From: a virus
Taxonomy: Duplodnaviria; Heunggongvirae; Uroviricota; Caudoviricetes
Direction: 5' to 3' (one strand)
IMG/VR virus record: IMGVR_UViG_2579778631_000021
Length of the DNA: 37,649 bases
The position numbers and the translations under genes were made by a program. The notes below the pieces were generated by a model, which was given only the letters and a program-made list of their open reading frames with translations, had not been told where the DNA came from and did no database searches. Below, piece by piece: positions 1 through 37,649 of this stretch (position 1 is the first letter of the stretch; the number at the start of each line of letters is the position of its first letter).

Positions 1-1284
1 CTACTTCTTCGCCTCTGCAACCACTTTGCTACCCACGCCGCGGTTATTGTATTCCCACATGCGGTTGTAGTTAGTGTCATTCAGATTGCGCTGTACTTCG
101 TCGTTATCATCAACGCTGCCGGTGTTACCCGCGAATGGACGATTGGAAATCACCGCATCGGCCCACGGTTTCGCCGTGTTAAAACCTTCGTTGATGGCGC
201 TATCACGGATCACCACCTGACCGTTGGTATTGGCATCAACATCCAGCGAGCGGCCCAGTTGCGCCACACCATCACCGGAAGCATTGAAACGGCTGTTTAC
301 GGCGAGGAAACCGTAGTAAATGTTGGACAGCGTAGCCGGTGCAAACACATACGCTTCTTGCTGGGTACGGGAGTTCACCACGCGGAATTCGGTGTTATCG
401 AACACCACTGCGCCGCGACCAGAAACGATATCCACATCTCCTTCGATGTAACTGTTGGTCACCAGCGTACGCGGCTGACGATTCGTTTCCAGACGGTTTT
501 GCACACCGCTGTTGGTGACAAAGAAGGTGTTCTGACGACCGAGAATGTTGACGTTATTGATCTGCACTTTGTCGCCATCAGTACGCAGTGCCACCGCCGG
601 ATGGTTACCCGCATCTACGCTATCGCCCAGCGTGTTTTCGATGGTCAGGTTTTGCAGTTGCAGGCCATTGTTTTGTGACCAGAAGACCGCAGAGCAGAGA
701 ACACCGATACTGTCGCTGCGTTTACTCTGGCAGCTATCGTACATATACCACGCCGGTTTACCTGGCATATATTTGCCGCGCGGGTTGACGTCGTGACGCC
801 AGTCGGCAGGGCTCATGCCACCATCAAGGGAAAGCCCAATCTTCACATCAATCGGTTTTTCACCTGTACCGTACAGAGTAATTCCACCCGGAGCGGCAGG
901 GACATACACCGTTCCCTGATACTCACCAGGCATCACGGCAATATACTGGCGCTTGTTGGTACGCTTGATAATTGCCGCATCTACCGCCGCCTGAATCGTG
1001 GTATGCGTTACACCTTGAGTACCCGCCGGGCCGACAACAAAGTCAGGTTGCGCAGGCAGGGTAATCGGGGAAGGATTCCACGCTGCCGCACCTGGTGTCA
1101 GGGATGCAAAATAGTGTTGAGCATCGAAATTCTGCGCTTCTTTTGCCGACAGAATCGGGCGCGAAGAGGTACCAGGCGCGGTTTGATCAGAAGGACGTTG
1201 ATCGGGCGGTGTTGAGCTACAGGCGGTCAGCGTCACGCCAAAAGCCAATGCCAGCGCCAGACGGGAAACTGAAAATGTGTTCAC
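1..1284 (-). CDS. ybhC: Host outer-membrane lipoprotein YbhC (pectinesterase-like), flanking lambda attB
   Basis: Complete 427-aa ORF with lipoprotein signal peptide (LTAC lipobox); recalled as the host gene on the ybhC side of attB-lambda; immediately followed by att core. Confidence 0.7.
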   Translation of the reverse strand: MNTFSVSRLALALAFGVTLTACSSTPPDQRPSDQTAPGTSSRPILSAKEAQNFDAQHYFASLTPGAAAWNPSPITLPAQPDFVVGPAGTQGVTHTTIQAAVDAAIIKRTNKRQYIAVMPGEYQGTVYVPAAPGGITLYGTGEKPIDVKIGLSLDGGMSPADWRHDVNPRGKYMPGKPAWYMYDSCQSKRSDSIGVLCSAVFWSQNNGLQLQNLTIENTLGDSVDAGNHPAVALRTDGDKVQINNVNILGRQNTFFVTNSGVQNRLETNRQPRTLVTNSYIEGDVDIVSGRGAVVFDNTEFRVVNSRTQQEAYVFAPATLSNIYYGFLAVNSRFNASGDGVAQLGRSLDVDANTNGQVVIRDSAINEGFNTAKPWADAVISNRPFAGNTGSVDDNDEVQRNLNDTNYNRMWEYNNRGVGSKVVAEAKK

Positions 1285-1330
1285 AGGTTGCTCCGGGCTA
1301 TGAAATAGAAAAATGAATCCGTTGAAGCCT

Positions 1331-1345
1331 GCTTTTTTATACTAA
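1331..1345. other. attL: attL core (lambda-type overlap region GCTTTTTTATACTAA)
   Basis: Exact lambda att core; left flank GTTGAAGCCT matches the attB B arm, right flank GTTGGCATTATAAAAAAGCATTGCTTATCAATTTGTTGCAACGAACAGGTCACTATCAGTCAAAAT matches the lambda P' arm with Int arm-type sites. Confidence 0.85.
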
Positions 1346-1418
1346 GTTGGCATTATAAAAAAGCATTGCTTATCAATTTGTTGCAACGAACAGGTCACTA
1401 TCAGTCAAAATAAAATCA

Positions 1419-2489
1419 TTATTTGATTTCAATTTTGTCCCACTCCCTGCCTCTGTCATCACGATACTGTGATGCCATGGTGTCCGACTTATGCCCGAGA
1501 AGATGTTGAGCAAACTTATCGCTTATCTGCTTCTCATAGAGTCTTGCAGACAAACTGCGCAACTCGTGAAAGGTAGGCGGATCCCCTTCGAAGGAAAGAC
1601 CTGATGCTTTTCGTGCGCGCATAAAATACCTTGATACTGTGCCGGATGAAAGCGGTTCACGACGAGTAGATGCAATTATGGTTTCTCCGCCAAGAATCTC
1701 TTTGCATTTATCAAGTGTTTCCTTCATTGATATCCCAAGAGCATCAACATGCAATGTTGTTGGGATGGCAATTTTTACGCCGGTTTTGCTTTGCTCGACA
1801 TAAAGATAGCCATCTACGATATCAGACCACTTCATTTCGCATAAATCACCAACTCGCTGCCCGGTAACAACAGCCAGTTCCATTGCAAGTCTAAGCCAAC
1901 ATGGTGATGATTCTGCTGCTTGATAAATTTTCAGGTATTCGTCAGCCGTAAGTCTTGATCTCCTTACCTCTGATTTTGCTGCGCGAGTGGCAGCGACCGG
2001 GTTTGTTGTTATATGGCCTTCAGCTATTGCCTCTCGGAATGCATCGCTCAGTGTTGATCTGATTAACTTGGCTGACGCCGCCTTGCCCTCGTCTATGTAT
2101 CCATTGAGCATTGCCGCAATTTCTTTTGTGGTGATGTCTTCAAGTGGAGCATCAGGCAGACCCCTCCTTATTGCTTTAATTTTGCTCATGTAATTTATGA
2201 GTGTCTTCTGCTTGATTCCTCTGCTGGCGAGGATTTTTTCGTAGCGATCAAGCCATGAATGTAACGTAACAGAATTATCACTGTTGATTCTCGCTGTCAG
2301 AGGCTTGTGTTTGTGTCCTGAAAATAACTCAATGTTGGCCTGTATAGCTTCAGTGATTGCGATTCGCCTGTCTCGGCCTAATCCAAACTCTTTACCCGTC
2401 CTTGGGTCCCTGTAGCAGTAATATCCATTGTTTCTTATATAAAGGTTAGGGGGTAAATCCCGGCGCTCATGACTTCGCCTTCTTCCCAT
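1419..2489 (-). CDS. int: Tyrosine integrase, lambda Int type
   Basis: 356-aa ORF; N-terminal arm-binding region and C-terminal catalytic motifs (HELRSL...LGH...Y); sequence recalled as essentially lambda Int; adjacent to attL. Confidence 0.95.
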   Translation of the reverse strand: MGRRRSHERRDLPPNLYIRNNGYYCYRDPRTGKEFGLGRDRRIAITEAIQANIELFSGHKHKPLTARINSDNSVTLHSWLDRYEKILASRGIKQKTLINYMSKIKAIRRGLPDAPLEDITTKEIAAMLNGYIDEGKAASAKLIRSTLSDAFREAIAEGHITTNPVAATRAAKSEVRRSRLTADEYLKIYQAAESSPCWLRLAMELAVVTGQRVGDLCEMKWSDIVDGYLYVEQSKTGVKIAIPTTLHVDALGISMKETLDKCKEILGGETIIASTRREPLSSGTVSRYFMRARKASGLSFEGDPPTFHELRSLSARLYEKQISDKFAQHLLGHKSDTMASQYRDDRGREWDKIEIK

Positions 2490-2685
2490 TTCTGATCCTC
2501 TTCAAAAGGCTACCTGTTACTGGTCGATTTAAGTCAACCTTTACCGCTGATTCGTGGAACAGATACTCTCTTCCATCCTTAACCGGAGGAGGGAATATCC
2601 TGCATTCGCGCACCCATCGACGAACTGTTTCAAGGCTTCTTGGGCGCCGCTGGCGTGCGTTCCACTCCTGAAGTGTTAAGTACAT
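2467..2685 (-). CDS. xis: Excisionase Xis
   Basis: 72-aa ORF MYLTLQEWNARQRRPRSLETVRRW... overlapping int start, as in lambda. Confidence 0.9.
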   Translation of the reverse strand: MYLTLQEWNARQRRPRSLETVRRWVRECRIFPPPVKDGREYLFHESAVKVDLNRPVTGSLLKRIRNGKKAKS

Positions 2686-2712
2686 CGCAAAGTCTCCGCA
2701 ATTACACGCAAG

Positions 2713-2732
2713 AAAAAACCGCCATCAGGCGG
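2713..2732 (-). terminator. Hairpin CCGCC-ATCA-GGCGG with T-run on minus strand, between small ORF and xis
   Basis: 5-bp GC stem, 4-nt loop, followed on minus strand by TTTTTTCT; stop codon of upstream ORF lies in the loop. Confidence 0.4.
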
Positions 2733-2892
2733 CTTGGTGTTCTTTCAGTTCTTCAATTCGAATATTGGTTACGTCTGCATGTGCTATCTGCGCCCATATC
2801 ATCCAGTGGTCATAGCAGTCGTTGATGTTCTCTGCTTCGATAACTCTGTTGAATGGCTCTCCATTCCATTCACCTGTCACCCGGAAGTGCAT
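2725..2892 (-). CDS. Small hypothetical protein (55 aa), lambda orf55-like position
   Basis: ATG with GGAG SD 8 nt upstream; translation MHFRVTGEWNGEPFNRVIEAENINDCYDHWMIWAQIAHADVTNIRIEELKEHQAA; below the 60-aa cutoff of the ORF track. Confidence 0.5.
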   Translation of the reverse strand: MHFRVTGEWNGEPFNRVIEAENINDCYDHWMIWAQIAHADVTNIRIEELKEHQAA

Positions 2893-2904
2893 TTATCATC
2901 TCCA

Positions 2905-2929
2905 TAAAACAAAACTCGCCGTAGCGAGT
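2905..2929 (-). terminator. Hairpin ACTCGC-CGTA-GCGAGT followed by TTTTGTTTT on minus strand
   Basis: Perfect 6-bp stem, 4-nt loop, T-rich tract abutting the SD of the 55-aa ORF. Confidence 0.45.
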
Positions 2930-2964
2930 TCAGATAAAAGAAATCCCCGCGAATGCGAGGATTG

Positions 2965-3249
2965 TTATTCATTGCCGATATTCACTTTTATCGCGAACAC
3001 CTTTACCGGTTTATCACCGAAGTGCGGATGTGTGATTGTCTTGATTTCATATCCGTCATACGGGACGTCAATTCTTCGGCTGGAATCGTCGCGCTTCGGA
3101 TATCCCTTCGTGATAATCAGGCGGTCATACTCCCGGAACATAATTCGCTTATTCCAGTAGTCATTACACAGGCGATACTCTTCCGTTTTCTCTCCGCGAA
3201 TCATGGCATCGAAGTATTCACCTTTGACAGCAAGTTGCAGGTTAGCCAT
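2965..3249 (-). CDS. Hypothetical protein, possible ASCH/PUA-like domain
   Basis: Start ATG at 3249 (MANLQLAVKGEYFDAMIRGEKTEEYR) with GGAGG SD; G-x-K-x-x-E-x-R motif reminiscent of ASCH; family assignment is a guess. Confidence 0.4.
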   Translation of the reverse strand: MANLQLAVKGEYFDAMIRGEKTEEYRLCNDYWNKRIMFREYDRLIITKGYPKRDDSSRRIDVPYDGYEIKTITHPHFGDKPVKVFAIKVNIGNE

Positions 3250-3509
3250 TACCGCACCTCCAGTCTCCATACCGCCTGACCAATCCGGCTGGCATAGGTA
3301 TCTTTGGATACTGCTCCGTCTTTAGCCAGCTCCATAAGAATTTTGCGCAAATCTGCCGAACGCCATTCTTCATCAGGAAATTCCTTCTCCATTGCCAACC
3401 GCAGATTCCAGGTTGCTATCGTGAATGGATATTCCCCGCCGAGAGCTTTCTCTTGCAGGGCAGCACGGGAACGCATCACCTGCAAAACCTTCTCTTTTAC
3501 ATCCATCAT
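3249..3509 (-). CDS. Hypothetical phage protein (86 aa)
   Basis: Start MMDVKEKVLQ with GGAGG SD; start overlaps stop of upstream gene (ATGA). Confidence 0.4.
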   Translation of the reverse strand: MMDVKEKVLQVMRSRAALQEKALGGEYPFTIATWNLRLAMEKEFPDEEWRSADLRKILMELAKDGAVSKDTYASRIGQAVWRLEVR

Positions 3510-3895
3510 TTTGCCTCCTGCGGCGGTTCTGGTAGCGGCATCCAGTGTGATGGTATCCACGACGCACCAGGTATTACCCACCCATCATTAGCGTCAGGAT
3601 GCCCCGGGATGTAAGTCGCCCATTTCATTCGCCAGTCACCTTTCCTGTCAAACTCCCTGGCAACAAGAACGGCTGTTTTGGTATCCGGCATTCGCTCACT
3701 ACAGCTTATCCAGCCATCCGGAGTTACCGGATAGTTGCCCGACATCTCGTTCAACTTGTAAGTCTGGCTTACAAGTTCGGCTTCCAGCGATGCCAGTGCA
3801 ATCCGTGCCAGTTCCATTTGTTCGCCACGGGTAAGCCCGTTTTCAAGCGGGGATTTAATGAACAATTCGATACGTTCTTTAGTGATAGTGCTCAT
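3506..3895 (-). CDS. DUF551-like phage protein
   Basis: Start MSTITKERIELF with AGGAG SD; C-terminal W-rich segment ending SHWMPLPEPP typical of DUF551. Confidence 0.55.
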   Translation of the reverse strand: MSTITKERIELFIKSPLENGLTRGEQMELARIALASLEAELVSQTYKLNEMSGNYPVTPDGWISCSERMPDTKTAVLVAREFDRKGDWRMKWATYIPGHPDANDGWVIPGASWIPSHWMPLPEPPQEAK

Positions 3896-3896
3896 A

Positions 3897-4451
3897 TCAC
3901 TCTCCTTTGATGCGAATGCCTGCGGCGCGCTCGGCTTCACTTTGTTCCCAAAACCACTTGTGAAGCTCCATAAGCTTTTCGTCAATCGGTGCATATTTGC
4001 GATTAAAGTAGGCCTGAGCATCTTTCTCAGATTCGTCCGGCAATTCGCCAGGGCCAAACAGTGTGTTATAAATCCATGCCAGTCCGCTCTTAGCGTCGCC
4101 AGTTGCCTGCCATTCGATAATGGCAGCCTGCATGACCAGAATGTTTTTCCCGATTAACAGGTCAAGTTCTTTGTACCGGTTGCGGATGTATGCATTCTCG
4201 CTTTGTAATTTTGCGTTGCGCTTCTCTGCTGCTTCCAGCTCAACACGCAGCTTCCCTACCGTTAGCGCAATATCCTCGTTCTCCTGATCGCGGCTTTTGA
4301 TGTATTGCAGGTTTCTTTCCCGTTCATCCAGCATTGCCAGCACAATCGATGGTGTTACCAGCTCATGGAAAAGGTCCGCGTCAAATCCCCAGTCGTCATG
4401 CATTGCCTGCTCTGCCGCCTCACGCAGTGCCTGATGGTCAATTTTGCTCAC
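3897..4451 (-). CDS. Ead/Ea22-like protein
   Basis: 184-aa ORF MSKIDHQALREAAEQA... with central coiled-coil; resembles Ea22-family proteins of lambdoid b2-region; recalled similarity only. Confidence 0.45.
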   Translation of the reverse strand: MSKIDHQALREAAEQAMHDDWGFDADLFHELVTPSIVLAMLDERERNLQYIKSRDQENEDIALTVGKLRVELEAAEKRNAKLQSENAYIRNRYKELDLLIGKNILVMQAAIIEWQATGDAKSGLAWIYNTLFGPGELPDESEKDAQAYFNRKYAPIDEKLMELHKWFWEQSEAERAAGIRIKGE

Positions 4452-4707
4452 TGGCTGCCTCCGCTTCCCACGTTTTCAAACTTTCACCACAGAACGGGCA
4501 AAAGCACATTGCAACGCCACGACCGATATATTTCCCCGAGTGAATTTGAGCAATATCTATGCATGACTCGCCGGTGTTTATGTTCACACGCTCCGGGATA
4601 AATATGCCTTTACTCTTGAATGTTGGATTTCCATATTCGAGAGATTTTGCCAACGCCGCGCACGGTTCTATCTTGTTGCCATTAATTTGGCATTTTGACT
4701 CACTCAC
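4438..4707 (-). CDS. Hypothetical protein with Cys-rich C-terminus (possible zinc ribbon)
   Basis: 89-aa ORF; CFCPFCGESL motif; overlaps neighbours at both ends. Confidence 0.4.
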   Translation of the reverse strand: MSESKCQINGNKIEPCAALAKSLEYGNPTFKSKGIFIPERVNINTGESCIDIAQIHSGKYIGRGVAMCFCPFCGESLKTWEAEAASEQN

Positions 4708-5135
4708 TGGTTGCCTCCTTTGCGAAGCTCAGCGGCGAAGGCTACTGCGTGATCATGATGTTCAAGTGTGTATGCGCACTCAGCAAACATCTCCACGCCC
4801 TGTGCCCGTACATCAGCCAGGAAAGCATCGGTGGCTGGGGTGTCTGATTGCAGAGACTTTGCGCGATAGTCATTCCACCCTCTTGCATACATGGGATTAA
4901 CTTGCACTCCATCTTTTACGCAATATGCCTGACCTCCACGGTTGATAACCTTGATTTCGTCCATTGCGCCAGACTTCATCCCCGCATTCTCCGCTGCCAG
5001 CGCCGCGCACTTGGCCTCCGCTTCAGCAAATTTACGCACCAGATACTCAGCGTTTGTTTCGTTAACCTTTAAATCTCGTGGGATGCATTTACCTTTCAGA
5101 AATCCATCCATCTCAATTAGCGTCATTTGTTTCAT
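4704..5135 (-). CDS. Hypothetical phage protein (143 aa)
   Basis: Start [12 protein letters not shown] overlapping upstream stop (ATGA). Confidence 0.45.
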
Positions 5136-5296
5136 TTCTTCCCACTCCACCACATCGCATTCAGGTATTTGTTTTGATTTACTGATGGAAAAGAATTTCT
5201 CTTAAGCAATTCCTCTCTCGATGGCATTGGCTTTACGCGTTGGCGAATAATCATTTCTGCTGGAAGAATGCCGGGATTGTATGCAAGTCCTCTCAT
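5132..5296 (-). CDS. Small hypothetical protein (54 aa)
   Basis: Start MRGLAYNPG with GAGGA SD; stop overlaps next gene start. Confidence 0.3.
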
Positions 5297-5306
5297 GGTA
5301 AATTCC

Positions 5307-5603
5307 TCAGTCATTACTGATAGCGCCATAGCGTGAGCGGTAATTACGCAGGCGCGGGTCGATATATTCAGGGAAGTGGGTATATGTGGCTTTGCGGAAT
5401 GGTCGGATTGATGTCTGGTAAATTCGCTCGCGTTCTTCTTTCTCTGCAAGCCATATACAATGGCGAAATTCCTTTTCCTCTTTCGTTTCCTGCGGTAGCG
5501 ACATTATCAGGTCGTAGTTTTTCCTGAATTTATCCAGCACCTCCGATACGGAATTGCCGGAACAGCGGCGCGCGTCATCCGCACCATACAAAGGCGCTGG
5601 CAT
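5307..5603 (-). CDS. Hypothetical phage protein (98 aa)
   Basis: ATG with GGAG SD; basic C-terminus. Confidence 0.45.
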
Positions 5604-5619
5604 GTTTTTCTCCGGTTGA

Positions 5620-6168
5620 TTATTTAGCTAACTTTTTCCAGATCGCTGAAACGTATTTGGCTTGGTGGATGGCATCATCAAGCGCGTTGTGGCGAGTTCC
5701 TTTGAATGGCATATCTCGCTTAGGGTCGAATCCTATTACCTTTCCAAGCTCGACGATTGTTCTTACGTCGCGGTCATTCCACCACTGCCACGGAACTGGC
5801 TGCCCTGTCAGCGAATAACTGTTGCGGAGAATAACGCAGTCAAATGATGCTCCATTCCCCAAAACCTGAACGAATTTGTGGTTAGCGTTCTTTATGATGA
5901 ATTCAGATAACCATGAAAGAGCCGTTGAAAGCTCTTGAGTGTTGCTGGTTAGCGATTTTCTGGCTTCTTCACTCTGTTCCATCCACCATAAAATCGTTGA
6001 AGCGTCAGGACGCGCCCGATATCGCATTGATGACTCAAGCGAGATATTTACCGAGAACTCTTCTCCTGTTTCTCCGGTATTCGGGTCAAAGAATACTGCC
6101 CCAATAGAAATAACTGGCGCGTATGGCCCGTTGCCCATTGTTTCAAGGTCAACCATTAAGTGATTCAT
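5620..6168 (-). CDS. DEDDh-type 3'-5' exonuclease (DnaQ-like fold)
   Basis: N-terminal MVDLETMG (Exo I motif), internal and C-terminal acidic/His motifs (HNALDDA). Confidence 0.7.
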   Translation of the reverse strand: MNHLMVDLETMGNGPYAPVISIGAVFFDPNTGETGEEFSVNISLESSMRYRARPDASTILWWMEQSEEARKSLTSNTQELSTALSWLSEFIIKNANHKFVQVLGNGASFDCVILRNSYSLTGQPVPWQWWNDRDVRTIVELGKVIGFDPKRDMPFKGTRHNALDDAIHQAKYVSAIWKKLAK

Positions 6169-6176
6169 GTAAGTCC

Positions 6177-6692
6177 TTAAATTGCGTGAATAGCGTGACG
6201 AGGGAAGGGGAGAGTTACTGGTGCAAAGGGGATTTCATCGTCGAAGTTCATAGGTGGTTCGCCGTAATTCCCATGCTGCTGAGATTGCTGTCTTTGTTGC
6301 TGGCCGTTATTTCGCTGAGGTGAAGACTGTTCATTGCTTCCTTGCTTGCCACCAAGCATTTGCATGGCTCCACCAACGCCCACGATAACTTCTGTAGTGA
6401 ACCGATCCTGTCCGCTTTGATCCTGCCATTTTCTTGTCCGCAATTTGCCTTCAAGATAAACCTCTGAGCCTTTTCGCAGATATTCGCTGGCAATTTCTGC
6501 CAGTTTCCCGCTCATTACCACACGGTGCCACTCCGTCTGCTCCTTTTGCTCTCCAGTTTGCTTATCACGCCATTGTTCTGACGTAGCAACTGTAAGGTTT
6601 GCAAATGCCGTTCCTGATGGTGAATATCTGATTTCTGGATCATGCCCAAGGCGACCAATAATGATCACCTTATTTACGCCTCTGCTTGCCAT
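6177..6692 (-). CDS. ssb: Single-stranded DNA-binding protein
   Basis: OB-fold N-terminus [23 protein letters not shown]..., Gly/Gln-rich linker, acidic DDEIPF tail motif. Confidence 0.9.
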
Positions 6693-7400
6693 TTATGCCG
6701 CCTGTTTTAGCTCGTTAACTCTGATGTTCATTACCTGAACGCATTTAGCCTGCGCCTCCTCGTTTCCAGCCATTAATTGCCAGTCACGCTGATAACGCTC
6801 GATGAGTTTTTTCTTGTCAGTTTCTGTTGACGCATAATCGCTGAAGTCTTTCAGGATTTGTTCGCAGTCAACCGATGGAGATTTCTGGTTGGTATTTTCT
6901 GGTGATGGTTTGTTATCTGATGCTGGGATTGCCCATCCCGGCAGTGATGGAGGGAGCCAGTAAAATCCTGTTCCATCCTTCAGTTTTGCCCTGTGCCACC
7001 CCTGCTTTTTATCGAGAGATGTTTGTGCGAAACCTTCCTCAAGGTTATACAGATACCGACCGATTCCCCACTGAACGGCAGCGCGCTTCATTGCACCGGA
7101 ACGACCACCTTTGACGGCTTCTACCTGCGTGTTTTCAGCAGCATCCCATTTGGTTACCCATTCGGAATCAATCTTTATTGATATGCCGCATTCAACGCCG
7201 CCGTTGTTGGGAATATCGCGGTATTCATTGCGCCATCCTGCTTTGCCGCAAACATCGTCCAGACGTTTCATGATTGCCCGGTTCGTGACATAAGCCAGCA
7301 CCATAGCCCACACTTTGCCATCGCGTGTTTTACCGCTTTGCTGTATTCGCCATTCGATATCTTCAGGGCTGAATGGCTCATCGAATTTATTCAAATCCAT
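6693..7400 (-). CDS. Rad52-like single-strand annealing protein (Sak-type recombinase)
   Basis: 235-aa ORF directly upstream of ssb; recalled resemblance to phage Rad52/22 family annealases; GAGG SD. Confidence 0.6.
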   Translation of the reverse strand: MDLNKFDEPFSPEDIEWRIQQSGKTRDGKVWAMVLAYVTNRAIMKRLDDVCGKAGWRNEYRDIPNNGGVECGISIKIDSEWVTKWDAAENTQVEAVKGGRSGAMKRAAVQWGIGRYLYNLEEGFAQTSLDKKQGWHRAKLKDGTGFYWLPPSLPGWAIPASDNKPSPENTNQKSPSVDCEQILKDFSDYASTETDKKKLIERYQRDWQLMAGNEEAQAKCVQVMNIRVNELKQAA

Positions 7401-7487
7401 AATTCACCTCAGAATGGACACGGCCCAAGGAAATAACGCTGATTTAATACTTCAGTCTTTGCCGCATTTAAAAATACGCGAACACCT

Positions 7488-7658
7488 TCACGATCTCCCT
7501 TCTGGCGATACATTAACGCCTGCTGCGTGTACATGCGTCTCTGTAACTTGCTCTCCTTCACTGTGGTTGCAAGTGACATGAATATCTCCTTCGTTACCGA
7601 TTAATTCTTTCATCTGACGAATGAATTCTTCGTCTGACCAGTTATCTGTAAAACTCAT
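7488..7658 (-). CDS. Small hypothetical protein (56 aa), acidic
   Basis: Start MSFTDNWSDEEF; ATG overlaps stop of upstream small ORF (ATGA). Confidence 0.35.
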   Translation of the reverse strand: MSFTDNWSDEEFIRQMKELIGNEGDIHVTCNHSEGEQVTETHVHAAGVNVSPEGRS

Positions 7659-7807
7659 TTCCTGCGATACCACGGAAGGTTGATAGCTGATTTCATCGCT
7701 TTATTTGCTTCAAGCCACATTTTTGAATCACCAATAAATCTGGCTATTACTGCTTTGTTCTGTGCAGCTCGAAGCATCTGGTGATTAATGGCTATTTCAT
7801 TGCGCAT
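7655..7807 (-). CDS. Small hypothetical protein (50 aa)
   Basis: MRNEIAINHQMLRAAQNKAVIARFIGDSKMWLEANKAMKSAINLPWYRRK; GAGG SD; below ORF-track cutoff. Confidence 0.3.
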   Translation of the reverse strand: MRNEIAINHQMLRAAQNKAVIARFIGDSKMWLEANKAMKSAINLPWYRRK

Positions 7808-7923
7808 AATAAGACCTCAACTCTTTTCCATCCGTCACGTAATTTACGGGTGATTCGTTCAAGTAAAGATTCATTTAGTTGGAAGGCACCCATGCGAGCG
7901 CCTCCCGCGATTGCGTAAATCAT
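7792..7923 (-). CDS. Small hypothetical protein (43 aa)
   Basis: MIYAIAGGARMGAFQLNESLLERITRKLRDGWKRVEVLLCAMK; AAGGAA SD; below ORF-track cutoff. Confidence 0.25.
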   Translation of the reverse strand: MIYAIAGGARMGAFQLNESLLERITRKLRDGWKRVEVLLCAMK

Positions 7924-7947
7924 GGGTGGTTCCTTATGTTGGTTTTA

Positions 7948-8916
7948 TTAGTAGGTTATTTTTGTTGCGAATACTTCGCCTTTTACGATGGCTGTTATGA
8001 TATTTTTAGCAACATCTTCTGATGCACCAACCTTGATAAGGTCAGCAAGTATTTTGTTATTCACTTCTTTCCGGTGAGCTTTATCCTTTGCTCTACGCTC
8101 TTCTTCGTCCTTGATTCTTTTTTCTTCTGCTATTCTGGCTTGCTCTTTTGCTTCAGCCTCGCGACGGATTCGTTCAGCCTCCTCCTGTGCTTTTCTGCGT
8201 TCTGCTTCAATTGCTGCCTGCTTTTCTCTTTCAGCTCGTTCTGCTGCCTCTTTTGCTTCGCGCTGTGCTCGTTGCTCGGCTTCAATGCGTTCACGCTCTG
8301 CACGTTCTGCTGCGGCCTTAGCTTCTGCTTCTCGCCTTGCTGCTGCTTCAATTTCGGCTTTTGCCTTTGCTTCGGCTTCTGCTCTGGCTTTCTCTTCAGC
8401 TTCTCTTTTTAAGCGTTCTTCATGCTCTCGCTTTTCCTGCTCCGCTTTGAGTCTTGCCTCTTCTCTTTGGCGGTCAAATTCGCGATCCATCAAAATAGCT
8501 ATTTCATGGTCAGACTCAATTTGCTTTGCGAGAGCTTCAGCTTCTGCCTTAGCTTCTTCTTCGGCTTTAATCCGCGCCTGTTCTTCCTCATAATCAGTAA
8601 GAGGCTGGCGCGCCTTGGCTTTCAGCTCATCAAGGCGATCGCGCACTGTCTTGCGGTTGGCATCAATTAGCTTTGGAATTTCCTTCAGTTCAGCAACAAG
8701 GTCTTTGCCAAGACCATCGAGATATGTTTTCGTCTGCGCAACTTTATACGCCAGAGAAGCGATCTCCTTTCTGCCCTTTGCCGTTGTGATATCAGGCACA
8801 AAGGACATAACTTCACGTTCAACCTTTTGAAGGATTTCTTCAATCTGGTCGGCAGACTGAAATACAGTCATTGCATTTGCTTTTTCAATAACAACTAAAT
8901 CTGTTACTTCACTCAT
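7948..8916 (-). CDS. Phage protein with long E/A/K/R-rich coiled-coil low-complexity region
   Basis: 322-aa ORF, strong GGAGGA SD; residues about 110-290 are EAKR repeats; function unknown. Confidence 0.5.
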   Translation of the reverse strand: MSEVTDLVVIEKANAMTVFQSADQIEEILQKVEREVMSFVPDITTAKGRKEIASLAYKVAQTKTYLDGLGKDLVAELKEIPKLIDANRKTVRDRLDELKAKARQPLTDYEEEQARIKAEEEAKAEAEALAKQIESDHEIAILMDREFDRQREEARLKAEQEKREHEERLKREAEEKARAEAEAKAKAEIEAAARREAEAKAAAERAERERIEAEQRAQREAKEAAERAEREKQAAIEAERRKAQEEAERIRREAEAKEQARIAEEKRIKDEEERRAKDKAHRKEVNNKILADLIKVGASEDVAKNIITAIVKGEVFATKITY

Positions 8917-8928
8917 ATATCCTCCGTC

Positions 8929-8956
8929 AAAAAATTGCCCTCACACTGGAGGGCAA
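8929..8956 (-). terminator. Rho-independent terminator on minus strand (tL1-like) upstream of recombination genes
   Basis: 8-bp stem TTGCCCTC/GAGGGCAA, 6-nt loop, followed on minus strand by 6-7 T; abuts SD of 322-aa gene. Confidence 0.5.
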
Positions 8957-9168
8957 AGAAGATTTCCAATAATCAGAACAAGTCGGCTCCTGTTTAGTTA
9001 CGAGCGACATTGCTCAGTGTATTCACTCGTTGGAATGAATACACAGTGCAGTGTTTATTAGTATGCCTGTCTTTTAACCACATCAGGCTCGGTGGTTCTC
9101 GTGTACCCCTACAGCGAGAAATCGGATAAACTCTATTCACCCCTACAGAGAGCAAAAGAGAAACGCCG

Positions 9169-9750
9169 ATGAACAACTCATGGTGGCAGGAACTAATGCA
9201 TTTTTTCCTGCAAGGAATGACACTTAAACAGTTGATTCATATGCTAATCATCCTAATCATATTGATTATTGTTATGCCTGTAAGCGTAAAAGAATGGATA
9301 AACCTGCATAATCCAGAAATCCTTCCTCATTACTGGATGTATTACATCCTGTTGTTTTGCGTTAGCTATGTGCTTAACGGCGTTGTTAATTCCGCTTATC
9401 ACGCTGTGACTGAAAGAATTGAGATATTCGCTGCTCAGAAGCGCAAATCTAAAGAAGAGAAATACGTGCAAGATTTGTTTGATTCGTTAACTCTTGGAGA
9501 AAGAGCGTATTTGGCATTCGCTGTAGCCGCTAATAACCAGCTAAAGACAGAAAAGGGAAGCCCTGAAGCAATCTCATTGCTCGAAAAAGGGCTTCTTATT
9601 CGGGTACCTTCTGCTACTGGATATCCTGAAATCGACCGTTTTGTTATCCCGGAACGCTATAGAAATGAGTGCTACATTAGGTTTGCTGGGAAGAAAGACA
9701 GTCTTATGGATGAACTTATCGCTCAGGATAAGCATGGCAAAAACAAGTAA
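9169..9750 (+). CDS. SieB-like superinfection exclusion membrane protein
   Basis: 193-aa ORF on opposite strand to pL operon, AT-rich, N-terminal hydrophobic segments; position and size as for lambdoid sieB; recalled similarity only. Confidence 0.45.
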   Translation: MNNSWWQELMHFFLQGMTLKQLIHMLIILIILIIVMPVSVKEWINLHNPEILPHYWMYYILLFCVSYVLNGVVNSAYHAVTERIEIFAAQKRKSKEEKYVQDLFDSLTLGERAYLAFAVAANNQLKTEKGSPEAISLLEKGLLIRVPSATGYPEIDRFVIPERYRNECYIRFAGKKDSLMDELIAQDKHGKNK

Positions 9751-9766
9751 TTAGCAAATTAATTTA

Positions 9767-10039
9767 TCATCTCGCCGTCAGTTGTTTTGATTTCCGGTAG
9801 CCTGCCGCGTAAATGGCTACGTTTGGCAGGCAAATACTTCCACTGCATTCATCTGCCTTCTTGCAGCGAAGGCTTCCGAGTGATGCTGCTTTGTCTGCTC
9901 TGACGCAACCAGAGAGCTTTAGCGCAATTTTTCGCGCCAGTCGCTGTTCTTGCATTGCCTGCTCACGTTGAGCCTGTCTGCGTGCTCTGCGGCGATTTCT
10001 GGCGTTATCGTCAGCCAGATATGTAATGACTACTGCCAT
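9767..10039 (-). CDS. N-like transcription antiterminator
   Basis: First gene downstream of pL and nutL; arginine-rich motif NARNRRRARRQAQREQ near N-terminus; GGAGG SD. Confidence 0.6.
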   Translation of the reverse strand: MAVVITYLADDNARNRRRARRQAQREQAMQEQRLARKIALKLSGCVRADKAASLGSLRCKKADECSGSICLPNVAIYAAGYRKSKQLTAR

Positions 10040-10147
10040 GTTGACCTCCGATGATTGACTTTGGCGGTGACGCGCCGGGTGCTTATCTTCCGGTTGCCGT
10101 CGTGCAGCTGCACTTCACGTCACCCCAAAGCCAACTACTCTTTGGTT

Positions 10148-10187
10148 CCCGCATTTCGGCGGGACAATCCCATCAATGTTAAAGAGC
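10148..10187 (-). promoter_or_regulatory. nutL (boxA GCTCTTTAACA + boxB hairpin CCCGC-CGAAAT-GCGGG on minus strand)
   Basis: boxA close to CGCTCTTTAACA consensus at 10177-10187 (minus); boxB hairpin 10148-10163 identical to the boxB at nutR. Confidence 0.6.
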
Positions 10188-10233
10188 CTGCCAATCTGTT
10201 CCGTTTGGCTACCAGCGTCCTGCTGATGGCTAA

Positions 10234-10277
10234 AGAATACTGTAGGTATTTTATTGTGTAAATACCCGAGGTATTTA
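10234..10277 (-). promoter_or_regulatory. pL promoter with OL operators
   Basis: Minus strand -35 TTTACA (10257-10262), 17-nt spacer, -10 TATTCT (10234-10239); inverted repeats AATACTGTAGGTATT (10236-10250) and AAATACCCGAGGTATTT (10260-10276). Confidence 0.55.
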
Positions 10278-10406
10278 TTTTTGGTGAAATAATGATAAGC
10301 AAATGAATACAAAGGATATTTATTTTTTCGGTGTCTGCTTGTTCAGTGCTTTTTATGCGGGATATGTGAAGTGGATCCCGATAGCTATTGCTGCCGGGAT
10401 TATGGG

Positions 10407-10775
10407 TTAGTCAGCGAAGGTTAAGACGAGAATTACCTTAATGATGTCTGCTACAACAGACACGGCCATAGATAAACCAAAGACGATCCAAGCCATAGAG
10501 ATGTCTTCACTACCATCGTATAGAGTTCCGTAATCACTGGTGTAAGGCGTAAATGTCGCGCCTTGATACAATAGGTATAAGCTTGATCCATAGAGGATAA
10601 ATGCAGATATCCCTTGTATTGCCATGATCACCAGAATCATGAAACGAGCTGATCTATGCGCCCAAGCCTGGCTTATTTTTTCTGATAGAGATTTCGCAAT
10701 AAAAGCATGCGCTAAGCCGTAAATTGTTGAGATTGCCAACATCCCCAAAAAGCTTGCTATAGCGGTTCCAACCAT
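10407..10775 (-). CDS. Small polytopic membrane protein in rexAB position, co-transcribed with cI
   Basis: ATG at 10775 with AAGGGG SD (TTG at 10796 overlaps cI stop); about 122 aa with 3-4 hydrophobic helices; lies between cI and OL. Confidence 0.6.
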   Translation of the reverse strand: MVGTAIASFLGMLAISTIYGLAHAFIAKSLSEKISQAWAHRSARFMILVIMAIQGISAFILYGSSLYLLYQGATFTPYTSDYGTLYDGSEDISMAWIVFGLSMAVSVVADIIKVILVLTFAD

Positions 10776-10792
10776 AATCGCCCCTTGCGTGA

Positions 10793-11509
10793 TCAAACCA
10801 GCCTTAGTTTTGTCTCAATTGCAACGCCTATAATCTTGCAGTTTCCATTGATTGGCACGAGAGGCCATGCAGGATTAAGTCCCTTGAGGTATTTATTTCC
10901 GCCGTCGATTATCAGCTTCTTGAATGTTGCTTCGTTAGAGTCAGAAAGTTTTGCTATGACCAAGCTGCCGTTGATCGCCTCCCTTCCGGTATCGAAAAGA
11001 ACGAATGTTCCCTCTGGAATGCTTAACCCAACCGGTGCCGTCATTGAATCACCTTCCACTTTAAGCCAGAACGCATTACCTTGAATATGCGCGTCAGACT
11101 CAAGCCAAACATCTATGTCTTTAATGGTGTATGGTTCGCATGCTTCACACCACGAGCCAGCCTGGATACTGCTTAACACCGGATACCTCTTTCCTGCTCT
11201 GTATTCCCCTGCATACCTTACGTTGGCATCGCTCTTAAGGCTTTCTGCCTGTTCTGCAACCTTGGCAGCAATTGACTGGCTAAAATCAGCAATTGAGACT
11301 TGCAACAATCGTGCAAAACCAGATGCAACCTCAACGTTTAGCGCGTTTCTGCCATTAAGATAATGCCCTACCGCTCCTTGGGTGATACCCAGTTCATCAG
11401 CGATTGAGTATTGGGTTATTCCCAATTCTTTCTTTTTTGACTCATACAAAGCCTTAAGACGCTTAGCGTCTTCGAGCTGTTCTGTCGTCAGTGATTTTTT
11501 ATTTTCCAT
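10793..11509 (-). CDS. cI: CI repressor (HTH N-terminus, S24 LexA-like autocleavage C-terminus)
   Basis: 238 aa; N-terminus MENKKSLTTEQLEDAKRLKALYESKKKELGITQ resembles lambda cI; C-terminal GDSM and FKKL catalytic Ser/Lys motifs. Confidence 0.9.
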   Translation of the reverse strand: MENKKSLTTEQLEDAKRLKALYESKKKELGITQYSIADELGITQGAVGHYLNGRNALNVEVASGFARLLQVSIADFSQSIAAKVAEQAESLKSDANVRYAGEYRAGKRYPVLSSIQAGSWCEACEPYTIKDIDVWLESDAHIQGNAFWLKVEGDSMTAPVGLSIPEGTFVLFDTGREAINGSLVIAKLSDSNEATFKKLIIDGGNKYLKGLNPAWPLVPINGNCKIIGVAIETKLRLV

Positions 11510-11544
11510 AGCTTAATTCTAATAGCTAAGGTACTTAAACTAAA

Positions 11545-11586
11545 AATACCCTAAGTATTGATTGCTTTGAATACCTGTAGTATTCT
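11545..11586. promoter_or_regulatory. OR operators with pR (and probable pRM on opposite strand)
   Basis: Inverted repeats AATACCCTAAGTATT (11545-11559) and GAATACCTGTAGTATTC (11569-11585); pR -35 TTGATT (11558-11563), -10 TATTCT (11581-11586); minus-strand TAGAAT close to cI ATG suggests near-leaderless pRM. Confidence 0.6.
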
Positions 11587-11615
11587 TTGTTCATGGTTAA
11601 TAACGGAGAGTGCAT

Positions 11616-11810
11616 ATGATTCGAATGACACTTGCCGATTACGCCAAAATCCATGGACAGGCTAAAGCAGCCAGTGACTTTGGTGTAATCCAGTGCGCTA
11701 TCAGCAAGGCCATTCTGGCAGGCCGTAACATCATGGTTACGGTAAAGCCTGATGGCAGTGTGATTGGAGAGGAAGTTCGTCCTTTCCCAAGCAACAAGAA
11801 AAACAAATAG
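11616..11810 (+). CDS. cro: Cro repressor
   Basis: [62 protein letters not shown] strongly resembles lambda Cro; GGAGAG SD. Confidence 0.85.
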
Positions 11811-11816
11811 TAACAC

Positions 11817-11859
11817 CGCTCTTTAACAGTCATGGTCATCATTCCCGCCGAAATGCGGG
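11817..11859 (+). promoter_or_regulatory. nutR (boxA CGCTCTTTAACA + boxB CCCGC-CGAAAT-GCGGG), followed by tR1-like hairpin
   Basis: boxA 11817-11828, boxB 11844-11859; downstream hairpin GCGCAT-ACGTTG-ATGCGC then T-rich tract. Confidence 0.6.
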
Positions 11860-11918
11860 AATACAACGCGCATACGTTGATGCGCATAACTTCTTATTTG
11901 TTAAGGAAATACTTACAT

Positions 11919-12197
11919 ATGGAACTTACAAGTACTCGCAAGAAAGCGAATGCAATTACAAGCAACATCCTGAATCGAATTGCTGTACGTGGTCAGCGAA
12001 AGGTTGCTGATGCATTAGGGATCAATGAATCGCAAATTTCGCGATGGAAAGACAGCTTTATCCCAAAGATGGCCATGCTTCTGGCTGTACTGGAGTGGGG
12101 TGTTGAAGACGAGGAGTTGGCGGAACTGGCTAAGAAAGTAGCCAGAATGCTGACAAAAGAAAAAGCCCCGAAGAACGGCGAATTCTTCGAGGCCTGA
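11919..12197 (+). CDS. cII: CII transcriptional activator
   Basis: 92 aa; KSQISRWKDSFIPKMAMLLAVLEWGV motif nearly as in lambda CII. Confidence 0.85.
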   Translation: MELTSTRKKANAITSNILNRIAVRGQRKVADALGINESQISRWKDSFIPKMAMLLAVLEWGVEDEELAELAKKVARMLTKEKAPKNGEFFEA

Positions 12198-12231
12198 TGT
12201 AGAAAGACTGGATCAATCCACAGGAGTAATT

Positions 12232-12876
12232 ATGACATACGAAAATGACAAATTCCAGGTTCTGAAGAGCATGAAGGTGCCAGATGATTTTAAATCAAAT
12301 GGCTTTGTTTATGTGCTTTCGAATGAGTGCATGCCAGGAATTTATAAGATTGGGATGACTAAGCATTCACCAGAAGTTAGGGCTAAAGAAATTTCAGCCT
12401 CTACTGGCGTTCCTAAGCCATTTAAGGTGATAGCAGCCTTTCATTCAAATAATCCCGCATCAGATGAAAAACTCATTCATAAAGCCTTTGCAAAAGAGAG
12501 GCTTAGTGATAATCGAGAGTTTTTCAAGCTTGAAGATAATGATCTTTCTGAATCTCTAAATGAAATAAGGGCGCTGGTTGGCCCTGAAAGAAATGGCGAG
12601 ACGGCAGAATACGCAATTTACGACTCATTCATTTCTTTTCGCCATGAAAATGAGCTTGATCTTAATGAGGAGCTTATAGAGCAAGGTCTGGGTAGTGTAG
12701 TTGGTCATCTTCCTGCGGTGAAAAATTTCCTTATTCGCGCCGGAATTGCTTACGCGAAGCAACTGATAAGCAAATATAACTCATCGATAGTTATTAATAC
12801 AGATGGCAGTGTGGTGATGGTTAAGTCTCTTGAAGCCCAATGCTTTGATGCGGAGGTTGGAAATGAGCCTGGCTGA
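12232..12876 (+). CDS. T5orf172 (MUG113/GIY-YIG-like) domain protein, moron between cII and O
   Basis: N-terminal GFVYVLSNECMPGIYKIGMTKHSPEVRAKEISASTGVPKPFKV matches the T5orf172 signature; CAGGAG SD; AT-rich codon usage. Confidence 0.6.
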   Translation: MTYENDKFQVLKSMKVPDDFKSNGFVYVLSNECMPGIYKIGMTKHSPEVRAKEISASTGVPKPFKVIAAFHSNNPASDEKLIHKAFAKERLSDNREFFKLEDNDLSESLNEIRALVGPERNGETAEYAIYDSFISFRHENELDLNEELIEQGLGSVVGHLPAVKNFLIRAGIAYAKQLISKYNSSIVINTDGSVVMVKSLEAQCFDAEVGNEPG

Positions 12877-13705
12877 AGTATTTTACCTGCCGAAGAGTGA
12901 ACCTGTTGAACAGGAGCGAAGAGTGGCTGATATCGATGATGGTTACACCAGATTCGCTAACGAGCTGCTGGAAGCTATCGCAAGTGCCGATTTAACCGCT
13001 CGCCAGTTGAAAGTTATGCTGGCCTACGTCCGGAAAACATATGGATTCAATAAGAAAACAGATCGAATAGCCGATGAGCAAATTGCTCAGTTAACAGGAC
13101 TGTCAAGGCAGAATGTTAACAAGGCTAAAAAAGAACTGATTTCAATGAATTGCCTGTTTATGGATGGAAATCAAATCGGTGTAAACAGTGAGGTATCTGC
13201 GTGGCAATTCAGCAAGTGTCTCCAAGTTAGCAACTTTGTCTCGAAGTTAGAGACAAAAAATGTCTCCAAATTAGAGACACTCAATGTCTCGAAGTTAGAG
13301 ACACACAAAAGACATTCTTTAAAGACAAAAGAAAATATTAATAACCCCCCTATATCCCCCAAAAAAGTTTCTCAGAAGTTCGACCCGCTAGAAACAGAGT
13401 TGCCTGATTGGTTATCAGCAGAAACATGGTTGTCGTGGGTTACCTATCGCAAGGAGATAGGTAAGTCGATCAAGTCTAAGCAAAGTGTCACTCAGGCTAT
13501 CAACGTTCTAAGCAGAAGTCTGGAGAAGGGATATACACCTGAAGAAATTATAAACCAGAGCATCGCCAGTGGTTGGCAGGGGATTTTTGAGCCCAAGACT
13601 TCAAAGGGGAAATCTCAACCGAGGCCGCAGCATCGAGCTATGCAGGAAAACTTTGCCACCAAAGATTACGGACAAACTGAAATGCCTTCATGGGCGCAGG
13701 AGTGA
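12863..13705 (+). CDS. O: Replication initiator O-like protein (origin-binding)
   Basis: In-gene iteron array encoding repeated VSKLET; position after cII; GGAGG SD. Confidence 0.8.
   Translation: MSLAEVFYLPKSEPVEQERRVADIDDGYTRFANELLEAIASADLTARQLKVMLAYVRKTYGFNKKTDRIADEQIAQLTGLSRQNVNKAKKELISMNCLFMDGNQIGVNSEVSAWQFSKCLQVSNFVSKLETKNVSKLETLNVSKLETHKRHSLKTKENINNPPISPKKVSQKFDPLETELPDWLSAETWLSWVTYRKEIGKSIKSKQSVTQAINVLSRSLEKGYTPEEIINQSIASGWQGIFEPKTSKGKSQPRPQHRAMQENFATKDYGQTEMPSWAQE
13213..13303. repeat. Origin iterons: 4 copies of TGTCTC(G/C)AA(G/A)TTAGAGACA at 24-bp period, followed by AT-rich tract
   Basis: Repeats at 13217, 13237, 13261, 13285; each is itself an inverted repeat (TGTCTC...GAGACA). 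Confidence 0.75.
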
Positions 13706-13707
13706 AC

Positions 13708-14553
13708 ATGACGCTGGATGAAAAGATCTTCCAACTGGAGAAAAAACTTGCAGAATTGAGTTCTCCGCCAATTGCTATCGAGCATACAGCTGTAGAAATT
13801 GGCACTGGCATCTGTGAAAAACATGGTGAGTTTGAGCAGCGTAACCGTTACTCGACTGGGCCAATTAAGTTTGCCTCAAGACCTAGCGAATGCCCGGAAT
13901 GCATGAGAGATGAGCTTATTCGGCTACAGGCAGAGAAGATTAAAATCGACGAGGAATCACGTAAGCGCAATGTCGAGTTTCTGTTGAATAATCTTGATAT
14001 TCCTGAACGATTCAAGGGTTGCACACTACAGAACTACGAGCCAGTCAACGACGATGCAAAGAGAGTGCTCAGGGTGTGTCAGGCATACGCCAGCAAATGG
14101 CCTGAGAGGTTACAGAAAGGCGGTGGGCTGGTTATGTGTGGAAAGCCTGGTACTGGAAAGAATCATCTTGCACTGGCTATCGCCTGGCACGCAATTACGG
14201 AACATCAAAGCTCAGCTATTTTCACAACGGCGCTGAAAATTGCCAGAGAATATAAATCAACATGGTCGAAAAACTCCACCCGCACTGAGGATGAAGTGAT
14301 CCGACAGTTCACTAAACCTGACCTGCTAATTATCGATGAGGTTGGTGTGCAGTTTGGAAGCGAGGCGGAAAAGATGATCATGTTCGAAATCATCAACACC
14401 CGCTACGAGCGTATGAAGCCAACAATCCTGATTAGCAACCAGAGCAAAGATGAACTGTCTGCATTCATTGGTGAGCGTGTTATTGACAGGATGAATGATG
14501 GCGGCGGATGCACCCTTGCGTTTACATGGGATAGTTACAGGAGCAGATCGTGA
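13708..14553 (+). CDS. DnaC-like helicase loader (IstB/AAA+ ATPase)
   Basis: Walker A GKPGTGKNHLA, Walker B LLIIDEVG; start overlaps O stop. Confidence 0.8.
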   Translation: MTLDEKIFQLEKKLAELSSPPIAIEHTAVEIGTGICEKHGEFEQRNRYSTGPIKFASRPSECPECMRDELIRLQAEKIKIDEESRKRNVEFLLNNLDIPERFKGCTLQNYEPVNDDAKRVLRVCQAYASKWPERLQKGGGLVMCGKPGTGKNHLALAIAWHAITEHQSSAIFTTALKIAREYKSTWSKNSTRTEDEVIRQFTKPDLLIIDEVGVQFGSEAEKMIMFEIINTRYERMKPTILISNQSKDELSAFIGERVIDRMNDGGGCTLAFTWDSYRSRS

Positions 14554-14840
14554 CTGGAAAAGAAATCATCCTGGAATATCTGAAAACTCATGAACAATTC
14601 TCCCCACATGAATTAGCACTGATCACCGGAATACCAAATAACAGAATCGCTCAAGCAGCAAGGCATATGGTGAAACAAGGACATTTGAGTGTTGTTGAGC
14701 GTAAGTGGAAGACGGTTATTTATGCAAAACGCAAAGTGAAGAAGGAGCCAATTAAAAGAAATCCAGATGGTACGGGGTGGGGATGTGCAAATCCAATGAC
14801 GGCGTTTATTAATAGGGCGCTTATGGAGGTAAGGCAATGA
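14550..14840 (+). CDS. Hypothetical protein, possible winged-helix
   Basis: GTG start with AGGAG SD overlapping DnaC-like stop; 96 aa. Confidence 0.4.
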   Translation: MTGKEIILEYLKTHEQFSPHELALITGIPNNRIAQAARHMVKQGHLSVVERKWKTVIYAKRKVKKEPIKRNPDGTGWGCANPMTAFINRALMEVRQ

Positions 14841-14865
14841 CCATCTACATCACTGAGCTAATAAC

Positions 14866-14897
14866 AGGCCTGCTGGTAATCGCAGGCCTTTTTATTT
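14866..14897 (+). terminator. tR2-like rho-independent terminator upstream of ninB
   Basis: 8-bp stem AGGCCTGC/GCAGGCCT, 8-nt loop, followed by TTTTTATTT. Confidence 0.6.
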
Positions 14898-14913
14898 GGG
14901 GGAGAGGGAAGTC

Positions 14914-15354
14914 ATGAAAAAACTAACCTTTGAAATTCGATCTCCAGCACATCAGCAAAACGCTATTCACGCAGTACAGCAAATTCTTCCAGACCCAACC
15001 AAACCAATCGTAGTAACCATTCAGGAACGCAACCGCAGCTTAGACCAAAACCGAAAGCTTTGGGCTTGCCTTGGTGACGTCTCTCGTCAGGTTGAATGGC
15101 ATGGTCGCTGGCTGGATGCAGAAAGTTGGAAGTGTGTGTTTACCGCAGCATTAAAGCAGCAGGACGTTGTTCCTAACCTTGCCGGGAATGGCTTTGTGGT
15201 AATAGGCCAGTCAACCAGCAGGATGCGTGTAAGCGAATTTGCGGAGCTATTAGAGCTTATACAGGCATTCGGTACAGAGCGTGGCGTTAAGTGGTCAGAC
15301 GAAGCGCGACTGGCTCTCGAATGGAAAGCGCGATGGGGAGATCGGGCAGCATGA
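14914..15354 (+). CDS. ninB: NinB recombination protein
   Basis: MKKLTFEIRSPAHQQNAIHAVQQILPDPTKPIVVTIQERNRSLDQNRKLWACLGDV recalled as near-identical to lambda NinB. Confidence 0.85.
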   Translation: MKKLTFEIRSPAHQQNAIHAVQQILPDPTKPIVVTIQERNRSLDQNRKLWACLGDVSRQVEWHGRWLDAESWKCVFTAALKQQDVVPNLAGNGFVVIGQSTSRMRVSEFAELLELIQAFGTERGVKWSDEARLALEWKARWGDRAA

Positions 15355-15878
15355 CTATCAAATCAAATACGCCAGCACACGACAAGGACTGCTGGCAAAC
15401 GCCGCTTTGGCTTTTTGATGCACTGGATATTGAGTTTGGATTCTGGCTGGATTCGGCAGCGAGCGACAAAAATGCTCTGTGTGCTCACTGGCTAACTGAG
15501 GCCGACGACGCGCTCAATTCTGAGTGGGTAAGCCACGGTGCAATCTGGAATAACCCACCGTACAGCAATATCAGGCCGTGGGTGGAAAAAGCCGCTGAGC
15601 AGTGCATACAACAGCGACAGACGGTAGTTATGCTTGTGCCAGAGGATATGTCAGTCGGATGGTTCAGCAAGGCTCTGGAGAGTGTCGACGAAGTTCGCAT
15701 TATCACTGATGGACGGATTAATTTTATCGAACCATCGACAGGGTTGGAGAAGAAGGGAAACAGCAAAGGCTCCATGCTGCTGATTTGGCGACCGTTCATC
15801 AGTCCTCGACGGATGTTTACTACCGTATCCAAAGCGGCATTGATGGCGATCGGGCAGGGCGTCAGGAGGGCGGCATGA
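15351..15878 (+). CDS. Phage Dam-like N6-adenine DNA methyltransferase (orphan)
   Basis: NPPY catalytic motif ([10 protein letters not shown]); start overlaps ninB stop (ATGA); no adjacent restriction gene. Confidence 0.75.
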
Positions 15879-16051
15879 GGCGACAGCGACGAAGTATCAC
15901 CGACATCATCTGCGAAAACTGCAAATACCTTCCAACGAAACGCTCCAGAAATAAACGCAAGCAAATCCCAAAAGAATCTGACGTAAAAACCTTCAACTAC
16001 ACGGCTCACCTGTGGGATATCCGGTGGCTAAGACATCGTGCGAGGAAATGA
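15875..16051 (+). CDS. ninE: NinE-like protein
   Basis: 58 aa [29 protein letters not shown]...; start overlaps methyltransferase stop. Confidence 0.6.
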
Positions 16052-16413
16052 CAATGGATTATTCACAGTTAAGTGATTTTGAAATTAACGTGGCGGTATT
16101 CGAAGCCATTCATAACGGATCACCGGATTACAAAGAAGGTGAGAATGGCGATATGGTGTTTGTCTCATTTGAGGGAGACATTGTAAACGGATACGCAGTT
16201 GAAGTAGAAGTTGAGCGCGGATCCTTTAACCCATGCGCAAACCCAGCAGACGCATGGCCGATTATTGAAAAATACAGGATTAGCATTATCAATCTCGATG
16301 AAGACGAGTGGGGTGCACGCGGTGTGGCCTACTGTAAATCTAAGCGAGCTATACATGAAAATCCCCTCCGCGCCGCCATGATTGTCTTTCTCATGATGCA
16401 GAGAATCCAATAA
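16048..16413 (+). CDS. DUF2591/NinX-like protein
   Basis: Start [14 protein letters not shown] overlapping ninE stop; nin-region position. Confidence 0.45.
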
Positions 16414-16589
16414 TGCTTAGCCCATCCCAATCCATTCAATACCAGAAAGAAAGCGTCGAGCGGGCTTTAACGTGCGCTAATTGCGGTCAAAAGCTGCATG
16501 TGCTGGAAGTTCACGTGTGTGAGCACTGCTGCGCAGAACTGATGAGCGATCCGAATAGCTCAATGTACGAGGAAGAAGACGATGAGTGA
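16413..16589 (+). CDS. ninF: NinF-like Cys-rich protein
   Basis: 58 aa [44 protein letters not shown]...; below ORF-track cutoff. Confidence 0.6.
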   Translation: MLSPSQSIQYQKESVERALTCANCGQKLHVLEVHVCEHCCAELMSDPNSSMYEEEDDE

Positions 16590-16794
16590 TTACCTGAAAT
16601 GGTATCTCTGCCACCGCTGGTTAATTAAGTTTGCTGTAAAAGACTGGATGACAGCGGATGCCAACAAGCTTAAGCAAAGAAAAGACTATTACTACGCCAG
16701 AATGAAGGAAAACTACTGCTCAATTCGCACTCGCATATTTATTAAAAAAGACCTTCAGTCAATTCTTCAATTGCGAGGGAAGGTAAATGGCTAA
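16582..16794 (+). CDS. Hypothetical nin-region protein (70 aa), AT-rich
   Basis: ORF overlapping ninF stop; no recognisable motif. Confidence 0.35.
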   Translation: MSDYLKWYLCHRWLIKFAVKDWMTADANKLKQRKDYYYARMKENYCSIRTRIFIKKDLQSILQLRGKVNG

Positions 16795-17077
16795 CCTACG
16801 CAAAGAAGCGCGCGGCAGAGAATGCCAGGTACGTATTTACGGCGTATGCAATGGCAATCCTGAAACTACAGTTCTGGCACATTACCGGATGGCTGGAATT
16901 TGCGGAACGGGAATGAAACCTGACGACATGATCGGCGCATGGGCTTGTAGCGCGTGTCACGATGAAATCGACCGACGCACCCATAACCTCGACAACAAAG
17001 ACGCCAGACTTTACCACCTCGAAGGCGTGATCAGGACGCAGGCGATACTGCTGAAGGAGGGGAAGATTAAGTCATGA
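16787..17077 (+). CDS. DUF1364 (YbcO-like) zinc-binding putative nuclease
   Basis: CxxC...CxxCH pattern (CQVRIYGVCNGNPETTVLAH...CSACHDEIDRR) typical of YbcO-like proteins upstream of rusA. Confidence 0.65.
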   Translation: MANLRKEARGRECQVRIYGVCNGNPETTVLAHYRMAGICGTGMKPDDMIGAWACSACHDEIDRRTHNLDNKDARLYHLEGVIRTQAILLKEGKIKS

Positions 17078-17436
17078 ACGAATATCAGTTTGTGCTTCCA
17101 TACCCGCCGTCGGTGAACACCTACTGGCGAAGACGGGGAAGCCAATACTACATCAGCGATAAAGGCCAGAAATACCGAAAAGACGTTCAGCAAATCATCC
17201 GCCAACTCAAGTTAGACATTTTCACCAAATCACGACTACGAATCAAAATAATCGCAGACATTCCGGACTCACGTCGCCGCGATCTCGACAACATCCTTAA
17301 ATGCTTGCTCGACTCCCTTATCCACGCCGGATTTGCGGAAGACGACGAGCAATTCGATGACATTCGCGTAATTCGTGGTGTGAAAGTACCAGGCGGAAGG
17401 CTTGGAATAAAAATCACCGAACTGGAGAACGTATGA
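17074..17436 (+). CDS. rusA: RusA Holliday junction resolvase
   Basis: 120 aa; MNEYQFVLPYPPSVNTYWRRRG... and acidic catalytic residues (DLDN) typical of RusA. Confidence 0.85.
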   Translation: MNEYQFVLPYPPSVNTYWRRRGSQYYISDKGQKYRKDVQQIIRQLKLDIFTKSRLRIKIIADIPDSRRRDLDNILKCLLDSLIHAGFAEDDEQFDDIRVIRGVKVPGGRLGIKITELENV

Positions 17437-17621
17437 ACGCCACAATTCAAACGATACCAGAGCTTCTTATCCAGACACGAGGCAATCAGACCGAAGTGGC
17501 GAGGATGCTTTCCTGCGCAAGAGGAACAGTGCTCAAGTACAACCGAGACAGCAAAGGCGAGCGTCATGTAATAGTTAACGGCGTCCTGATGGTCAAACAG
17601 GGCAAGAGGGGAAGACGATGA
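17433..17621 (+). CDS. ninH: NinH-like protein
   Basis: 62 aa with GNQTEVARMLSCARGTVLKY HTH-like motif as in lambda NinH. Confidence 0.6.
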   Translation: MNATIQTIPELLIQTRGNQTEVARMLSCARGTVLKYNRDSKGERHVIVNGVLMVKQGKRGRR

Positions 17622-18136
17622 GCATAAGAGAACTAAATCTCACCAAAGAGCAGCACGAGTGGCTGAATGGCTGGCTTGAACTGTGGGGCGCATGGGTTTA
17701 TTCAGGTCGTCTGGAAAAGCGCATGAGCAGCGTAATAGCGAAGTTCATGGAGAGCGTAGAGCCGGGAAGAGTTATGACAAGGCCAATGTGCAATGATGAT
17801 GATGGAATGTTGATTTCTCAGGTCGTCGATTCCGTCATGTACATTGACAAAAAAGCCTTTGGGATCCTCCTCAGCTACTACGCTCATGGTTCATCTAAGC
17901 GAGCAATTGCATCCTACTATCACGCGACTGCAAAGCCACGCAAGATGTGTGGACGTGGTGGCGAGGGATGGAGAAAACCTTCACTGGCAACCTGTAGAAA
18001 CGAAATTGACGACATCCTGAAAGCGTCGTTATTTGTTTTGTACCAACCAATGCAAAATGCTTTCAAAATGCGTAAACGTGTTGAGAAAGTTAAGCATGTT
18101 GCTGTTAAAAGCCTTGACATGCAATTAGCCATTTAG
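17618..18136 (+). CDS. Late-gene antiterminator Q (non-lambda type)
   Basis: 172-aa ORF immediately upstream of pR'-like promoter and lysis genes; Cys/His cluster; differs from recalled lambda Q. Confidence 0.6.
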   Translation: MSIRELNLTKEQHEWLNGWLELWGAWVYSGRLEKRMSSVIAKFMESVEPGRVMTRPMCNDDDGMLISQVVDSVMYIDKKAFGILLSYYAHGSSKRAIASYYHATAKPRKMCGRGGEGWRKPSLATCRNEIDDILKASLFVLYQPMQNAFKMRKRVEKVKHVAVKSLDMQLAI

Positions 18137-18143
18137 CCATAAT
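18114..18143 (+). promoter_or_regulatory. Late promoter pR' candidate
   Basis: -35 TTGACA (18114-18119), about 18-nt spacer, -10 CATAAT (18138-18143), overlapping the Q stop codon. Confidence 0.5.
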
Positions 18144-18155
18144 TAGCAGGTAAGC

Positions 18156-18197
18156 TGCCGTTAGTGACTCTTAAGTTGCAACGGTGGCTTTTTTATT
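18156..18197 (+). terminator. tR'-like terminator
   Basis: Hairpin followed by GGCTTTTTTATTTGCACAACAGG; T-run and downstream sequence recalled as lambda tR' region. Confidence 0.5.
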
Positions 18198-18435
18198 TGC
18201 ACAACAGGTAAGAGCATTCTCCCTTATGGGGCTTGGCTTAAATGCACCGAGTGCTCTTATCGTTGTGCTGAATTAAGCGAATGCCGGAAGCAGAACCGGA
18301 TCACCAAATGCGTACAGGCGTCATCGCCGCCCAGCAACAGCACAACCTAAACTGAGCCGTAGCCACTGGCTATCCTGAATTCATCAGTGATAGTTACGCT
18401 GCGGCCTTCTACACATGATCTTCGTGAAAGCGGGT

Positions 18436-18470
18436 GGCAGGAGGTCGCGCTAACAACCTCCTGCCGTTTT
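18436..18470 (+). terminator. Strong hairpin GGCAGGAGGT-loop-ACCTCCTGCC followed by GTTTT
   Basis: Perfect 10-bp stem, 10-nt loop, short T-run; lies about 120 nt upstream of S. Confidence 0.45.
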
Positions 18471-18590
18471 GCCCGTGCATATCGGTCACGAACAAATCTG
18501 ATTACTAAACACAGTAGCCTGGATTTGTTCTATCAGTAATCGACCTTATTCCTAATTAAATAGAGCAAATCCCCTTATTGGGGGTAAGAC

Positions 18591-18914
18591 ATGAAGATGC
18601 CAGAAAAACATGACCTGTTAGCCGCCATTCTCGCGGCAAAGGAACAAGGCATCGGGGCAATCCTTGCGTTTGCAATGGCGTACCTTCGCGGCAGATATAA
18701 TGGCGGTGCGTTTACAAAAACAGTAATCGACGCAACGATGTGCGCCATTATCGCCTGGTTCATTCGTGACCTTCTCGACTTCGCCGGATTAAGTAGCAAT
18801 CTCGCTTATATAACGAGCGTGTTCATCGGCTACATCGGTACTGACTCGATTGGTTCGCTTATCAAACGCTTCGCTGCTAAAAAAGCCGGAGTAGAAGATG
18901 GTGGAAATCAATAA
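18591..18914 (+). CDS. S: Holin S (class I, dual-start MKM)
   Basis: 107 aa [39 protein letters not shown]... recalled as lambda S; sdi hairpin CCCC-TTAT-TGGGGG just upstream. Confidence 0.95.
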
Positions 18915-19374
18915 TCAACGTAAGGCGTTCCTCGATATGCTGGCGTGGTCGGAGGGAACTGATAACGGACGTCAGAAAACCAGAAATCATGGTTATGACG
19001 TCATTGTAGGCGGAGAGCTATTCACTGATTACTCCGATCACCCTCGCAAACTTGTCACGCTAAACCCAAAACTCAAATCAACAGCAGCCGGACGTTACCA
19101 GCTTCTTTCCCGTTGGTGGGATGCCTATCGCAAGCAGCTCGGACTGAAAGACTTCTCTCCGAAAAGCCAGGACGCTGTGGCACTGCAACAGATTAAAGAG
19201 CGTGGCGCTTTACCGATGATTGATCGCGGTGATATCCGTCAGGCTATCGACCGTTGCAGCAATATCTGGGCTTCACTGCCTGGCGCTGGTTATGGTCAGT
19301 TCGAGCATAAGGCTGACAGCCTGATTGCAAAATTCAAAGAAGCGGGTGGAACGGTCAGAGAGATTGAGGTATGA
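18898..19374 (+). CDS. R: Endolysin R (lytic transglycosylase)
   Basis: 158 aa [39 protein letters not shown]... recalled as lambda R. Confidence 0.95.
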
Positions 19375-19808
19375 GCAGAGTAACCGCGATTATCTCCGCT
19401 CTGGTTATCTGCATCATCGTCTGTCTGTCATGGGCTGTTAATCATTACCGTGATAACGCCATGACCTACAAAGAGCAGCGCGATAAAGCCACATCCATCA
19501 TCGCTGATATGCAGAAGCGTCAACGTGATGTAGCTGAACTCGATGCCAGATACACAAAGGAGCTTGCTGATGCTAACGCGACTATCGAAAGTCTCCGTGC
19601 TGATGTTTCTGCTGGGCGTAAGCGCCTGCAGGTCGCCGCCACCTGTGCAAAGTCAACGACCGGAGCCAGCGGCATGGGCGATGGAGAAAGCCCAAGACTT
19701 ACAGCAGATGCTGAACTCAATTATTACCGTCTCCGAAGTGGAATCGACAGGATAACCGCGCAGGTTAACTACCTGCAGGAATACATCAGGACGCAATGCC
19801 TTCGATGA
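19371..19808 (+). CDS. Rz: Spanin inner-membrane subunit Rz
   Basis: N-terminal TM segment, coiled-coil periplasmic domain; overlaps R stop. Confidence 0.85.
19570..19755 (+). CDS. Rz1: Spanin outer-membrane lipoprotein Rz1 (embedded in +1 frame of Rz)
   Basis: Signal peptide with lipobox LLGVSAC, Pro-rich mature region; fully embedded in Rz. Confidence 0.7.
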
Positions 19809-20255
19809 TAGCGATAATTTTACTCATCATCCTTCACATCTGGCTCTGTAGACAGGGTGGTGATCACTTCTGGAGTGAATCCAGATTAAACATCTCATTG
19901 CTGATGCTTGATATTGAGCATCTGGCGCGCGGTAAGGGGCTGCGTTGAGATAAGAGCCAGTTCATTACAAAGCCTATCTACTGGTGGGCTTGATAATGAA
20001 ACCGGAATTTATTCTGGGTAACCAGTTACGGCAGTACCGCGAAACAACCCAAGCCAGTAAGTGGGGAAATAACACTGGCAGCCACTGAAAGATGAACCTC
20101 CTGCCTTATGGCAAAAAAGATTCTTTGTGGTGGCGGACTGATGGAAAGACATCGGTTATTGCAGAGGCCATTCAATGAGTGGTCTCGACAATGGCTTATA
20201 CCCTACACGGGATAACTTAACTGATATCCCTTTTAACGGATAAACGGAGCCAACA

Positions 20256-20498
20256 ATGGCAGAGATTATTCCCATGACTGAAGAACAGAAATTCAAGTTA
20301 GAAATTTACCGACTGCTATCTAAGAACAATTCAGCGGCAGAGGAAGCGTTTGCATTCATTGGTGCTGACCAGTTGAAACTGGAATTGTTCAAGTTGCACT
20401 ACAACGATGGCGGTGCAAATCCAGACTTCACATCTCGCACTATCGAAGCGGTGCGTAAATCGAAGGAAGCGTTAGACCTGTTCACTACCGGAGGGTAA
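20256..20498 (+). CDS. Hypothetical protein (80 aa), P22 orf80-like position
   Basis: ORF with ACGGAG SD; located between lysis genes and small terminase. Confidence 0.45.
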   Translation: MAEIIPMTEEQKFKLEIYRLLSKNNSAAEEAFAFIGADQLKLELFKLHYNDGGANPDFTSRTIEAVRKSKEALDLFTTGG

Positions 20499-20501
20499 GA
20501 G

Positions 20502-20789
20502 ATGACTGAACAAGAAATGCCGAGATACCAGTGCCACAAAAAAGTTCGCGCCCTGAAGATTGGCTCTATAGAACATAAGCCAAACCCAGATCAGTCTGGT
20601 AAGACTGGCTCTTCTAGTTATGGGGCAATTATTCATCCGGATGATAAGAAATACGCAGCATTTGATGTTAGCGCGGAATATATCTGTAAGCACCGACCAA
20701 TGTCTGGAGGCTATTACGTTGTCTATGAGGATGGATATGAATCATATTCTCCTGCTGAGGTATTTGAGTCTGGATATTCAAAATTATAG
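20502..20789 (+). CDS. Hypothetical protein (95 aa)
   Basis: ORF with GGAGGG SD directly after previous gene. Confidence 0.45.
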   Translation: MTEQEMPRYQCHKKVRALKIGSIEHKPNPDQSGKTGSSSYGAIIHPDDKKYAAFDVSAEYICKHRPMSGGYYVVYEDGYESYSPAEVFESGYSKL

Positions 20790-20808
20790 GAATCCTCTAT
20801 GACAAGCG

Positions 20809-20988
20809 TCGTTGATCTTGGTAAGGAGAAGAAATTCCCAATTACTCAAGAGCTATACGAGCGGCTGGAAAGCGTCATTCATGATTACGATGGTGAAATC
20901 AGTTTATGCGAGGCGATTGGCACACTCGAATTGCTGAAGCAGTCACTGATTGAAGGCGCGAAAGAGTCCTCAGCCTGAAATGACAATT
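20809..20988 (+). CDS. Small hypothetical protein (59 aa)
   Basis: [59 protein letters not shown]; below ORF-track cutoff. Confidence 0.3.
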
Positions 20989-21001
20989 AAGTGAGATAAA
21001 T

Positions 21002-21490
21002 ATGGCAGCACCAAAGGGCAACCGATTTTGGGAGGCCCGCAGTAGTCATGGGAGAAACCCTAAATTCGAATCGCCTGAGGCGCTGTGGGCTGCTTGTTGT
21101 GAATACTTCGAGTGGGCTGATGATAACCCACTATGGGAGGGTAAGGTATTTTCATATCAGGGAGAAATAATTAAGGCTAATGTCCCTAAGATGCGAGCCA
21201 TGACTATTTCAGGATTGTGTACCTTCCTTGATATCACCAGGCAAACGTGGGGAACCTTCCGGTCAATGGAAGGTTTTTCTGACGTCACATCACGAGCGGA
21301 AGACATCATCTACGACCAGAAATTCTCTGGCGCAGCCGCTGACCTTCTCAACGCTAACATAATCGCCCGCGATTTGGGCCTCAAAGAGCAGTCGCAAGTT
21401 GAAGACGTGACACCTGATAAGGGAGATCGCGATAAGCGACGCTCTCGTATCAAGGAGCTTTTCAACCGTGGAACTGGACGCGATTCTTGA
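21002..21490 (+). CDS. Terminase small subunit (P22 gp3-like)
   Basis: 162 aa [38 protein letters not shown]... recalled as P22 gp3. Confidence 0.85.
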
Positions 21491-22967
21491 TAACCTGAGC
21501 GACGAAGAGCAAATCGAATTGCTCGAGCTACTCGAAGAAGAAGAGAACTACCGGAACACACACCTGCTATATGAATTTACGCCATACAGCAAACAGCGTG
21601 AGTTCATCGACGCCGGGCATGACTATCCAGAGCGCTGTTTTATGGCTGGTAACCAGCTTGGTAAGTCATTTACTGGTGCTGCTGAAGTCGCGTTTCACCT
21701 TACAGGGCGTTATCCGGGCACAAAAGGCTATCCTGCTGATGGTAAATATGGCGGTGAGTGGAAAGGTAAGCGTTTCTATGAGCCTGTTGTCTTCTGGATT
21801 GGCGGCGAGACAAACGAGACTGTAACCAAAACGACTCAACGCATCCTGTGCGGTCGTATCGAAGAGAATGATGAGCCTGGCTACGGTTCCATACCGAAAG
21901 AAGACATCATTAGCTGGAAGAAGTCTCCTTTCTTTCCGAACCTTGTTGATCATCTTCTGGTTAAGCATCACACGGCTGATGGCGTTGAAGATGGCATTTC
22001 AATCTGCTACTTCAAACCATACTCGCAAGGCCGCGCTCGCTGGCAGGGTGACACAATCCACGGCGTGTGGTTTGACGAAGAGCCACCATACAGCATTTAT
22101 GGCGAAGGTCTTACCCGTACCAACAAATACGGGCAATTCTCAATTCTGACGTTTACCCCGCTGATGGGGATGTCTGACGTTGTTACCAAGTTCCTGAAGA
22201 ATCCCAGCAAGTCGCAGAAAGTGGTCAACATGACCATCTATGACGCTGAGCACTACACCGACGAGCAGAAAGAGCAAATCATCGCATCATATCCTGAGCA
22301 TGAGAGAGAGGCGCGTGCTCGCGGTATTCCTACGATGGGTAGCGGGCGAATCTTCCAGATACCGGAAGAGACGATTAAGTGTCAGCCGTTTGAGTGCCCT
22401 GATCACTTCTACGTAATTGGCGGGATGGATTTCGGATGGGATCACCCGCAGGCGCAGGTTCAGCTTTGGTGGGATAAGGACGCAGACACAATCTACGTTT
22501 CACGCGTGTGGAAGGCGAAAGAAAAAACAGCCGTTCAGGCATGGGGAGCTGTTAAATCATGGGCGCATAAAGTGCCAACAGCATGGCCTCATGACGGAAA
22601 CCAGCATGAGAAGGGCGGCGGTGAGCAGCTCAAAGGGCAGTATGCAGATGCTGGTTTTATGATGTTGCAGGAGCATGCGACATGGCCTGATGGCGGTAAT
22701 GCTGTTGAGCCTGGCATCACTGAATTGCGAGACATGATGCTTGATGGTCGCTTCAAAGTATTCAACACCTGTGAGCCATTCTTTGAGGAGTTTCGCCTCT
22801 ATCACCGTGATGAAAACGGGAAGATCGTCAAGCTTAACGATGACGTTCTCTCCGCCGTTCGCTATGCATACATGATGCGCCGCTTCGCCAAAATGATGCG
22901 CGACATCAAAAAACCAAAAGAGAAAAAGATACCAGCCCCAATCAGGCCCATCGCACGGAGAACTTAA
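21468..22967 (+). CDS. Terminase large subunit (P22 gp2-like)
   Basis: 499 aa, GTG start overlapping gp3; Walker A GNQLGKS; nuclease domain acidic motifs. Confidence 0.9.
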
Positions 22968-25133
22968 ATGGCCGACGAAAACAGACTCAATTCCATTCTG
23001 TGTAAGTTTGACGCAGACTGGATGGCGAGCGATGAAGCCAGAACCGAGGCGACAAATGACCTGTATTTTAGCCGAGTGTCGCAATGGGATGACTGGCTAT
23101 CAAACTACACCACCCTGCAATATCGCGGACAATTCGATGTTGTTCGCCCGGTGGTCAGGAAACTGGTCGCAGAGATGCGCCGGAACCCTATCGACGTTCT
23201 CTTCCGACCCAAAGACGGCGCTAATCATGATGCAGCCGATGTGTTGATGGGGATGTATCGTACTGATATGCGCCATAACACGGCAAAGATTGCCGTTAAC
23301 GTTGGCGTTCGTGAGCAGATAGAGTCCGGCGTTGGTGCATGGCGTCTGGTCACACAGTACGAAGACAACGACCCAACAAGCAACAATCAGGTAATCAGAC
23401 GCCTGCCAATTCATGAAGCCTGCTCACACGTCATATGGGACGCCAACAGCAAGCAGATGGATAAGAGCGACGCTAAGCACTGCACGGTGATTAACGCCTT
23501 GTCGCGCAATGGCTGGAAAGAGTTCGCAGAGGATTACGGTATTGATCCGGACACCTTGCCATCTTTCCAGAATCCGAACGATACATGGCTGTTTCCGTGG
23601 GTATCGAATGATGTCGTCTACGTCGCTGAGTATTACGAGGTCGAAGAGAAGAAAGAGAAGGTCTTCATCTACCGCGACCCGCTGACAGGTGAGCCGGTCA
23701 GCTATTACCAGCAGGATATCAAAGACGTCATCGACGACCTGGCTAATCGTGGATTCATTAAGGTAGCAGAGCGTAAGGTCAAGCGTCGGCGTGTGTATAA
23801 GTCGATCATCACCTGCACGCAGATACTGAAAGACCGCGAGAAGATAGCCGGAGAGCATATTCCAATCGTTCCAGTGTATGGCGAATGGTCATTCGCTGGT
23901 GACAAGGAGTGCTACGAAGGAGTGGTAAGGCTGACGAAAGACGGTCAGCGCCTTCGTAACATGATCATGTCGTTCAACGCCGATATCGTTGCTCGTTCAC
24001 CGAAGAAGAAACCGACCTTCTTCCCTGAGCAAGTCGAAGGCTACGAATACATGTACGGTGGAAATGATGACTATCCGTACTATCTGCAGAACAGGACCGA
24101 TGAAAACGGTAACGACCTGCCGATTGGTCCAATCTCCTACATGGAAAACCCTGAAGTGCCGCAAGCCAACGCTTACATGCTTGAGGCTGCCACCAACGCA
24201 GTGAAAGAGGTGGCTAGTCTTGGCGTGGATGCGCAGGCGGCAAATGGTCAGGTCGCTTTCGATACCGTCAATCAACTGAACATGCGGGCAGACCTTGAGA
24301 CATACGTGTTTCAGGATAACCTGGCTACCGCAATGCGACGTGATGGCGAGATTTATGCCTCAATGGTCAACGATATTTATGACGTTCCTCGTCATGTAAC
24401 GCTGACACTTGAAGATGGAAGCGAGAAAGACGTTCAACTCTATGCGCAAGTTGTCGATTACCAGTCCGGCAATGTGGTCACACTCAACGACATTCGTGGT
24501 CGATATGAGTGCTATACAGACGTTGGGCCATCCTTCCAGAGTATGAAGGAACAGAACCGCGCAGAGATTCAGGAGTTGCTCACCAAGGTTCCGCAAGGTA
24601 CTCCAGAGTTCCAGATGCTGATGCTGCAATACTTCACGCTGCTTGACGGTAAAGGCGTCGAGATGATGCGAGAGTACGCGAACAAGCAACTGGTAATGAT
24701 GGGGCTGAAGAAACCAGAAACACCTGAAGAGATGGAGATGGTGCAACAGGCACAACAACAGCCGCAGCAGCCATCAGCAGAGCAAATTCAGGCGCAGGGT
24801 ATCCTTCTGCAAGGTCAGGCTGAATTGCTCAAGGCAGAGAACCAACAGGCGCAGATTCAGGTTGAAGCTGCCAAGGTTGAAGCTCAAAACCAACTCAACG
24901 CCGCGAAGATTGCAGAAATCTTCAACAATATGGATCTCGACAAGCAGGCAGAACTGCGTGAGTACCTCAAGCTCGTAGGTCAATTCCAGCAACAGCGCAG
25001 CAAAGATGCTCGTGCTAACGCTGAGCTGCTTCTTAAAGATGCAGACCAGACTCATTCACAACGCATGGATTTCGCGAATCTTATGCGTCAAGTTCAAATC
25101 CCCTCCGGCGGAGTAGCCGAGACACCTCAATAA
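22968..25133 (+). CDS. Portal protein (P22 gp1-like)
   Basis: 721 aa, [18 protein letters not shown]...; Q-rich C-terminal barrel region; recalled near-collinear with P22 portal. Confidence 0.95.
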
Positions 25134-25146
25134 GAGAGAGTTAATC

Positions 25147-26058
25147 ATGGACCAAACCACCGACATTCAGGCTTCTGAAGAATTAACCCTGCCCGGCAAT
25201 CATGCAGCGGCATCTGCTGATGGCTTAGTTGTCGATAATGCCAACGACAACGCAGGTCAGGAAGAAGGCTTCGAGATTGTCCTGAAAGACGATGAGAAAC
25301 CAAAACAAGACCCGGCAACTAATGCTGAATTTGCCCGTCGCCGCATCGAACGCAAACGCCAGCGTGAGCTTGAGCAGCAGATGGAAGCGGTTAAGCGTGG
25401 AGAGTTGCCGGAGCACCTGCGGGTGAACCCTGAGTTACCAAAACAACCAGACCCTAACGATTATCTTTCCGAAGATGCACTGGCTAAGTACGACTATGAC
25501 CAGAGCCGCGCACTGGCTGCCTTCCAGCAGGCAAACAGTGAATGGCAGATCAAGGCTATGGACGCACGAAGCCAGGCTGTCGCCGAGCAGGGTCGCAAAA
25601 CTCAGGAGTTCACCCAGCAATCAGCGCAATACGTCGAGGCAGCCCGTAAGCACTACGACGCAGCGGAAAAGCTCAATATCCCTGACTATCAGGAGAAAGA
25701 GGATGCATTCATGCAACTGGTGCCGCCAGCAGTCGGTGCCGACATCATGCGCCTCTTCCCGGAGAAATCCGCTGCTCTCATGTATCACCTTGGTGCTAAT
25801 CCTGAGAAAACACGCCAGTTGCTGGCGATGGACGGGCAATCCGCGCTGATTGAACTCACTCGACTGTCAGAACGTTTAACTCTCAAGCCTCGAGCCAAGC
25901 CTGTTTCAGAAGCCCCGTTACCTGATGAACCCATTCAGGGACACGCTGTTGCTGCAAATATCTCTGCGATTGAAAAGCAGATGGAAGCGGCAGCAAACAA
26001 AGGGGATGTAGAGACATACCGCAAGCTCAAGGCGCAACTGAATAAAGGAATTCGATAA
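25147..26058 (+). CDS. Scaffolding protein (P22 gp8-like)
   Basis: 303 aa, acidic N-terminus, C-terminal helix-turn-helix coat-binding region. Confidence 0.9.
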
Positions 26059-27353
26059 TGGCATTAAATGAAGGTCAACTGGTCACGTATGCTCTGGATG
26101 AAATCATCGAAACCGTCCAGAACCTGACGCCAATGGCGTCTAAAGTGACAAAATACACCCCTCCGGCAGAATCCATGCAGCGTTCAAGCAACACCGTGTG
26201 GATGCCTGTTGAGCAGGAAGCGCCAACCCAGACTGGCTGGGATTTAACTGGCAACGCAACCGGGATTCTGGAACTCTCCGTGAAATGCAACATGGGCGAT
26301 CCGGATAACGATTTCTTCGAGCTTCGTGCAGATGACCTGCGTGATGAGCGTTCTTACCGTCGCCGCATCCAGGCATCCGCCAAAAAACTGGCGAATAACA
26401 TTGAGTCAGCGATTGCCAAACAGGCAACTGAAATGGGCTCGCTTGTTGTTCACGATACCCGCGCAATTGGTCCATCTACTGGCCTGTCTGGCTGGGATTT
26501 TGTGTCTGATGCAGAGCGCCTGATGTTCTCCCGTGAGCTAAACCGCGATATGGGCATCAGTTACTTCCTGAACCCTGACGATTACCGCAAAGCAGGCCGC
26601 AACCTGGTAGATGGTGACATCTTTGGGCGCGTTCCTGAAGAAGCGTATCGCAACGGTACTATTCAGCGTCAGATTGCTGGCTTTGATGAAATTCTTCGCT
26701 CACCGAAACTTCCGGCAGTTACCAAGTCAACCGCTACTGGTGTAACTGTTTCTGGTGCGCAGAAGTTTAAGCCGCAGGCATACACCCTTGATACCGATGG
26801 TAACAAAGAGAACGTCGACAACCGTGTTGCAACGGTGACCGTATCCTCCACCACCGGATTTAAGCGCGGCGACAAAATCAGCTTCACTGGTGTGAAATTC
26901 CTGTCTCAGATGGCGAAGAACGTGCTGACTGATGACGCGACTTTCTCAATCACCCGTGTGATCGATGGTACTCACATCGAAATCACGCCGAAGCCGATTG
27001 CGCTGGATGACGCGTCACTGACAAAAGAAGAGAAGGCTTACGCTAACGTAAACACCTCTCTTGCTGATAGCACTCCGGTAAACGTTCTGAACGTGGCAAC
27101 AACCACCGCTAACGTGTTCTGGGCTGATGACTCAATCCGTCTGCTGTCTCAGCCGATCCCGGTAACCCATGAACTGTTTGCTGGCATGAAAACGTCTTCC
27201 TTCAGCATTCCTGGTATTGGTGTTAACGGCATCTTCGCAACGCAGGGTGATATCAACACTCTGTCTGGTAAGTGCCGTATTGCTGTGTGGTATTCAGCAT
27301 GTGCTGTACGACCAGAGGCAATTGGTGTTGGTCTGCCTAACCAGACTGCGTGA
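26058..27353 (+). CDS. Major capsid (coat) protein (P22 gp5-like)
   Basis: 431 aa [30 protein letters not shown]... recalled as P22 coat homolog. Confidence 0.95.
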
Positions 27354-27361
27354 TAACCAGA

Positions 27362-27384
27362 GGGAGCTTCGGCTCCCTTTTTTA
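27362..27384 (+). terminator. Rho-independent terminator after coat gene
   Basis: Stem GGGAGC-TTCG-GCTCCC followed by TTTTTTAT. Confidence 0.65.
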
Positions 27385-27397
27385 TCTGGAGACAAGC

Positions 27398-27628
27398 ATG
27401 ACACACATGATCTTTCGTCATGGCGACATGAAGAAGTGGAAAGGCGTTGGCTACGACTTTGAAATCGTGAAAGCCGAAGAGCTTCAGGAATATCTGGATG
27501 CTGGTTGGTTTTCACATCCTGATGACCTTTTGAAGGATGTTGCAGAGCCAGAGCCAGAAGAAAAACAGCGTAAAAAGCCTGGTCGAAAACCTAAGGCGGC
27601 AGCATATGAACCTGACAACGAAGGGTGA
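27398..27628 (+). CDS. Small hypothetical protein (76 aa) between coat and gp4
   Basis: Start [14 protein letters not shown] after terminator; basic Pro/Lys-rich C-terminus. Confidence 0.4.
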
Positions 27629-28106
27629 TTTAGTTCTTGCGGCATTACGTAAACTCGGTGTGGCATCAAATGCCACGTTAACCGATGTCGAACCGCAGTC
27701 TATGGAAGACGGCGTCAACGACCTTGAAATGATGATGGCTGAATGGCTTGGCGGTGATGTGTCACCTGGTATCAACGTTGGCTACATTTTCGCTGATGCA
27801 GATGTCTCTCCAGATCCGGGCGATGAGCACGGTTTATCAAATAACGCTATCAATGCTGTCATTTTCAACCTTGCCTGCCGCATTGCACCGGATTATGCGC
27901 TGGAAGCGCCTGCAAAACTTATAACCACTGCCAGATACGGGAAAGAGCGACTCGTCAAACTGTCTGCAATGGACAGAGCAAAAGCCGCTAAATGTAAGTC
28001 CGGTTATCCAAACCGTATGCCTGTTGGTAGCGGTAATCAGTTGGCGAAGTGGAACGGTTGGAATTACTTCCACCGAAAGGAACCTTGCGATAACGGGAGC
28101 GAATAA
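27606..28106 (+). CDS. Head completion/tail accessory protein gp4-like
   Basis: 166 aa [33 protein letters not shown]... resembles P22 gp4. Confidence 0.8.
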
Positions 28107-29525
28107 ATGCCTATTCAGCAACTTCCGCTTATGAAAGGTGTCGGCAAAGACTTCCGAAACGCAGACTATATCGACTATCTGCCAGTGAATATGCTGGCTA
28201 CACCCAAAGAAATCCTGAACAGCAGCGGATATCTTCGCTCATTCCCGGGCATTGCCAAACGTTCCGACGTGAACGGCGTATCGCGGGGCGTCGAGTACAA
28301 CATGGCGCAGAGTGCTGTTTATCGCGTGTGTGGTGGGAAGCTCTACAAAGGCGAAAGCGAAGTCGGTGACGTCGCCGGAAGTGGTCGTGTATCAATGGCG
28401 CATGGTCGGACATCTCAGGCTGTAGGCGTTAATGGTCAACTGGTCGAGTATCGCTATGATGGCACGGTTAAAACCGTCTCAAACTGGCCTACAGACAGCG
28501 GATTCACACAGTATGAGTTAGGCTCAGTCCGCGATATTACGCGCTTGCGTGGGCGTTATGCGTGGTCAAAAGACGGTACTGATTCATGGTTTATCACTGA
28601 CCTTGAAGACGAATCACATCCTGACCGTTACAGCGCACAATATCGTGCCGAGTCTCAGCCTGACGGCATCATCGGCATAGGAACATGGCGAGACTTCATC
28701 GTCTGCTTTGGTTCATCGACGATTGAATATTTCTCCCTGACTGGTGCAACCACCGTTGGTGCCGCTTTGTATGTCGCACAGCCATCGCTGATGGTGCAGA
28801 AAGGTATTGCCGGGACTTACTGCAAAACACCATTCGCTGATTCTTATGCGTTCATCAGCAATCCGGCAACAGGTGCGCCGTCTGTGTATATCATCGGCTC
28901 CGGTCAGGTATCACCAATCGCCAGCGCGAGCATTGAGAAAATCCTTCGTTCCTACACTGCTGATGAACTGGCTGATGGTGTGATGGAATCGCTGCGATTT
29001 GATGCTCATGAGTTGCTGATTATCCATCTTCCGCGCCATGTCCTCGTATACGACGCATATTCAAGCGCCAATGGTCCGCAATGGTGTGTGCTGAAAACAG
29101 GCCTGTATGACGATGTGTACCGCGCTATCGACTTTATTTACGAAGGCAATCAGATAACGTGCGGCGATAAGCTGGAGTCCGTGACCGGGAAATTGCAATT
29201 CGACATCAGCAGCCAGTACGACAAGCAACAGGAACACCTGCTGTTTACTCCACTGTTCAAAGCGGATAACGCCAGAGTTTTCGACCTTGAAGTTGAATCT
29301 TCAACTGGCGTTGCGCAGTATGCTGACCGCCTGTTCCTCTCTGCAACCACTGACGGCATAAATTACGGTCGTGAGCAGATGATTGAGCAGAATGAACCGT
29401 TCGTTTACGACAAACGCGTTTTGTGGAAGCGTGTCGGGCGAATCAGGAAAAATGTCGGCTTCAAACTTCGCGTTATCACGAAGTCACCTGTAACTCTGTC
29501 TGGCGCTCAGATAAGGATTGAGTAA
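28107..29525 (+). CDS. Tail hub/head completion protein gp10-like
   Basis: 472 aa, same length and position as P22 gp10. Confidence 0.85.
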
Positions 29526-30226
29526 TGGCGGATTCATCACTGAATAATCCTGTCGCGGTTCAGGCTACGCGCCTTGATGCTTCAATTTTGCCACGCAATA
29601 TATTCAGCCAGTCTTACCTGCTGTATGTCATTAATCAGGGGGCTGATGTCGGCGCAATTGCCGGGAAGGCAAATCAGGCTGGTCAGGGCGCTTACGATGC
29701 TCAGGTGAAAAACGATGAACAGGATGTCGAACTGGCTGATCACGACGCAAGAATCACCGCAAACACAAAAGCGATAAATCTCCTTGAGGTCAGGTTAACA
29801 ACCGCCGAAGGGAAGATAGTCGTACTGCGTAGCGATGTTGATTACTTGCTGGATGAGGTTATCGATATTCAGGCGCATCTGGTCACTGTTGACCAAAGAC
29901 TGGATGGCGTAGAAAGCGATGTCTCTGGCATTAAGAGTGATTACGTATCGAAAACCGTAACAGAATCGCAGTCTCTTGCGTCACCGCTGGATGTAAAAAC
30001 ATCATATTCAGTTGATGGAATTCAGGTTGTTGGAGCAAGAAATACCGGATGGACTGCAGCCACAGGTACGCCACTTCTTGGCTCATTCAACGCTAACCAG
30101 TCATACACGGTCGGCACTACGTACACACAATCCGAAGTCGCAGCTATCGCTACAGGTTTGGAGCAGGCGCGGCAGCGTATTCTGGCGCTTGAAACAGCAC
30201 TTAGATTACATGGGCTGATTGACTGA
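29525..30226 (+). CDS. Tail needle gp26-like
   Basis: 233 aa [36 protein letters not shown]... with trimeric coiled-coil heptads and conserved C-terminus [17 protein letters not shown]. Confidence 0.9.
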
Positions 30227-30681
30227 TGATTACATTCAAACCAACGCGAAACATCGACCTGATCGAAGCAGTCGGAAATCACCCTGACATTATCGCCGGT
30301 AGCAACAACGGCGATGGATACGACTACAAACCTGAATGCCGTTACTTTGAGGTGAACGTGCACGGGCAGTTCGGCGGAATTGTTTACTATCAGGAGATTC
30401 AGCCGCTGACCTTTGATTGCCACGCCATGTACCTGCCAGAGATTCGCGGATTCAGCAAGGAAATCGGGCTGGCTTTCTGGCGATACATTCTGACTAACAC
30501 CACCGTTCAGTGCGTCACATCGTTCGCTGCACGCAAATTCCGCCACGGGCAGATGTACTGCGCAATGATTGGCCTTAAGCGTGTAGGAACCATCAAGAAA
30601 TACTTCAAAGGCGTGGATGACGTGACGTTTTACAGCGCCACACGCGAAGAACTAATCGACTTCCTGAATAACGGGAGATAG
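30226..30681 (+). CDS. gp14-like ejection/assembly protein
   Basis: 151 aa ORF at the P22 gene 14 position; start overlaps gp26 stop. Confidence 0.7.
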   Translation: MITFKPTRNIDLIEAVGNHPDIIAGSNNGDGYDYKPECRYFEVNVHGQFGGIVYYQEIQPLTFDCHAMYLPEIRGFSKEIGLAFWRYILTNTTVQCVTSFAARKFRHGQMYCAMIGLKRVGTIKKYFKGVDDVTFYSATREELIDFLNNGR

Positions 30682-30683
30682 CC

Positions 30684-31376
30684 ATGTTATATGCATTTAA
30701 GCTGGGCAGAAAACTGCGCGGCGAGGAACCTTATTGCCCTGAAAAAGGCGGGAAAGGTGGTAGCTCTGATAAAAGCGCAAAGTATGCCGCAGAAGCTCAG
30801 AAGTATGCAGCAGACCTGCAAAATCAGCAGTGGCAGACGATCATGAAAAACCTTGCTCCGTTCACGCCTCTTGCGGAGCAGTATGTTAACCAGCTTCAGA
30901 ACCTTTCCAGTTTAGAAGGTCAGGGGCAGGCACTTAATCAGTATTACAACTCTCAGCAGTATAAAGACCTTGCAGGTCAGGCTCGTTACCAGAGTCTTGC
31001 TGCTGCGGAGGCTACGGGAGGACTTGGTTCGACAGCCACAAGCAATCAACTGGCTACGATCGCGCCGACTCTCGGTCAGTCTTGGTTATCAAACCAGATG
31101 AGCAATTACAACAATCTGGCAAACGTTGGGCTTGGTGCTCTGCAAGGTCAGGCAAACGCCGGGCAGACGTACGCCAACAACATGAGCAGCATTGCACAGC
31201 AAAGCGCAGCTCTTGCCGCTGCTAATGCCAACAAACCATCAAGTCTTCAGACAGCAATTAGTGGCGGAACGTCTGGTGCGATTGCCGGTGCAGGTCTTGC
31301 CAGCCTTTTGGGAACATCAACACCTTGGGGCGCTGGCATTGGTGCTGGTATCGGATTGCTTGGCTCGTTGTTTTAA
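30684..31376 (+). CDS. Ejection protein gp7-like
   Basis: 230 aa with Gln/Ala/Gly-rich region and hydrophobic C-terminus. Confidence 0.8.
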   Translation: MLYAFKLGRKLRGEEPYCPEKGGKGGSSDKSAKYAAEAQKYAADLQNQQWQTIMKNLAPFTPLAEQYVNQLQNLSSLEGQGQALNQYYNSQQYKDLAGQARYQSLAAAEATGGLGSTATSNQLATIAPTLGQSWLSNQMSNYNNLANVGLGALQGQANAGQTYANNMSSIAQQSAALAAANANKPSSLQTAISGGTSGAIAGAGLASLLGTSTPWGAGIGAGIGLLGSLF

Positions 31377-31385
31377 GGGGTAATC

Positions 31386-32717
31386 ATGGCTACTTGGCAA
31401 GGATCAAATGGCGGATTGTTAGCTGGTATCGGCGGCGTCAACTCAAACGCCCCGAGCGTAAATGACATCGGCAATACGCTTCAGCTTATCAGGCAGAACA
31501 ATGATATTGAGCGTTCAGGCGCTAACAATGTTGGGCTGACTGCTTTGCAAGGTCTTTCAGGTATTGCAGGGGTGTTTCAGCAGGAAAAGCAGGCTCAGCG
31601 GCAGAAAGAATTTCAGCAGGCGTACGCTAATGCTTATGCGTCTGGTGATCGCGGTGCTTTGCGTCAGTTGGCTACTCAATATCCAGACCAGATTGAATCC
31701 GTTCGTAAAGGCATGGGATTCATTGATGAAGATCAGCGTAATTCTATCGGCACCTTAGCGGCTGGCGCACGCCTTGCGTCATCGTCTCCAGAAGCAATGC
31801 AATCATGGCTGCAAAACAACGCCGGTGAGTTAGCTCGTGTTGGCGTTAATCCTCAGGACGTCGCTCAGATGTACCAACAGAACCCGCGGCAGTTCGGCGA
31901 ATTTGTCGATCACCTGGGGATGAACAGTCTCGGACCCGAAAAATACTTTGACCTACAGGATAAAATGCAGGGTCGCCAGGTTACCATGCGCGGTCAGGAC
32001 CTGGATTCGCAAACCGCCGCTCGGAATCAGGCAATCACAATGCGCGGGCAAGATATCCAGGCGAATTTAGGTCAGCAGCGCATTAATCTGGACGCAGAAA
32101 CAAACCGCATTAACAACGAAAATAAGCGCCTTGACCGGATGCTATCAGCAGAAACTAACGACCTGAAGCGCCAGGAAATACAGAGCCGCATAGCAGCCAA
32201 CAACCAGCAGTTGCAGCAGAAGCAGCAAGCGCTAAATGATGGCTACAAAGACGGCATCAACACTCTCACAACAAGCATGTTCACTCTGAACGATATCGTT
32301 AGTTCTCCTTCACTTAAGAGCATTACAGGCTTACGTGGAGTAATCCCCAACGTTCCAGGCTCACAGGCTGCAGACACTCAGGCACGACTTGATACCTTTA
32401 AATCCCAAGCATACCTGACAGCGGTTCAGGCCATGCGAGGCATGGGCGCACTTTCTGATGCCGAGGGCAAAAAGCTCGACCAGGCTGTTGGTTCGCTGCA
32501 GAACTCGCAGAGCGAGGAGTCCTTTCGTCGCAACGCTGGCGTCATCCTGAACACGCTCAACCAGAAGCGTAATGAGGCGGTTGGTAAGTACGTTCAGCAA
32601 AACGGTATCAAGCGAGTGGAAGCGCCTCAGGCTTCTATAGATTACCTGAAGCAGCACCCCGAGCTGTCAATCGACTTCATTAATCGCTACGGATATCTTC
32701 CATCTTTGGGGCAGTAA
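31386..32717 (+). CDS. Ejection protein gp20-like
   Basis: 443 aa at the P22 gene 20 position. Confidence 0.75.
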   Translation: MATWQGSNGGLLAGIGGVNSNAPSVNDIGNTLQLIRQNNDIERSGANNVGLTALQGLSGIAGVFQQEKQAQRQKEFQQAYANAYASGDRGALRQLATQYPDQIESVRKGMGFIDEDQRNSIGTLAAGARLASSSPEAMQSWLQNNAGELARVGVNPQDVAQMYQQNPRQFGEFVDHLGMNSLGPEKYFDLQDKMQGRQVTMRGQDLDSQTAARNQAITMRGQDIQANLGQQRINLDAETNRINNENKRLDRMLSAETNDLKRQEIQSRIAANNQQLQQKQQALNDGYKDGINTLTTSMFTLNDIVSSPSLKSITGLRGVIPNVPGSQAADTQARLDTFKSQAYLTAVQAMRGMGALSDAEGKKLDQAVGSLQNSQSEESFRRNAGVILNTLNQKRNEAVGKYVQQNGIKRVEAPQASIDYLKQHPELSIDFINRYGYLPSLGQ

Positions 32718-35111
32718 ATGGCTAATTACCGTGATTTGTTAGAGCAGGCTGGCGCACGTTACGGTGTGCCAGAAGGGTTGATGACTGCACTGGGTGCCAA
32801 GGAGTCTTCTTACAACCCTGCCGCAGTAAGCTCCGCCGGGGCTGTAGGATTGACTCAGGTCATGCCTGGGACATGGCGTGATATGGGTTATACCGATGAG
32901 CAAATGCAAAACCCCGAATATCAGGCTGACGCTGGCGCGCGCTATCTGGCAAAGATGTACCAGCAGTTTGGTAACTGGCGTGACGCTCTTCAGGCTTATC
33001 ACGACGGTCCCGGCAACGTTATGAAGGCAAAGCGTGGTGAATATACTCCAGGACCTGAAGGCCGCGGTTACGTTGATGATCGCTTTGCTCAATGGGCGGG
33101 TGACCCGGTGACAGACTCAACAGTCGAACAGCGCGCCACCTCTGCAAAGGTACATCCTCAGCAAGACCCTAACAACCCGTTTGCACAACTGGAAGCACAG
33201 TCATCCGAACAAGTATCGGCATCAGGCGTGCAGTCAGACCCAAATAATCCATTTGCTCAGATTGAGCAGCAGGCAGACAGTCAGCAGCCACCTCAACCCG
33301 TAAGTTCTGTCACACCGAAACCTGTTCAGCAGCAAGGCGGAATAATGTCTGACCTTGGTAATGGACTTGCTGAAACCGGGCGCGGCTTACTACAGGCAGG
33401 AATCAACGTAGCGAACATACCTGCTGAACTCACTGATGCTGTAACAAGCGCGGCGGCTTGGGCTGGCGGTAAACTCGGTATTGGCGATGGTACATATCAA
33501 CCAGCACCACGAGTAACAACGCAGGGATTAGAGCAGGACTTTGGCCTTCAGCAAGGCGCGCTGACTCCACAAACGACAGAGGGAAGGGTATTTGCTGAAG
33601 CATTGCCTTACCTCACTCCTGCTGGCGTTGAGAGAACGGCAACACAGGCACCAACACTTGCTGGTCGAATTGCTCATGGGGCAACACGACTTCTCGCAGA
33701 AAACGCAGTTGGATCACTTGCTGCAAATAGTGCGAAAGATGATGCGGAAGCACTCGCCACCGATTTAGGCGTTGGTGTGTTGGCTGGCGGTGCTATTAAC
33801 GCTGCCGGACGTGGATTAGGTGCTGCTTATCGTGGCGTTCGTGGTGCTATTGCGCCAGAAGCGCAGCAGGCTATCAGATTTGCAGAGCGTGAAGGAGTTC
33901 CTCTGCACACCACAGACCTGTTACAGCCTACTTCCCGCGTCGGGAAAATGGCGCAGACTACAGCAGAAAATATCCCCCTGGCTGGCACAAGCGGAATGAG
34001 AGCAACGCAACAGGAAGCGAGAAGTCAGTTGGTGCAGAGATTTGCTGATAAATTCGGCGAGTACGATCCGGCAGTTGTTATTGACAGCCTTAAAGCGAAA
34101 ACATCAGGAATTCGGCGTGCCGCCGGTAATCGACTGGAGCAGGTTCAGAATGCTATGGCGGGAATAAACATTCAGCCTGCAAGAGCAATTCAGCAGATTG
34201 ATACAGAAATATCTAACCTGCAGAAGCTTGGTAAGGTTGCTGATAACGAGACTATTTCAAAACTTCAGTCCTATCGTGATGAGCTTGTTCGCAATGCTGG
34301 TCCTGATGGCCCGGTAAATCTGGATTTGAAGCAATTAAGCGATCTGCGCAGCCAGTTCAGAATGGACGTGAAGGGGGAGCGACCAGTGTTACCAAACCGT
34401 TCCGATGCTGCCATTCAGCGCGTTTACAAGGCGATGACAGACGATATCAATGGTGCCATTGGTCAGAATCTTGGCAACGATACTCTCCGTAAATATCAGC
34501 AGGCCAATGCCGTCTACGCTGACGAAGCGGCGAAACTAAAGAATACCAGGCTGAAGAATGTTCTCATGAAAGGCGACCTGACGCCGGAAGTTGTCAACAA
34601 CATGCTATTCAGCAAGAACAAATCGGAAATTAAGACGCTGTATAACTCAGTTGGTCGTGTTGGCAGGGCGCAAATGCGCAATGGCATCATTGGAAAGGCG
34701 ATGGAGAAATCAGGTGGTTCCCCTGACCAGTTCCTTCGACAGCTTAACATCCTGCAAAACCAGACTGGCATCACATTTAAAGGTCAGGATGCTGCTTATC
34801 TGAAAGGATTGAAAAACTACCTTCAATCCACGCAGCAGGCTGCAAAAGCGGCAGTAACAACACCAACAGGGCAGCAAACCATCCCGTTCATTATCGGATA
34901 TGGGACAGCAATGAACCCTGCGACAACTGGCGCAGCAGTAAGCTACGGACTTCTGACTCGCGCCTATGAGAGCGAGCCATTCAGAAATGCAATGCTCCGA
35001 ATGGCAAACACCCCACGCGGATCAACAGCGTTTGAGAAAGCCATGCAGCAGGCACAAAAGGCCATTAACGCCCTGACTCAGGGGGCTAAGTCTGATGCGT
35101 TGTCAGAATAG
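32718..35111 (+). CDS. Ejection protein at gp16 position with N-terminal soluble lytic transglycosylase (SLT) domain
   Basis: 797 aa; N-terminal KESSYNPAAVSSAGAVGLTQVMPGTW...AYHDGPG matches SLT-domain motifs; remainder is Ala/Gly/Gln-rich. Confidence 0.7.
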   Translation: MANYRDLLEQAGARYGVPEGLMTALGAKESSYNPAAVSSAGAVGLTQVMPGTWRDMGYTDEQMQNPEYQADAGARYLAKMYQQFGNWRDALQAYHDGPGNVMKAKRGEYTPGPEGRGYVDDRFAQWAGDPVTDSTVEQRATSAKVHPQQDPNNPFAQLEAQSSEQVSASGVQSDPNNPFAQIEQQADSQQPPQPVSSVTPKPVQQQGGIMSDLGNGLAETGRGLLQAGINVANIPAELTDAVTSAAAWAGGKLGIGDGTYQPAPRVTTQGLEQDFGLQQGALTPQTTEGRVFAEALPYLTPAGVERTATQAPTLAGRIAHGATRLLAENAVGSLAANSAKDDAEALATDLGVGVLAGGAINAAGRGLGAAYRGVRGAIAPEAQQAIRFAEREGVPLHTTDLLQPTSRVGKMAQTTAENIPLAGTSGMRATQQEARSQLVQRFADKFGEYDPAVVIDSLKAKTSGIRRAAGNRLEQVQNAMAGINIQPARAIQQIDTEISNLQKLGKVADNETISKLQSYRDELVRNAGPDGPVNLDLKQLSDLRSQFRMDVKGERPVLPNRSDAAIQRVYKAMTDDINGAIGQNLGNDTLRKYQQANAVYADEAAKLKNTRLKNVLMKGDLTPEVVNNMLFSKNKSEIKTLYNSVGRVGRAQMRNGIIGKAMEKSGGSPDQFLRQLNILQNQTGITFKGQDAAYLKGLKNYLQSTQQAAKAAVTTPTGQQTIPFIIGYGTAMNPATTGAAVSYGLLTRAYESEPFRNAMLRMANTPRGSTAFEKAMQQAQKAINALTQGAKSDALSE

Positions 35112-35200
35112 CTTCGCAAACACCAGGAACGTGCAAAAACCAAATATGTAGAACGCAATATTCAGCATATCTCTTTGCATATATCCTCCGTAACTGATAG

Positions 35201-35461
35201 TTAGCTGCTGTCTTTTTTATATAGCTCTTTGAGCGTATCAAAGACAATTTTCTTAACCATATCAGATTGTTGTTCTGCCATACGCTCTGCATCGTCAATG
35301 TAAACTGATGCAGAGCTTTGTTTAGCCAATGATTCTTCAATCGCTGCAATTATCTCTGAGTTCAGCGACCTGTTATTCATCTTCGCGCGCTGTTTAATTT
35401 TCGCGTGGAGTTCATGCGGAAGTCTCAAGTGAAACTGCGCCTCGTCGTATTTGCTGTACAT
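35201..35461 (-). CDS. mnt: Mnt-like ribbon-helix-helix repressor
   Basis: 86 aa from MYSKYDEAQFHLRLPHELHAKIKQRAKMNNRSLNSEII...; resembles P22 Mnt (RHH N-terminus, C-terminal DAERMAEQQSDMVKKIVFDTLKELYKK). Confidence 0.75.
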   Translation of the reverse strand: MYSKYDEAQFHLRLPHELHAKIKQRAKMNNRSLNSEIIAAIEESLAKQSSASVYIDDAERMAEQQSDMVKKIVFDTLKELYKKDSS

Positions 35462-35582
35462 CCTTGATGCCTCACCAGTTGGGTGGAATGGCATCGTAAC
35501 CTACTGGATAAATACTCAATAGTACCATTTCGGTATGTAATCATATCATGGTTGCATCATATCATTCGTCTGGAGCAATGAA

Positions 35583-37649
35583 ATGTCAGATATCACCGCA
35601 AATGTTGTGGTAAGCATGCCTTCGCAACTCTTCACTATGGCGCGTTCTTTTAAAGCCGTAGCCAATGGCAAAATTTATATCGGTAAAATTGACACTGACC
35701 CTGTAAATTCTGAAAACCAGATTCAGGTTTATGTGGAGAACGAAGATGGCTCTCACGTTCCTGTATCGCAACCAATCATCATTAACGCTGCTGGTTACCC
35801 GGTATATAACGGACAGATTGCCAAATTCGTTACCGTGCAAGGCCATTCAATTGCTGTTTATGATGCGTATGGTGCGCAGCAGTTCTATTTTCCTAATGTG
35901 CTGAAGTATGACCCTGACCAACTAAGACAGGAGTTAGATGGTGTTGGTGGGGTTAATTTAGTAAATGGGGCATTACATGGTGCCATGGATTCAGATCCAA
36001 ATGTTGGTTTTAAAATCACCACATCCTCAGGTGAGATTTACGAATATGCTCCGGGAATTACAGGTCTTGCCGATGGGTTTTCGGTATCAGCATCACAGTT
36101 ATATTTAACAAGGAATGGCCTATCTTATAAATACTCTTCACCTCATAACACACTGGTTTGGCCATCTCAGTATATCGATACGAGTGCTGATGCGAAATAT
36201 TCAATTGAATCTATTATGGCGCACGGATTGAATGTGGACCTTAACGGAACTACAGTTAAAGCCAGCACCATTAATATTACGAAAGATTTGATTAATGGTG
36301 AAATTGTTGCTATCGGAGATGAAGGATCATTTATAACAGTAAACTCATGCATGCTTAACAATATTAAAGTTAACTGCAATATGATGGCAATTAGAAGGCC
36401 TGTTCATATCAAAACAGGGGCTGTTAATCCAGTAGTTAAGAATGTTGATGTTTTTGATAGTAATGGTTCTCAACTAACTTATGGTATTTTCATAGATGCA
36501 AATTCTGTATTGAATTTTGTCGTTGATAACATATCAATACATAATATTACCACCATTGGAAATGGTATTCAGGGTGATGTAATTGGGCCATGTCGAGGGA
36601 TTCTTGTAGGAACGGCACTTGATCCAGTACCATCAAATGATGATGAGGTATCAAGTGGAGTTATAAGTAACGTAAGGATTTACAAGCTAAACCCTTGGGA
36701 AGATGCTGATGGTGTTGTTATTCAGATTTACAACTCATCATCAAATATGCTCAGCGGGAAGAAAATAAAGGTTGATGGCGTTTATACTTACAATGCACTT
36801 AAGCGAGCAGTCAAAGTTCAGGCCAATGATGTTACAGTAACAAATGTATTTGCGGTTTGTGATGACGCCTCAGCAACTAACCCTATGTATAGTTGTGTTA
36901 GTGTTTATGGTAGTTCCTGTGTTGTTCGTGGTGTTAGTGGGCGAGGAAGGATTGGCAATGGTGTTGATTCATCTGATGGGTTCAATACTATCAGTGATGT
37001 TTATCTTAAGACGACAGCAACCTATGAGCTAAGCGCAGGTCTACAGATAACTTCCGGGCAGGTAAACGCGAATAACATTCACTCTGAAGGATCAAGATAC
37101 ATAGTCGCAATTCGGGCAGTTAATAACACAACACCGTATGTAAATATTAATGGCATATATGGGCAAGGTTATGACGGGGCGATTTTGTTAGAAATCAGAT
37201 ACGGATTTAATATTGGTAATGTTTACTTAAGTGATATTTCAGTATCAAGTTCAAATCCCACAAGGTCTTCATTCTTCTTTGATATATTATCAGGTGGAAG
37301 TATATCTCTGATCAGCGTGTCAGACGTCAAGAGAATCAGTCAGGCATTTAACGGAGCAGATATAAACATTTCTGGTGGGGTTGCAAAAGCTATTGTTAAA
37401 AATTCAGTTTTTGAGAGTGGTTCGTCAAGCGTTGGTGTATCAATGACAACTGGTACTTTAGTTGCATCAAATATATCAGCACAAAGTAAATCTTATGCTG
37501 TCAACGCTGTACAAACCACAAATTCACTTATAAATAACATTGATGGAATCGTTAGGGTTGATAGCACAACCAACAGTAATGTCGGCCTTTACAGAGGGAT
37601 TACCTCTGTTGGGACTAACACAGGACTGAAAACTGTTTTCTATCAATAA
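35583..37649 (+). CDS. Tailspike protein (P22-type head-binding domain + divergent receptor-binding beta-helix)
   Basis: First ~110 aa ([42 protein letters not shown]...VLKYDPDQ) match the conserved P22 gp9 N-terminal domain; remaining ~575 aa is a Ser/Asn/Val/Gly-rich repeat-like domain with lower GC. Confidence 0.9.

Follow-up and report, generated by a model that had tools for sequence, protein, structure and literature searches.

A two-domain T5orf172 nuclease gene in the replication module of lambdoid phages: architecture, genomic setting and putative function

T5orf172 nucleases and the cII-O locus

T5orf172 proteins form an established family of phage homing endonucleases that adjoin essential genes, and Zn-finger DNA-binding repeats are present in 87% of them (PMC10448857). 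The same domain is joined to RepA_N in Odn of phage ICP1, described as an anti-satellite, origin-directed nuclease (PMC8263062, as summarized in PMC10448857). In SNIPE (PD-lambda-1), contacts with protein and membrane, rather than sequence recognition, direct the nuclease to its target (10.1101/2025.11.03.685801). The settings reported so far thus comprise homing endonucleases, one anti-satellite enzyme (Odn) and one host defence (SNIPE), and the family described here would add a fourth, that of a conserved early-lytic nuclease in the replication module of temperate lambdoid phages. NixI was also considered as a T5orf172 nicking precedent and was discarded, as it is an HNH enzyme.

The window, i.e., the whole stretch of 37,649 nt analysed here, belongs to a P22/HK620-like (Lederbergvirus-type) phage or prophage of E. 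coli. A preliminary description of the sequence had reported a 214-aa ORF between cII and O, where lambda has no gene; the ORF is there, and lambda-type phages such as N7 indeed have nothing in its place. The features to which we refer are the following:

9169-9750, sieB
9767-10039, minus strand, N
10793-11509, minus strand, cI
11610-11810, cro
11919-12197, plus strand, cII, the upstream neighbour of the nuclease gene (Pfam Phage_CII, 2.5e-42)
12163-12195, minus strand, hairpin within the 3' end of cII (14-pair stem, then a T-run), which we take, from lambda, to be the oop-type antisense terminator
12200-12237, plus strand, conserved cII-O joint with a Shine-Dalgarno sequence (SD; GGAG, 12223-12226) and ATGACA, common to the nuclease gene and the O of cassette-free phages
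12232-12876, plus strand, two-domain nuclease gene, 214 aa, ATG to TGA (ORF list)
12301-12567, plus strand, N-terminal T5orf172/MUG113 (GIY-YIG) nuclease domain, residues 24-112
12568-12831, plus strand, acidic orphan C-terminal domain, residues 113 to ~200
12832-12876, plus strand, acidic low-confidence tail of the nuclease (pLDDT drops to 72, then 45)
12238-12907, plus strand, 670-nt block in place of 42 nt of the O 5' end of cassette-free phages (BLAST breakpoints 12237/12908)
12863-13705, plus strand, replication initiator O with the alternative 15-residue N-terminus MSLAEVFYLPKSEPV (Pfam Phage_rep_O, 3.6e-36)
13214-13308, four iterons inside O, spaced 20-24 nt (repeat search, families D1 and D2), presumably the replication origin, as in lambda-type O/ori
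13690-14553, plus strand, DnaC/IstB-like helicase loader (Pfam IstB_IS21, 1.8e-18; Bac_DnaA, 9.9e-09)

NinB and Dam methylase genes come after the loader.

As in the T5orf172 homing endonucleases of ICP1, T5-like and other phages, the Pfam domain lies at one terminus of a small protein, and the gene is intergenic, next to an essential gene and sporadically distributed (PMC10448857). Those enzymes, however, carry CapR, DUF723 or DUF4397 Zn-finger repeats where the present family has an acidic orphan domain, and often have the nuclease domain at the opposite end, whereas it is N-terminal here. They are also scattered over many genome sites, whereas this family holds a single fixed slot, under strong purifying selection and without the signature of a sweep. 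As far as Odn is described in the summary cited above, the likeness would be that of a domesticated T5orf172 nuclease serving the phage, with a conceptual tie to replication origins; Odn borrows an initiator DNA-binding domain, whereas the C-terminal domain here is acidic and showed no homology to such a domain and no likeness to any neighbouring initiator. SNIPE has a related nuclease core (PADLOC, 8.6e-12) but is a host membrane protein of ~490 aa, with an N-terminal TM segment, DUF4041 and a C-terminal nuclease, that acts in constitutive defence, whereas the protein studied here is soluble, phage-encoded, 214 aa long and probably early-lytic; of the SNIPE profile, positions 355-449 of 496 alone are matched. 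The closest nuclease core is that of PDC-S57 (6.4e-29 for the window protein in PADLOC, E about 1e-25 to 1e-29 across the family), a computational candidate only, of similar length (212-245 profile positions), of which no mention was found in the literature searched. The window protein matches its positions 3-93 of 212 and not its full length; the match ends at the nuclease domain in nine of ten relatives, P0040 alone reaching position 170. HK620 hkaW, HK022 gp53 and DUF2740 share the cII-O slot and the same 38-nt joint with O's SD, although they are unrelated 48-aa proteins of unknown function.

A GIY-YIG domain joined to an acidic orphan domain

Residues 25-64 of the protein carry the signature FVYVLSNECMPGIYKIGMTKHSPEVRAKEISASTGVPKPF, and Pfam profiles match T5orf172 (PF10544; 2.3e-15, 57.4 bits against a cut-off of 20, residues 24-112) as well as MUG113 (PF13455; 4.3e-16, 59.7 bits against 22.3, residues 38-111). 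In a Foldseek search against viral models, T5orf172 cores of ~95 residues were the sole matches. These searches bear out the T5orf172/GIY-YIG assignment of the preliminary description, which had placed the domain in the N-terminal 75 aa; it is present there but spans about 90 residues (24-112), and the remainder, held to be some 130 unassigned residues, is indeed without a Pfam, PDB or fold match, albeit shorter (about 100 residues). Both domains are present, according to precomputed domain assignments, in all 35 relatives that we aligned (33-83% identity). Invariant across the 35 sequences are Y27 (in VYV), Y38-K-I-G41, R50, E53, H83, R95-E96 and F97, which in motif order read as the putative Tyr-Tyr-Arg-His-Glu set of GIY-YIG enzymes; judged by that order rather than by residue-level superposition, they would be equivalent to Y6, Y17, R27 and E75 of I-TevI. 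An AlphaFold2 model built on this alignment has a mean pLDDT of 86.2, and the nuclease domain is predicted to adopt the alpha/beta core fold of GIY-YIG proteins.

Bas106_0049, a 'hypothetical protein', is 99.1% identical to the window protein. RefSeq already calls the latter 'GIY-YIG nuclease family protein', the PHROGs that it matches (phrog_8430 and phrog_16524) have no functional annotation attached, and no description of the gene was found in the literature searched. On present evidence, this accessory gene is unstudied, and standard annotation already identifies its domain. Its composition is distinct from that of its flanks, GC and GC3 being 0.406 and 0.353 for the nuclease gene, 0.470 and 0.484 for cII, and 0.437 and 0.466 for O (whole-window GC 0.479; GC3 of the flanks about 0.47-0.50); the loader likewise exceeds the nuclease gene in both. 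This confirms the AT-rich codon usage noted earlier. The few differences among the E. coli copies are mostly non-synonymous, although the numbers are small; residue 173 (12748-12750), for example, is Ala in the window copy and Asp in L001, L052-L056 and the representative of the P0001 cluster.

From residue 113 to ~200, the model contains a well-predicted second domain, arranged as helix-strand-helix-long helix-two strands-helix. Neither Pfam, RepA_N included, nor PDB sequence or fold searches gave a match to it. When its profile was run against 1.84 billion representative proteins, only 14 matches were obtained, all of them proteins of equal size and architecture or fragments thereof. Throughout the family the domain is acidic (net charge -2 to -11, pI 4.1-5.9) and lacks conserved cysteines, and neither a Zn finger nor an HTH was found in it. 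Against 32 neighbouring proteins, including 13 initiators, the profile scored at most 3 bits, and no likeness to initiators or cII was seen. By Pfam, PDB, fold and charge, then, no DNA-binding or specificity module of the kind joined to homing endonucleases was found; the domain appears to be an orphan tied to a single architecture, unlike the DNA-reading module of such an enzyme. Taken together, the sequence evidence describes a T5orf172 enzyme with a previously undescribed orphan acidic domain, a fixed operon position and a putative function.

The tails of the relatives differ from that of the window protein. Proteins of a sister clade (~230 aa; tails read in L009-L012, L099, L102, L118, P0031, P0035, P0039 and P0040) end in GIYGP...(D/E)xP(I/L/V)PF; the closing motifs DDSDIPF, DDTDIPF, DFDDAPF, EPIPF and EPLPF resemble the C-terminus of SSB. 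The tip of E. coli SSB is DDDIPF, and the DDSDIPF and DDTDIPF tails of several members match it, which suggests that these proteins may dock on SSB-interacting proteins. The window protein has no such tail, because its last codons double as the ribosome-binding site of O. A P(I/L)PF tail occurs in 7/7 copies upstream of HTH_36-type initiators, and most copies upstream of 'MARSRN' initiators end in GIYGPxxPVEF/Y, so that the tail type tracks the downstream initiator and the body of the C-terminal domain does not. This tracking could be functional, or it could be mere linkage, given that the tail codons abut the initiator's ribosome-binding site. Co-variation of the domain body with initiator type was looked for and not found, so that nothing in it points to any one replication protein as a specific partner.

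Junctions, genomic position and history of the gene

Phage N7, which has matching cII and O genes and no nuclease gene, defines the ends of the cassette: in BLAST, window 11818-12237 corresponds to N7 3001-3420, and homology resumes at window 12908 with N7 3463. The joint is identical to that of N7 through ATGACA save for one base of the SD-ATG spacer (GGAGTAATT versus GGAGTCATT). Because the left breakpoint falls directly after O's ATGACA, the nuclease gene uses the SD and the first two codons of O. The gene had been credited with its own SD; GGAG (12223-12226) does lie 5 nt ahead of the ATG, but this SD and ATGACA are those of O. On the right side, the block takes the place of 42 nt at the 5' end of the N7/lambda-type O (the N7-type end reads ATGACAAATACAGC...TTTGCC), and the O of the window starts at an ATG at 12863 within the 3' end of the nuclease gene, in another frame and preceded by GGAGG (12852-12856), so that the two genes overlap by 14 nt. 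Empty sites at the same junction (12237/12908) are found in N7, mEpX1 and four E. coli prophages (L057-L060), i.e., presence and absence alternate at one site between otherwise homologous genomes, as is typical of homing genes. In three cassette-bearing prophages, homology to the window begins at 12207.

No sigma-70-like promoter upstream of the gene and no plus-strand terminator downstream of it were detected by consensus scans, which are weak evidence. Since the gene borrows the SD and start codon of O and runs 14 nt into O itself, transcription from pR is expected only in lytic growth, with silence in the lysogen. Judged from position alone, the gene should be part of the delayed-early pR transcript, a status with which the term 'moron', used in the preliminary description, does not fit.

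The slot is conserved well beyond E. coli. Of 63 full-length relatives from phages and prophages of Enterobacterales, 61 lie directly upstream of a replication initiator, nearly all after cII or YdaT, and the initiators are of at least five unrelated kinds. In 11 genomes covering Pantoea, Enterobacter, Mixta, Lonsdalea, Tatumella, Dryocola, Providencia and Morganella, the homologue follows a cII-like or YdaT gene and abuts or overlaps the initiator, and the arrangement matches in Salmonella phage S137 and in three Logan contigs with the closest non-identical relatives. Among 52 full-length members on IMG/VR contigs, the upstream gene is cII-like in 38 and YdaT in nine, and an initiator is immediately downstream in 50; these comprise 25 of the 'MARSRNIKPGFF' type, which has no Pfam match, 20 Phage_rep_O, three HTH_36 and two of a 317-aa type paired with lambda-P, and the initiator of S137, annotated 'primosomal protein I', is of a fifth kind. 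Unrelated replication modules are thus exchanged behind a nuclease gene that stays in its slot, although the fixed position may be mere conservation of lambdoid gene order. As the downstream initiators are of at least five kinds and the upstream genes of two families, the flanks offer no conserved target that could anchor a site-specific homing lineage, and no target gene conserved across the family was found at its flanks.

The commonest partner initiator (~270-295 aa) starts MARSRNIKPGFFTNDELAEC, has no Pfam or NCBIfam match, and is followed by a lambda-P-like or DnaC-like loader; it was seen in L007, L008, L013-L015 and 25 IMG/VR loci, and these proteins form an uncharacterized replication initiator family. 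One ENA metagenome protein (P0034, 202 aa), in which Phage_rep_O is combined with 98% identity to the C-terminal end of the nuclease, looked like a natural fusion; it was rejected, as the last 66 nuclease residues are joined to O by read-through of the 14-nt overlap after a frameshift, which most likely stems from an error in sequencing or assembly. The sole candidate for a degraded copy is that of an IMG/VR contig (L112, 2890-3543), with 217 aa in an otherwise 247-aa subgroup, ending in FHETKPSE and lying 85 nt from the initiator, without overlap.

The 38-nt joint (12200-12237) occurs in about 460 of 5,426 E. coli genomes, ahead of O, of DUF2740/hkaW-like 48-aa ORFs or of hypotheticals. The stretch looks like a recombination joint that these loci have in common and an accessory-gene hot spot. 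In phage S137, an hkaW-like ORF and a T5orf172 gene stand in tandem at the cII-O slot, and in Tatumella morbirosei (L012, 3147-3974) a 275-aa ParB-like protein (HTH_ParB, 1.1e-05) is encoded between cII and the nuclease gene.

The age of the association is indicated by L061, whose nuclease is 83% identical in amino acid sequence. From the end of cII to the end of O, nuclease gene included, this locus and the window are collinear (84% nt identity), and the O of L061 starts MSLAEVYYLQKNEPV, so that the two share the unusual O N-terminus. The collinearity of nuclease and O (MSLAEV) indicates that the pair is old and predates the E. coli copies. The earlier view that the gene was inserted holds insofar as empty sites exist, as in N7, but it is too simple in the face of a collinear nuclease-plus-O unit; the empty site may itself be the derived state, produced by recombination with a lambda-type O 5' end. 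Comparison of the window with L061 by the Nei-Gojobori method gave the following values:

Nuclease, whole: dN/dS 0.087 (dS 1.03)
Nuclease, N-terminal domain: dN/dS 0.098
Nuclease, C-terminal domain: dN/dS 0.076
O: dN/dS 0.131
Helicase loader: dN/dS 0.088

Purifying selection is strong, and both domains of the nuclease are as constrained as the essential neighbours. The preliminary description had opposed its own reading to that of a conserved replication accessory factor; the gene partly behaves as such a factor, being locked to initiators and strongly selected, with a replication role that is putative. We contend that 'conserved replication-module gene' suits it better than 'inserted moron'.

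Of 5,426 complete E. coli genomes, only 19 carry the gene, always full-length and with at least 99% nt identity, and sensitive blastn revealed no partial or decayed copies among the 5,426. The accompanying O allele is found in 46 genomes, 41% of which have the gene; its absence from the other 27 shows that it is dispensable for that allele. Five sampled carriers represent four immunity regions and three cII alleles, always with the O allele of the window. In four non-carriers (L057-L060), cII is followed directly by an 846-nt O, and one of these, L059, has Cro and CII proteins identical to those of a carrier, L054. In a diversity set combining the E. coli and IMG/VR copies (18 distinct haplotypes), pi was 0.0066 for the nuclease gene; for O it was 0.0089 in these carriers and 0.0124 in non-carriers, with a dxy of 0.0109 between the two groups, close to pi. 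Polymorphic sites in O do not sort by cassette status, i.e., there was no co-conversion, haplotype linkage or cassette-linked SNP, and all 23 nuclease copies examined base by base are intact. None of the marks of recent spread (diversity below that of the flanks, a co-conversion tract, decayed copies) was observed in these samples; as the diversity of the cassette is about that of its flanks and O is undifferentiated between carriers and non-carriers, there is no signature of a sweep or of co-conversion. The cassette is an old, freely recombining presence/absence polymorphism and not a recent invasion.

Two carriers deserve mention. In E. coli B1_2 (L055, 5105-6318), an IS3 element just after O truncates the helicase-loader gene and a portal gene fragment follows, i.e., the prophage is defective, and its nuclease gene is still intact. 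In E. coli ET776 (NZ_CP100909.1), two places match the nuclease gene, and this strain may carry two cassette-bearing prophages.

Readings of the function and further observations

The reading that we favour, tentatively and with a probability of roughly 0.4, is that of an accessory endonuclease of the replication module that acts early in lytic growth, benefits the phage and is guided by protein contacts. The protein would be an active GIY-YIG (T5orf172-type) DNA endonuclease and a long-standing accessory member of the replication module in a subset of lambdoid phages. A pR transcript would join it with cII, O and the helicase loader; it would be translated from the original ribosome-binding site of O, and O by coupling, from the site inside the nuclease 3' end. 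With this mode of transcription and translation, the nuclease would be made only after infection or induction, as the phage replisome assembles. Since the second domain is acidic and without DNA-reading features, targeting would most likely proceed through protein contacts, as for the T5orf172 nuclease of SNIPE/PD-lambda-1, and the SSB-tail-like C-terminus of the sister clade would suggest a link with the host proteins that interact with SSB at replication forks. As substrate, the most likely candidates would be non-phage DNA (the host chromosome, co-resident rival prophages or satellites) or replication intermediates, to the benefit of the phage. Several observations speak against this reading, however: the window protein has no SSB-like tail, the C-terminal domain does not co-vary with initiator type, the conserved position could reflect lambdoid synteny alone, and 27 of 46 genomes with the O allele do without the gene. 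Furthermore, a soluble, unspecific nuclease would threaten the unmodified phage genome, for which no self-protection mechanism is evident, and the acidic domain could be an autoinhibitory or dimerization module. It can be speculated in more detail that the family is a so far unrecognized type of weapon of the replication module, in which a soluble GIY-YIG nuclease is docked by its acidic domain (in the sister clade also by a mimic of the SSB C-terminus) on the host SSB hub or replisome and cuts host or rival forks as the initiator fires, diverting resources to the phage in a protein-guided rather than sequence-guided manner; this particular scenario we consider quite improbable.

The protein could, on the other hand, be a free-standing homing endonuclease that, in mixed infection or on induction, cuts the cassette-free cII-O junction or the O 5' end of related phages, whereupon repair copies the 670-nt block into the genome that was cut; the carrier would be safe from self-cleavage through the altered first 15 codons of its O. 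This reading is best supported by the clean polymorphism and by the precedent within the family: T5orf172 proteins are an established phage homing family beside essential genes (PMC10448857), and presence and absence alternate at identical junctions, sometimes in near-isogenic pairs such as L054 and L059 with their identical Cro and CII. The block moreover replaces 42 nt of O, by which a target spanning the joint would be destroyed, copies at least 99% identical are combined with no fewer than four immunity types and three cII alleles, the cassette is present in 41% of O-allele carriers, and its GC is below that of the flanks. We nevertheless regard this as unlikely, in view of an acidic C-terminal domain with neither Zn finger nor HTH as DNA-binding module, a position kept without a conserved target, whichever of two gene families lies upstream and whichever of at least five unrelated kinds of initiator lies downstream, a dN/dS of 0.087 over a dS of about 1 in a gene that co-diverged with O, the lack of degraded copies in E. 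coli, and a pi of 0.0066 (flanks 0.0089, O dxy 0.0109) that carries no sweep or co-conversion signature. Early expression with the replication genes, as expected from position, a patchy accessory distribution, strong selection, and an acidic domain that, with the sister-clade tails, would suit competition for SSB-binding pockets would all agree with counter-defence, in which phage replication is protected because some component of host immunity, such as a sensor or effector based on DNA, or a nuclease or helicase that interacts with SSB, is destroyed or decoyed by the nuclease or by its acidic, SSB-tail-like C-terminal part. This too is rather doubtful, given that no similarity to known anti-defence proteins was found in searches that ran without dedicated anti-defence libraries, that the invariant catalytic residues would be needless for a pure decoy, and that the window protein has no SSB-like tail. 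Structure-specific, SLX1-like nicking of the phage's own replication intermediates, for the switch from theta to rolling-circle replication or for the resolution of branched DNA, seems to us very unlikely. We consider least credible of all that the gene is a defence or superinfection-exclusion moron, expressed in the lysogen and cutting incoming phage DNA in the manner of SNIPE/PD-lambda-1 or PDC-S57. The PADLOC matches (PDC-S57, 6.4e-29; PD-Lambda-1, 8.6e-12), a size similar to that of PDC-S57 and the GC below the flanks are in its favour, but the matches are restricted to the nuclease core (positions 3-93 of 212 and 355-449 of 496), the protein has no TM segment and no DUF4041, and no promoter was found. 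The gene also lies downstream of cro and cII in the pR operon, which the repressor silences in the lysogen, whereas the genes of the window expected to be expressed in the lysogen (sieB, 9169-9750, and the ORF downstream of cI) sit elsewhere.

The members form a well-defined family under strong selection that can be tested directly in a cultured phage. The K-12-infecting BASEL phage Bas106 carries the gene, and cassette-free counterparts such as N7 occur naturally, so that the question can be answered by simple genetics. An attack on host or rival DNA would make the protein relevant to prophage competition in polylysogens; homing would make it a T5orf172 homing enzyme without a recognizable DNA-binding domain. 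The second domain of the family has no known relatives.

Two minor features of the early region concern the minus strand. A 129-aa hydrophobic ORF (10407-10796) directly downstream of cI overlaps the cI stop, has no Pfam match and occupies the same place as hkaS in HK620; it is likely a lysogen-expressed accessory gene, unlike the nuclease gene. At 12163-12260, in what we presume, by analogy with lambda, to be the pO/oop unit, both the terminator hairpin (12195 to 12163) and the -10 element CATAAT, which overlaps the start codon and is complementary to ATTATG, are intact, while the position of the lambda pO -35 element is now taken by nuclease codons with the poor match TGGAAT, and antisense control of cII may thus differ between phages with and without the cassette.

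Follow-up and report, generated by a model that had tools for sequence, protein, structure and literature searches.

The gene between ninB and ninE in this prophage is an intact phage dam gene whose product is M.EcoVT2Dam, the two proteins being identical in sequence. It is a real gene but an ordinary and extremely common one: annotation of the gene, with its location and likely activity, goes back to the genome records of VT2-Sakai and 933W, and none of the three is new. As for its role, we consider it likely that the product is a GATC N6-adenine methyltransferase, encoded by a delayed-early gene of the pR operon and completing the methylation of phage DNA. The window, by which we mean the whole stretch of 37,649 nucleotides analysed, is an integrated prophage of the lambdoid type that, among phage records, comes closest to HZ41, IME10 and N7 and not to an Stx phage.

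As read from the sequence, the open reading frame starts with an ATG at 15351-15353 and ends with a TGA at 15876-15878, which gives 175 codons plus the stop (Table 1). The initial annotation had placed a methyltransferase gene between ninB and ninE with overlapping start and stop codons, and this proved exact, with ATGA at both ends and with neighbours that match the NinB and NinE families (PF05772 and PF05322). A program-made ORF list also offers a longer version of dam beginning with a GTG at 15291, but the ATG at 15351 is preferred because many full-length homologues are listed at 175 aa, the VT2-Sakai gene is annotated at 528 bp, and the family profiles begin at residues 2-4. Overlaps of 4 nt occur six times in the nin region between 14.5 and 17.7 kb (at 14550, 15351, 15875, 17074, 17433 and 17618), and such ATGA junctions have been described as typical of lambdoid nin regions (PMC8022706). 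Hence, the overlaps of dam with its neighbours are no special mark of insertion. The ORF list further contains an antisense frame of 174 aa (15485-16009, minus strand) that lies wholly inside dam and ninE, and nothing supports its status as a gene.

Table 1. Features of the dam locus and its immediate surroundings, in window coordinates.
Feature	Position	Strand	Remarks
Intrinsic-terminator-like hairpin and T-run, just 5' of ninB	14866-14899	+	Terminator scan; within a block 95.7% identical to lambda 40553-41084
ninB (orf-family recombination mediator), upstream neighbour of dam	14914-15354	+	PF05772, 1.1e-54; 95.7% DNA identity to lambda ninB
GGGGAG, Shine-Dalgarno of dam	15335-15340	+	10 nt 5' of the ATG, within the end of ninB; read from the sequence
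Left ATGA junction (ninB stop/dam start) and left mosaic boundary	15351-15354	+	ninB TGA at 15352-15354
dam, phage N6-adenine DNA methyltransferase (M.EcoVT2Dam type)	15351-15878, stop included	+	175 aa; PF05869, TIGR01712, PHROG 111, PADLOC oMTase
LDSAAS codons, residues 33-38	15447-15464	+	L33 and D34 invariant; putative AdoMet-binding role
NPPY codons, residues 68-71, catalytic motif IV of amino-methyltransferases	15552-15563	+	Invariant in close and distant homologues
Right ATGA junction (dam stop/ninE start) and right mosaic boundary	15875-15878	+	ninE ATG at 15875-15877
ninE, downstream neighbour of dam	15875-16051	+	PF05322, 1.5e-42; 97% DNA identity to lambda ninE

The family assignment is clear. 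In a Pfam scan, the product matches PF05869, "DNA N-6-adenine-methyltransferase (Dam)", at 6.4e-65 and 218 bits, where the cut-off is 28 bits, over profile positions 1-167 of 169. The NCBIfam equivalog TIGR01712, "phage N-6-adenine-methyltransferase", matches at 9.7e-80 and 266 bits (cut-off 97 bits) over the complete profile, positions 1-165 of 165. These two scores place the dam ORF far beyond chance. PHROG 111 "DNA methyltransferase" and the orphan-methyltransferase (oMTase) models of PADLOC match as well, while PF05869 was the sole family matched in the Pfam scan, with no match to MT-A70. Among phage records searched by tblastn, dam of VT2-Sakai (AP000422, BAA94133) encodes a protein that is 100% identical over all 175 residues, and only synonymous changes, 6 nucleotides in all, separate the two genes, which indicates purifying selection. 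Both phages also share the order ninB-dam-ninE and the 4-nt overlaps with both neighbours, whereas they differ in the ninB allele and in the remainder of the phage. The identical Dam is found in Stx2 phage II, Min27 and Phi24B as well, and for Phi24B Dam an identity of 100% to the VT2-Sakai enzyme and of 99% to the HK97 enzyme has been described (Riley et al., PMC3342100).

This identity also bears on the target site. M.EcoVT2Dam is the orphan methyltransferase of prophage VT2-Sa, listed with GATC specificity by Forde et al., and its cloning in 2001 is credited to Radlinska and Bujnicki (PMID 11720311, as cited in PMC6602927 and PMC7556043). For the present product, GATC specificity is predicted from its 100% identity to M.EcoVT2Dam, by way of these citations and the REBASE listing. 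The initial annotation, which had read the gene as a Dam-like N6-adenine methyltransferase, is thus supported both by the profile matches and by the VT2-Sakai enzyme.

Two alignments, one of 33 close homologues and one of distant phage homologues (a T1-like coliphage, Pasteurella phage F108 of HP1/HP2 type and Staphylococcus phage 80), share a set of invariant residues that includes L33-D34, L55, W59, N68-P69-P70-Y71, W104, R122 and F125. The LD motif sits 34 residues upstream of NPPY and may contribute to cofactor binding. Disrupted catalytic motifs had been named at the outset as one observation that would speak against the initial annotation; instead, NPPY and D34 are both intact, and they are conserved in close and distant homologues alike. 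The PF05869 enzymes of T1 type and HP1/F108 type show the same LD...NPPY...W...R order at 33-35% identity, and the GenBank annotation of VT2-Sakai dam already notes similarity to 933W L0094, HP1 Orf13 and T1 M.T1. There are also differences: the T1-like enzyme has an N-terminal extension of ~50 aa, together with an internal insertion, unlike the protein studied here, and conservation of the C-terminal tail (residues 150-175) is limited to the lambdoid versions from enterobacteria.

The product has the Class I (Rossmann-like) AdoMet methyltransferase fold. Its structure model is only of moderate quality (mean pLDDT 76; values under 50 at residues 39-48), and in this model the fold appears closest to the γ-class adenine methyltransferases, such as M.TaqI and CamA. 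Each γ-class match aligns ~128-135 residues, on targets two to five times larger, while the structural scores against E. coli Dam (5.9), T4 Dam (5.2) and DpnM (5.4) come from 95-99 residues only. The short alignments on larger targets, together with the low scores against E. coli Dam, T4 Dam and DpnM, point to a bare catalytic domain that has no separate target-recognition domain and falls outside PF02086. As modelled, then, the 19.7 kDa protein is solely a Rossmann-type catalytic domain with NPPY. E. coli Dam, T4 Dam and DpnM are α-class enzymes of PF02086 that share with it the reported GATC target, the N6-adenine/AdoMet chemistry and the general Rossmann fold; the present product does not show the canonical Dam layout, in which the α-class order is combined with a target-recognition domain. 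The term "Dam-like" used in the initial annotation therefore fits the specificity of the enzyme but not its ancestry, the fold being nearest to the γ-class and outside the E. coli Dam family. Searches by sequence and by profile found no solved structure for the PF05869/TIGR01712 family.

How dam is expressed can be judged from the anatomy of the operon. The hairpin and T-run found just upstream of ninB presumably occupy the position of lambda tR2, and no promoter-like site was found on the plus strand between 12540 and 17774; a strong TTGACA-18-CATAAT site at 18114-18143, which follows Q, represents the late promoter. With a tR2-like terminator upstream and no promoter-like site of its own, dam appears to be a delayed-early gene dependent on antitermination. 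In Phi24B, the dam gene (CM2), which encodes the identical protein, has been assayed by qPCR, and its expression pattern was classed as linked to the lytic cycle (Riley et al., PMC3342100). From this operon anatomy and the published Phi24B qPCR, we infer that dam is a delayed-early lytic gene and not a lysogen regulator.

The initial annotation named altered gene regulation in the lysogen as one typical role of such enzymes. The contrary view along this line is that dam is an epigenetic regulator expressed from the prophage, altering host or prophage expression or the stability of the lysogen. Host Dam has been reported to be necessary for stable 933W lysogeny, the authors of the Phi24B study speculated that phage Dam supplements host Dam, and a lysogen-culture antiserum recognised the Dam protein (PMC3342100). 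The terminator and the promoter scan described above argue against such a role, however, as does the lytic-linked pattern of dam in that same Phi24B paper. Moreover, in lysogens 99.9% of GATC sites are methylated by host Dam in any case (PMC6602927), which would leave little to do for a second enzyme with this specificity. Regulation in the lysogen is thus not favoured, and we regard it as unlikely.

In the preferred reading, that of a lytic GATC methyltransferase, dam would be read from the pR operon only after antitermination through the tR2-like terminator, apparently in translational coupling with ninB and ninE, and Dam would be produced when the phage grows lytically or is induced, but not in a stable lysogen. 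The phage enzyme would then top up GATC methylation of the rapidly replicating phage DNA before packaging, and fully methylated packaged genomes might, on entering the next host, resist GATC restriction enzymes that are sensitive to Dam methylation. A top-up role is proposed because host Dam leaves GATC methylation incomplete in phages that carry no such gene: virion DNA of P22, lambda and L, all without the dam cassette, is under-methylated by host Dam (PMC8022706). Protection of progeny DNA by the dam product is plausible.

One observation counts against this explanation. The window contains 88 GATC sites, compared with 164 ± 12 expected from dinucleotide-preserving shuffles, which is a depletion of about two-fold. 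Independent dinucleotide shuffles agreed with the first count, and an artefact of palindrome counting was ruled out. A maximal-order Markov model gives an observed/expected ratio of 0.46, and among the 4-bp palindromes only CTAG is more depleted than GATC. The longest GATC-free gaps measure 1.9 kb (27813-29738) and 1.8 kb (2494-4286). Under-representation of GATC in E. coli prophages has been reported previously. Carriage of a GATC methyltransferase has thus not relaxed GATC depletion in this prophage, and since the depletion persists despite dam, any selection against GATC is not abolished by methylation alone.

Because the modelled enzyme has no target-recognition domain, one may argue that it is not a strict GATC enzyme and that its specificity is relaxed or different, or that it prefers ssDNA or RNA. 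Other prophage methyltransferases offer precedents, as M.EcoGII is reported to be non-specific and the MT-A70 enzyme M.EcoPA8orf6770P to act on 16S rRNA, but the identical protein M.EcoVT2Dam is listed as GATC-specific. The T1 and HP1 relatives, too, are GATC-specific Dam enzymes, as their GenBank annotation has it. Furthermore, the rRNA-methylating enzyme, which is the only well-documented Stx-phage "Dam homologue" with rRNA as its substrate, belongs to another family. M.EcoGV/M.EcoPA8orf6770P is likewise a prophage orphan "Dam homologue" annotated as GATC-specific, and often occurs in the same Stx phages, but it is an MT-A70 protein with a DPPW motif, lies near the int end, needs the partner PNB-2 and reportedly prefers 16S rRNA (PMC10810198), whereas the product of dam matches PF05869 only, has NPPY and is flanked by ninB and ninE. 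Taken together, a departure from strict GATC specificity seems improbable. For the same reasons (MT-A70, DPPW, near int, PNB-2), the Stx-phage "DNA adenine methyltransferase" that was reassigned as a 16S rRNA methyltransferase (PMC10810198) was rejected as an equivalent of this gene. The silent Dam homologue of an ST131 prophage, M.EcoMIV, was also rejected, because it belongs to PF02086.

The boundaries of dam coincide with the ends of shared sequence between lambdoid phages. In local blastn comparisons, the sequence shared with lambda continues through ninB as far as 15354 and picks up again within ninE at 15882; the match to P22 breaks off at 15341 and returns at 15881. Homology to VT2-Sakai extends from 15344 to 16048, covering dam and ninE at 98.7% DNA identity, and does not include this ninB allele. 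Since homology stops and restarts at gene boundaries, dam is a mosaic cassette whose exchange has been precise at the gene ends. The slot between ninB and ninE holds ninC and ninD in lambda, ninD in P22 and dam in this phage. The initial annotation was thus correct about the position of the gene, but "inserted" is better replaced by a description of dam as one among several cassettes that can fill a variable slot. In the preferred reading, dam would be an accessory gene like the rest of the nin region, swapped as a cassette between lambdoid phages. Elsewhere in this region, ybcO (a putative nuclease, PF07102) and rusA (a Holliday-junction resolvase) at 16787-17436 on the plus strand form another alternative cassette of the same mosaic, where the nin regions of lambda and P22 have ninG/rap instead.

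To place the cassette in a wider context, its distribution was assessed in complete genomes and phage records. At a nucleotide identity of at least 95%, the 528-bp dam gene is present in 1566 of 5426 complete E. coli genomes (~29%), at 2193 places, and each of the dam records listed is annotated as a phage N-6-adenine-methyltransferase, flanked by NinB and NinE among the matches listed. The ninE gene alone occurs at 3542 places in 2167 complete E. coli genomes. If dam always adjoins ninE, an adjacency seen among the matches listed, ~60% of ninE-bearing prophage copies would carry dam; by the same counts (2193 dam against 3542 ninE places), the dam form of the slot may be the commoner one in E. 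coli. The ninB-dam-ninE block as a whole matched 427 phage records, which include Sf101, N7, IME10, HK544, mEp332, many Lambda-like isolates and Stx1/Stx2 converting phages. Homologues of dam at 60-80% identity are spread through Enterobacterales, and distant ones, at 30-43% identity, are found in Vibrio, Klebsiella, Lactococcus, Staphylococcus and Gordonia phages. In addition, several database proteins (P0002, P0005, P0011, P0013, P0022 and P0087) have a Dam domain fused to NinE, CII, RusA, NinB or Q domains, and P0002, a Dam-NinE fusion of 233 aa, has 41 member sequences. These fusions are probably frameshifts at ATGA junctions, recombinant prophage remnants or gene-calling artefacts.

It could also be asked whether dam is an inactive remnant carried in a dispensable region, the lambda nin region having been described as consisting of nonessential genes (PMC8022706). 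We consider this very improbable, as the reading frame has its full length, none of the family-invariant residues is missing and the differences from VT2-Sakai are only synonymous; in addition, the identical protein was cloned as a methyltransferase, in the terms in which that work is cited (PMC6602927, PMC7556043).

The surroundings of dam are those of a lambdoid prophage. From the left, the window carries a host pectinesterase-like gene, a lambda-type integrase, an early-left region (Rad52-like recombinase, SSB and exonuclease), sieB, a cI-type repressor and cII; a T5orf172-domain ORF, O, a DnaC-like loader, a ren-like gene, ninB, dam, ninE, ninX, ninF, ybcO, rusA, ninH and Q follow in the middle; and the right part consists of a lysis cassette, a small-terminase-like (GP3_package) gene and then large ORFs (up to 797 aa) to the window end. 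The pectinesterase-like host gene occupies 1-1284 and the integrase, which has an arm-binding domain, 1419-2489, both on the minus strand, so the left prophage-host junction lies near 1285-1420. Within the early-left operon, an Rv2179c-like protein of the 3'-5' exoribonuclease family (5620-6168, minus strand, 1e-71) adjoins SSB and the Rad52-like recombinase. Between that recombinase and sieB lies an ORF of 322 aa (7948-8916, minus strand) that matches PHROGs of unknown function (1376, 21365 and 17211) and had no match in Pfam and PADLOC scans. The T5orf172 ORF, of 214 aa (12232-12876, plus strand), lies between cII and O and has a T5orf172/MUG113 (GIY-YIG-like) domain; it matches the PADLOC candidate defence PDC-S57 (6e-29) and the nuclease part of PD-Lambda-1, and is possibly a prophage-borne defence moron, judging by these matches.

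A scan of the ORFs between 1 and 21.5 kb revealed no restriction endonuclease. The large ORFs to the right of 21.5 kb lie in a part that holds virion genes in the closest phages, and in IME10 the matching stretch up to 25 kb encodes the terminase large subunit and portal. The description of dam as an orphan with no restriction endonuclease nearby therefore held among the ORFs of 1-21.5 kb, where no nuclease partner of a Type II restriction-modification system is encoded, and agrees with the PADLOC oMTase matches. That dam is the methyltransferase half of a restriction-modification system with its nuclease elsewhere in the prophage has a negligible chance of being right: the GIY-YIG-like ORF lies 2.5 kb upstream, but it was rejected as a partner since it matches PDC-S57 single-gene candidate defence models and not restriction enzymes and stands outside the conserved context of the cassette, which occurs in 1566 genomes and in VT2-Sakai amid varied surroundings with only ninB and ninE constant among the matches listed; in addition, PADLOC classes dam as an orphan methyltransferase, and a methylation-sensitive GATC nuclease would be pointless in a Dam-positive host.

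In summary, the dam cassette is of little value as a discovery, since the identical protein was cloned in 2001. What residual value it has lies in the biological role of a cassette carried by more than a quarter of complete E. coli genomes, and in its family, for which the searches found no solved structure although a 4-bp site would be recognised with a bare catalytic domain. There is a slim chance, comparable to that of a relaxed specificity, that the 20-kDa enzyme is not merely a redundant Dam and acts on distinct substrates, such as replication or recombination intermediates, ssDNA or relaxed contexts, maybe together with the coupled NinB mediator. If this were true, its real role would be to evade methylation-sensing defence or mismatch-repair cleavage, and not classical restriction protection.

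Follow-up and report, generated by a model that had tools for sequence, protein, structure and literature searches.

Comparison with homologous loci supports the view that the stretch between Rz and orf80 at 19809-20255 of the window (the whole 37,649 nucleotides of DNA analysed) is an unoccupied allele of a known accessory-gene hot spot of P22-like and HK97-like lambdoid phages. The moron slot itself is already known; what is new is the pair of paralogous boundary hairpins, hpA and hpC, that it contains. We judge it probable, on balance, that the interval is an empty moron slot composed of a gene-65 homologue, the two boundary hairpins, a spacer of ~150 nt that in P22 forms the 3′ flank of rha, and hp2, a putative short hairpin region just before the orf80 ribosome-binding site, and that hpA and hpC act both as intercistronic mRNA elements and as patches of homology.

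The interval had been described in a first-pass annotation as free of open reading frames. Indeed, neither strand has an ORF that reaches 60 aa within 19809-20255, but a homologue of gene 65 lies in the interval. The accompanying statement that only short ORFs of 13–34 codons are present was mistaken, since a 50-codon ORF takes up 19809-19948 and further ORFs of 35, 37, 46, 47 and 49 codons exist. The 50-codon ORF, whose start overlaps the Rz stop codon, fills the left third of the interval and encodes a product with a hydrophobic segment at its N-terminus. It matches phrog_11822 over the full length (residues 1-50 of 50, E 3.9e-38), and homologues go by the names gene 65 in Sf6 and gp67 in epsilon34 and are also annotated in CFT073. 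The frame is intact, with no indels, in 58 of 59 full-length homologues, and the variable sites fall 7/3/12 by codon position, a signal that is only modest. Judged by this conservation, the ORF is probably a real small gene, and the 50-aa gene-65 homologue ought to be called in annotations.

Table 1. Features of the slot between Rz and orf80, in window coordinates
Feature	Position	Strand	Basis or remark
50-aa ORF, Sf6 gene 65 / epsilon34 gp67 homologue	19796..19948	+	phrog_11822 match
hpA, type-1 boundary hairpin	19957..20005	+	inverted repeat, folding, covariance-model match 56.1 bits
Junction A, CATTACAAA	19963..19971	+	HF4s, phiv205-1, Huey, epsilon34, CFT073 prophage
Spacer, non-coding	20006..20153	+	indels, non-conserved ORFs
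hpC, type-3 boundary hairpin	20154..20196	+	folding, covariance-model match 63.2 bits
Linker CTTATACCCTAC	20197..20208	+	between hpC and hp2
hp2, GGGATA-N10-TATCCC then TTTT	20209..20230	+	inverted repeat
Shine-Dalgarno GGAG and ATG of orf80 / DUF2560 gene	20246..20258	+	right-hand anchor of the slot

The backbone has three or four fixed points at which relatives bear cassettes, all of them vacant here. The cassettes are those of Rha, KilA-N, Tad2-like and Gp49/Sf6-g66 (Phage_gp49_66) proteins, a T5orf172/MUG113-domain gene that RefSeq names as a GIY-YIG nuclease and, in P22, pid. Two- and three-piece matches interrupted by inserts were obtained with HF4s, phiv205-1, Huey, Sf6, epsilon34, CFT073 and HK97, with breakpoints at ~19963-19971 (junction A), ~20011-20028 (junction B), 20153/20154 (junction C) and ~20207-20245; the junctions are not confined to one fixed nucleotide. 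At junction A, the 9 bp flank the insert on both sides in the cassette-bearing relatives, the insert consisting of an intrinsic terminator, the cassette and an extra copy of the hairpin. A canonical terminator, AGCCTCGCATTCGCGGGGCTTTTT, stands upstream of the cassettes in epsilon34, HF4s, phiv205-1 and CFT073. At junction C, a Phage_gp49_66 gene is found in Sf6, Huey and others.

The comparison with lambda, P22 and related prophages, which had been suggested as a way to identify remnants, revealed a P22 homologue of the spacer and gave no support to a decayed gene. Positions 20028-20153 are homologous to the P22 sequence directly 3′ of the rha stop codon, and the 11-nt 3′ tail of rha (TCACTAATTAA) is retained at ~20015-20028 in some relatives. 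As the first-pass annotation had it, P22 carries rha (orf201) here and lambda carries bor; rha sits between gene 15 (Rz) and orf80, and bor directly follows Rz, on the opposite strand. The order in P22 is rha, backbone and pid moron, with pid at ~20215-20243. The same contiguous empty layout as in the window occurs in SEN22 and ST64T, and a scan of the genome collection with the orf80 protein returned 7 loci, including a Citrobacter variant. Vacant alleles of this kind are common: of 5426 complete E. coli genomes, 691 (~13%) have a match at a single location that covers at least 80% of 19963-20255.

These are the attributes of a moron slot. Both flanks are common to the relatives, which have unrelated inserts or none at the same point, and the inserts are self-contained, with their own terminator and, in the case of pid, a promoter. 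The P22 orf25-orf80 site is described by Cenens et al. (2013, PMC3573128) as a moron locus (pid) that is empty or otherwise filled in relatives, and the pid promoter and terminator were demonstrated experimentally (PMC8835761). The earlier suggestion of a recombination scar survives in a refined form, in that the interval is a mosaic hot spot with mapped breakpoints whose backbone carries no cassette.

Folded as a whole, 19945-20260 gives −108.8 kcal/mol (z −6.4, 0/100 shuffles), far above chance, and much of this excess structure is due to two long hairpins that the first-pass annotation did not report. The first, hpA, reads TTCATTA-CA-AAGCCTATC-UACU-GGTGGGCTT-GA-TAATGAA, and the second, hpC, reads GGTTATTG-CA-GAGGCCATTC-AAU-GAGTGGTCTC-GA-CAATGGC. 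They share one architecture of ~48 nt, in which an outer stem of 7-8 bp and an inner stem of 9-10 bp are separated by a 2x2 internal loop. The folding energy of hpA is −21.9 kcal/mol (z −4.9, 0/200 shuffles) versus −17.9 for the minus strand, and that of hpC is −23.6 kcal/mol (z −4.7) versus −12.6 (z −1.3). Relative to the Sf6-type copy, three pairs of hpC have changed on both sides from A-U to G-C, and G·U pairs occur as well. When the covariance model was run on the whole 37.6-kb window, hpA and hpC were the sole matches, the next best scoring 14 bits. The P22 ‘orf25’, which falls inside the 3′ arm of hpC, is possibly a spurious call.

Neither hairpin is followed by a U-tract, which sets them apart from intrinsic terminators, and no plus-strand intrinsic terminator was called in the interval. 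A consensus scan found no plus-strand promoter-like site there, and the −35/−10 hexamers sought by eye at the TTGATAAT arm had no workable spacing. Resemblances to an IHF site, to nut (boxA/boxB) and to the P22 boxB, also picked out by eye, were dropped, since the motifs lack conservation among the copies. In the Rfam 15 covariance-model scan proposed at first pass, no family reaches its gathering threshold in the interval, and permissive scans of the window and nine homologous loci gave nothing at the hairpins. A Proteo-phage-1 match at 20048-20083 is treated as noise, with 16.8 bits against a gathering threshold of 42 and 82 model positions squeezed into 36 nt. The motif sequence retrieved only unrelated primers from the searchable literature, and the accessible portions of PMC3573128 and PMC8835761 do not mention a recurring hairpin at cassette ends. 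The hairpin, with neither an Rfam match nor a description in the literature searched, is uncatalogued.

The hpA/hpC family occurs at more than 200 phage and prophage loci among those fetched, most copies being closely related, a relatedness that inflates shuffle statistics. The copies usually come right behind the stop codon of a late-operon accessory gene, mostly in the post-lysis slot and in some cases between Q and holin. In 71 of 118 distinct contexts, an open frame of 40 codons or more on the same strand terminates no further than 10 nt from the hairpin; for the opposite strand, the count is 19 of 118. Lysis genes are upstream of 60 of 103 copies and packaging genes downstream of 25, while the 11 copies with lysis genes downstream represent the Q-holin slot (12 if one with only Q upstream is included). 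Some loci contain arrays of three or four cassette-plus-hairpin units.

Base pairing is well preserved across this family. In alignment A1 (31 distinct copies, aligned with MAFFT, the structure being written from the same sequences), 94.9% of the cells are paired and 9 of 17 pairs are changed on both sides, compared with at most 48.7% paired in the slid controls. In A3, which comprises 67 distinct copies collected by an independent pattern scan, 91.7% are paired and 13 of 17 pairs are changed on both sides, compared with at most 46.5% in the slid controls, A2 and A3 having been fitted to the model so that their pair counts are biased towards structure. The upper stem varies yet is compensated, and the base is conserved (CCATTA-CA-AAGC ... 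GCTT-GA-TAATGG), although the patterns used in both collection scans contained parts of the motif and so predetermined some of the conservation seen in the base and in the hpC-hp2 linker. Taken at the sequence level, the alignments show that the hairpin is under selection for base pairing, with the predicted folding strand sense to the late transcript. Among the non-Watson-Crick cells, G·U (133) exceeds A·C (23), and the late-mRNA-sense strand is therefore the one that folds. G·T pairs are also tolerated in single-stranded DNA, and the excess is compatible with a plus-strand DNA hairpin too. The first-pass suggestion of a non-coding RNA or regulatory region is upheld in part by the two hairpins, their strong covariation and their sense-strand folding; it found no counterpart in Rfam, and the role is putative.

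Chimeras are found as well. Type-1 hairpins carry either 3′ flank, GAAACCGG or GGCTTATACC, and in CFT073 an hpA-type hairpin is joined directly to the hpC flank; since such copies exist, crossovers must have occurred inside the hairpins. The hairpin is absent from lambda between Q and cos and from the Qin prophage of K-12. Because some phages are without it, it is dispensable for a lambdoid late operon.

We infer that the hairpin has a role at the RNA level in 3′-end stabilisation or processing, and a role in cassette exchange. Each copy in the late polycistronic mRNA would form an intercistronic 3′ structure that blocks 3′-to-5′ exonucleases and/or serves as a double-strand-specific (RNase III-type) processing site, and it would thereby set the stability of the upstream accessory message. 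The conserved base would at the same time offer a short homology patch for the gain, loss and swap of cassettes. Here, the cassettes would have been lost or never gained, leaving the boundary elements alone. A bolder version, which we put forward tentatively and regard as doubtful, is that the 48-nt hairpin (base CCAUUA-CA-AAGC ... GCUU-GA-UAAUGG, with a variable but compensated top) is a dedicated, factor-recognised cassette boundary signal in the late operons of enterobacterial lambdoid phages, governing the fate of cassette mRNA and directing the exchange of cassettes, including those with anti-defence genes (Tad2-like).

The hairpin could alternatively operate in plus-strand single-stranded DNA, as an attC-like recombination site for a recombinase or annealing protein that moves the cassettes. 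Arrays of genes with a hairpin at the 3′ end of every unit, breakpoints within the hairpin, the 9-bp repeat CATTACAAA flanking the inserts, chimeric hairpins, and imperfect palindromes in which the unpaired 2x2 loop is conserved and the top varies would all suit such a site. We nevertheless consider it unlikely. The R-box consensus of attC is RYYYAAC / GTTRRRY, and the arms CCATTA / TAATGG do not fit it; no dedicated recombinase gene is tied to the slot in the loci read; and the junctions vary in nucleotide position. Furthermore, the hairpins invariably have the sense orientation of the late genes and adjoin stop codons, as expected of an mRNA element.

Could the interval instead be a neutral recombination scar, i.e., leftover linker DNA conserved through recent ancestry and homologous exchange, with the hairpins as accidental palindromes? 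For the spacer, there is some merit in this view: its identity to relatives is 93-98%, no higher than that of the neighbouring mosaic segments or the flanking genes, and it may therefore have no function. The many mosaic breakpoints inside the interval and the lack of the hairpin in lambda and K-12 Qin point in the same direction. As an account of the whole, however, it is quite unlikely, since accidental palindromes would not be expected to show compensatory changes at 9-13 of 17 pairs in 31-67 distinct copies (>91% paired versus <49% when slid), a strand-specific excess of G·U over A·C, a fixed position relative to stop codons, or a variable but compensated upper stem on a conserved base.

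The 6-bp inverted repeat of hp2 was correctly placed by the first-pass annotation (arms 20209-20214 and 20225-20230). Its fold of −9.4 kcal/mol (z −1.55) is equalled by 19/200 shuffles and is, on its own, no better than chance. There is an alternative pairing of TATCC (20225-20229) with GGATA (20238-20242), and the hp2 region consists of two tandem units, UAU(A)CCC-N5-8-GG(G)AUAA. Relatives have hp2-like units of the form UAUCCCC-UUGC-GGGGAUAAAAC, which can also be written as UAUCCCC-N4-GGGGAUAAA. An intrinsic terminator would have a G+C-rich stem, a loop of 3-8 nt and a U-run immediately behind it; although UUUU is present, the stem of 6 bp and the loop of 10 nt do not make hp2 one. The hp2 hairpin is missing from ST64T and Citrobacter, although hpC is kept there, and P22 has a variant hairpin and then the pid moron at this point. 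The linker between hpC and hp2 belonged to the fetch pattern for loci L018-L137, from which its conservation is consequently not judgeable. For the hp2 units, a mimic of the CRISPR type I-E repeat (Racr / Cracr) was also considered, which would combine a repeat-like hairpin with a handle that matches the repeat of the host and would be processed by Cas6e. The CRISPR type I-E repeat ends in ...UUCCCCGCGCCAGCGGGGAUAAACCG; against this repeat, only GGATAAACGG matches in the window, which by estimate is at chance level, and the CRISPR-DR families of Rfam gave no match in the window or the nine homologous loci.

In principle, hpC, the single-stranded linker CUUAUACCCUACAC, hp2 and U4 might together constitute a small regulatory RNA, derived from a 3′ UTR or transcribed on its own, with its seed in the linker. 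Such an RNA would have a familiar layout, with a 5′ stem-loop, a single-stranded stretch and a terminal hairpin with UUUU, and no other part of the interval is as widespread among E. coli genomes as this core (20177-20244, or positions 215-282 of the query 19963-20255). In addition, AgvB and AsxR are short sRNAs 3′ of moron genes at other lambdoid moron sites (PMC4104026). We find the proposal improbable and give it little weight, for the interval has no plus-strand promoter-like site, hp2 is weak, ST64T and Citrobacter retain hpC without hp2, no Rfam model matches (those of AgvB and AsxR included), and hpA has no such downstream module.

The remaining small ORFs of the backbone have no matches in PHROG or NCBIfam, bar one weak, sub-threshold match of the minus-strand 49-aa ORF to phrog_24942 (E 0.0083). 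None of them is consistently intact among homologues, and the indels within them are not multiples of three; given these indels and the non-conserved ORFs, the spacer is regarded as non-coding. The decayed gene envisaged at first pass, a mutated remnant of rha, of a Gp49-family gene or of ‘orf118’, is very improbable despite the likeness to the ST64T orf118 N-terminus that the epsilon34 record reports and the 11 nt of the rha 3′ end kept in the spacer of some relatives, since the state of the backbone ORFs argues against it and cassettes are missing as whole units with clean junctions, rather than degraded in place. Remnants of a Gp49-family gene or ‘orf118’ were dropped because ST64T ‘orf-118’ is an annotation artefact, in which the orf80 homologue is read from an upstream in-frame ATG, and no separate gene.

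The slot between lysis and packaging genes is a store of exchangeable accessory genes (Rha, KilA-N, Tad2-like anti-Thoeris, Gp49/Sf6-g66 and pid) in P22-like and HK97-like phages and in many prophages. A covarying hairpin at the 3′ ends of the cassettes provides a sequence handle for finding cassettes, and candidate anti-defence genes among them, in prophages. It also makes testable the idea that the late transcript is the source of cassette expression and that phages exchange the cassettes via the element.

Several known systems resemble the arrangement described here. The moron concept reportedly goes back to Juhala et al. in 2000. The lambdoid moron sites occupy the same position, in the late operon between the lysis genes and orf80 or the small terminase, and their inserts, which often bring their own terminator, differ or are lacking in relatives; the window differs in having no moron at all and represents the empty allele.

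AgvB and AsxR (RF02702, RF02703) are anti-sRNAs of the PR′ moron site of EHEC prophages (Tree et al. 2014, PMC4104026). They, too, are short structured RNAs, encoded immediately behind moron coding sequences in the late regions of lambdoid prophages, but they form another family, and a cmscan of every Rfam family gave no match to them even at E up to 10. They are mainly in the Q-S slot, have their own promoters and bind Hfq. AgvB, AsxR and the Pas sRNAs were rejected as the identity of the hairpins, as they sit at the PR′/Q-S site and belong to other families.

The attC sites of integrons are likewise imperfect palindromes at the 3′ end of each promoterless cassette, with a conserved base, a variable top, unpaired internal bases and one strand that folds preferentially. 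The present hairpins differ in their arms, CCATTA(C) / (G)TAATGG, and in having a symmetric CA/GA loop instead of extrahelical bases; moreover, there is no integron integrase in the loci read, and the junctions are not at a single bond.

For an mRNA role, the closest comparators are the intercistronic RNase III sites of phage T7, the lambda sib retroregulator and the REP-type mRNA-stabilising hairpins. These have ~20-bp stems with an internal loop, are found in long phage transcripts, either separating cistrons or immediately behind a gene, are present in several related copies within a genome region and act only on sense RNA, although they share no sequence similarity with the hairpin here. 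Approximately two turns of double-stranded RNA in the sense transcript, as in RNase III substrates, are present (17-20 bp with the conserved 2x2 loop), making the hairpin a candidate site. REP elements are GTAG-flanked palindromes, associated with a RAYT transposase and dispersed genome-wide in many copies, whereas the hairpin is confined to two late-operon slots; it does not behave as a REP or BIME, with two copies in the 37.6-kb window, both in the interval, and none in 25 kb of K-12. The GTAG that frequently precedes it contains the TAG stop codon of the upstream gene and is not a REP flank.

Finally, the PeSLs of T4-type phages are promoter-early stem-loops that mediate modular shuffling (Arbiol et al. 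2010, PMC2839356). A PeSL combines a strong sigma-70 promoter with a terminator stem-loop, whereas the hairpins here come with no detected promoter and no U-tract; the two are unrelated in sequence and in phage group, and the conserved 2x2 internal loop and covariation are particular to the present family. In both systems, however, a short conserved stem-loop borders small non-essential genes in hyperplastic regions, and recombination from copy to copy explains insertions, deletions and replacements between close relatives, leaving chimeric copies as its footprint. Here as well, the copies flank non-essential ORFs, and recombination accounts for the differences among relatives. If the hairpin were indeed a dedicated boundary signal, it would be a structured class absent from Rfam and the lambdoid counterpart of the PeSLs of T4 or the attC sites of integrons.

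Two hairpins in the interval between Rz and the orf80 gene (19809–20255) of this P22-like (Lederbergvirus-type) lambdoid phage belong to a family that is widespread, shows covariation and is uncatalogued; its members mark cassettes of accessory genes, among them genes of anti-defence type. The same motif, recognized in an alignment of relatives, occurs twice, as hpA and hpC. In each, a 7–8 bp outer stem is separated by a 2x2 internal loop (5'-CA / 5'-GA) from a 9–10 bp inner stem, which is closed by a small loop.

Features of the lysis–packaging junction in the window; the six genes are ORF calls named from annotated relatives
Feature	Position	Remarks
holin	18591–18914	
endolysin	18898–19374	
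Rz	19371–19808	
DUF2560 / orf80 gene	20256–20498	80 aa
small terminase	21002–21490	
large terminase	21468–22967	
hpA	19957–20005	-21.9 kcal/mol, z -4.9
hpC	20154–20196	-23.6 kcal/mol, z -4.7
Junction A	19963–19971 (CATTACAAA)	insert point in HF4s, phiv205-1, CFT073 prophage, Huey
Junction B	about 20011–20028	Sf6 insert of 68 bp
Junction C	20153/20154	Sf6 gene 66, other Phage_gp49_66 genes
Fourth point	about 20215–20243	P22 pid moron, divergently transcribed

As the first-pass annotation described it, the interval is ordinary: an unoccupied moron slot (accessory-gene insertion point) plus one small gene that was overlooked. The ORF listing bears out the absence of ORFs of at least 60 aa, the inverted repeat GGGATA-N10-TATCCC lies exactly where it had been placed, and rha (orf201) in P22 and bor in lambda do occupy the equivalent position. 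The description as free of all but short ORFs, however, missed a 50-codon ORF at 19796–19948, because of which the left third is not ORF-free; further right there are ORFs of 35–49 codons. The 50-codon ORF starts 13 nt upstream of the Rz stop codon and matches phrog_11822 over its full length (E 3.9e-38), its homologues being annotated as Sf6 gene 65, epsilon34 gp67 and a CFT073 hypothetical protein. Among 59 full-length copies in the fetched loci, 58 are intact, with zero indels and 22 variable sites (7/3/12 by codon position). It is probably a small gene whose product, judging from its sequence, has a hydrophobic segment at the N-terminus. The HF4s ‘Rz2 o-spanin’ (L007 973–1140; L-numbers denote fetched loci, with local coordinates) is an extended gene-65 ORF and likely an annotation error. 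Rz1 is annotated as embedded within Rz in Sf6 (L010 762–947) and epsilon34 (L001 1262–1447), and a 70-aa ORF inside the window's Rz (19543–19755) corresponds in position. In SEN22 (L003 285–1432), a frameshifted transposase (IS) inserted after Rz has cost the gene-65 homologue its start.

By Megablast, 210 phage records match the interval, often in two or three pieces with inserts between; when ten annotated relatives were mapped to the window's coordinates, the breakpoints recurred at fixed points. With domains assigned by Pfam, junction A carries a gene of 114 aa in HF4s, Rha in phiv205-1 and a CFT073 prophage, and a Tad2-like protein in Huey; the epsilon34 insert, a T5orf172-domain gene (RefSeq: GIY-YIG nuclease), also begins there, and the backbone (the cassette-free sequence) resumes at 20028. 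The left boundary of HK97 gp73 (KilA-N) lies instead at ~19801, within the Rz end, not at 19971. The literature already knows this locus as a moron hot spot: Cenens et al. (2013, PMC3573128) described the P22 orf25–orf80 site as a genuine moron locus, with another insert or none in relatives. In the window all slots are unoccupied, a layout shared with SEN22 and ST64T, and window 20028–20153 is homologous to the P22 sequence directly 3' of the rha stop codon. Of 5426 complete E. coli genomes, 691 match the 293-bp segment 19963–20255 in one place over 80% or more of its length, and 2552 contain some part of it or all. The same sequence lies unannotated, at 94–98% identity, between gp73 and gp74 of HK97, as well as in HK022 and mEp phages. 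In HK97 the first ~60 nt of orf80 / DUF2560 (L002 1795–1854 = window 20256–20315) lie unannotated upstream of the HNH gene gp74, a mosaic junction falling inside orf80 between gp73 and gp74. Some relatives carry Tad2-like (anti-Thoeris, PF11195) genes in the slot and others Phage_gp49_66 genes (Huey, L009 1222–1722; Citrobacter prophage, L017 2159–2437), and the junction therefore looks like an anti-defence or accessory island; in Huey, both a Tad2-like and a Phage_gp49_66 gene of the slot are annotated ‘anti-CRISPR’.

The stretch 19945–20260 as a whole is strongly structured (folding z -6.4). Relative to the Sf6-type copy, the window-type hpC has three A-U pairs replaced by G-C, along with wobble pairs. 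A covariance model, for which 31 distinct hairpin copies were used, matched the 37.6-kb window exactly twice, at 63.2 (hpC) and 56.1 bits (hpA), the next best being 14; each of 100 related loci gave it one copy or two, co-oriented. A second, independent IMG/VR scan, requiring non-standard bases at one inner-stem pair, yielded 107 loci and about 68 further variants, whose upper stems are diverse yet complementary (GCGTCTC/GGGGCGC, GCTCATC/GGTGAGC, GCACCTG/CGGGTGC and others). These keep the hairpin base CCATT(A/C)-CA-AAGC ... GCTT-GA-TAATGG, part of which the fetch patterns fixed. In a MAFFT alignment of 31 distinct copies (A1), 94.9% of cells are paired and both sides have changed at 9 of 17 pairs, with slid controls at no more than 48.7%; for 67 distinct copies (A3) the values are 91.7%, 13 of 17 and no more than 46.5%, counts to be read bearing in mind that A3 was fitted to the covariance model and that the copies are related. 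Non-Watson-Crick cells comprise 133 G·U and 23 A·C, and the folding energy of hpC is -23.6 kcal/mol for the plus strand versus -12.6 for the minus; the folding strand is therefore the late-operon sense strand. Permissive Rfam scans of the window and homologous loci gave no family counterpart, a sequence search of the accessible literature did not find the motif, and the only boundary sequence annotated over this stretch of the Sf6 record is bsq7, inside gene 63, not the hairpin. A divergent extra copy (L028 1230–1277, minus strand, 34.7 bits), about 580 nt downstream of the main one, suggests that older, more diverged members exist which the current model barely detects.

Within 10 nt of the hairpin, 71 of 118 distinct contexts show the end of a same-strand open frame of 40 codons or more, 56 of them at one fixed distance, against 19 of 118 for frames on the opposite strand; the upstream stop codon (TAG in GTAGCCATTA) is often part of the outer stem. 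These upstream genes are mutually unrelated: Rha-like, Tad2-like (names from sequence inspection, with Pfam support only for the Tad2-like Citrobacter homologue) and several function-unknown families. In the second set, lysis genes lie upstream of 60 of 103 copies and packaging genes downstream of 25; lysis genes lie downstream of 11, which occupy the second classical moron slot, Q–holin (12 counting one with only Q upstream). Q–holin hairpins on IMG/VR prophage contigs (L142 5002–5048, L167 262–308) directly follow an 81-aa ORF. Some loci carry arrays of 3–4 gene-plus-hairpin units; P22 has one copy, ST64T two, and lambda (Q to cos) and the K-12 Qin prophage zero. A canonical intrinsic terminator often precedes the hairpin; the hairpins have no U-tract and so are not terminators. 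In several relatives, multiple STnc100 and isrI sRNA genes lie a few kb upstream of hairpins (L213 4467–4771, L234 2781–3946); they are typical of Gifsy/lambda-like late regions and indicate the prophage types that host the hairpins.

Chimeric hairpin copies exist and point to exchange by way of the hairpins. Type-1 hairpins (the hpA type) occur with either 3' flank, GAAACCGG (hpA-like) or GGCTTATACC (hpC-like), and the 5' arm differs according to the upstream cassette. In cassette-bearing phages the left junction retains CATTACAAA and the right one has a complete hairpin; in the CFT073 prophage an hpA-type hairpin is fused directly to the hpC flank, everything between being deleted.

We are confident of the descriptive part, namely an empty slot, selected sense-strand pairing, copies 3' of late-operon accessory genes, and chimeras. 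More tentatively, the hairpins might be RNA stabiliser or processing elements. Each would form an intercistronic 3' structure in the Q-antiterminated late transcript, where it would obstruct 3'-5' exonucleases, offer an RNase III-type processing site, or do both, and its conserved base could double as a homology patch for gain and loss of cassettes. Description and RNA role together make the explanation that we, on balance, prefer.

One rival, an attC-like recombination site in single-stranded DNA, would have to do without the defining sequence features of such sites, and no recombinase is associated with the slot in the loci examined. A trans-acting sRNA would comprise hpC, the linker (20197–20208) and hp2, the inverted repeat at 20209–20230; a plus-strand consensus scan of the interval found no promoter, and hp2 is weak, its 6-bp repeat alone being within chance (z -1.55 against shuffles), and absent from some relatives. 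A neutral scar is contradicted by the covariation. We reject the decayed gene that the first-pass annotation had considered, as mosaic junctions cut the backbone ORFs, only some of the homologues keep these ORFs intact, 1-nt indels separate relatives (about 20005–20030 and A-run 20113–20118), and no PHROG or NCBIfam match was found except a sub-threshold one (phrog_24942, E 0.0083) for a minus-strand 49-aa ORF. The sole true gene remnant seen comes from rha, whose 3' end has left 11 nt (TCACTAATTAA) in the spacer (20006–20153) of HK97, phiv205-1, Huey and epsilon34. Because ST64T lacks hp2, its orf-118 (L140 1647–2003) is the orf80 homologue read from an in-frame upstream ATG (window 20108). 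The epsilon34 note ‘similar to the N-terminus of ST64T orf118’ pointed to this ORF, which is an annotation artefact, not a separate gene. P22 orf25 (L139 1950–2027), within the hpC 3' arm, is likely an annotation error.

The hp2 region (20209–20246) can be read as a tandem pair of UAU(A)CCC-N5-8-GG(G)AUAA(A) units. Clearer tandem units (such as UAUCCCC-UUGC-GGGGAUAAAAC) occur in L155, L213 and L234, in the 60 nt that follow the hairpin. These resemble the type I-E CRISPR repeat (UUCCCC...GGGGAUAAACCG) at its stem base and 3' handle; the window's own match is at chance level. RNA anti-CRISPRs of phages and CRISPR-like regulatory RNAs directed at I-E systems are on record (PMC10651486; bioRxiv 10.1101/2024.10.29.618823). 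Scans of the window and homologous loci matched none of the CRISPR-DR Rfam families.

For the proposed action on the late transcript, the parallels are T7 early mRNA and lambda sib. For exchange, the PeSL motifs of T4-type phages are recombination patches for cassette gain and loss (PMC2839356). Being a conserved stem-loop at cassette boundaries, the present family is like the PeSLs, which, together with intercistronic processing hairpins, are functionally its closest counterparts.

Follow-up and report, generated by a model that had tools for sequence, protein, structure and literature searches.

Gene organization of the ejection-protein region

The window (the whole 37,649-nucleotide stretch of DNA analysed, IMG/VR record IMGVR_UViG_2579778631_000021) is a P22-like prophage, in which gp14, gp7, gp20 and gp16 follow one another upstream of an immI remnant and a tailspike gene, colinear with P22, Sf6, IME10 and Sf101. 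The gene under study follows the gp7 and gp20 homologues and is thus, as an earlier sequence-only reading had stated, the last ejection-protein gene with 797 aa (Table 1). It encodes a gp16-type ejection (pilot) protein, and its ATG directly abuts the gp20 stop codon TAA at 32715–32717. A minus-strand mnt homologue and the tailspike gene lie downstream. A sequencing or assembly fusion artefact was ruled out, because IME10, phiKp_30 and 52 complete E. coli genomes carry the same 797-aa frame, as does a cluster of 1,295 sequences at 90% identity.

Table 1. Location of the ejection-protein genes and of the parts of the gp16-type protein in the window
Feature	Position	Strand	Extent	Basis
gp7 homologue, first ejection protein	30684..31376	+	230 aa	PF25688 P22_gp7, E=1.8e-134
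gp20 homologue, second ejection protein	31386..32717	+	443 aa	PF16928 Inj_translocase, E=7.9e-68; phrog_2534
gp20 C-terminal part, apparently one mosaic block with the SLT module	31923..32717	+	~265 aa	Sf101 identity; Sf6 divergence
SLT-gp16 fusion gene, third and last ejection protein	32718..35111	+	797 aa	complete ORF
SLT domain (family-1 lytic transglycosylase, lysozyme-like)	32718..33098	+	aa 1–127	Pfam SLT aa 7–110; AlphaFold; Foldseek
GAG codon of Glu29, predicted catalytic acid, E-S motif	32802..32804	+	aa 29	alignment with Slt70 478 and T7 gp16 37
Low-complexity Q/P-rich linker with two DPNNPFAQ(L/I)E motifs	33099..33332	+	aa 128–205	predicted disordered
Motif copy 1, DPNNPFAQLE	33165..33194	+	aa 150–159	sequence
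Motif copy 2, DPNNPFAQIE	33237..33266	+	aa 174–183	sequence
Mosaic junction, ...PVQQ/QGGIMSDLG...	33330..33335	+	Gln205/Gln206	identity break points
gp16 body, Sf6 type	33333..35111	+	aa 206–797	PF26808; 97% identity to Sf6 gp13

The body is far closer to Sf6 gp13 than to P22 gp16 (35% identity) or HK620 gp16 (25%). It is covered by phrog_770, "DNA transfer protein" (E=2.7e-240; aa 108–797 against profile positions 3–666 of 668), and both PF26808 (Phage_P22_gp16) and PF01464 are precomputed on database proteins 99% identical to the 797-aa ORF, from which the PF26808 membership was taken. P22 gp16, Sf6 gp13 and HK620 gp16 occupy the same gene position and have the same core start, MSDLG...QAG.N.ANIP. 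These proteins (609, 665 and 722 aa, respectively) begin with short N-modules of 53–73 aa, and an SLT signal is absent from the P22 and Sf6 proteins even at E<=1 and from the HK620 protein at E<=0.01. Aligned with the three of them, the 797-aa protein shows similarity only from about aa 206 onwards. The enlargement relative to P22 gp16, which the sequence-only reading had noted from a P22 gp16 length of about 609 aa (P22 gene 16 is confirmed at 609 aa), is therefore real and due to an N-terminal addition.

An N-terminal lytic transglycosylase domain

The N-terminal addition starts with an SLT domain. PF01464 matches aa 7–110 with an E value of 2.9e-25 and a score of 88.6 bits, where the gathering score is 21.3 (profile positions 2–110 of 117), which is far beyond chance. 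PHROGs also support SLT, NCBIfam gives sub-threshold matches to Slt, MltC, MltD and EmtA, and the sequence matches to solved structures include Slt70 (E=5.4e-11), MltC, MltE and T7 gp16 (6.6e-4). In the AlphaFold model the domain adopts a lysozyme-like all-alpha fold, with pLDDT of 84–97 over aa 1–110 and a drop past about aa 127, and every top Foldseek match in the PDB is a lytic transglycosylase (LtgA, MltD, Slt, Slt70, MltE and T7 gp16, 7eyb_I; probability 1.00). The SLT domain alone is confident in the full-length model, whose mean pLDDT is 55, and the low confidence of the gp16 body results from its shallow alignment. The N-terminal SLT-type domain of the sequence-only reading, for which a domain search had been proposed as a check, is thus backed by profiles, solved structures and predicted fold alike. 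When the N-module alone was used as query, a large protein database returned mostly truncated fragments and small bacterial SLT proteins, 36–54% identical, which revealed little about domain architecture; a search with the gp16 body told more.

The catalytic glutamate context claimed in that reading, quoted there as GAKESSYNPAAVSSAGAVGLTQVMPGTW, is present in the 797-aa ORF, and Glu29 aligns with the established catalytic residues of E. coli Slt70 (Glu478) and T7 gp16 (Glu37); for T7 gp16, Moak and Molineux reportedly identified Glu37 as catalytic in 2000. Among 55 aligned SLT homologues, Glu29-Ser30 is invariant (55 of 55), and the E-S, GL(T/M)Q, DAGARY and AY(H/N)xG motifs are conserved. The G-L-M-Q signature appears as G44-L-T-Q47, with Thr in 11 of the 55 homologues, and the A-Y-N-x-G signature as A93-Y94-H95-D-G97, where His95 takes the place of an Asn found in 54 of 55 and is a lineage trait common to IME_EC2. 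The motifs are kept in the IME_EC2 homologue at 42% identity, which argues for functional constraint. With its active-site motifs intact, the SLT domain is predicted to be catalytically competent.

Comparison with T7 gp16 and other SLT proteins

The C-domain of E. coli Slt70, MltC and MltE (GH23) have the same fold and catalytic motifs as the SLT domain described here. However, these housekeeping enzymes, periplasmic or lipoproteins, bear signal sequences and additional domains, whereas the present domain forms a fusion with a virion protein.

T7 gp16 (internal virion protein D; PDB 7eyb, 7k5c) is likewise the third and last of the internal proteins that are ejected together, and it shares the N-terminal SLT (28% identity over 130 aa; pairwise E=1e-10). 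In both proteins a non-globular segment follows the enzyme, and that of T7 tapes onto the tunnel protein. Residues 1–156 of T7 gp16 (gp16-N) form the transglycosylase, which is needed for genome internalisation at highly cross-linked peptidoglycan, and the "molecular tape" after it binds gp15 (PMC8954989). The gp16 proteins of T7, T3 and phiYeO3-12 were listed as internal-head lytic transglycosylases by Latka et al. 2017 (PMC5380687). Like proteins of the T7 gp16 type (phrog_342), the 797-aa protein is a last ejection protein that starts with a lytic transglycosylase, but its body is not homologous to their large C-terminal body, and no similarity to T7 gp16 was found beyond the SLT domain (aa 3–188 for phrog_342 and aa 3–112 for the T7 gp16 chains in the PDB). 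Moreover, T7 gp16 has 1,318 aa, and according to the literature a core stack is assembled before ejection by the T7 proteins but not by the P22-like ones. From this comparison, the 797-aa protein would work like T7 gp16 while standing outside the T7 gp16 family.

Murrayvirus and related phages (IME_EC2 gp26, Lumpael, Skarpretter, Sortsne and Kosakonia phages) also carry an N-terminal SLT at the gp16 position, 55–63% identical over aa ~4–150. Their proteins share AYHDGPG, a low-complexity linker, the gp16 core motif and the P22-type virion gene order, but differ in a length of about 1,007 aa, an unrelated body and an FDQF motif that flanks the SLT on both sides.

Mosaic origin of the N-terminal module

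The SLT domain and linker together are a mobile module at the N-terminus, and the break points in DNA identity place a sharp junction at its end. Identity to Sf101 (95.7%) stops at nt 33335, while identity to Sf6 (94.8%) and VSe13 (92.0%) starts at nt 33330, and this Q-rich point is where the gp16 core meets at least six different N-modules. Upstream, the segment 31923–33329 has no DNA similarity to Sf6 except one short 71% piece and is 95.7% identical to Sf101. The N-module is 99–100% identical in proteins of IME10, phiKp_30, Sf101, Huey, Dewey, APC_JM3.2 and E. coli and Cronobacter prophages, where it precedes gp16 bodies of three kinds and invariably follows a single type of gp20 C-terminus. 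For example, Sf101 (911 aa) and Huey (875 aa) combine the same N-module with other gp16 bodies, 25% identical to that of the window.

In the linker, pLDDT falls below 50 over aa 143–152 and from aa 159 on, and no similarity to Sf6 or P22 proteins was found. Its two motif copies show synonymous third-position differences in 8 of 10 codons, indicating that the peptide is conserved and that the DNA is not recently duplicated. A recent tandem DNA duplication was therefore ruled out, and a repeat search left the copies unpaired. Related NFFDQFD and N(I/V)FDQF motifs are present in other gp16 N-modules.

Proposed role of the SLT domain

It is quite likely that the SLT domain is a lytic transglycosylase that is ejected as part of the gp16 pilot protein and cuts peptidoglycan locally in the periplasm during DNA delivery. 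Delivery of the activity with the ejected proteins, also proposed in the sequence-only reading, is suggested by gene position and homology: P22 gp16 is described in the literature as packaged in virions, ejected at infection and associated with membranes, and the same arrangement as proposed here is experimentally established for T7 gp16. In this process, the SLT domain (aa 1–127) would be tethered via a flexible linker of ~80 residues to a standard Sf6-type gp16 body, and the whole protein would be packaged in the head and expelled through the tail at infection alongside gp7 and gp20. It would then refold in the periplasm, where local cleavage of glycan strands by the SLT domain, with Glu29 as acid catalyst, would make an opening in the peptidoglycan mesh for the DNA conduit across the envelope, and the gp16 body would perform its usual job at the inner membrane.

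Most P22-like phages are without the SLT domain (665-aa clusters that lack it have 2,252, 1,304 and 1,036 members), so the domain cannot be essential for such an ejectosome. P22 virions were reported to have muralytic activity in gp4, and the window carries a gp4 homologue. This majority and the gp4 activity both count against the entry role proposed above, and His95 in place of the Asn of the AYNxG motif does so as well.

More tentatively, the N-module may matter mainly through its linker and NPFAQ-type motifs, which would dock gp16 on the C-terminal part of gp20, with the SLT domain as an accessory passenger of conditional benefit. The SLT module always accompanies one gp20 C-terminal type, which is 97–100% identical in the window, Sf101, Huey and the Cronobacter prophage although its flanks diverge, while the N-terminal part of gp20 and the gp16 body vary, and the two partners are found in nearly the same number of E. 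coli genomes (69 for the gp20 C-terminus, 70 for the N-module). In addition, a minimal gp16 N-module consists of little beyond two NFFDQFD motifs, Sf6 gp16 and gp20 function in P22 solely when exchanged together (PMC10883804), and the "molecular tape" of T7 gp16 on gp15 offers a precedent. However, the gp20 C-terminus and the SLT module are adjacent in the DNA and their linkage may be passive, and the motif was defined post hoc and is missing from two N-module types. A universal one-to-one rule between gp20 C-terminal type and gp16 N-module type held in nine genomes and was rejected on HK620, in which a gp16 N-terminus of Sf6 type (67%) is paired with an unrelated gp20 C-terminus (30%). Because this prediction failed, linkage to the gp20 C-terminus is claimed for the SLT module alone. 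Docking of this kind is compatible with entry-time peptidoglycan cutting as the main explanation.

A further step, which we regard as rather doubtful at present, is that the SLT domain, the NPFAQ-motif linker and the gp20 C-terminus might have co-adapted as an interface cassette that corresponds to the "molecular tape" between gp15-C and gp16-N of T7. If so, the periplasmic tunnel would carry the N-terminus of P22-type gp16, the ejectosomes of P22-like and T7-like phages would have their architecture in common, and gp16 N-modules would be interchangeable heads that tune envelope penetration.

It is improbable that the SLT domain has been kept as a catalytically inactive anchor, which would bind peptidoglycan and hold the periplasmic conduit in place on an uncut sacculus. 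His95 in place of a near-invariant Asn and the dispensability of the domain in most relatives would fit such an anchor, but Glu29-Ser30 and the other active-site motifs are intact and conserved in homologues only 42–63% identical, and dead enzymes have usually lost the catalytic acid. Least credible, and by a very small chance at best, is an action late in the cycle that aids lysis or virion release rather than entry: late expression of a muralytic fold as part of the structural operon would suit it, but a complete separate lysis cassette is present, the protein carries no annotated signal peptide and is encoded inside the ejection-protein operon, and its counterpart, the homologous domain of T7, functions during entry. 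That cassette, at 18591–19808, comprises a holin, a lambda-R-type endolysin (1am7, E=2.6e-105) and Rz, and it also ruled out the SLT domain as the phage endolysin.

Distribution and naming of SLT-gp16 proteins

Among 5,426 complete E. coli genomes, 70 contain the N-module; the Sf6-type gp16 body is present in 363 genomes. The 52 genomes with the 797-aa protein have it named "lytic transglycosylase domain-containing protein"; full-length copies also exist in IME10 (98.9% identity), whose records leave the gene unannotated, and in phiKp_30 (93.9%). The phages with the fusion (IME10, phiKp_30, Sf101, Huey, Dewey and APC_JM3.2) are viable. The SLT-gp16 architecture is not new, being already abundant and correctly named in public databases, while a 2022 review stated that such activity is absent from P22-like phages. 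Our literature search found no experiment on the 797-aa protein or on any P22-like SLT-gp16, and the papers on Sf101, Kapi1 and E212 leave the SLT domain undiscussed; an earlier description may exist elsewhere.

The SLT module belongs to a minority of P22-like phages and prophages, and its importance is modest. Its use lies in natural near-isogenic pairs, such as the window or IME10 against Sf6 gp13 (a 97%-identical body with a different N-module). Together with the occurrence of one module on three bodies, these pairs make the role of a virion-borne transglycosylase and the gp20-gp16 interface cleanly testable, and P22-like phages are a genetically tractable system for such tests of DNA delivery.

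The gp16 proteins of VSe13 and S9-5, named "lytic transglycosylase", were considered as further examples and ruled out, since they contain no SLT domain. This annotation error is widespread, and thousands of gp16 proteins without SLT are named lytic transglycosylases.

SLT domain at the head of the gp16-position protein

The 797-aa product that the sequence-only reading had placed last among the ejection genes was found as described: the ORF includes the string quoted there, and the TAA of the preceding gene (gp20) stands immediately 5' of its ATG. The genes around it follow the classic P22 late-operon order.

Coordinates of the prophage and host genes discussed in the text
Position	Strand	Feature	Domain or remark
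1-1284	minus	pectinesterase-like gene	host DNA
1419-2489	minus	lambda-type integrase	arm-binding domain
18898-19374		endolysin, lambda R-type lysozyme	PDB 1am7, E=2.6e-105
27537-28106		gp4 homologue	PF11650
28107-29525		gp10	PF11134
29525-30226		gp26, tail needle	
30226-30681		gp14	
30684-31376		gp7	PF25688
31386-32717		gp20	PF16928
32718-35111	+	SLT-gp16 fusion, 797 aa	between gp20 and mnt homologue
35201-35494	minus	mnt homologue	Arc and Mnt domains
from 35583		tailspike	P22 head-binding domain

The N-terminal SLT domain proposed in that reading is backed by profile, structure-sequence and fold matches. Pfam SLT (PF01464) matches aa 7-110 (E=2.9e-25, 88.6 bits vs a gathering score of 21.3), and the same stretch is matched by several PHROG families of virion-borne transglycosylases, including phrog_342 'internal virion protein with endolysin domain'. 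A search of solved-structure sequences returned E. coli Slt70 (E=5.4e-11), MltC, MltE, P. aeruginosa Slt and MltD, and more weakly T7 gp16. In the AlphaFold model, pLDDT is 84-97 over aa 1-110, confidence tapers to about aa 127, and pLDDT is <50 over aa 143-152 and from aa 159 on; the best PDB fold matches are lytic transglycosylases throughout, T7 gp16 (7eyb_I) included.

The proposed catalytic glutamate is also present. Residue 4 pairs with Slt70 residue 453 and the alignment is gap-free to the motif, so that Glu29 lies opposite Slt70 position 478, the catalytic Glu of that enzyme. In pairwise BLAST against T7 gp16 (28% identity over 130 aa, E=1e-10), Glu29 is opposite Glu37, reportedly identified as catalytic by Moak and Molineux in 2000. 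With 54 diverse SLT homologues aligned, Glu29-Ser30, Gly44, Gln47, Thr52, Tyr76, Tyr94 and Gly97 are invariant. The sole unusual residue is His95 (Asn in 54 of 55 aligned sequences), and it is a lineage trait, because the 42%-identical IME_EC2 protein likewise has AYHDGPG.

The gp16 PHROG profile is spanned end to end by aa 108-797 (E=2.7e-240), and database proteins 99% identical to this one carry both PF01464 and the newer Pfam family PF26808 'Phage_P22_gp16'. By tblastn and multiple alignment, similarity to other gp16 proteins begins only at aa ~206-208, from where identity is 97.5% to Sf6 gp13, ~75% to gp16 of phage L, ST64T and their relatives, and 35% to P22 gp16. No SLT signal was detected in P22 gp16, Sf6 gp13, VSe13 and S9-5 even at E<=1, or in HK620 gp16 at E<=0.01. 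Thus an N-terminal module, in which the SLT domain occupies aa 1-127 and a Q/P-rich linker aa 128-205, accounts for the ~190 residues by which the protein exceeds P22 gp16. The length of about 609 aa given for P22 gp16 in the sequence-only reading agrees with gene 16 (609 aa).

Exchange of N-modules at a Q-rich junction

DNA identity to Sf101 is 95.7% over 30005-33335, and the sequences are then unrelated up to 35193. Identity to Sf6 is 96% over 30226-31922, essentially absent over 31923-33329, and 94.8% from 33330. The two breakpoints in gene 16 agree within 6 nt, at Gln205/Gln206 (...PVQQ|QGGIMSDLG...). In a set of 120 close body homologues, this one Q-rich point is where at least six distinct N-modules attach to the core: the SLT module (225 aa ahead of the QAG core motif), the Sf6 type (93 aa), the P22 type (71-73 aa), a minimal type with two NFFDQFD motifs (53-56 aa), and types of 67 and 42 aa. 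The SLT module, 99-100% identical, fronts at least three different bodies: Sf6-type (797 aa in the window, IME10 and phiKp_30; 813 aa in a Cronobacter prophage), Sf101-type (911 aa) and HK620-type (Huey, 875 aa).

In some database proteins (P0137, P0165, P0158-P0160, P0164, P0198, P0162), N-terminal parts of tail needle gp26, gp7, gp20 or a NinG-like PF05766 protein are joined directly to the gp16 core near this junction; such proteins probably arose by internal deletion in decaying prophages or as assembly chimeras.

Linkage with the gp20 C-terminus

The block differing from Sf6 also takes in the C-terminal ~265 aa of gp20 (gp20-C). Identity among the window, Sf101, Huey and the Cronobacter prophage is 97-100% in gp20-C and 99-100% in the gp16 N-module, while it drops to 74% in the N-terminal part of gp20 and to 25% in the gp16 body. 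Of the complete E. coli genomes, 69 have this gp20-C type and 70 the SLT N-module (67 and 67 at >=80% coverage). Similar pairing was found in P22 and locus L013, and in Sf6 and S9-5. A general rule predicted an Sf6-type gp20-C in HK620, which has an Sf6-type gp16 N-module, but only 30% identity was found; the linkage is complete for the SLT module in this sample, yet no general law. Physical adjacency by itself could explain it. The linkage is also compatible with the finding that Sf6 gp16 and gp20 work in P22 only if swapped jointly (PMC10883804), and with T7, in which gp16 tapes onto the gp15 C-terminal part through the segment that comes after its SLT domain (PMC8954989).

Repeated motifs in the linker

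The linker contains DPNNPFAQLE (aa 150-159; 33165-33194) and DPNNPFAQIE (aa 174-183; 33237-33266). Between these two copies, 8 of the 10 codons differ synonymously at the third position, so the peptide is under selection. The SLT domain itself ends in one more related string, DDRFAQW. N-x-F-(A/D)-Q-(F/L/I)-(D/E) recurs across otherwise unrelated N-modules (the window, IME_EC2 gp26, P0225, P0210); the 53-56-aa module is little beyond two copies, and in IME_EC2 NIFDQFD and NVFDQFG flank the SLT domain. F-x-Q/E-like motifs occur as NFFDQFD (twice) in the minimal module, QYFNEVV in Sf6 and EYFAGQ in P22, and are absent from the 67-aa and 42-aa types. We hypothesize a docking role for these motifs, whose pattern was set post hoc.

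Possible role in DNA delivery

This protein is a bona fide gp16 whose N-terminus carries an intact, flexibly tethered SLT domain. Virion-associated lytic transglycosylases are already known as parts of ejection proteins, and the feature is of that kind. By analogy with T7, it would be packaged, ejected and then refolded in the periplasm, and the SLT domain may cut glycan strands locally so that the gp7/gp20/gp16 conduit crosses the sacculus; as in T7, cleavage is probably needed only for a highly cross-linked wall. Phages carrying the fusion are viable. Since most P22-like phages are devoid of the SLT domain and muralytic activity was reported for P22 gp4, its function is accessory, not essential.

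The lysis cassette (holin, lambda R-type lysozyme, Rz) is separate. Its endolysin has no Pfam match at E<=0.001. Lambda R-type lysozyme is itself a transglycosylase, and if this assignment holds, the prophage encodes a transglycosylase for exit and another, unrelated one for entry.

Public records and annotation

Public databases already contain the SLT-gp16 architecture. The IME10 protein is 98.9% identical, and its 797-aa gene (L002:3501-5894; NC_019501.1 31064-33454) is unannotated: the feature table ends at gene 20, with 'none' given under the match. Sf101 gp13 is annotated 'transglycosylase', and 52 complete E. coli genomes contain the gene at full length under the name 'lytic transglycosylase domain-containing protein'. 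The 90% cluster has 1,295 members. As in the window, Murrayvirus and allied phages have related SLT-headed proteins at the gp16 position. The searchable literature, which did not cover Casjens & Thuman-Commike 2011, holds no discussion of an SLT domain in P22-like phages, and the claim of a 2022 review that such activity is absent from them is too broad.

The same NCBI name is also borne by gp16 proteins of 665 aa or similar length that have no SLT domain, in clusters of 2,252, 1,304 and 1,036 members. Examples are VSe13 (L003:2276-4273), S9-5 (L004:2273-4249), clusters P0161, P0163 and P0167, and many others, and no lytic transglycosylase domain was found in them by Pfam at E<=1, precomputed Pfam or NCBIfam. 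The name appears to have spread via similarity to the gp16 body of fused proteins. The present analysis adds the exact mosaic junction, the linker motifs, this annotation creep and the gp20-C linkage, to which HK620 is an exception.

Prophage context

The host gene and integrase indicate an integrated P22-like (Lederbergvirus-type) prophage, one end of which is the left end of the window (1-2489). Of the phages sequenced so far, HZ41 and IME10 come nearest: ~50% of the window's first 25 kb aligns at 97%. The immI region (35112-35582) contains a single mnt homologue, and no arc, ant or sieA match was found among ORFs >=60 aa; this reduced region is like that of Sf101 and unlike that of P22. It seems that the mnt-type repressor has been retained in the absence of the gene on which it is known to act.

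The tailspike gene (35583-37649) extends past the window end. Its N-terminal head-binding domain is P22-like, and the receptor-binding part best matches a PHROG family of tailspikes with the annotation colanic-acid-degrading. The G+C content falls to 38% there vs ~50% in the remaining window, which suggests that the receptor-binding module was horizontally acquired.

Follow-up and report, generated by a model that had tools for sequence, protein, structure and literature searches.

A conserved micro-gene behind an orphan mnt in a P22-like prophage, a candidate exclusion determinant tied to one type of gp16

Between its gp16-type ejection gene and its tailspike gene, the Lederbergvirus (P22-like) prophage studied here carries a reduced "ant moron", in which a repressor gene, mnt, is followed by a 25-codon micro-gene that is annotated in none of the phage and genome records examined. 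Comparison across genera has shown that this micro-gene, rather than mnt, is the conserved partner of the Sf6/L/BTP1-type gp16. We refer to the whole 37,649-nucleotide stretch of DNA as the window. With more confidence than doubt, we read the region as an orphan Mnt with a dyad operator, a conserved micro-gene whose product would impose a membrane block on gp16-dependent DNA injection, and a pair of direct repeats that belong to a mosaic cassette.

The region is bounded by a gene for a 797-aa gp16-type DNA-ejection protein (32718-35111, plus strand; Pfam SLT, 2.9e-25) and by the tailspike gene (Pfam Head_binding, 1.4e-65), whose Shine-Dalgarno (SD) sequence GGAG (35572-35575) and start codon at 35583 lie within 35572-35585 on the plus strand. 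The gp16-type protein combines an N-terminal SLT lytic transglycosylase domain with a C-terminus of the Sf6/L/BTP1 type, and its C-terminal 200 residues can be aligned with gp16 of Sf6, L, BTP1 and P22. From an organizational perspective, the moron would be a single short leftward unit, antisense to the late operon. As the original prediction had it, mnt diverges from the tailspike gene and stands alone: tblastn searches of the 37.6-kb window with Arc, Ant, SieA and orf59a of P22 found no homologue (best E-value 0.5). The window thus differs from a complete P22-type immI (mnt-arc-ant-sar) in lacking arc, ant and sar, as well as sieA and a strong P-ant over O-mnt. No Rfam family reached its gathering threshold in the window (relaxed matches in 34950-35700 had E-values of 1.1-4.1, all sub-threshold), no intrinsic terminator was found in 34900-35800, and folding of the micro-ORF and intergenic regions on both strands was not better than that of shuffled sequences (z -0.6 to 0).

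The mnt-like reading frame spans 97 codons at its longest (35201-35494, minus strand) and occupies the P22 mnt slot between gene 16 and the tailspike gene, with transcription opposing the late operon. Its product matches P22 Mnt (49% identity over 80 aa) in both the ribbon-helix-helix (RHH) N-domain (Pfam Arc, 1e-14; PDB 1MNT, 3.4e-19 over residues 6-79) and the C-terminal coiled-coil tetramerisation domain (Pfam Repressor_Mnt, 3.3e-14; PDB 1QEY, 1.7e-8). The start codon is likely at 35461, giving an 86-aa protein (35201-35461), which is also the PGAP call for mnt in E. coli W. The 11 additional codons of the longer frame are probably not translated and would instead form a 5' leader (35462-35494, minus strand): they show no synonymous and three non-synonymous changes, their upstream ATG falls within the predicted -10 element TACGAT, and the SD GAGG at 35470-35473 has the same spacing as in phages L and Gally.

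Mnt-only morons have been described in ST64T, ST104 and L (Villafane 2008; Zaworski 2020), and the orphan mnt is therefore not new and by itself ordinary. As in those phages and in Para1, IME10 and Sf101, mnt alone represents immI between gene 16 and the tailspike gene, from which it diverges. DNA nearly identical to that of the window is found in IME10 (96.7% identity over the whole region), in Sf101 and in many E. coli genomes, whereas the Mnt of L and ST64T belongs to another specificity class and is only 48% identical to ours. Is the gene then simply a functionless leftover of a degrading immI region? This option was raised as one possibility for the mnt of phage L (Zaworski 2020), and it is in keeping with the loss of arc, ant and P-ant and with the suboptimal 15-nt spacer of the predicted mnt promoter. 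We nevertheless consider it quite improbable, because none of the 41 close alleles is disrupted and synonymous changes exceed non-synonymous ones among them (24 versus 21), because the DNA-binding half of the protein shows almost no variation among them while the 11 upstream codons are unconstrained, because the majority of the 425 E. coli genomes matching the stretch carry the mnt region (144 of these hold at least 80% of it), and because a TACC-N5-GGTA dyad upstream of the gene is conserved. Judged by its domains and alleles, mnt is a genuine Mnt homologue maintained by selection.

Where might this Mnt bind? Alignment with the annotated P-mnt of P22 (TTGAGA-17-TATCAT) and with the corresponding sequences of L, Gally and VSe13 places a putative P-mnt at 35493-35519 on the minus strand (-35 TTGAGT, 35514-35519; 15-nt spacer; -10 TACGAT, 35493-35498). 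The predicted operator is the dyad TACCATTTCGGTA (TACC-N5-GGTA, 35523-35535), whose symmetry is limited to 4-bp arms and whose centre at 35529 lies 10 bp upstream of the P-mnt -35 element, a distance common to six Mnt types (window, P22, L, SE1, Gally and VSe13). In variants with different flanks, including some in which both flanks have changed, it is retained as GTACC[AG]TTT[CA]GGTATG. It also covaries with the recognition residues of the repressor: H/N/R goes with GGTCCAC (GGTCCAC-N-GTGGACC) in P22 and Q/N/R with AGACCAC in L and Gally, whereas the window and VSe13 combine Q/H/R with the TACC dyad (the recognition strand reads Q-F-H-L-R here and H-F-N-F-R in P22). From these correspondences, the dyad is the probable Mnt operator. 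It is unique in the window, where a search for a second copy as a remote Mnt target found none elsewhere. The sequence equivalent to P-ant has decayed (ATGGCA-15-TAAATA here versus TTGACA-17-TATATT in P22), and because it decayed along with arc and ant, Mnt probably controls its own unit only.

The original prediction had instead proposed as possible operator or promoter elements two direct repeats in the 120-bp region between mnt and the tailspike gene, and had asked whether Mnt represses the tailspike in the lysogen. The intergenic length is sound (121 bp from the start at 35461; 88 bp from the start of the long frame), and the repeats exist, as do all the other features it named, but its repeat coordinates (35541-35549 and 35558-35566) were off by 1-2 nt: exact 10-nt copies of ATCATATCAT lie at 35540-35549 and 35556-35565, separated by GGTTGC (35540-35565), with no further exact copy in the window. 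They amount to four ATCAT pentamers. Since a repeat of at least 10 nt arose in just 77 of 20,000 shuffles of the 121-bp region, the repeat is not a chance product of the window sequence, which speaks for a regulatory element, as do its location between mnt and the tailspike SD and the invariance of its second copy in the related loci examined. P-ant transcription in P22 is, moreover, able to read into gene 9. In the literature, only a possible effect of the moron on read-through of late transcription into the tailspike gene has been noted (PMC2629481).

We regard it as very improbable that the repeats are an Mnt operator or promoter element through which bound Mnt represses the tailspike gene in the lysogen. 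Where P22 has O-mnt, the window has the different dyad described above, and characterised Mnt operators are inverted, not direct, repeats (P22 annotation). No spot of the intergenic region varies more than the first copy: among about 55 related loci the repeat is perfect only in L027, most others having ATCACATCAT as the first copy. E. coli P276M carries the same mnt, promoter region and dyad and, from window position 35539 onwards, an unrelated tailspike leader without the repeats; M9, W13-16 and VSe13 likewise retain this mnt and its dyad while their repeat cassette has been exchanged, the junction again being at 35539. With the P-ant equivalent decayed and no rightward sigma-70-like promoter in a promoter scan, repression of the tailspike by Mnt in the lysogen is not supported. 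Comparison of these loci indicates that the repeats are part of an exchangeable tailspike-leader mosaic cassette (about 35540-35568). A leftward promoter with the second repeat copy as its -10 element (CTGACA-17-AATGAT, 35589-35561) was picked up by the scan and is no more than a weak idea, as such matches are no commoner than in shuffled sequences. A weak AU-rich hairpin, ATGTAATCAT / ATGGTTGCAT, is predicted in the tailspike leader (35535-35557, plus strand); its energy is not better than that of shuffles (z about -0.8). At the same place, Sf6, BTP1 and L have GC-rich hairpins.

The last gene of the leftward unit is the micro-ORF, located at 35103-35180 on the minus strand and encoding the peptide MQRDMLNIAFYIFGFCTFLVFAKLF, exactly as first described. 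It begins 20 nt past the mnt stop codon, is preceded by an SD sequence GGAGGA (35184-35189) 3 nt ahead of its ATG, and shares the final 9 nt of the gp16-type gene, so that the SD and the overlap were likewise correctly called. The original prediction had named conservation of the frame in related prophages as a check. The micro-ORF is intact in all 177 eligible loci, which span at least five genera and several upstream contexts and comprise 78 nucleotide haplotypes, all in frame, and 59 distinct peptides of only 23, 25 or 26 codons; among IMG/VR loci it is intact in 79/79 and 79/80. Its carriers include the Salmonella phages L, ST64T, ST104, VSe13 and BTP1 as well as Escherichia sp., Ca. Erwinia, Pseudescherichia and Citrobacter, and every eligible locus with a gp16 C-terminus of the Sf6/L/BTP1 type contains it. 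P22, whose gp16 is of another type, lacks the micro-ORF. The micro-ORF may lie downstream of mnt (as in the window, with nothing between them), of a lipoprotein gene or of orf62 (in phage L, where orf62 separates it from mnt), or directly beside the tailspike gene, and homology between these contexts starts at its SD and ATG; GGAGGATTT-ATG is common to unrelated upstream contexts, and GGAGG is found in 97 of the 177 loci.

This conservation is of the kind expected for a protein. The ratio pN/pS is 0.33 in the micro-ORF frame versus 0.48-1.86 in the other five frames, pairwise values range from 0.07 to 0.6 (0.9 for one pair) with pS at about 0.4-1.3 between genera, Fisher tests give p = 3e-5 and 1e-8, and diversity at the three codon positions (0.33 / 0.18 / 0.52) bears a coding signature in this frame only. 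Close E. coli relatives by themselves give only a weak signal (16 synonymous versus 30 non-synonymous site changes), so that the cross-genus loci are needed to reveal it. Taken together, the substitution patterns show that the micro-ORF evolves as a protein-coding sequence. Its product is predicted to form a single hydrophobic helix, with about 20 hydrophobic residues behind a polar M-Q-R-D head.

The gene has escaped annotation in all records examined, including those of Sf6, L, ST64T and BTP1. Searches with the peptide yielded nothing significant in Pfam (a sub-threshold, chance-level hit to Adipogenin, E = 0.13), NCBIfam (no hit at all) or PHROGs (one weak match to phrog_26923, a family of unknown function, E = 0.041); eight peptide variants have no exact match among about 15 billion proteins, and peptide strings do not occur in the paper texts searched. 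Derivation from sieA or orf59a was considered as an origin and set aside, as there is no significant similarity to either.

What might such a gene do? A homologous locus in phage BTP1 has a phenotype. STnc6030 of BTP1, detected by RNA-seq and Northern blot and published as an antisense RNA, confers total immunity to BTP1 and none to P22 when supplied on a plasmid, without reducing the yield of induced BTP1 (Owen et al. 2020, PMC7067206). Its coding capacity was dismissed solely because it contains no ORF longer than 60 aa (PMC7067206). When the published primers are mapped, the 786-nt STnc6030 insert is found to hold a whole micro-ORF with its SD (insert nt 407-478), MERDLLNFVFLIFGLVVGKLLFA, which overlaps the gp16 stop as in the window; no other ATG ORF of the insert has a strong SD. 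In both phages the locus runs antisense to the gp16 3' end and to the adjoining intergenic region, and by homology the window carries the sequence counterpart of the STnc6030 locus. The two also differ: in BTP1 no gene separates the tailspike gene from the micro-ORF and the 5' end of the RNA falls within the tailspike gene, whereas mnt and its promoter region are inserted in the window. The 5' region of the window's tailspike gene shares about 64% identity with that of BTP1, with poor conservation where the BTP1 RNA has its 5' end. The BTP1 peptide has 23 residues instead of 25 and is only about 48% identical to that of the window. Because of this divergence and of the position behind mnt rather than behind the BTP1 promoter, the function may not transfer from BTP1.

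According to the published mechanism, exclusion by STnc6030 is a matter of RNA pairing, and one might extend this to the window: the micro-ORF would be untranslated and the locus a pure cis-antisense RNA against the gene-16/tailspike late message. The ORF is indeed wholly antisense to the late transcript, the BTP1 RNA has been observed directly, and the escape SNPs lie within the complementary region (PMC7067206). We consider a pure antisense function distinctly unlikely. It predicts no constraint on a reading frame, whereas 177 loci preserve the frame, the start, the SD and the length class and show codon-periodic substitution, and contexts with unrelated upstream RNA share the SD and the ORF only. 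Single SNPs should not abolish pairing in a duplex of several hundred base pairs. The dominant native STnc6030 RNAs, moreover, are about 500 nt long (PMC7067206) and, if they start at the annotated 5' end, would terminate about 25 nt past the ORF, whereas the SNP region lies 650-687 nt from that end. Finally, the resident prophage, once induced, should itself be a target of an antisense RNA, yet its yields are normal; a block at the membrane would spare it and thereby resolve this published paradox.

A peptide acting at the membrane, our preferred reading, has a precedent in P22 SieA, which sits in the inner membrane and prevents DNA injection (Leavitt et al. 2024). Like sieA, the micro-ORF is convergent with and immediately adjoins gene 16, and SieA too is a prophage-expressed, hydrophobic membrane protein, features that the micro-protein is predicted to share. 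SieA and STnc6030 select escape mutations in the same C-terminal segment of gp16, those for the present family coming from the homologous BTP1 locus only. All four unique STnc6030-escape SNPs are non-synonymous in the gp16 homologue (PMC7067206). They can be placed to a 36-bp interval, which aligns with the P22 SieA-escape residue P546 (G532 lies 8 columns upstream) and, in the window, with the codons IIGYGTAMNPATT (34890-34928, plus strand), residues -73 to -61 from the gp16 C-terminus. We infer that this segment is the target of the micro-protein. The escape SNPs are also compatible with a loss of RNA pairing. A possible role of the segment as a diversifying hot spot was examined and rejected, as its variability is only moderate and another block varies most. 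SieA differs from the micro-protein in size (164 aa and several helices versus 25 aa and one predicted helix) and in also selecting escape mutations in gp20. The two are not detectably homologous: P22 SieA, which represents the P22 type only, has no tblastn hit in the window and reaches a blastp E-value of 0.08 with the micro-protein.

We envision a scenario whereby the leftward unit opens with a functional 86-aa Mnt repressor started at 35461, followed by the micro-gene with its own GGAGGA ribosome-binding site. The peptide would insert into the inner membrane of the lysogen and block DNA delivery by incoming phages with the same gp16 type, conceivably through interference with the glycine-rich C-terminal segment of gp16. 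It would thus be a miniature functional analogue of SieA, which holds the same genomic position in P22, and the 23-aa homologue inside STnc6030 would be responsible for the BTP1 exclusion credited to that RNA. Our confidence that the micro-protein blocks gp16-dependent DNA injection from the inner membrane of the lysogen is evenly balanced. An exclusion phenotype of Sf6 or L lysogens has not been reported in the literature examined.

Alternatively, the micro-protein may be real and have another role: it could be an addiction peptide or resemble a type I toxin, it could modulate a membrane protein of the host, or it could assist or restrain the phage's own gp16. Type I toxins and small membrane regulators resemble it in size and hydrophobicity; Ibs, ShoB, TisB and the like share with it a size of 19-30 hydrophobic residues and a gene antisense to another transcript. 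The abundant late RNA antisense to the micro-ORF could serve as an antitoxin, and the tight linkage to one gp16 type would suit a role in the phage's own gp16 function. Against this, the micro-protein matches no toxin family in the profile searches described above, no dedicated small antisense RNA has been identified, and hosts constitutively expressing the BTP1 locus from a plasmid grew normally, as lawns (PMC7067206). Exclusion with escape mutations in gp16 is, moreover, the only phenotype known for the locus. We therefore regard a different role as unlikely, and exclusion remains the function we favour.

A broader proposal, whose prospects we put slightly short of even, is that the effector of STnc6030-type exclusion is a peptide of 23-25 aa, the smallest known phage exclusion protein and a widespread, unannotated companion of the Sf6/L/BTP1-type gene 16 in Enterobacterales prophages, which would act in the inner membrane on the glycine-rich C-terminal segment of its cognate gp16. 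A corollary is that the orphan mnt of this prophage would be retained because its lysogen-active promoter drives the micro-gene.

The micro-ORF is in any case a conserved gene left out of the examined records, and it offers a simple and testable alternative to the published mechanism. If the proposal is true, it would extend the repertoire of phage-phage competition by a minimal exclusion peptide specific to a gp16 type and provide a reason for the persistence of mnt-only morons. It would also provide another case in which cut-offs on ORF length have filed a functional gene as non-coding RNA, and it would mark the gp16 segment targeted by SieA as a vulnerable step in the DNA delivery of P22-like phages.

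The final 5 kb of the window constitute the end portion of a P22-like (Lederbergvirus) late operon, comprising a gp20 homologue, a gp16-type ejection protein gene (32718-35111, plus strand) and, from 35583, a tailspike gene whose product has a P22 head-binding domain. The gp16-type protein has 797 aa, including an N-terminal SLT lytic transglycosylase domain (32718-33050), compared with ~665 aa for Sf6 gp13, and thus carries an extra muralytic module. Between these genes lie, on the minus strand, an ORF of 97 codons (35201-35494) and a hydrophobic micro-ORF of 25 codons (35103-35180). The latter is exactly as the original prediction described it: it is preceded by the Shine-Dalgarno (SD) sequence GGAGGA, begins 20 nt past the stop of the longer ORF and shares the final 9 nt of the gp16 gene.

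That the longer ORF encodes a Mnt homologue is close to certain, given its matches to Pfam Arc (1e-14) and Repressor_Mnt (3.3e-14) and those of its product to the solved structures of the Mnt N-domain (1MNT, 3.4e-19) and tetramerisation domain (1QEY, 1.7e-8). It is indeed an orphan, as had been proposed: P22 Arc, Ant, SieA and orf59a gave no tblastn match anywhere in the window. Such an arrangement is already known. Phages L, ST64T, ST104, SE1, Gally and VSe13 also have mnt as the sole immI gene, divergent from the tailspike gene, and the variable slot has been named "ant moron", with mnt-only versions among those listed (PMC2629481). Phage IME10 is 96.7% identical to the window across 34900-35800, and Sf101 has mnt and the intergenic region in common with it. 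Among 5,426 complete E. coli genomes, 425 carry some portion of 35060-35600, with coverage of 80% or more in 144. In the E. coli matches H95, H97 and H115, the match stops 3 nt sooner (query position 538), and the next gene beyond the mnt intergenic region carries the annotation HNH endonuclease motif protein in place of tailspike. Mnt homologues are called 'partition protein ATPase' in RefSeq phage records (Sf101, P22, ST64T and others) and in phrog_795, evidently through the spread of a wrong annotation for a small RHH repressor.

Might the orphan gene be a relic? The mnt of phage L, it has been suggested, "could have acquired another function or be a remnant" (PMC8022706). Patterns of selection speak against the latter: none of the 41 close alleles is disrupted, their site changes number 24 synonymous and 21 non-synonymous, and the DNA-binding half hardly varies. 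The start of the gene is annotated differently between records (window 35462-35494): Sf101 has a 97-aa form, and the PGAP calls are 86 aa for E. coli W and 88 aa for another genome. Because the 11 codons before the second ATG appear unconstrained (0 synonymous, 3 non-synonymous changes), the first ATG falls within the predicted -10 hexamer of the mnt promoter P-mnt, and PGAP chose 86 aa for E. coli W, the true start is most likely 35461, leaving an intergenic region of 121 bp to the tailspike gene.

Which site does this Mnt recognize? We aligned the region upstream of mnt from P22, with its annotated operator O-mnt and P-mnt, with those of L, SE1, Gally, VSe13 and the window. In all six, the centre of the best dyad lies precisely 10 bp upstream of the P-mnt -35 hexamer TTGxxx, and the dyad covaries with the residues of the recognition beta-strand: H-F-N-F-R goes with AGGTCCAC-C-GTGGACCT in P22, Q-F-N-L-R with AGACCAC-N-GTGGTCT in L, SE1 and Gally, and Q-F-H-L-R with TACC-N5-GGTA in VSe13 and the window (35523-35535). 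The last of these occurs only once in the window, and is retained as GTACC[AG]TTT[CA]GGTATG where promoter spacer and downstream sequence have both changed. A dyad at the O-mnt position is conserved, and TACC-N5-GGTA is probably the Mnt operator here. The orphan Mnt is thus both maintained and of a distinct specificity class.

The direct repeats facing the tailspike gene, originally considered as operator or promoter elements, exist, albeit 1-2 nt away from where they had been placed: exact copies of ATCATATCAT lie at 35540-35549 and 35556-35565, a repeat that is non-random here (p ~0.004, shuffles) and consists of four ATCAT pentamers. Their comparison with the P22 Mnt operator leads instead to the dyad at 35523-35535 as the equivalent site. 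E. coli P276M is identical to the window, including the mnt region, up to GGTATGTAA (35539), and then continues into an unrelated, hairpin-containing tailspike leader devoid of the repeats; M9, W13-16 and VSe13 show the same switch. This junction settles the status of the repeats, which form an exchangeable cassette outside the mnt module. The first copy is the most variable spot, reading ATCACATCAT in most relatives of the same lineage, and the perfect repeat was found at only one other locus. In Sf6, BTP1 and L, its site is taken by a hairpin before the tailspike SD that is GC-rich (-23 kcal/mol, z = -3.3 in Sf6); the hairpin of the window (35535-35557) is weak and AU-rich. In all contexts, a hairpin precedes the tailspike SD by 20-30 nt (~1820-1850 in the extracted Sf6 locus L007, ~1925-1960 on the opposite strand of the BTP1 locus L182, ~2395-2425 in the phage L locus L005), its position being conserved and its sequence not. 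It is probably not a simple terminator, because no U-run follows.

The predicted P-mnt homologue reads TTGAGT-15-TACGAT, the 15-nt spacer being poor. The equivalent of the ant promoter P-ant is ATGGCA-15-TAAATA, as against TTGACA-17-TATATT in P22, and a promoter scan detected no rightward promoter; the notion that Mnt controls tailspike expression thus finds no support. A leftward promoter CTGACA-17-AATGAT, with the second repeat copy as its -10, is only a weak idea, because shuffles yield such matches as often.

To avoid selection on the peptide itself, loci for studying the micro-ORF were anchored on the gp16 C-terminus. Among close relatives in IMG/VR with this gp16 type, the 25-codon ORF is present in all 79 usable loci (35 haplotypes). 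Representatives from Escherichia sp., Ca. Erwinia dacicola, Pseudescherichia and Citrobacter, with gp16 C-termini ~76-96% identical, have, in the equivalent position, ORFs of 23-25 codons for peptides of the form M[QED]RDxLN[IF]A[FL]...; in the Citrobacter-anchored set, scoring gave 79 intact loci out of 80, and the last one has the ORF too. It is likewise present in phages L, ST64T, ST104, VSe13 and BTP1. Altogether the frame, whose conservation the original prediction had proposed to check, is intact in 177/177 eligible loci across genera, with 78 nucleotide haplotypes (72, 78 or 81 nt) that encode 59 different peptides. Upstream, the context among the close relatives varies between mnt, a lipoprotein gene and nothing (Sf6), and homology between contexts starts at SD and ATG, GGAGGATTT-ATG being recurrent. 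The lipoprotein predicted directly upstream in this alternative moron (161-173 aa, MKKSLLIIPLLLAGC...) and that of a second gene nearby (139 aa) are without family name; such loci are LF82 (L011, 2643-3128 and 3263-3682), L012 (1643-2128) and Gally (L006). In Yersinia aleksiciae (locus L098), a different ORF of ~42 codons with a hydrophobic N-terminus (VLEIASFVALAAIVYLI...) stands instead of the micro-ORF, in convergent orientation to gene 16, and may encode a small membrane protein analogous to the micro-protein.

With all pairs pooled, the micro-ORF frame gives a pN/pS of 0.33, versus 0.48-1.86 for the five other frames. Pairwise values are 0.07-0.6, with one pair at 0.9, synonymous sites being largely saturated between genera; Fisher tests on two independent pairs gave p = 3e-5 and 1e-8, and diversity at the three codon positions is 0.33, 0.18 and 0.52. 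The signal is weak among close E. coli relatives alone. By these comparative measures, the micro-ORF is conserved and evolves as protein-coding sequence, and it is very likely translated and functional. It is annotated in none of the phage or RefSeq records inspected. Searches of Pfam, NCBIfam and PHROGs with its product gave no significant match (only a weak one to phrog_26923, E = 0.041), and the product was found neither in a 15-billion-protein collection nor in paper texts searched for peptide strings. Rfam gave no RNA family, and folding of the region revealed nothing unusual.

What might such a peptide do? We envision a scenario whereby mnt and the micro-ORF are expressed in the lysogen as a single unit, because only 20 nt and no terminator separate them, and whereby the product, with a GRAVY of 1.9 from residue 5 to the end, would be a single-pass inner-membrane protein that excludes phages with cognate gp16 via the gp16 C-terminal segment. 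We give this exclusion function an even chance. In P22 this position is taken by sieA, which converges on gene 16 and lies 22 bp from the gene 16 stop. The gp16 of P22 is of another type (22-26% identity), and P22 lacks the micro-ORF. Changes at two gp16 residues, P546 and G532, allow P22 to escape SieA, an inner-membrane exclusion protein (PMC10883804). STnc6030 of prophage BTP1, expressed from a plasmid and published as a superinfection-exclusion antisense RNA, confers total immunity to BTP1 and none to P22 (Owen et al., 2020, PMC7067206). Escape phages carry SNPs within a 36-bp region, all four unique ones non-synonymous in the gp16 homologue (PMC7067206). This interval corresponds to gp16 residues -73 to -61 (ILGIGTVTNPALV); in the C-terminal alignment it spans the column of P546, with G532 8 columns upstream.

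STnc6030 was deemed non-coding solely on the absence of an ORF >60 aa (PMC7067206), and a 2025 review still gives it as an antisense RNA. When mapped on BTP1, the cloning primers enclose the entire 23-codon homologue MERDLLNFVFLIFGLVVGKLLFA (insert nt 407-478) with SD and TATAAT; no other ATG ORF of the insert has a strong SD. The native transcripts are predominantly ~500 nt long (PMC7067206) and, assuming that they begin at the annotated 5' end, would stop ~25 nt beyond the ORF, short of the SNP region. STnc6030 expression also leaves the titre of spontaneously induced BTP1 unreduced, which its authors flag as unexplained (PMC7067206). We infer that exclusion by the peptide would account for the BTP1 findings better than RNA pairing. 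Beside the 25-aa class of E. coli and Sf6, there is a 23-aa class of micro-proteins (L, BTP1, Citrobacter; for example L182 2001-2072), which has a GxxxG motif (G-[ILV]-[VC]-V-G), and the gp16 segment with the escape SNPs is glycine-rich (LGIGTVTNPALVGVGGGYGL); speculatively, the two might engage in helix-helix packing in the membrane. The valuable part of the finding is the micro-ORF, a widespread unannotated micro-gene, and its reading as a peptide would offer a concrete, cheaply testable alternative mechanism for a published exclusion system.

Follow-up and report, generated by a model that had tools for sequence, protein, structure and literature searches.

Modular exchange of receptor-binding domains (RBDs) between tailspikes is textbook knowledge, and the phenomenon itself is not new. 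The P22-like tailspikes P22 gp9, Sf6 gp14, HK620 gp9 and CUS-3 EndoN have, like the spike examined here, a PF09008 anchor, linker and beta-helix build, and the genes of P22-like tailspikes follow, as here, the ejection-protein genes and immI. In Lederberg- and Uetakevirus prophages anchor and RBD are separable, and RBDs cross genera (Virol J 2023, PMC10408124). Moreover, the RBD type of a prophage predicts the O serogroup of its host, and the receptor-binding protein (RBP) gene frequently has a modification gene after it (PMC10408124). Here we describe the tailspike gene in a stretch of E. coli prophage DNA of 37,649 nt (IMG/VR record IMGVR_UViG_2579778631_000021, hereafter the window), where it forms a single intact ORF (Table 1). 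We consider that this is a chimeric spike whose RBD was imported together with an acetyltransferase gene as one cassette, and that the two would act as putative O76 depolymerase and as protection of the lysogen; to this account, taken jointly, we give a probability of roughly 0.7.

The initial annotation had read the first ∼110 residues as a P22-type head-binding domain, and this is borne out. Residues 1–113 match the Pfam profile PF09008 (Head_binding) over profile positions 1–113 of 113 (E = 1.4e-65, 219 bits, cut-off 24), and the anchor is 95.7% identical to that of CUS-3 and 94% to that of HK620, with 86–96% identity across the Sf6, HK620 and CUS-3 types. The domain has a conserved helix at its C-terminal end (10 residues), and the N-terminal ∼118 residues plug the spike into the tail. 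Upstream of the tailspike lie the P22_gp7, Inj_translocase and Phage_P22_gp16 genes and Mnt, and the ORFs of the window follow this order; both PF09008 and the gene position thus place the protein among the P22-like tailspikes (Lederbergvirus gp9 type). An identical 688-aa protein (P0001) is present in public assemblies, more than 100 of them, and a 99% identical copy of the gene, under the annotation 'phage head-binding domain-containing protein', is found in three complete E. coli genomes.

Likeness to the characterised P22-like spikes ends with the anchor. PDB sequence matches (Sf6 7sg7, P22 2xc1 and 1lkt, and the HK620 type) are confined to residues 1–119, and no similarity to the RBD was found in the catalytic domains of P22, Sf6, HK620 and CUS-3 (phmmer stops at 119, tblastn covers residues 1–117), in agreement with the earlier remark that this part is unlike the P22 endorhamnosidase. 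At the DNA level, P22-type tailspike homology, present in 1142 of 5426 complete E. coli genomes, stops at gene nt 353–356 (megablast), and homology to an Enterobacter cassette begins at gene nt 366. This second block is shared with a prophage of Enterobacter hormaechei GCA_019840865.1; it is uninterrupted over 2259 bp at 87.6% identity and ends exactly at the start codon of an acetyltransferase gene. The Enterobacter prophage is of a different podovirus type and, outside the block, has no sequence in common with the window's prophage. Because the P22-type homology ends where the uninterrupted cross-backbone block starts, the horizontal swap of the host-specificity domain that had been suggested is supported, and the shared block shows it directly. 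The divergent, AT-rich domain had been placed from position 35,900 onwards; its divergence and AT-richness hold, but its boundary is nearer the junction given in Table 1. The tailspike is a chimera of a P22-type (Lederbergvirus-like) anchor and an imported RBD, and the transferred unit is larger than the RBD alone, with the convergent acetyltransferase gene included. The motif GGV(N/D)LVNGA adjoins the junction and is common to another RBD type (MFDS1001074) and to Ackermannviridae-type spikes, and members of the RBD family are found fused to three anchors, namely Head_binding, Phage_T7_tail and Tail_spike_N.

Table 1. Coordinates of the tailspike gene and its parts in the window
Feature	Position	Strand	Basis
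Tailspike gene, 688 aa	35583..37649	+	ORF list; last gene of the window, stop codon ends at the window's final base
Head-binding (virion anchor) domain, aa 1–118	35583..35936	+	Pfam PF09008, PDB and CUS-3/HK620 matches
Recombination junction, codons 119–122 (D-G-V-G)	35937..35948	+	Ends of megablast homology and base-by-base view
Receptor-binding, putative depolymerase domain, aa ∼122–688	35948..37649	+	Window's share of the 2.26-kb low-GC cassette
Acidic motif E373-D374-x-D376 (PWEDADGVV), candidate	36699..36710	+	Invariant in the 26-member alignment
Basic motif K407-R408-x-x-K411-x-Q413 (KRAVKVQ), candidate	36801..36821	+	Invariant in alignment A2

The receptor is likely to be the acidic, GlcA-containing O-antigen of E. 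coli O76, because all three RBD carriers among the 5426 complete E. coli genomes belong to the five genomes with O76 wzx/wzy. The hypergeometric p for this overlap is 3.8e-10, or 4e-8 if only the 1142 genomes that carry a P22-type spike are counted, for three genomes of one species with all prophages at argW, so that the carriers are not fully independent. One of the three, JNE132847, is an STEC O76:H7 (PMC10790564), whereas the O76 strains FORC_042 and MB98 are free of the prophage. The O76 O-antigen is a linear acidic tetrasaccharide of three GalNAc, one of them 3-O-acetylated, and GlcA (PMC10304059). By criterion ii of PMC10408124 (at least 90% of hosts in one serogroup, at least two hosts), the hosts here are O76 in 3/3 cases, which is a statement of association. 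The RBD might instead recognise another glycan (K-antigen/group 4 capsule, colanic acid, ECA) or several O types, in which case the O76 overlap would reflect vertical inheritance of one argW prophage in related lineages. The small number of carriers, three in all, each at argW and with chromosomal flanks 99.7–99.95% identical, is in keeping with such a history, as are identical spikes at further integration sites, the 87–90% identical RBD in Enterobacter, and the report of RBP subtypes that span many serogroups (PMC10408124). We nevertheless regard this explanation as unlikely, since 3/3 carriers out of 5426 genomes fall inside a five-genome serogroup, and since the three O76 prophages differ by 2–2.4% and in their upstream mosaics, where the chromosomal flanks differ by 0.05–0.3%, a pattern that speaks against a single clonal prophage of recent date. 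Moreover, the spikes of P22-like and epsilon15-like prophages generally follow the host O-antigen (PMC10408124).

The cassette partner is a convergent 183-aa hexapeptide O-acetyltransferase, WP_000625801.1, whose stop codon abuts that of the tailspike; its gene lies outside the window, starting one base past the window end. The protein belongs to the hexapeptide-repeat (LbH) group (Pfam Hexapep PF00132, 47.2 bits, cut-off 27), and against the NCBIfam cut-offs it scores 79/150 bits for EpsC, 63/211 for CysE and 39/195 for WcaB, all below. Hence it is related to EpsC/WcaB/CysE and a member of none of them, and we infer its substrate from context. Homologues are located in chromosomal O-antigen/EPS clusters. 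The O76 gene cluster has an acyltransferase of its own, and the phage enzyme is not a copy of it, as the two share hexapeptide-repeat similarity only (E = 6e-4); nor is it a homologue of NeuO, to which only the hexapeptide-repeat region aligns. Promoter and terminator scans around the joint between spike and acetyltransferase genes gave background level only.

Wherever a related temperate phage has sequence downstream of the spike, an acetyltransferase gene adjoins it. This gene abuts the spike stop in eleven loci (L001–L008, L010, L015 and L017) and in 4/4 IMG/VR contigs having downstream DNA; in one siphovirus-type contig the same convergent position is occupied instead by an Acyl_transf_3/SGNH (membrane OafA-type) acyltransferase. 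The cassette has been exchanged among P22-like, epsilon15/T7-anchor-type and other prophages in E. coli, Enterobacter and a host of ∼40% GC, and a Massilia prophage has a 61%-identical acetyltransferase together with a 26%-identical beta-helix in which the motifs are kept; on virulent Ackermannviridae spikes, the RBD occurs without acetyltransferase. The enzyme could still be an unrelated 'moron' in the usual slot for lysogenic conversion, with no functional tie to the RBD, as P22-like prophages of any spike type often have gtr, oac or neuO between the tailspike and int/att and the acetyltransferase family is huge, with ∼5000 homologues, and mainly chromosomal. This is improbable given that the cross-backbone homology spans both genes and nothing more, and that co-occurrence is strict: of 5426 E. 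coli genomes, both genes are found in the identical set of 3, and they stand together in every temperate context studied as well as in the betaproteobacterial prophage. In addition, the divergence of the two proteins is correlated, the acetyltransferases being 91–95% identical where the RBDs are 87–90% identical, and 75% where they are 64%.

If spike tip and enzyme do travel as one functional cassette, as we prefer, the lysogen's cytoplasmic acetyltransferase would O-acetylate the same polysaccharide that the spike attacks. This modification would guard the lysogen from superinfection and keep its debris from trapping progeny, a protection modelled on that by NeuO, Oac and Gtr in CUS-3, Sf6 and P22, respectively. 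A further possibility, which we put forward tentatively, is that the RBD and the ∼185-aa EpsC-like acetyltransferase are an old co-inherited pair for attack plus self-protection, one mobile unit found across podo-, sipho- and myovirus backbones and from Massilia (Betaproteobacteria) to Enterobacterales, with the acetyltransferase masking the exact sugar position that the active site needs. Were this true, the pair would amount to a toxin–immunity-like module for surface glycans, and the type of acetyltransferase would predict the chemistry of the spike.

The RBD had been called beta-helix-like, and the predicted structure (monomer model, pLDDT 88) is a right-handed beta-helix of ∼565 residues, which agrees with the right-handed parallel, pectin-lyase-like fold of tailspike depolymerases. 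By sequence, no relative of the RBD was found in Pfam, PHROG, NCBIfam or PDB: a search of the complete PDB sequence set with a 26-member family profile (E ≤ 10) yielded nothing beyond noise (TBP and MexA), Pfam on the 26 members (E ≤ 1) gave N-terminal anchors and one marginal Pect-lyase_RHGA_epim match (E = 0.031, one member), and two scans of one-genome-per-species contigs gave no relative, consistent with rarity. Foldseek returned generic beta-helix matches at 8–16% identity, with E from ∼1e-3 (PDB) to ∼1e-6 (BFVD), and the top structural neighbours of the model are phage depolymerases. In the 26-sequence alignment the invariant residues are E373, D374, D376, K407, R408, K411 and Q413, with no invariant His or Tyr. 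The acidic motif is kept in members down to ∼19% identity and reads DADGIV in the 26%-identical Massilia protein, in which the basic motif is conserved as KRGVKI. We take E373/D374/D376 as candidate catalytic or metal-binding carboxylates and K407/R408/K411/Q413 as candidate carboxylate-binding or catalytic residues; the basic motif, ∼33 residues downstream of the acidic one, would by its spacing and secondary structure probably lie on the next beta-helix rung. The EDxD and KRxxKxQ motifs would together form an active site recognising uronate, and the beta-helix would bind and cleave the surface polysaccharide, bringing the virion to the outer membrane. Cleavage may be hydrolytic (GH28-like) or by beta-elimination (lyase), with neither favoured. 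That the beta-helix is instead a non-catalytic adhesin, which binds only, or modifies the glycan without cleavage, seems very improbable in view of phage depolymerases as top structural neighbours and of an invariant carboxylate/basic cluster kept down to 19–26% identity, a pattern typical of active sites.

Composition sets the RBD apart from the rest of the window. GC is 0.49–0.53 in the virion genes, 0.432 in the head-binding part and 0.381 in the RBD part, and GC3 in the same order is 0.45–0.64, 0.424 and 0.277. The lowest-GC 1702-bp stretch of the whole window (mean GC 0.480, sd 0.031) is 35948–37649 (GC 0.380), and 0 of 3388 sliding windows outside the tailspike are as low, the next lowest being 0.418. 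Synonymous codon usage of the RBD differs from that of the pooled virion genes (summed chi2 208, df 39, p = 5e-25), and its residues are rich in S (12.1%), V (11.2%), G (10.2%), N (9.5%) and I (9.3%). Thus the lower GC, the distinct codon usage and the Ser/Asn/Val/Gly-rich character noted in the initial annotation were all recovered, and GC is not uniform across the gene. The low-GC zone extends past the domain border, with GC of 0.38–0.39 in the mnt region (35100–35400) and 0.43 in the head-binding part. An explanation of the low GC by the Ser/Asn/Ile/Val-rich residues of a beta-helix, or by selection on the gene, with no foreign origin, could draw on the RBD's unusual residue composition and its GC1 of 0.449, well below other virion genes (GC2, 0.418, is inside their range), and on GC below 0.45 in mnt DNA and the early region, but it has very little left in its favour, being refuted in the main by the codon data, as the steepest fall is at synonymous third positions and AT3 per amino acid is up in nearly every family, and by the cross-backbone block, whose GC is ∼0.37 in both backbones (0.51 here, 0.55–0.57 in the Enterobacter prophage) with sharp homology borders.

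The window's tailspike is a fresh instance of well-known module swapping. What is new is that the recombination joint is mapped exactly, to codons 119–122, and that the transferred unit is a two-gene block of spike tip and acetyltransferase, a pairing found repeatedly in different phage families and bacterial classes. Such a cassette offers a clean system for studying the co-transfer of a receptor-degrading enzyme and a host modification that blocks it. For the RBD family, O76 is a first concrete receptor candidate that can be tested. Among STEC this serogroup is a minor one; it has been a cause of HUS, and its isolation is difficult (PMC10790564). An O76-specific spike, if confirmed as such, could be a capture or typing reagent.

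Among deposited phage genomes, the most similar RBD is that of gp168 of the Agtrevirus Gloob, a Shigella boydii phage (50.7% identity over residues 135–686, 80% of the protein). The best match of the RBD is thus to an uncharacterised spike, and not a high identity to a characterised one. By the criterion of at least 30% identity and at least 60% coverage (PMC10408124) the two are of the same RBP subtype. Gloob differs in being a virulent 159-kb myovirus, where gp168 has a Tail_spike_N-type anchor, is one of four spikes and has no acetyltransferase partner, and the paper mentioning this phage contains no receptor data for its spikes. The Klebsiella K1 lyase (7w1c/9k4a), the coliphage K5 lyase KflA (2x3h) and GH28/PL6/AlgE-type enzymes have only 11–15% sequence identity to the RBD. 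In the K1 lyase, Y311 is the base, H373 the acid and R397 the neutraliser at the groove (PMC8822698), and this Tyr311/His373/Arg397 triad has no counterpart among the invariant residues here, as judged from the sequence alignment. The RBP subtypes of PMC10408124 are like the present case in their modular RBD exchange; O76 is missing from the list of 14 assigned serogroups, and we found in that paper no description of an RBD and an acetyltransferase being transferred together as one DNA block. The nearest parallel for the pair is the CUS-3/NeuO module, with which the three E. coli genomes share the order tailspike, hexapeptide O-acetyltransferase, int and argW. CUS-3 lies at argW, whereas the window's prophage is integrated at the lambda att site beside ybhC. 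CUS-3 EndoN is a sialidase beta-propeller, whereas the RBD here is of another fold and family; the acetyltransferase here is EpsC/CysE-like and convergent, not co-directional as is NeuO, and a heptanucleotide phase-variation repeat is not annotated at it. In logic, by analogy, the two systems would nevertheless be alike, each combining a spike against an acidic polysaccharide with an O-acetylating prophage enzyme, as proposed here.

The window is a chromosomal segment that runs from ybhC into a P22-like prophage, with the gene order ybhC, integrase, early genes, virion genes, ejection proteins, Mnt and tailspike, and because the integrase beside ybhC is of the lambda type, this prophage occupies the lambda attachment site. 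By its anchor and genomic position the tailspike is a member of the P22-like family. The initial annotation had proposed a P22-type head-binding N-terminus, and the Pfam domain Head_binding indeed matched aa 1-113 (E 1.4e-65). The solved structures that matched (Sf6 gp14, P22 gp9 and fragments of their N-domains) all did so within aa 1-119 only, and a tblastn search of 50,697 phage records showed that CUS-3, HK620, Sf6 and many others share 86-96% identity over aa 1-117 only. Since the matches to these structures and phages end by aa 119, the receptor-binding domain (RBD, aa ~122-688) is unlike the P22 endorhamnosidase, as had been suspected, and the protein lies outside the P22, Sf6, HK620 and CUS-3 catalytic families.

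Coordinates of the features (window positions unless a locus is named) and values listed for the structural neighbours of the RBD model
Feature	Position	Strand	Value	Remark
ybhC (host gene, window start)	1-1284	-		Pectinesterase match; nearly all E. coli carry it at 99% identity
Lambda-type integrase	1419-2489			adjoins ybhC
Mnt repressor, Arc/Mnt-type	35201-35494	-
Tailspike gene	35583-37649	+		single intact ORF, 688 aa; window's last base is that of the stop codon
183-aa hexapeptide O-acetyltransferase	L001 10068-10619; L004 8068-8619; others			convergent; zero intergenic bases to spike stop
Klebsiella K1 lyases 9k4a / 7w1c			28
Cyanophage Pam1 spike			27
K5 lyase			27
AlgE4 epimerase			26
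PL6 lyases			23-24
HK620 spike			23
GH28 polygalacturonases			22

By megablast, the first ~355 nt of the gene are present in 1,142 of 5,426 complete E. coli genomes, and the complete gene in only three (K99B, KD602 and JNE132847; 98.9-99.4% identity). P22-type homology stops at gene nt 353-356. A blastn comparison of an E. coli prophage (L004) with an Enterobacter prophage (L007) showed that the two have a single block in common, 2,259 bp long and 87.6% identical. This block runs from gene nt 366 (codon 122) exactly to the start codon of the acetyltransferase gene, and its GC content is 0.37 in both hosts, against backbones of 0.51 and 0.55-0.57. Taken together, these two limits place the joint at codons 119-122 (window ~35938-35948). 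Directly 3′ of the LRxxL helix is the motif GGV(N/D)LVNGA (window 35946-35972; 3861-3889 in comparison locus L023; also in the sediment-metagenome contig L013), which is common to the present RBD, an RBD of another type from E. coli MFDS1001074 and Ackermannviridae-type spikes, and which may be a common recombination joint of anchors and RBDs. In MFDS1001074, gtr-type genes come after the RBD.

RBD copies of 87-90% identity, including one in Enterobacter hormaechei, are carried on proteins of 780-787 aa whose N-terminus is of the T7-tail-fibre/epsilon15 type, and copies of 50-64% identity on proteins bearing an Ackermannviridae-type Tail_spike_N domain. The best deposited phage match was gp168 of Gloob (50.7% identity over residues 135-686), one of the four spikes of this virulent Agtrevirus of Shigella boydii. 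The RBD belongs to an uncharacterised beta-helix family that Agtrevirus and epsilon15/T7-anchor-type spikes also contain. The family is small: of 1.84 billion cluster representatives, 33 matched at E<=1e-3, and 11 of these reached E<=1e-30; one-genome-per-species contigs gave no match, and IMG/VR contributed five near-identical copies.

The RBD is also distinct in composition. In the virion genes, GC is 0.49-0.53 and GC3 0.45-0.64; the corresponding values are 0.432 and 0.424 for the head-binding part of the spike, and 0.381 and 0.277 for the remainder. Positions 35948-37649 (GC 0.380) form the lowest 1702-bp stretch of the window; the 3388 sliding windows outside the gene were all higher, with a minimum of 0.418 (window mean 0.480, sd 0.031). 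Compared with the virion genes as a pooled set, synonymous codon usage was different (summed chi2 208, df 39, p 5e-25), with A/T-ending codons over-represented for almost all amino acids, and the residues include S 12.1, V 11.2, G 10.2, N 9.5 and I 9.3%. The fall in GC is already under way in the mnt region, so that there is no step exactly at the domain border. Thus the lower GC, different codon usage and Ser/Asn/Val/Gly-rich make-up claimed for this domain were all recovered; the AT-rich zone placed at 35900-37649 does have low GC, but the domain border is at the joint rather than at 35900. The proposed horizontal swap of the host-specificity domain is directly demonstrated by the block common to L004 and L007, and the same RBD also occurs on different anchors. 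Overall, the GC, codon-usage, anchor and shared-block evidence upholds both the observation and its interpretation.

AlphaFold2 modelling of residues 110-688, with 12 homologues, gave pLDDT 88.4 and pTM 0.85, and predicted a disordered linker at aa 110-142 of the full-length protein (residues 1-33 of the model) followed by an unbroken stack of beta rungs to the C-terminus, in line with the beta-helix-like fold expected for this domain. Foldseek matches to the model were weak and generic, and the RBD family profile matched no PDB sequence. In full-length numbering, G335, E373, D374, D376, K407, R408, K411, Q413, M435 and G455 were invariant in 26 members, down to ~19% identity. They include an acidic EDxD motif and, about 33 residues downstream, a basic KRxxKxQ motif, judged from spacing and predicted secondary structure to lie one rung later. 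The pair fits a candidate active site that would grip a uronate carboxylate. GH28 hydrolases use a GDD/RIK logic and metal-assisted lyases a carboxylate-plus-Lys/Arg logic, and we take the pair to resemble both. The K1 lyase, by comparison, has a Tyr/His/Arg triad (PMC8822698), which the invariant residues do not reproduce. As a rough split, we put a hydrolase at about 45%, with a lyase nearly as likely and a non-cleaving domain unlikely.

The prophages carrying the same spike in the three complete genomes are at the argW site with IntS, and that of one further assembly is beside torT; with the lambda site, this makes at least three integration modules among the prophages that carry the spike cassette. 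Several observations concern these surroundings. The immI region of the window (35201-35582) has a lone Arc/Mnt-type repressor without arc or ant, and a 166-aa HNH_3/AP2 endonuclease gene, which lies between mnt and the spike in assemblies with an identical spike (L004 5086-6000), is replaced here by an 88-bp gap. In the gp16-type ejection protein (32718-35111, 797 aa), an SLT lytic-transglycosylase domain at the N-terminus (PF01464, E 3e-25) is fused to the P22 gp16 domain. The JNE132847 gene at this position is shorter (1845 bp) and, unlike that of KD602, is annotated as 'DNA transfer protein' with no mention of a lytic transglycosylase, so that the virion module is mosaic at a second point. 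In the early-left operon, a 322-aa Ala/Glu/Lys/Arg-rich coiled-coil protein (7948-8916, minus strand), whose counterpart RefSeq labels 'cell envelope biogenesis protein TolA', is the source of an extreme AT skew (-0.60 at 8001-8500). The K99B prophage (L001 563-5715) is decayed upstream of the spike (IS3, IS100, a truncated DNA-transfer gene and BREX/helicase fragments), and its spike, acetyltransferase and int are all intact.

A receptor candidate came from the carriers. JNE132847 is a STEC from a HUS case whose O76:H7 type was confirmed by serology (PMC10790564), and its O-locus has the O76 wzx/wzy and an acyltransferase. O76 wzx/wzy occur in only five of the 5,426 genomes, and these five include every one of the three spike carriers (hypergeometric p 3.8e-10; 4e-8 within the 1,142 genomes having any P22-type spike). 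The spike-to-int segments of the three prophages are 2.0-2.4% apart and their upstream modules are unlike, whereas the adjacent chromosome is only 0.05-0.3% apart, which argues against one recent clonal prophage. PMC10304059, citing Perepelov 2013, describes O76 as a linear tetrasaccharide made up of a GlcA, two GalNAc and a GalNAc3Ac (~70% acetylated). Such a glycan is acidic and naturally open to O-acetylation, as would suit a spike with conserved basic residues, structural neighbours that act on uronates and an acetyltransferase partner. Beta-elimination would need a 4-substituted GlcA, and the GlcA of O76 is presumably so substituted. By the rule with which PMC10408124 assigns a serogroup to an RBP subtype, three O76 carriers out of three would count as an O76 assignment; O76 is absent from the 14 serogroups given in that paper. 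No study of an O76 tailspike emerged from a full-text literature search. By association, the O76 O-antigen is thus a candidate receptor of the RBD.

In all three complete genomes the spike stop abuts, with no gap, the stop of a convergent 552-bp gene annotated 'serine O-acetyltransferase' (WP_000625801.1), followed by IntS and tRNA-Arg (argW). The layout recurs in assemblies whose identical spike sits elsewhere in the chromosome, in two metagenomic relatives as well as the Enterobacter prophage, in a contig retrieved by its acetyltransferase, and in all four IMG/VR contigs having downstream DNA. The window is cut exactly at the spike stop, so that the partner gene falls outside the data; we infer its presence at this locus. 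One assembly (GCA_965254175.1, contig CBDGCG010000001.1, 347740-401040; L004 and L005) holds the identical spike and acetyltransferase twice, 39.2 kb apart, with a lambda-type integrase and early genes after the first copy and torT/torR/torCA after the second, and looks like a tandem double lysogen.

RBD and acetyltransferase were found in exactly the same three of 5,426 E. coli genomes, and their divergence is correlated: RBD identities of 87-90% pair with acetyltransferase identities of 91-95%, and 64% with 75%, the latter in a cassette of GC 0.32 on a ~0.40-GC backbone. In the siphovirus-type contig L013, with a GpJ-like gene upstream, a 61% identical RBD is followed by a convergent 615-aa Acyl_transf_3+SGNH (OafA-type) acyltransferase (8130-9977) and then by a second Acyl_transf_3 gene (11430-12497); thus a non-homologous acetyltransferase class takes the same position. 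A Massilia (Betaproteobacteria) prophage has a convergent, 61% identical acetyltransferase beside a 676-aa beta-helix protein only 26% identical to the RBD, in which GxxRGI, DADG(V/I)VxQ, KRxVK and YSxxSVYG are kept. The virulent RBD carriers (Gloob and a 128-kb contig) are without the acetyltransferase. The acetyltransferase family is very large (5,181 matches at E<=1e-20), and its closest curated relatives, EpsC, CysE, NeuD and WcaB, are all under the cut-off. Three homologues were sampled, and all map within or next to polysaccharide-synthesis genes of the chromosome; the one with 72% identity belongs to an O-antigen-type cluster adjoining a SpoU-methylase/cysE/gpsA/secB locus, which we take to resemble the Providencia/Proteus O-antigen site. 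Co-occurrence, correlated divergence, the Massilia pairing and these contexts support a putative surface-glycan O-acetyltransferase that would have been captured and co-transferred with the spike tip. The novelty is incremental: the RBD subtype is new and has a candidate serogroup, the anchor/RBD joint has been mapped precisely, and there is evidence of spike tip and acetyltransferase moving together. This pairing parallels NeuO of CUS-3, Oac of Sf6 and Gtr of P22, and its genomic logic matches that of the CUS-3 EndoN/NeuO module.
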